Counted from the first letter of the stretch, positions 1 through 64,000 are shown. The stretch is DNA of 64,000 nucleotides from a virus (IMGVR_UViG_3300026094_000002); one strand, 5' to 3'. The notes: generated by a model not told the origin, from the sequence alone. A program made the numbers and translations.

Positions 1-16773: not shown

Positions 16774-16802
16774 ATTATATGACAATGTGTTCGGTTAGTC
16801 AA
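16774..16802 (-). promoter_or_regulatory. sigma70 promoter, likely leaderless uvsE mRNA
   Basis: TTGACT-17-TATAAT-6 nt-ATG. Confidence 0.8.
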
Positions 16803-16817
16803 TCTATATTGAGAAAT

Positions 16818-17357
16818 TTATGAGAGGAGAGATACTACATTTTCGGTAGTATCTTGTGTAAAGTTTTCTAACTTACTGAATCTTTCATCAAGTGGTTTAA
16901 CATGATCAAGGGCAACCCACTGAATATTTTCAGAAGTCTCTATAATGCGTCTCATACTATTAAGAAAATTATTTGCTCTATGCCGTTCATATTCTTCTAA
17001 ATTTTCAAATTCTGCTGAAAAATCAAATCCACCTAACAATACTATATCACTTACATCTTTTACAAGATGAGCAGCAACCACTTCTTCTTTTTGATCCACT
17101 TCGTCAGAAAATCCACCACCAACGAGATGAACAGATGATGGGCGATTTAAATCACTAAAAAACTTTTCTGGTATGTAAAAGTTGCACTGCTCTTGGAAGT
17201 TTCTGGTAACTAAATCAGATGCACGACGATAATCAAAACAAATTACATTATCAGTGTTAAACATTCTCCAAGTGATATCAGAACCCCATATTGGTCCTAT
17301 CTCTTTAATATCTACTTGTGTTTGATATTGCGGTGTGACAATCCAACTTATATTCAT
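16818..17357 (-). CDS. Hypothetical protein, possibly Maf/DUF115-like glycosyltransferase
   Basis: IWGSDITWRMFNTDNVICFD and VLLGGFDF segments; weak, by-eye similarity. Confidence 0.4.
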   Translation of the reverse strand: MNISWIVTPQYQTQVDIKEIGPIWGSDITWRMFNTDNVICFDYRRASDLVTRNFQEQCNFYIPEKFFSDLNRPSSVHLVGGGFSDEVDQKEEVVAAHLVKDVSDIVLLGGFDFSAEFENLEEYERHRANNFLNSMRRIIETSENIQWVALDHVKPLDERFSKLENFTQDTTENVVSLLS

Positions 17358-18391
17358 ACAGACTTCAGTGTTTTCCAGCGATAATCACCTAAACAAATCC
17401 ACCCAAACACATTGTCTTTGCCGGGAGCAGTATTAATAATGAAATCACCTTTTGTTCCAGACCACCCCGGAACTTGATCAGCATGTCCTATTGTATTACG
17501 ACCAACACGAAGGTTCTTTATAGTTGTATTGCCATCAGAATCAATAACTATATCACCTTGACGATTTACGCCTAATGCAATTTCATGCTTTCTATTGCTA
17601 CCAATGAATGCACGGTTGGAAGAAATTTTACCAACAGATATTGACACTTCTTCATCCCATATATTTAAAGACATGTCAGGGGTGTCAGTGTTTACGCCGA
17701 TTCGTCCATTGACTACATGTAAGGTATCAAAAATATCTGCATTGCCTGATACATCTAATGACTTTAGGGTACCAGTTTTTTCTATTTTAGTATCAGTAAT
17801 GCGGCTGGACAATTGATTTCCATCAACCAGTAACTGATCTCCAAGTCGTACATTTGAGAACTCAATTCCGCTATTTTTAGCCGTATCTAATACTTTATCT
17901 ACAGTATCAGTTACAAACCTTTCTCCTAACTGATCAAGTGTTTTGGTGGATACAGTGTCTGCTAAACTTTGCCAACTCTCATTGTCAACGTTTACGCTGC
18001 CAGTCACTGACAAATCTTTTACAGTCACAGATTCAGCATTAATACTTTCAATTGCACGTATAACTCGGGAAACCAATTCATTTTCAACAACTACTGTACC
18101 ATCTAAGACAGTAAGTTCTTTTTCAGTTTTACTTAAGTCTGTAATACCGGGAAATGTTTTCGTGAGAACATCTTGGTTAAGACTTAAACTTTCTCTAATT
18201 ACCTGTGAAACAACCTCACTGTTATCAGTAGATGACATCATCTCCCCTGTCATTCTACTAACAACTTGATTTATAATTGTCTTAAGGTGATTTTGCCATG
18301 TTGGCTGTTGTATAGTTTCAGCAACGTACCCTGATATAACCTGTTTAATTTGGTCTTCTATTGTACGTGCTAGTTGATCTTTATCAATCAT
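17354..18391 (-). CDS. Hypothetical beta-rich protein, possibly structural
   Basis: ORF track; IGVNTDTP-type fibre-like motifs; coupled to both neighbours. Confidence 0.6.
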   Translation of the reverse strand: MIDKDQLARTIEDQIKQVISGYVAETIQQPTWQNHLKTIINQVVSRMTGEMMSSTDNSEVVSQVIRESLSLNQDVLTKTFPGITDLSKTEKELTVLDGTVVVENELVSRVIRAIESINAESVTVKDLSVTGSVNVDNESWQSLADTVSTKTLDQLGERFVTDTVDKVLDTAKNSGIEFSNVRLGDQLLVDGNQLSSRITDTKIEKTGTLKSLDVSGNADIFDTLHVVNGRIGVNTDTPDMSLNIWDEEVSISVGKISSNRAFIGSNRKHEIALGVNRQGDIVIDSDGNTTIKNLRVGRNTIGHADQVPGWSGTKGDFIINTAPGKDNVFGWICLGDYRWKTLKSV

Positions 18392-19307
18392 TTTGTCTCC
18401 ATGTATCTAATGTAACACAATGAAAACCGCCACCAAGTGTCCTGCTGTGTCTTAATTCAAGCGGAATTACATCAAAATTTTTCTTCTCTAATAATGTAAT
18501 TATCTTTTTTTGCAAATTATCAACAATGACTGTGGATGAATCTACGCTTAAACAGTTCATTCCAATCCACTTACTGGCATATGGATAACGATAAAACGCA
18601 CGTGCAGCACAATCATCTATCCATATTTTGTCCCATTCATCAAATACTGCTGGGCAATTTTCTTCAGTTACTCTTTGAGCATTTAACATTACAGTATGAT
18701 CATTTAAAGGAACAATTGTACTGTCTATATGGACACCAGAGTAAAAATTGACTACTTGAATATCTATTTCAGGAAATTGTTCTTTCAACCAATTTGCTGC
18801 GTTTCTATTCCCACTCGGGCTTTCAAGGTATAACCACGTGTCTCCCAATCTGCATATATTGGCGGCGTCTAATGTCATTCCAGAATTTCTTGGCATTTTT
18901 ACAACATCAGCAAAATCGGCAACAAAATCTAGTGCCTCTATTTCTTGATCTCTACATGGATACATCATAGCAGGATCAACAACCTTTTCTCCTGCTACGA
19001 GAAGCCTATCCCGTGGACAATAATTATACATTCCTTCACGAGTGACAAAATCCATTTCATTTGGACGAAGAACATCTACTCCAAGATCTTCTAAAACAAT
19101 ACATAGTTTTTCTAAATCTCTTTCTGTATCACGTACCACCCAATCTGGGACGGGGCCAGATGGTACTGGAGTTGCAGTCCAAGAAGTTTTTTCTGATTCT
19201 TTGGAGAAAACTGAGTCATTAGATGGCCAGTTAGCATGTAATGCAGAACCAACTACCACCTGTTTCAGTTTATCCCATTCATTATATGAATGAACATTGA
19301 TATCCAC
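18384..19307 (-). CDS. Amidinotransferase (glycine/inosamine-phosphate family)
   Basis: HSYNEWDKL, YCPRD, DAAN (Asp), HIDST (His), GGGFHCVTLD (Cys). Confidence 0.92.
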   Translation of the reverse strand: MDINVHSYNEWDKLKQVVVGSALHANWPSNDSVFSKESEKTSWTATPVPSGPVPDWVVRDTERDLEKLCIVLEDLGVDVLRPNEMDFVTREGMYNYCPRDRLLVAGEKVVDPAMMYPCRDQEIEALDFVADFADVVKMPRNSGMTLDAANICRLGDTWLYLESPSGNRNAANWLKEQFPEIDIQVVNFYSGVHIDSTIVPLNDHTVMLNAQRVTEENCPAVFDEWDKIWIDDCAARAFYRYPYASKWIGMNCLSVDSSTVIVDNLQKKIITLLEKKNFDVIPLELRHSRTLGGGFHCVTLDTWRQND

Positions 19308-19308
19308 G

Positions 19309-19833
19309 TTAATCTACAACCCCGGTAATCTGTAATGTATAACGATCTGTGACACCAACATTCGCTGCACTATGAGGAACATCATTTTCCCATATCACAC
19401 CTTCACCTGCTCGCCACTGCAAGATGGGGTTATCATCTACATCAAAATAGTGTCCGCTTTGCCAATCATCAAGGAAAACAACTGCACGTCGAATTTTACT
19501 TGCATCTTCTATATTGTGTAATTTTCTAAACCGGACATAAAGGTCGCTATGCTTAGGTAATGCACATCCCGGAGTCATTCTGTATATTGACCAAGAAAAG
19601 TGTTTCCACGGCAGGTACTCGCGAAATCTGTTCATCCACTCCGGTTCTTCTGATCTCATATCGTACATGTCACCAGTAAATTTTGTTTGTGTATACCCAA
19701 GAGACCGCCACCAAGCCAGTGAGTCAGGATCATTAAATTGTTCATTGTAATATGCGAGCGTTTCGTGACCTTTCCACCAAACTTCTGGAAGTTTAAAACG
19801 AGACCATCTGTCTTTACTTTCTAGTATTTCCAT
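19309..19833 (-). CDS. 2OG-Fe(II) oxygenase / cupin-fold hydroxylase
   Basis: PKHSD (HxD), PHSAAN (His), RYTLQITG. Confidence 0.75.
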   Translation of the reverse strand: MEILESKDRWSRFKLPEVWWKGHETLAYYNEQFNDPDSLAWWRSLGYTQTKFTGDMYDMRSEEPEWMNRFREYLPWKHFSWSIYRMTPGCALPKHSDLYVRFRKLHNIEDASKIRRAVVFLDDWQSGHYFDVDDNPILQWRAGEGVIWENDVPHSAANVGVTDRYTLQITGVVD

Positions 19834-21052
19834 AATGTATTACCTTTATATTATATTTTTCTTCAGTTGCTCGCCATGGGTCAACCACGACACTTCCGGG
19901 AGCAAATTCAAAGTATGCTTCGTCTTCTGCCTCTTCGCCAGTATAACCATAAGTTATTTTTCTGTTATGTGCTAATAATATTACAGCGGGTGAAGCAACA
20001 TCATCAACAACTTCAGTAGTGTCATCTGCCAATGGATCAACATAACAAACAGAACGGCCCAATTCTTTTACGTAATGTCCTACTAATGTTGAATAACTTC
20101 CTATACAATATGGGACATTTGGTTTATAAGATTTTCCATGAATTACAATAGGCAGATCATTATGTTCTTCACTCTGCTGCACCAAAAATTTAGCAAGATT
20201 TTCTGCTTGTCTTTCCCGGGCTGTCATAATTGTATCAAATAGATCATAGCCAAGTTCATATTCTTCTGCCAACCAGCGGAGTGCTATGTTGTCACGTGGA
20301 TGACAAGCCCCTGAATCGCCCATCCCTGCTGTCATATATTTTGGGCCCATTATACGCATTGTACTATTTGCCAATGCATCAGTAACAACATCAACATCGA
20401 TATTACCTATTTTCATAGCACAATCTTGTATCATATTCACAAGGCCAATTTTTGTTGAAATAAATGTATTATAGAAAATTTTAATTGCCTCACACTCATC
20501 CCAAGTGCCAGTGACGTATCTGGGATTGTTTTGCATAATTGGCTGATATATATCGATCAATTTTTGTACTTCAACATCATCTCCACTTTCTGTTCCAATC
20601 ATGATCATTTCAGGGTTAACCATGTCCCATTTGACACTCCCCATAGCGATAAGATATGGATTATAAAATAACCTATGCTTATCATTTAATAATTCAGCAA
20701 AATGTTTGCGTGTTGTGCCGGGCAAAACTGTTGAAATTAGCACAACTTTCTTAGAACTTTCTGCATGTGTATTGACAGAGGTCAGTGCTTCTTTCACTGC
20801 AGAATGATCAAAATCCCGTGGTTCCATATGAGAACTTGGAACACTTCCATCATAGCCCTTATCGTGTGGAGTTGGAACCGCAATAAAAATCCAGTCACTT
20901 TTATTAACTAACTCTTTTATTGATTCACAAATATTGACTGACTGACTTTGACGTGGGTAAATATCGTAACCATAAACCGTATACTGTTCAGCAAAAACTT
21001 CTGCACAGTCTAGGCCCAATTTGCCTAACCCGATAAAACCTATTGAATTCAA
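19814..21052 (-). CDS. ugd: UDP-glucose/GDP-mannose dehydrogenase family
   Basis: GFIGLGKLG Rossmann motif, IAVPTP, IKIFYNTF, GACHPRD (catalytic Cys); TTG start. Confidence 0.9.
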   Translation of the reverse strand: MNSIGFIGLGKLGLDCAEVFAEQYTVYGYDIYPRQSQSVNICESIKELVNKSDWIFIAVPTPHDKGYDGSVPSSHMEPRDFDHSAVKEALTSVNTHAESSKKVVLISTVLPGTTRKHFAELLNDKHRLFYNPYLIAMGSVKWDMVNPEMIMIGTESGDDVEVQKLIDIYQPIMQNNPRYVTGTWDECEAIKIFYNTFISTKIGLVNMIQDCAMKIGNIDVDVVTDALANSTMRIMGPKYMTAGMGDSGACHPRDNIALRWLAEEYELGYDLFDTIMTARERQAENLAKFLVQQSEEHNDLPIVIHGKSYKPNVPYCIGSYSTLVGHYVKELGRSVCYVDPLADDTTEVVDDVASPAVILLAHNRKITYGYTGEEAEDEAYFEFAPGSVVVDPWRATEEKYNIKVIHYGNTRK

Positions 21053-21053
21053 A

Positions 21054-22430
21054 ATGACTATACCTCTTGATAACTTATATGATTATATATTCAGTTTGAC
21101 TGGGCACACAAATAAAAACCTAATCATGTACAGATTTGATCCACATGGCTCTAAAAATATAAAAAACTTGACTACGCAAAATCATATTCAGAATATTATG
21201 CTTAACTTAAAATCATCATCAAGAAGCGTCAGGAGTTGGCACCATAAAATACTAATATGTAATGACCAAGAACCATTATATTATACTTTATATGATGGAA
21301 AAACCGAAGAAAAGAAAGAATTATATCAAAATGCTGATTATATACGACATGAAAATTCTTTAGAACAAAAAATAGCAGAAAAGAAAAAAAATATAGATGG
21401 TTCTCCGGAAATAGTTTTTTCCGTGTATGACAAGAAAATTTTATTACATTCTGAAAAAGAAAGTAAAGATTTAGAAAAGTACGAAAAAAATGGATTTGTG
21501 GGTGCGTATTACTGGTCACATGCTTTTATCTCCTTAGATTGGTATCGGTTTGCTGAACATGATGAATATCTTAATTATTCCTCTTTTTCTAATTTCAGTA
21601 AGCATTTTAATATCTATTGCCGAGGATGGTCAGGAGTGAGAGAATATAGACTTAAATTTTTAAGCACAATGATTAAAAATAATATAGACAAATACGCAAA
21701 TATATTTTTCAGTGAGTATAATGACCAGTCACACTTTAGTAATAGTCTATCAAAAACAAAAGAATGGAATATTTCAATAAAAGAAAAAGAATTAATTGAT
21801 AAATCAGAATATATTACAAAAAATAATTCTGACCCTTCATTAAGTGCATCATATTCTGTAGATGACTATAAAAATTCTGCAATTGATGTAGTACTAGAAA
21901 CAGTCTTTGACCAAAATAAAATTTTTCTAACAGAAAAAATCTTGAGACCAATTGCTTGCGGGAAACCTTTTATTTTGGTTTCTGAAAAAAACGCATTACA
22001 ATATTTAAAATCATATGGATTCAAATCATTTGATGGTTTAATTGATGAAAGTTATGACACTATCACAGACCCATCAAAAAGAATGGAAAAAATAATTGAA
22101 ACAATGAAAAAAATATCTAATTTGACACAAAACGAAAAAAATGAATTGTTTTGTAAAATGCATCTGATTGCCGAAGAAAATAAAAAATGGTTTTTTTCGA
22201 ATGATTTTTTTAATTTAATAAAAACCGAATTAAAAACAAATTTGCAACACTCATTAAGTGTGTTAGATAACCCAAAGAACCAGACTGCGAAAGAATTATG
22301 GCTTGTATATCGGTCAAACAGGCTATATAAAAAATATTTGAAAAAAAATGCAAAACATAGGTCTGATCAAATTGTATCTGAATATCCAGAAAGAATAGAA
22401 TTAAGCAAGAAAAATATAGGAATATCTTAA
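21054..22430 (+). CDS. GT10 (fucosyltransferase)-like glycosyltransferase
   Basis: IDVVLETV...FLTEKILRPIACGKPF...GFKSFDGLIDESYD; AT-rich; likely start MTIPL. Confidence 0.55.
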   Translation: MTIPLDNLYDYIFSLTGHTNKNLIMYRFDPHGSKNIKNLTTQNHIQNIMLNLKSSSRSVRSWHHKILICNDQEPLYYTLYDGKTEEKKELYQNADYIRHENSLEQKIAEKKKNIDGSPEIVFSVYDKKILLHSEKESKDLEKYEKNGFVGAYYWSHAFISLDWYRFAEHDEYLNYSSFSNFSKHFNIYCRGWSGVREYRLKFLSTMIKNNIDKYANIFFSEYNDQSHFSNSLSKTKEWNISIKEKELIDKSEYITKNNSDPSLSASYSVDDYKNSAIDVVLETVFDQNKIFLTEKILRPIACGKPFILVSEKNALQYLKSYGFKSFDGLIDESYDTITDPSKRMEKIIETMKKISNLTQNEKNELFCKMHLIAEENKKWFFSNDFFNLIKTELKTNLQHSLSVLDNPKNQTAKELWLVYRSNRLYKKYLKKNAKHRSDQIVSEYPERIELSKKNIGIS

Positions 22431-22786
22431 TACTTTCGTAAAATTCCATCCCATTCAGATACAATATTGCCTTTTTTATAGTCTCGGATTCGTGATTCTA
22501 ATACATCATAAAATGAATCCATTTCTCCTTTAAACTTTCCTCTAAGAGACTCTATTGCTTGCTCACAAAAATCCCAATTCTTTTTGCGATAATTGTTCAT
22601 TAATGCTTTATGCATATCAGCAGTTTGTTTAAGAACAGAAACCTCTTCTAAGGTAACATTTTCCCCACCAATGACACAATAAGCAGTTATCGGCTCTGCA
22701 TCTTCAGCATACTTTATGGTATCCAATTCTAATACCACATACTTCTCAACTATTTCTTGTGGTGGTTCACCAAATATTATTTGCAT
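22427..22786 (-). CDS. Stand-alone homolog of the adenylate cyclase C-terminal tail
   Basis: Aligns to the C-terminal region of 3441..5495 (LELDxI, YRxKNxD, LxGxFxGxMDxxYD, SxWDG). Confidence 0.8.
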   Translation of the reverse strand: MQIIFGEPPQEIVEKYVVLELDTIKYAEDAEPITAYCVIGGENVTLEEVSVLKQTADMHKALMNNYRKKNWDFCEQAIESLRGKFKGEMDSFYDVLESRIRDYKKGNIVSEWDGILRKY

Positions 22787-22816
22787 AAGTTTTTCCTTTT
22801 ATTGTAAATATGTATT

Positions 22817-23605
22817 ATGTACTTGTCATTTGATTTAATTTCAGATTTACATCTTGAAACTCGAGATGGCTTTAACTGGGATGGACAGCCAACCAGCCAA
22901 TGTTGTGTGGTGGCTGGAGATATTTCTAAAAATATTCAGGATACGGTTTCTTGTCTTACCCATTTGTCCCAATGCTACAAAAAAGTCGTTTATATTGATG
23001 GTAATGCAGAGCATCGTTGGAATTATTCTGATCTTGGTTCAAGTTATCAAACCTTAGTTGAAGAATTGCAAAAAATACCAAATGTTATTTTCCTGCAAGA
23101 TAACATGGTCATAATCAATGGTGTTGCGATAGTCGGTACCAATGGCTGGTGGACATACGACTTCAATCCCAACATGGATTTTGAAAACTCAGTAAAATAC
23201 GCTGTTGATAGATATGACATTAATGTTGGTGATGCAATGACACTACGTGCTATGGCAATTAATGATGCGAATTATCTTGCAAACACTGTCAACCGGTGTC
23301 AGACAATGCCAGATATTAAGAAAATTGTTGTTGTTACACATACTGTTCCTCACGAAATGATTACAAAACACGATGAAGAATTTGACGATGATCTTCAGTA
23401 TAATCTGTTGGGCAATTCATATATTAAACAAATTTTAGAACAAGACACGGAAAGAAAAGTTGATACGTGGTGCTTTGGACATTACCACAAAGATGTTGAT
23501 TCTGTTATTAATAATATCCGATATGTTAATAACTGCTTGGGTGAAAAGGGATCAACTTGGGCCAAGTCTGTTTATCACCCAAAGCGTATTGAAGTAATAA
23601 TTTAA
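22817..23605 (+). CDS. Calcineurin-like metallophosphoesterase
   Basis: SDLH, AGD, GNAE (GNH variant), THTVP, FGHYH. Confidence 0.85.
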   Translation: MYLSFDLISDLHLETRDGFNWDGQPTSQCCVVAGDISKNIQDTVSCLTHLSQCYKKVVYIDGNAEHRWNYSDLGSSYQTLVEELQKIPNVIFLQDNMVIINGVAIVGTNGWWTYDFNPNMDFENSVKYAVDRYDINVGDAMTLRAMAINDANYLANTVNRCQTMPDIKKIVVVTHTVPHEMITKHDEEFDDDLQYNLLGNSYIKQILEQDTERKVDTWCFGHYHKDVDSVINNIRYVNNCLGEKGSTWAKSVYHPKRIEVII

Positions 23606-23916
23606 TCTGCTTCGGGCTCAATTTTAATATTTAAAGGATACCCGTTGCTACGTGCACTTACTGTAATCTCAATGCCCTTTTGTTCTGCAATCTCATATGG
23701 AAGAACTGCCACACACGCAGATCCCGCTTCATGAACTTCTTCAGTAATCTTTTGAGCAGTAGCCTCAGTATAATTAAGATGATTCATCAAACTTTCAACA
23801 ACAAAATCATATGCAGTACTATTGTCATTAATATAAATTAGTTGGTACATTGGTGGCTCACGCAACTCTGTATTAATTTCTACTTTTGTCTCGCTTGATG
23901 CGGATGATGTTGTCAT
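23602..23916 (-). CDS. clpS: Clp protease adaptor ClpS (divergent pocket)
   Basis: PPMYQLIYIND...FVV...EVHEAG...EIAEQK...YPL. Confidence 0.88.
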   Translation of the reverse strand: MTTSSASSETKVEINTELREPPMYQLIYINDNSTAYDFVVESLMNHLNYTEATAQKITEEVHEAGSACVAVLPYEIAEQKGIEITVSARSNGYPLNIKIEPEAD

Positions 23917-23940
23917 TTGTTTCCTCGTAAATTAAATTAG

Positions 23941-23967
23941 TAGAGCAGGGTCTAAGACCCTGCTCTA
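23941..23967. terminator. Perfect 12-bp hairpin between hsp20 and clpS
   Basis: TAGAGCAGGGTC-TAA-GACCCTGCTCTA. Confidence 0.65.
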
Positions 23968-23985
23968 TAGTTTGCAAGAGACTGA

Positions 23986-24423
23986 TTATCCCTTTTGGGT
24001 AATTGCAATAGACTTAGGCTTCATTGTCTCAGGGACAATACGCTCTAAACTAATAGTAAGAATTCCATTCTCAATAACCGCATTATTTACCTCTACATAT
24101 TCGGCAAGCGTAAATGAACGCGTGAAGTCTCTTGATGAAATACCATGGTAAAGATATTCAATATCTTCGTTTTTGTTTTCCTGTCTACCTGTAACAGTTA
24201 GGTGTCCTTCATGGTATTCAATATCTATCTCTTCTTTATTGAAACCAGCAACTGCCACCTGAATTTCATAACGATCTTCATCAACACGAACGATGTTATA
24301 TGGTGGATAATTGCCATTGGAACCAGCGGTATCAACTTGATCCATTACGCGATCAAAAATTCGATCCATTCCAATTGTATTTCTGTAAAACGGTGATAGG
24401 TCTAATGAAGTAATTTTAGTCAT
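23986..24423 (-). CDS. hsp20: Small heat shock protein (Hsp20/IbpA-like)
   Basis: NYPPYNI, VAVAGF, YLYHGISSRDFTRSFTLAE, NGILTI. Confidence 0.95.
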   Translation of the reverse strand: MTKITSLDLSPFYRNTIGMDRIFDRVMDQVDTAGSNGNYPPYNIVRVDEDRYEIQVAVAGFNKEEIDIEYHEGHLTVTGRQENKNEDIEYLYHGISSRDFTRSFTLAEYVEVNNAVIENGILTISLERIVPETMKPKSIAITQKG

Positions 24424-24429
24424 TGTTGT

Positions 24430-24490
24430 CCTCCTTTATTAAGCAAGTGACTAATAGTGCAACCCAAGTTGGCGTTGCACATGTATTTAT
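24430..24490 (-). promoter_or_regulatory. Late promoter plus structured 5' leader (copy 2)
   Basis: ATAAATA-CAT-GTGCAAC-G-CCA-ACT-TGG-GTTGCAC...CTTGCTTA...AAAGGAGG. Confidence 0.65.
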
Positions 24491-24511
24491 TATACACTAA
24501 TTACGGTTCAT

Positions 24512-24751
24512 TTAAAAGGGCTGATTCTTTTTTTCATCGTTTAATTTTTTAAGCCAACGCTTTCTCGCAGCGGCTTTTTTAGCCTTTCTTTCTTGGCAGG
24601 GCTTTTCATAGAATTCATGTTTCCGAACATCTTTTAGCACACCAGATTCATCAACTTTTTTCTTAAACTTTTTAAGTGCACGTTCAAATTGTCCGTCACG
24701 AACCTCTACGCGATTTCCTTTAATCTTTATTTCGTCAGTTTTCTTTCTCAA
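24512..24751 (-). CDS. rpsU: Ribosomal protein bS21
   Basis: [12 protein letters not shown]...[15 protein letters not shown]...[11 protein letters not shown]. Confidence 0.92.
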
Positions 24752-24795
24752 TTGTCAATACCTTTGAGTTCCTTTAATTACATTTATGTGTTGTT

Positions 24796-44432: not shown

Positions 44433-44755
44433 TCTATAGTAAAACTTTCTCCGCAACCACACCTTGCAGACTCATTGGGGTTAATAAATTCAAATGACTC
44501 ATTGATTCCTTTTTTTTGAAAATCAAGAGTCATTCCTTTTAAAAAAACATCGTGCTTGGGATCAATGTATATATCTACCCCATCTATTTGATGTTTGGTC
44601 AAAGATGATAATTCTTCAAGATTAACATACTCCATAACATATGCATATCCTGTACAGCCAGACTTTTTTATACCTATTCTTACGCCGGTAGAATTTGGCT
44701 GTTGATTGATCTTCTCTTGAAGTTTGGTTTTTGCTTGGTCTGTTAAATTAATCAT
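44429..44755 (-). CDS. iscA: IscA/HesB Fe-S carrier protein
   Basis: SGCTGYAY, FEFINPN, RCGCGESF. Confidence 0.93.
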   Translation of the reverse strand: MINLTDQAKTKLQEKINQQPNSTGVRIGIKKSGCTGYAYVMEYVNLEELSSLTKHQIDGVDIYIDPKHDVFLKGMTLDFQKKGINESFEFINPNESARCGCGESFTIE

Positions 44756-44802
44756 TAACCAATATTTACCAGAAAAATTTTAAGGAAGAGATTTTATTTT
44801 TG

Positions 44803-45135
44803 TCATATTTTTGAGGCCCTTTTGGCCATCTTACTAACAATTTTTTCAGCTTCATCTGCTGGCATTTCTTCTGCTTGCTCAGAGTCTTGTCCTTGAAAAA
44901 TAACTTTACCCTTTGAGATATCTTTTATTAAGTTGTTTAACGGAGGTTGTTCAACAAGATCATATAAATCATCGCGAGCCATAGAAACGCCCATACCATG
45001 AGCTAGTTCAATAAATGCATCTATGCTTATACCAATTTCTGCATTGGTTTCTTTGCTTCTTTCGGAAACAAATTGTGCAAGTGCAGTAAGTTTGGCGATT
45101 GAAGTACTTGGTGCAGTAACTTCATTTATTTTCAT
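44803..45135 (-). CDS. Hypothetical virion-associated protein
   Basis: MKINEV leader; coupled to the upstream ORF. Confidence 0.65.
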   Translation of the reverse strand: MKINEVTAPSTSIAKLTALAQFVSERSKETNAEIGISIDAFIELAHGMGVSMARDDLYDLVEQPPLNNLIKDISKGKVIFQGQDSEQAEEMPADEAEKIVSKMAKRASKI

Positions 45136-46367
45136 TATCGACGTTCTCGGCCAAGGTCAGCGTCTATATCAGTCTCTTCGGTATCACCTAGATCTAGATC
45201 TGGGGTGTCTTCATCATCAAGATCTAAATCAATATCATCATCACCGAGATCTGTATCTAAGTCTGAATCCATTTCGTCTTCTTCGCCGGGGACAGACAGT
45301 GTTTCTTCACCAGTAAGAGCAGACAATCCATTATTCATTTTTTCTTTTGTGCTCTGAAGAGACTGTATTAGTTCATCAAGTGCTGGACCAATATTTTGCT
45401 GAAAAGAATCTGCTTCACTTGTACCTAAATCTGTTCTGGCTTGATCAACAAGTGCAGGGAGGTCTTTGTATTGAACTTCTGAAACATCTTCAATCATTTT
45501 TTGAACACGATCAACTAAGTCTTTGGCAGCGAGAACAACTTGTGCTTGTTCAATGTCGCTTTCATCAAGACGACGAGTAGGTCTACCAGACTGCAATGAC
45601 TCCGTTACCTTAACAAACTCTCTAGCAGGTTTGCCGTCTTCTCCACGAACCATGTTAAGTCTATATTGACCTGACTTAAGTCCCTCTACGCCAGTTTCTT
45701 TCCAATGCAATGCATTGCTTCCCTTAGAAAGAAATTTGCCCATATCATCTCTGGTTTTAAAAGCCTTGACCATAACCTTGTTTGAAAGGGATCTGCCCGC
45801 TGATGGCGGCAATGACTTATAAACCGAGAAACTTTCCTTTGCTCCAGCCTCGGATATTTGACTATCGGCTGACTTTGCTGCTACGGCATTTGCTATCTTC
45901 TGTTCGTCTGTGTTTAGTGTTTGTCCACGCTCAAGTTTATCTAATACTGATTGAGTTTCTGGAGCGGCTAGATCAATAGGAATTGTGTCCTGTTCTTCTA
46001 TTTCTTTGTGTTGCTTTTTTCTATGTTTGCTGCTTGTTAGTTTATTTACAGCAGCGGTCCTGGCTGCCGCACCTGCTGCCCTTGCTGCTACACCCGCCAG
46101 AGGGGCAATTTCTTCTAAATCTTCTTCGTTAACTTTGTCCCGGAGAGCTTGTTCAATCATAACAAGTTCAAGATATGCAGGATTCTTTTCACTAGAATGG
46201 AATTTTGGGGTTTTGCGATGCTCTTTTAGCATTTTATTGACTCTGGGAAGCATTGTTTTTGCCTCCTGTACAGTAACCTTGTCAAAATCTACTGTTTTGC
46301 CAAAATGTGATGACATAACTGACGCAACGCGTTTACTCTTAGGTGCATCTAGTTCAAAAAGCTTCAT
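45135..46367 (-). CDS. Probable internal head/scaffold protein
   Basis: MKLFEL leader, several (I/L/V)xE sites, acidic C-terminus; CTAAATA at 46391-46397. Confidence 0.55.
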   Translation of the reverse strand: MKLFELDAPKSKRVASVMSSHFGKTVDFDKVTVQEAKTMLPRVNKMLKEHRKTPKFHSSEKNPAYLELVMIEQALRDKVNEEDLEEIAPLAGVAARAAGAAARTAAVNKLTSSKHRKKQHKEIEEQDTIPIDLAAPETQSVLDKLERGQTLNTDEQKIANAVAAKSADSQISEAGAKESFSVYKSLPPSAGRSLSNKVMVKAFKTRDDMGKFLSKGSNALHWKETGVEGLKSGQYRLNMVRGEDGKPAREFVKVTESLQSGRPTRRLDESDIEQAQVVLAAKDLVDRVQKMIEDVSEVQYKDLPALVDQARTDLGTSEADSFQQNIGPALDELIQSLQSTKEKMNNGLSALTGEETLSVPGEEDEMDSDLDTDLGDDDIDLDLDDEDTPDLDLGDTEETDIDADLGRERR

Positions 46368-46827
46368 GTTCAAATCCTCGTGTTTGAAAGTATTTAGCCA
46401 AGTTAATTAATTTATCTATTTGTTTTATAGACGAATTTAGCTTTTGGTAATCATCTGACAACCTAGCACTAACAATGTCTTTGTCATCTTGACTGTCACA
46501 TTGAGAAAAACGTTTTTTATCAACCAAAATGTTGTTTTCTAACAGTGTTTTTTTACTGTCATAATGCTTCAACAAACGTGATTCTTCTCTTTTTTGATTA
46601 TAAACCAGAATGCACCACGCAGTTGCAGAACGTTTATTTGAAAAAGTATCCACATACTCATTCATTTTATAAACATTTACACCGTGTTCGCTGTTGCGTA
46701 GTTTAAATTTGCCGGGCAACTCCCAAAAATCACCATTTTTTGTAAAAAGTTTTTGGTCAAAAAAACTGCGAGAACTATCCCGCAGTTGTTTAAGATTAGT
46801 TATTACCCGGTCAGTTAACGTATTCAC
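46354..46827 (-). CDS. Hypothetical protein
   Basis: Likely GTG start overlapping the upstream TGA. Confidence 0.6.
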   Translation of the reverse strand: MNTLTDRVITNLKQLRDSSRSFFDQKLFTKNGDFWELPGKFKLRNSEHGVNVYKMNEYVDTFSNKRSATAWCILVYNQKREESRLLKHYDSKKTLLENNILVDKKRFSQCDSQDDKDIVSARLSDDYQKLNSSIKQIDKLINLAKYFQTRGFEHEAF

Positions 46828-47084
46828 CCTAATATCAGTGTTCCTATTGCCCATCCAGATACTGCTAGGAGAACTGCTATTACTCCTCCAGCCCATTTTA
46901 GTATTTGATCGCTTCGTCGTTCGTTGCTTCTTATAATGCATTCGTGTATTTGTTTAGTCAATTTTTCTAAGTCATCAACTTTTTCTTCAACCGTTGCCAT
47001 TTTTTCTTCTAAAAAACGGTATCTGGCTGCACATAAGTCAACGTGTGTCTCTAAACTCTTTTTTTCTAAGTCTGTTGGTTCCAT
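46824..47084 (-). CDS. Coiled-coil protein with C-terminal TM (holin/XhlA-like)
   Basis: MEPTDLE... coiled coil then WAGGVIAVLLAVSGWAIGTLILG. Confidence 0.55.
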   Translation of the reverse strand: MEPTDLEKKSLETHVDLCAARYRFLEEKMATVEEKVDDLEKLTKQIHECIIRSNERRSDQILKWAGGVIAVLLAVSGWAIGTLILG

Positions 47085-47171
47085 TGCTGATTTCTCTGGT
47101 CGATGCATGGTCGCCGCTCCTCCATACGCATAAAGAACATTATGTTCATACTGCCTTTCTAGTAGTAATTA

Positions 47172-47621
47172 TCATTCTGCTATTTCAAAATATATGTTGA
47201 GTAAATTACCGTTTGTCACAAGATATGGAGTTAATTCAATAGATTCATTTAATCCTGTTAACATAGGAACACCAGTTGCATCATCTACGAGAGCACCCAA
47301 CTCATTGTTTTTACTGTAAAAAACACTAGCGTGCTCAACTTCAAAATTAAATTTCCATGCATTGATTTTTTTGTTTTCGGTCTTCCAATTAACATCTACT
47401 TTGCGAGGACCGATTATTCTTAATGGTTGAGAACGCAATGATATTATTTGAAGAATTGTTTCACAGTTCCTTTGTTGGTTTCTGGCACGAATCCATTCTT
47501 TTTCATTGTTTATCACATTTCCGTGTTTATCTTTCATTGGAAACTGTGCTGCACGAATATGACTGCGTATTCCCGTATCTGTTATATCAAACAGCGTGTA
47601 GCAATTGATGCTGGTAAACAT
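47172..47621 (-). CDS. Hypothetical late protein
   Basis: TAAATA 6 nt upstream of ATG. Confidence 0.7.
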   Translation of the reverse strand: MFTSINCYTLFDITDTGIRSHIRAAQFPMKDKHGNVINNEKEWIRARNQQRNCETILQIISLRSQPLRIIGPRKVDVNWKTENKKINAWKFNFEVEHASVFYSKNNELGALVDDATGVPMLTGLNESIELTPYLVTNGNLLNIYFEIAE

Positions 47622-47640
47622 ATGCTTTATTTAAGCAATA

Positions 47641-47667
47641 AAAAACCCCAAGCGATTAAACTCGGGG
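47641..47667 (-). terminator. Rho-independent terminator
   Basis: CCCCGAG-TTTAATCG-CTTGGGG-TTTTT. Confidence 0.8.
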
Positions 47668-47694
47668 CTTAAACAATTAAAATTAAATTGTGTT

Positions 47695-48102
47695 TTAGAC
47701 AGCGTCGGCTGTAGCGATTGCTAGACCTGTTGCTGTAACAGTTGCTGAACTAAGGTCAACACCATCAACAGTGCCAAGATCCTGAATAGCAGTTTGAAGC
47801 TGTGTGATCTGGTCGTTCTCGGCTGGGTCAGCAGAACCGGTGAGCAAAAGAGGCTCGGCGGCGAATGTCTGCTGTGTGCCACCGTCAAATAACGGACCAG
47901 CAGCAACTAGTGTTGTAAACTGCTGAATTGCACGATAAACAGAGTCTACTGCACCATTTGGTCCTAGTGACTCGCTAACGTCATTGATGTAATCAACGGT
48001 GAAGAAACCAATGTTCTTACCGACTACTTCCCACTGGTTCTCACTTGGATTCTGTGGGTTAACTGTTGCTGATTGTGGATTTACTTTTGTAACTCCTGCC
48101 AT
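47695..48102 (-). CDS. Small probable virion structural protein
   Basis: Perfect TATAAATA promoter, AGGAG SD and own terminator; G/A/T/V-rich. Confidence 0.65.
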   Translation of the reverse strand: MAGVTKVNPQSATVNPQNPSENQWEVVGKNIGFFTVDYINDVSESLGPNGAVDSVYRAIQQFTTLVAAGPLFDGGTQQTFAAEPLLLTGSADPAENDQITQLQTAIQDLGTVDGVDLSSATVTATGLAIATADAV

Positions 48103-48145
48103 TTTAATATCTCCTAATAATAATTGGACTTTGTTGTCCTACAAG

Positions 48146-48153
48146 TATTTATA
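48146..48153 (-). promoter_or_regulatory. T4-type late promoter (perfect consensus)
   Basis: TATAAATA. Confidence 0.8.
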
Positions 48154-48189
48154 CAAAAGAGAAATTATTAGAGATACTTTGCAGAAAAT

Positions 48190-48762
48190 TCAAACAACAT
48201 ATCCTTTATTTTGGGCCACTCTTTTTAGAATCATATGAAGGTCACTGAAGAATACTGGATTACGAATTAGTAGCAGTAACCTCTTGATTACCTGAACTTT
48301 TTGGTTATCTGGTAACTTTGGATAATCATTTGTTTCTCTACGTAATTGATAGTGTGCGGAGCCAAGACCACCAAGTTGTCTTTGCAGAATTAACATCATC
48401 TTTTCATAATCATTTGCATTAAGTTTTCCACTTTCAAGTTCACGAAGATTTCGTCTCAGCCGCATTTCAGGAACACTTAGAGCATTATCAATTTCTATTT
48501 TATCTGCAAACCGATTTTTATTTTGAATGAATACAACAAGGTTGAAAATATCTGGGCTTGTTACCCGAAAACCATTAAATTGTGGATGTCTCATTATTGC
48601 TTTTGCATACTTCGCAGCGGCTTTTGAATCTTCATAATACAATAGCCGCAAAGCCAGCAAATGATTAAAAAGAGTACGACCCAATTCATCAATGTCTTTG
48701 CCATCAATACGGTCTAATCTGCGTATTAATCGTGCCTCGTTGAGTTCTTTGATAAACTTCAT
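48190..48762 (-). CDS. Hypothetical protein
   Basis: MKFIKELNE leader; ATGA-coupled. Confidence 0.7.
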   Translation of the reverse strand: MKFIKELNEARLIRRLDRIDGKDIDELGRTLFNHLLALRLLYYEDSKAAAKYAKAIMRHPQFNGFRVTSPDIFNLVVFIQNKNRFADKIEIDNALSVPEMRLRRNLRELESGKLNANDYEKMMLILQRQLGGLGSAHYQLRRETNDYPKLPDNQKVQVIKRLLLLIRNPVFFSDLHMILKRVAQNKGYVV

Positions 48763-50603
48763 GACACCCCATCCGCATTCTTTTGGAAGTTAGCAGCAGA
48801 AAATCTCATTCGGTCAACATACTTCAAACCATCATTAACATACCCCTCATGTCCGGGCTTGCCATTGATAGTGGCTTTTACTTCGTTTGCTTGACTGTCC
48901 AACTGTCTAACAACATCATTTTTAAGTTTGCTTATTTCTGCAAATGACCGCATTGCTGATACCAGTCCATATCGGTTTTCTTTTAACCAATCAAAAATGC
49001 GAGAAACTTTGCCAGTGCTCTCTTTTTCTCTGATCCAATCTGGAAATTCAGCAATAAGATTTTCTAAACTTCCTTCACGGACACGAGAGTTGATATACTG
49101 TTTCATTAGTGCCGGAAGGTTAGTAATCTTACGGTTACGCAATTCTTGTGGGTTAAACAAACGATCAATTTGCTCACTACGCTCACTAAGAATTTTCTCA
49201 ACATTTGAAAGTATTTTGCTATCTAATGCAATCTGCCGTGGCTCTTTGATAGTTGGATCTAAGATAAGAACGCCTTTAGAGGGCTGCAAAACATCAGAGG
49301 TGATTGGCGAGGAACCACCACCCGGGTATGGCATATATGTATGGATGGCAATACCAACTTGACTATTGGCAACTTTTTTTCCTAAGTCACCATCTGTTGG
49401 TATTCTGTATGTCACTGTATTAGGAGTAAACTCAAATGCACCGTCTACTACTGCAGGTCGGGCAGAGTACAATAAATCTCCTTTAACATACCCTTCAAAG
49501 TCTTTTGGAATAGTCCGCTCCAATAGTGGAAACAGATTAGCGTAAAGGCGTATAAGATCTGCTCTATCGCCTTTTCTGTTGTCCATAATTCTTTTTATAT
49601 CTTCAGGACTAGTTGCAAGACCGTCATAACTTTTAGAGTTAAACGCACTCTTATCAGTTAGAATAAACTGACCGTCTGGCTTTCTACCAAAAATAATTGC
49701 TGGCATTCCATCCCACTTTACAGTGGTATTTTGTGGGTCTTCTACTACAGACTTTAGCCCATCAAGGGCTCGTTTTAATCCGGCAGAGCCATGATCAAAC
49801 ACCAAGTCTTCTGGGTGGTCAATGCGAGCATTTTCAACTATAACTTGCATTCCATGATTGACAATTCTATCACGCAGTCTGGCTAAAAAACTTGTATTGC
49901 TTTCGTCCACCGAATCAGAAGGGAATTCAAATGTAATACCATTTTTGTCAGCATATTCTTTGAATGCTTCCATCTTATTTTCCTGCTCTGGATCATCTTT
50001 AAGATGTGCAAGAATTTTTTCTACACTTCCTAAATCATCGGCAGTGGCATTAGAGTTTATGATAATTTTTGCAATCTGATCTGGATCATTGGAAACCAGT
50101 TTGCCTGTATCTCTGTCAGTAATACCTTGATGTGGAGTTAATTTATATCCCAGTGCTTTTGCAATACTGTTGATGAGAATATTTCGGGTGGCACCACGAT
50201 AAACAGTATCTGCATCCTGTCTGAATAAGAATTTGGCAAAGTCGGGCTGCTCAAAAAACATAAAATCAACTTGAACAAATCCATACTTGGGATTGCCCAT
50301 AATTGGTGCCCGAAAGTGTACAGAATCACCAGTCTTTTTAACCCAATGATCTGGATTCTCTCCTTGCTCAATTACTGCACGAGAAAGAATATCAGCAAGT
50401 TGTTGCTTTTCTATTTTAGTGGAATCAACTGCCAAGTCTATGTCGCCTGATTTAGGCTTTTGTCCGGTGCTACCAAGTTGATAATCAGTTAGCGGCAGGC
50501 CAGTTAACCCCTCTAACCACTTTACCGTGGGTTGTACTTGATCTTGGTCAATTGGCTGAGTTAGTGGCTTACCACCGGGCATTTTAAAAACATTACCGCC
50601 CAT
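48759..50603 (-). CDS. Pol-beta-type nucleotidyltransferase fused to a KxDG ligase-like domain
   Basis: LGSTGQKPKSGDIDLAVD and VQVDF; TVKWDGMPAIIFG and VKGDLLY; start MGGNV with GAGGA SD. Confidence 0.7.
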   Translation of the reverse strand: MGGNVFKMPGGKPLTQPIDQDQVQPTVKWLEGLTGLPLTDYQLGSTGQKPKSGDIDLAVDSTKIEKQQLADILSRAVIEQGENPDHWVKKTGDSVHFRAPIMGNPKYGFVQVDFMFFEQPDFAKFLFRQDADTVYRGATRNILINSIAKALGYKLTPHQGITDRDTGKLVSNDPDQIAKIIINSNATADDLGSVEKILAHLKDDPEQENKMEAFKEYADKNGITFEFPSDSVDESNTSFLARLRDRIVNHGMQVIVENARIDHPEDLVFDHGSAGLKRALDGLKSVVEDPQNTTVKWDGMPAIIFGRKPDGQFILTDKSAFNSKSYDGLATSPEDIKRIMDNRKGDRADLIRLYANLFPLLERTIPKDFEGYVKGDLLYSARPAVVDGAFEFTPNTVTYRIPTDGDLGKKVANSQVGIAIHTYMPYPGGGSSPITSDVLQPSKGVLILDPTIKEPRQIALDSKILSNVEKILSERSEQIDRLFNPQELRNRKITNLPALMKQYINSRVREGSLENLIAEFPDWIREKESTGKVSRIFDWLKENRYGLVSAMRSFAEISKLKNDVVRQLDSQANEVKATINGKPGHEGYVNDGLKYVDRMRFSAANFQKNADGVS

Positions 50604-50868
50604 CGTCTGTTCCTCGTGGGGTGGCCTTTCGTAACATTCGTGCAAACTTATTAGCGTCACGGTTACGAATGGCGTTTAAAAATTTTCGTGTTAGGTTTTC
50701 GGCTTCTTCTTCTGTGTAAGATTCTTCAATTTGTTCAATCAAACGCACAGCACTTGCTATCACATTTCTGGCACGACTTTCAATGATATAATTTTGATCA
50801 CGACCAGAGTGCTTTTCTTGATAGATAGACTCTAACTCGTCCAGAATGCTGCGAGTGTGTTTTTGCAT
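50593..50868 (-). CDS. Hypothetical late protein (91 aa)
   Basis: ATAAATA at 50888-50894; AAGGA SD. Confidence 0.7.
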   Translation of the reverse strand: MQKHTRSILDELESIYQEKHSGRDQNYIIESRARNVIASAVRLIEQIEESYTEEEAENLTRKFLNAIRNRDANKFARMLRKATPRGTDDGR

Positions 50869-50890
50869 ACTTAGGAATCCTTTTAGATAT

Positions 50891-52006
50891 TTATTTCAAT
50901 TCAAATTGTAACAAACTGTACATTTTATCTAAATCAACAATAGCCATTGACTCTGGTTGTTCAACGAGTAATATTTCTTTGATATCATGGTAGTTGTCAA
51001 TAAAAAACTGTTTTTCTTTTACGCTGTTTAAGTTAAGAAAAGCAGTTTCAAAAAGTGTTCGGGGTTGTCTTGCCCACTCTAAATTTTTAATAATTCTTTG
51101 CTGAACGGTTTTATCTTTAATGATGGTTTTTGCATCACTAAACACGGTTTTATTTAATTCCATCATTTGCCATGATCTGGTAGATGCATTCTCAATATGC
51201 TGATATGAAGTATCGATTATATCATCAAATACATCAAATCCCATACTCTTTAAAAAATTACAAGAATTATATCCACTTACTATAGGTATTGTCAAACCAT
51301 ATAAAGCATTTAGATATTTTTCAGTGATATTACAATCATTTTCCCAAAACACAGGCTCTAAGACAATAGAAAACACACTTTGATAAAATACGTCTGATAC
51401 ATTTTGCTGAAAATTTGTTGCATTACCACCAGCATATTCAGATCCGATCCATTTTTTAGGCATTGTTTCAATCGTTATATTTGAACTATTTTTATAATCT
51501 GTAATACCTCCAATCTGTAATAATTCATATAATTGGTGAGTCACATCCGCCTGATTCCATGATTGTGTATACAAAAAATCATAATGTTGTTTGTTGTTAT
51601 TAAGCCAACAACTTGTCAAGAGTCTATCAGGTCGAATCTTGTTCATTACAATATTAAAAGCACATGTTTTTTTTTCAAAAATGTTTGAAGTATTGGCAAT
51701 TTTCATTTGATAAGAATACAAATTGCATTCTCTTATAACAAAAAAACTACAAAACAGACTAGAAAAAGTGCTAGAGAATTGATTTCCGGTCGTGTCAATT
51801 ATTATATTGTTTTCATAATCAATATTAAACTTTTTAAATAATTCTAGCAGTGTGTTCTTGCCAACTAATGCATCTCTTTTTTCTTCTAGTGTTACTTCTG
51901 AGTCTTCTACTATATTTTCAGCAGTAGGAACATGATCAGTATTAATGTAAAAATCAACATCATATAATTTTTCAGTATCAGGGGCTATTACTTGGTAACT
52001 TTTCAT
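50891..52006 (-). CDS. GT10-like glycosyltransferase (paralog of 21054..22430)
   Basis: FSIVLEPV...ITEKYLNAL...IPIVSG...GFDVFDDIIDTSY; AT-rich. Confidence 0.55.
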   Translation of the reverse strand: MKSYQVIAPDTEKLYDVDFYINTDHVPTAENIVEDSEVTLEEKRDALVGKNTLLELFKKFNIDYENNIIIDTTGNQFSSTFSSLFCSFFVIRECNLYSYQMKIANTSNIFEKKTCAFNIVMNKIRPDRLLTSCWLNNNKQHYDFLYTQSWNQADVTHQLYELLQIGGITDYKNSSNITIETMPKKWIGSEYAGGNATNFQQNVSDVFYQSVFSIVLEPVFWENDCNITEKYLNALYGLTIPIVSGYNSCNFLKSMGFDVFDDIIDTSYQHIENASTRSWQMMELNKTVFSDAKTIIKDKTVQQRIIKNLEWARQPRTLFETAFLNLNSVKEKQFFIDNYHDIKEILLVEQPESMAIVDLDKMYSLLQFELK

Positions 52007-52007
52007 A

Positions 52008-53408
52008 CTATTGACTTTTTATTTGATTAAGCATTTGCTTTAATTTTGTACTTTGCACATCAGCGTCAATTTTTCCCGACTCGGATGATTCAGAATCTAT
52101 TACTCCTGTAGAATTTCCAGTACTATCTCTGTCTCTAAGAGAGTTTAAAATACTGGGCTGTGATGATGATGATTCTGCTTCACTTAAGTCACTAATTCTT
52201 AGGCATTCCATATCAAATTCTAAATCGACTTTTTGACCAACACCGGAACTTGAGCGTGTTTTCATTAACTGTATTTGGTACCGACCACGCTCACGCATAG
52301 AACGACTAGTGAAAATACCAAATACATTATCTGCAGTGTTTATTTTAGAAATACCACCTGAAATATGTGAATGATCAAATTCTATCTCATCGACACTTGA
52401 GCGATTTAATTGTGAAGCTGTCACAAAAAGAACCCCCAATTCTTTTGCAAGATTCCGCAGTTCTTCTGAAACATACTTGTCTTTAACAAATAAATCATTA
52501 GGAGAAACTTTCGCACTTACTGGCATTAGTAGGTCAAGATAATCAACACAAATAAAGTCAATTTGCCTACCAGTCTTTATTGATAGTTCTTTTACATATG
52601 CACGGATGTCATTAACTGTGCTCTGTGCATTCATATACTTTATTTGCAATGTGCCAGACTTCTTAGACATCATCTTGACTTTCATTTCTACAGTGTCAAG
52701 GTCTTTAAAAATCTCTTTAGAACCAGTATTAGTCAACATACCATCAAGACGCATAGCAGTCAACCCTTCGGAAAGTTCTAGGGTTATATAAACGCCATTT
52801 AATCCGGCTTCTATCCAATTGACAGATAGGTTTTGCATAAACAAACTTTTGCCTGAGCCAGAACCACCAGCAAAAATCTGTAATTCACCACGATTAAAGC
52901 CGCCATATAACACTTTGTCTAACGCTGACCACCCAGTCGAGTTTTGCCCATTATTTTCTTTAAGGGCAGTCAACCTTGCACGTGGATCGTCAAAATAATC
53001 TAGACCCATATCTTTGGTTAAACTTATTTGAACCGCATCTTTTATAAGTTTCTCTACAGGATCATAATCACCTTTCTCTAACAAGTCAGCAGACTTTAGT
53101 ATCGCTCGCTCTAATTCTTGACGACGTGTAAATGCTTCAAATTCTTCTAATAGCCAATCAAAATGTCCATCATTAAGCCCGTCAATTGGCTGCAATTTGA
53201 TACCAGTGGTTGCAGAAATCTGCTCACGCTCTGGCATTGTGTAGTATTTGTCACAATGCTCTTGTATAAATTCGGCAACTGGTCGCAATTGCTGGTCAAA
53301 ATTTAGTGGATTGAATATATTCTGAATACGCACATAAAGTTCTGCATCATAAAGAAGCATTTCTAGAAATAATTGTTGAACTTCTGGTCCATATTCTTTA
53401 AGTGGCAA
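52008..53408 (-). CDS. dnaB: Replicative DnaB-like helicase
   Basis: GGSGSGKS, YITLELSE, VDYLDL, ASQLNR, KINTAD. Confidence 0.92.
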   Translation of the reverse strand: MPLKEYGPEVQQLFLEMLLYDAELYVRIQNIFNPLNFDQQLRPVAEFIQEHCDKYYTMPEREQISATTGIKLQPIDGLNDGHFDWLLEEFEAFTRRQELERAILKSADLLEKGDYDPVEKLIKDAVQISLTKDMGLDYFDDPRARLTALKENNGQNSTGWSALDKVLYGGFNRGELQIFAGGSGSGKSLFMQNLSVNWIEAGLNGVYITLELSEGLTAMRLDGMLTNTGSKEIFKDLDTVEMKVKMMSKKSGTLQIKYMNAQSTVNDIRAYVKELSIKTGRQIDFICVDYLDLLMPVSAKVSPNDLFVKDKYVSEELRNLAKELGVLFVTASQLNRSSVDEIEFDHSHISGGISKINTADNVFGIFTSRSMRERGRYQIQLMKTRSSSGVGQKVDLEFDMECLRISDLSEAESSSSQPSILNSLRDRDSTGNSTGVIDSESSESGKIDADVQSTKLKQMLNQIKSQ

Positions 53409-54390
53409 TGGATACCTCTAATTTTCGCTTGAGTTTCTTCTTATTCATCTCTATTTTGATCCGACTATGTTCTGCATTTTGTATAATAGTTATTATTGTT
53501 GATAGACGCCCTATTTTTCTGAAAGCATCATTTATATCTTTACACCCGTCTGGCCATTCAAGTGGAATGCTTACCGACCATCCCAGTTCTAATGCTCGGT
53601 CTATCATACTCATTCCTGCTTTATCGTGGTCAGGAACTACAATGACCTCACGCCGAAGCCGATTGATCAACTCTGCTTGTTGTGGTGAAACCGTGCTATG
53701 CATTACCGACAGGCCATCAATGGAAAGTGCATCAAAAATGCCTTCGGTAACAATGGCATATTTCCAATTTTCTTGTTGTAAGTCTATACCAAACACATAT
53801 CCGGGTTGGCTGTTTGAAAGATACTTTGGTTTACGATTGTCAAGAAATCTAATTGAATATCCCACTGTTTTTTCATCGTGGGTAAATGGTACTAGTATTC
53901 CTTCACGACCATATTCATTAGAATCAATTGCCATCAGCGGATATGAGTCGTCGATACATCTGCTATTCAGATACTCTTTGTGATTTAAATGTTTGGCGTT
54001 GATCAGTTCAATGTTTTCAGGCAATTCTTTAGATTCAAAGTTAATCTGTTTTTTCTTTGGCTGATTATAATTTATTGTAGCCACAATATCATTCATAGAA
54101 CGATATTTCAAACTTTCTAAATTGATTCTATCAATCTCTGTAGCATCAACGCCCAACCACTGAAGAAAACTTCTTGCTTTAAAGTTTAGGTTACGGCCAT
54201 TTTTAAAGCCACACTTAAATCCACAATTAAAACAGTTATAGGTCCAACCTTCCTCTGTGGTGATTAATCCACCACGATTTTTAGTATCAGGGGTTTCGCC
54301 ATTGTGAATACAGCACGGTCCCGAAAAACTAATCCACCCAGATGGAGTGGTTTTGGCATTGGCTGGAAGATATTGTCTAACATCCATCAT
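53398..54390 (-). CDS. DNA primase (Zn finger plus TOPRIM)
   Basis: PCCIH...YNCFNCG, VTEGIFDA, PDHD, KDINDA. Confidence 0.9.
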   Translation of the reverse strand: MMDVRQYLPANAKTTPSGWISFSGPCCIHNGETPDTKNRGGLITTEEGWTYNCFNCGFKCGFKNGRNLNFKARSFLQWLGVDATEIDRINLESLKYRSMNDIVATINYNQPKKKQINFESKELPENIELINAKHLNHKEYLNSRCIDDSYPLMAIDSNEYGREGILVPFTHDEKTVGYSIRFLDNRKPKYLSNSQPGYVFGIDLQQENWKYAIVTEGIFDALSIDGLSVMHSTVSPQQAELINRLRREVIVVPDHDKAGMSMIDRALELGWSVSIPLEWPDGCKDINDAFRKIGRLSTIITIIQNAEHSRIKIEMNKKKLKRKLEVSIAT

Positions 54391-54397
54391 TAGTTAG

Positions 54398-54427
54398 ATT
54401 ATATCACTTTTCGATGCTTGAAATCAA
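54398..54427 (-). promoter_or_regulatory. sigma70 promoter, near-leaderless primase mRNA
   Basis: TTGATT-18-TATAAT-7 nt-ATG. Confidence 0.6.

Positions 54428-64000: not shown

Follow-up and report, generated by a model that had tools for sequence, protein, structure and literature searches.

A stand-alone viral protein family homologous to the C-terminal tail of CHASE2-type class III cyclases in a T4-like phage

The 64,000-nucleotide stretch of viral DNA analyzed here (IMGVR_UViG_3300026094_000002; hereafter the window) carries a 119-residue protein gene whose product is homologous, from its second residue to its last, to the C terminus of the CHASE2-type class III cyclase encoded in the same genome. 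An original prediction from the sequence had described this protein as a stand-alone paralog of the cyclase C-terminal tail, lying 17 kb from the cyclase gene, and both the relationship and the distance (~17 kb) held up. We use SA as the label for this stand-alone cyclase-tail module gene at 22427 to 22786 (Table 1). The reading that we favor, to which we give close to an even chance, is that SA is an exapted noncatalytic tail module that keeps the putative binding function of the tail in trans, as a competitor or an adaptor.

Table 1. Features of the window discussed in the text
Feature	Position	Strand	Size or content	Basis or remark
SA	22427-22786	minus	119 aa, ATG start, TAA stop	ORF and translation
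Shine-Dalgarno-like AAAAGGAAAA	22791-22800	minus	few bases 5' of SA ATG at 22786	direct sequence reading
SA/metallophosphoesterase head-to-head spacer	22787-22816		30 bp	conserved motif ATACATATTTA...AAGGA
Calcineurin-like metallophosphoesterase	22817-23605	plus	262 aa	phrog_1649 E 2e-27; TIGR03729 E 1e-16, below cut-off
Glycosyltransferase-like gene	21021-22430	plus		tail-to-tail with SA
CHASE2 + class III cyclase	3441-5495	minus	684 aa	CHASE2 E 2e-42; Guanylate_cyc residues 418-603, E 3e-22
SA-homologous part of cyclase gene	3444-3797	minus	residues 567-684	hhalign
Curli/T8SS-FecR module	5520-8836	minus	upstream of cyclase	Pfam
CsgF	8345-8836	minus		Pfam
CsgG	7512-8348	minus		Pfam
Curlin-like gene	6866-7606	minus		Pfam
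FecR-domain gene	5791-6933	minus		Pfam
108-aa ORF	within 5520-8836	minus		part of curli/T8SS-FecR module

Pairwise BLASTP aligned SA with the window cyclase at 29% identity over 101 residues (E 3e-11). With a profile of 64 diverse SA-family members and a profile of 31 cyclase C-terminal halves as inputs, hhalign matched SA residues 2 to 119 to cyclase residues 567 to 683 over 117 columns (probability 99.2%, E 9.7e-20). The two alignment blocks on which the paralogy had been proposed proved exact on recounting, with 8 identities in the 22-residue block (SA from residue 18, cyclase from residue 584) and 19 in the ungapped 56-residue block (SA 59 to 114 versus cyclase 622 to 677). Because the hhalign match begins at SA residue 2, the homology starts earlier than these blocks and extends over the full length of the protein. 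The start of SA corresponds to strand beta6 of the cyclase domain, and the segment common to the two proteins comprises beta6, alpha5, beta7, and beta8, followed by a helical tail of ~75 residues.

SA lacks the catalytic core, as had been predicted, and keeps only the last third of the cyclase domain (beta6 to beta8). The Pfam cyclase domain (PF00211), which covers the whole ~180 residues from beta1 to beta8, had no match in SA at E values up to 1, and the two metal-binding Asp residues, the substrate-specifying residues, and the transition-state Asn and Arg are absent. The motifs of the window cyclase are intact (TDLRGFT at residue 428, KYIGDA at 471, VNVAARLE at 551, and VKGK at 592), and its catalytic residues, at about 428 to 560 (TDLRGFT, KYIGDA, and VNVAARLE), lie upstream of the segment that SA covers. 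The recounted alignment also agrees that the phosphate-binding beta7-beta8 loop is replaced, with VKGK (cyclase residues 592 to 595) aligning with YAED in SA; positions 25 to 31 of the SA family, which match this loop, are its most variable stretch. Judged from these residues, SA cannot be a cyclase.

The AlphaFold2 model of SA (pLDDT 88, pTM 0.82) has predicted strands at residues 2 to 5, 17 to 25, 33 to 39, and 115 to 117 and predicted helices at residues 10 to 15, 46 to 67, 71 to 81, 84 to 87, and 90 to 104, and the secondary-structure order is the same in the model of cyclase residues 395 to 684 (pLDDT 88.9). In a Foldseek search of the AlphaFold DB, the SA model superposed on the C termini of many predicted cyclases (TM 0.6 to 0.77, probability 1.00), whose sensor architectures include CHASE2, GAF, response-regulator, and eukaryotic types. 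We define the cyclase C-terminal tail module, which is unnamed, from 31 phage cyclases and these AlphaFold DB matches. In the models, SA has the fold of this module, i.e., a three-strand scaffold, three or four helices as a cap, and a closing strand, and it fits the residue pattern of the module but is not fused 3' of a cyclase catalytic core. The SA model had no Foldseek match in the PDB at E values up to 0.001, the SA sequence profile gave only chance rows against the PDB (E > 1), and nothing clear emerged among the Swiss-Prot models (Dictyostelium ACR, probability 0.77).

Across ~170 SA-family members, His59 is invariant, and Tyr66, Trp71, Leu81, Gly83, Phe/Trp85, Asp90, Phe92, Tyr93, Arg99, and Trp112 are nearly so. 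SA residues H59, Y66, W71, F85, Y93, R99, W112, and G114 correspond to cyclase residues H622, Y629, F634, F648, Y656, R662, W675, and G677, and the cyclase counterparts of the SA invariants are also invariant across the 31 cyclase tails. Because these invariants are shared with the cyclase tails and the loop matching VKGK is variable, conservation indicates that the scaffold and tail of SA are constrained as they are in the enzyme and that the lone catalytic element of the segment has been released. The three strands were presumably kept since the tail cannot fold without them, and a purely structural role is conceivable for the conserved polar residues. Strands beta6 and beta8 are hydrophobic on both faces throughout the SA family, which could reflect oligomerization or, instead, docking on something cyclase-like.

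SA is a real gene, and it is under purifying selection. An AAGGA or AGGAG element lies at the same spot as the Shine-Dalgarno-like element of SA in 14 related loci, and comparison with a 77%-identical homologue gave a pN of 0.137 versus a saturated pS of 0.76. SA is alone on its own strand and forms a separate transcription unit. A scan for sigma-70-like promoters gave nothing above shuffled expectation. No RNA run is listed for SA, and one RNA-library contig maps in the region, spanning only 23473 to 23700, outside SA. An internal start in the cyclase gene at the SA-equivalent position was considered and rejected, as the codon there is GTA, not a start codon.

The family to which SA belongs is large. 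Its 26 close homologues (45 to 90% identity) are all 119 to 121 aa long, and a profile search of 1.8 billion representatives recovered 614 SA-family clusters at E < 1e-3, of which the best 150 are all 64 to 144 aa long, mostly 100 to 130 aa. Among 86 SA look-alike clusters in Atlas, ~90% are viral. No Pfam, PHROG, or NCBIfam model matches SA, three SA-family members searched by tblastn had no match in 50,697 GenBank phage records, and a scan of bacterial genomes with two peptide patterns found no stand-alone form. A weak match in phage HTVC008M (E 0.005, three stops) falls inside a baseplate wedge gene and was taken as chance. Our literature search found no described function of the cyclase tail, and both the stand-alone family and the tail as a distinct conserved module appear to be previously undescribed in the literature and libraries searched. 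A shorter SA of ~103 aa, without the terminal Trp-Asp-Gly strand, occurs in three related loci (L023 to L025, 9050 to 10315), where it follows, on the same strand, ClpS, a 176-aa ORF, and a 140- to 147-aa ORF, with no phosphoesterase.

A maximum-likelihood tree built from 43 stand-alone proteins together with the tails of 27 phage cyclases and of 8 cyclases on MAG contigs placed the stand-alone proteins in one clade (support, 100/99), on a long stem beside a group of cyclase tails; the stand-alone proteins evolve faster than the cyclase tails. The SA-family profile scored phage-type cyclase tails at 50 to 63 bits and an alphaproteobacterial cyclase at 31 bits, and more distant tailed bacterial cyclases (Chitinophagales and a cyanobacterium) fell below its threshold. 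Together, the single clade and this gradient of scores point to one event, in which a CHASE2 cyclase gene was partially duplicated or truncated, with later divergence; the tree, with few columns and no outgroup, leaves the direction and donor unproven. As a fragment of a larger gene whose catalytic part is missing, SA might be taken for a functionless, decaying remnant of a partial gene duplication. We regard this as extremely improbable: SA is intact in every locus examined, it has its own Shine-Dalgarno element and start codon, its nonsynonymous divergence is low against saturated synonymous change, and hundreds of diverged yet intact homologues carry the invariant residues, so that the conservation data already contradict such decay.

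The surroundings of SA are constant. SA adjoins the metallophosphoesterase gene in 16 of 24 viral loci and on two more contigs, within a block ordered ClpX, (S21), Hsp20, ClpS, the metallophosphoesterase on the opposite strand, and then SA. The window itself encodes a full Clp set (ClpP beside CsgF; ClpX and ClpS), Hsp20, and ribosomal protein S21 at 8900 to 9484 and 23602 to 26001, and the order ClpX-S21-Hsp20-ClpS is kept in nearly all related loci. The spacer motif is kept where the proteins share only 40 to 50% identity with those of the window, and its complement includes TAAATA just 5' of the phosphoesterase ATG. Conserved spacers are present in the window and in loci L004, L005, L007, L010, L013, L016, L020, and L173. 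TAAATA, the T4-type late-promoter core, lies ~8 nt before the phosphoesterase ATG, where an obvious Shine-Dalgarno element is absent; such a placement would imply a nearly leaderless late transcript for the phosphoesterase.

These arrangements raise an alternative that we consider unlikely, namely, that SA is a regulatory or targeting subunit of the divergent metallophosphoesterase, the two forming a unit that acts on phosphoesters, possibly cyclic nucleotides. The head-to-head pairing, 24 to 62 bp apart across the conserved spacer in those 16 loci and two contigs, favors such a unit, as does the finding that an orthologue of the enzyme (45 to 53% identity) is adjacent to SA in all six SA-bearing large records and occurs in 0 of 10 SA-lacking ones, which have distant paralogues or none. 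However, this co-occurrence may follow phage lineage, relatives of the enzyme occur in many phages of the GenBank set that have no SA match, and the sub-lineage represented by L023 to L025 has SA without a phosphoesterase neighbor. The enzyme matched only generic families (phrog_1649, and TIGR03729 below its cut-off) without an evident CpdA-type signature; CpdA-type class III cAMP phosphodiesterases are recognized by family-level similarity and by five metallophosphoesterase motifs, GNH(D/E) among them, and the third motif of the enzyme is GNAEH. A sequence search for a PDB relative found none. The association may reflect functional pairing or shared ancestry only.

Alternatively, given the same synteny with ClpS, Hsp20, and ClpX, the fold may have been co-opted for a task that has nothing to do with cyclic nucleotides, such as one in the protein-quality-control block (ClpX, ClpS, Hsp20, and ClpP). 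The long stem branch and the faster evolution of SA relative to cyclase tails are compatible with such a change, as are Cys37 and Cys74, which are conserved in the SA family and both absent from the cyclase tails. Yet all tail invariants are kept, which speaks for conservation of the old function and against a new one, and SA is similar to no family of Clp adaptors or substrates. We hold such reuse to be quite unlikely.

Lake and other aquatic metagenomes contain DNA nearly identical to that of the window. Summed contig depth in two lake-water or aquatic DNA runs rises ~20-fold exactly at the 3' end of SA (from ~5 to 24 up to 47 to 550 across window positions 22375 to 22450), and several different sequences join at 22375 to 22380, with loose ends there. 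SA therefore lies where a widely shared core block meets a strain-variable island. The contents of the island differ by phage, being sugar-modification genes in the window and the curli-cyclase module elsewhere, and the border position of SA therefore offers a positional account of its occasional adjacency to the cyclase module.

The window cyclase is 57% identical to that of Methylophilales phage Melnitz and stands at the end of a cluster of CsgF, CsgG, curlin-like, FecR, and cyclase genes. The same cluster is present in Melnitz and in Pelagibacter phage HTVC008M, and on this basis the window is from a T4-like phage of the Kyanoviridae type. A T8SS-FecR-AC module has been described for pelagiphages, so that the cyclase and its curli context are already published (PMC9599517).

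Several further observations concern this module and the records that carry it. The HTVC008M cyclase (L002, record positions 11972 to 13807) is 611 aa long, aligns only to window cyclase residues 29 to 602, and is without the entire tail, which is present in Melnitz and in all 80 viral cyclase loci examined. In L004, two ORFs separate SA from CsgF (10350 to 10981), one of 130 aa that resembles a lipoprotein (signal peptide with Cys) and one of 80 aa. They overlap or abut their neighbors and may be additional components of the curli module. Phage-type CHASE2 cyclases with 45 to 59% identity were also found on short MAG contigs (L116 to L127) labeled Rhodobacteraceae, Chitinophagaceae, Legionellales, Pirellulales, and others; such contigs are probably phage sequence that was assigned to bacterial MAGs during binning. 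The IMG/VR records behind L004, L058, and L098 are 343 to 383 kb long, and the window cyclase was seen on a 305-kb contig. Such Melnitz/HTVC008M-type contigs of 300 to 383 kb are rated 97 to 100% complete and are more than twice the size of their cultured relatives (141 to 147 kb); genuinely large genomes, concatemers, and misassemblies are all conceivable explanations.

The distribution of SA bears on the proposal that SA is a dedicated decoy or off-switch, which would lower cyclic-nucleotide synthesis by binding either the phage's own CHASE2 cyclase or the protein that its tail engages. Besides the window, at least 10 other viral contigs carry both SA and the cyclase. Seven of 24 viral loci have CsgF, CsgG, curlin, FecR, and cyclase genes following SA on its strand, and in three loci (L009, L014, and L024) SA lies less than ~100 bp upstream of CsgF, heading the cluster. 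Such an arrangement would be in line with a tighter link to the cyclase than our reading supposes. Against this, SA was found within 10 kb at only 6 of 80 cyclase loci and was absent from the other 74, although all 80 cyclases are tailed, and no SA-family member lies within 6 kb at any of 80 CsgG loci. A short "HK" has been reported before phage CsgF (PMC9599517), and because of this last count SA is probably not that gene.

Whole records give a similar picture. A broad profile, sensitive enough to pick up every cyclase tail, found a stand-alone SA in only 2 of the 20 records searched whole. A tailed cyclase occurs without SA in a 383-kb record rated 100% complete, in three records rated 70 to 71% complete, and in cultured Melnitz; HTVC008M has a tail-less cyclase and no SA; and a 300-kb record rated 81% complete has SA but neither a cyclase nor CsgG. 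Viral contigs are fragments, which makes any single absence weak, but the pattern is consistent over the near-complete records. A complex prediction for cyclase residues 395 to 684 with SA scored 0.01, below the mark; it points neither way and does not enter the argument. By its distribution, SA is not obligately coupled to the phage cyclase. The noncatalytic, stand-alone paralogue of the original prediction stands, whereas a dedicated partner is not supported as proposed, as most cyclase-bearing phages lack SA, and the SA-bearing record without a cyclase comes close to what that prediction had itself named as counting against it, namely, homologues that are common in phages lacking CHASE2 cyclases. 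Considering also that SA sits at the island border, where adjacency to the module may be positional, we find a dedicated off-switch rather doubtful.

The reading that we favor, an exapted tail module acting in trans, can be outlined as follows. SA would be the minimal part of a CHASE2-type class III cyclase able to fold by itself, built of a beta6-beta8 scaffold, a TPR-like three-helix tail, and a closing strand. The data indicate that it arose once from a cyclase C terminus and has diversified as a virus-restricted family under purifying selection, with the tail invariants all retained while the catalytic phosphate loop decayed. Because the tail and scaffold are conserved and the catalytic loop has decayed, the role of the tail in the cyclase would be separable from catalysis. 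The tail would bind a protein or a small ligand, most likely via the conserved His, Tyr, Asp, Arg, and Trp positions, and SA would do the same in trans while producing no cyclic nucleotide, competing for, or serving as an adaptor to, whatever the tails of phage or host cyclases engage. It would not be an obligate subunit of the phage's own cyclase.

We further speculate, with low confidence, that the tail is a previously unrecognized domain with a regulatory or binding role, present in class III cyclases of bacteria, phages, and some eukaryotes, and that phages have freed it to interfere, perhaps together with the paired metallophosphoesterase, with cyclase signaling. The freed tail might act on the cAMP signaling of the phage itself, on host cyclases, or on cyclase-type defense systems. 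If this is true, the freed tail would represent a new kind of trans-acting cyclase-tail mimic.

Overall, SA represents one subdomain of a class III cyclase that now exists as a free protein, and it defines a large viral family of small proteins (hundreds of clusters) that is unnamed in Pfam, PHROGs, and NCBIfam and has no solved structure. Its conservation predicts a separable, noncatalytic function for the ~75-residue unannotated tail of many class III cyclases. SA is also a candidate regulatory piece for the curli-FecR-cyclase modules of abundant marine and freshwater phages (SAR11- and OM43-type hosts). The distribution of SA does not match the simple picture in which a phage cyclase has an off-switch of its own.

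Among known systems, TPR-like hairpins (SRP72, BamD, and APC subunits) offer a resemblance only. SA helices 50 to 108 superposed on such rows at Z 5 to 6.2 in a wide VIA-align search, within the range of unrelated helical matches; CheA P1, an HPt domain of the four-helix-bundle type with an exposed phospho-accepting His, which was considered in view of the reported "HK," also fell among unrelated helical rows at Z 5.0, with no sequence match. SA has no sequence similarity to TPR proteins, Pfam TPR (a 34-residue helix-turn-helix repeat) had no match in it, and its beta scaffold is foreign to TPR. Solved class III cyclases, including Pseudomonas aeruginosa CyaB (3R5G), S. platensis CyaC (1WC0), Cya2 (2W01), OaPAC, and Rv1625c, share with SA the beta6-alpha5-beta7-beta8 segment that serves as its scaffold and match the window cyclase model at E 1e-16 to 1e-13. 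They cover only ~200 of its 290 residues (395 to 684), and from these aligned lengths they appear to stop before the ~75-residue tail. Unlike CHASE2-type cyclases as whole enzymes, SA has no CHASE2 sensor, membrane segments, or catalytic core, and its phosphate loop is degenerate. The likeness lies with the tails of these cyclases, as found in the pelagiphage T8SS-FecR-AC module (PMC9599517), in Melnitz gp104, and in alphaproteobacterial, Chitinophagales, and cyanobacterial MAG cyclases. SA differs from these tails in being a separate gene that evolves faster and forms its own clade, but it shares with them 117 homologous columns, the order of secondary-structure elements, and the invariant residues.
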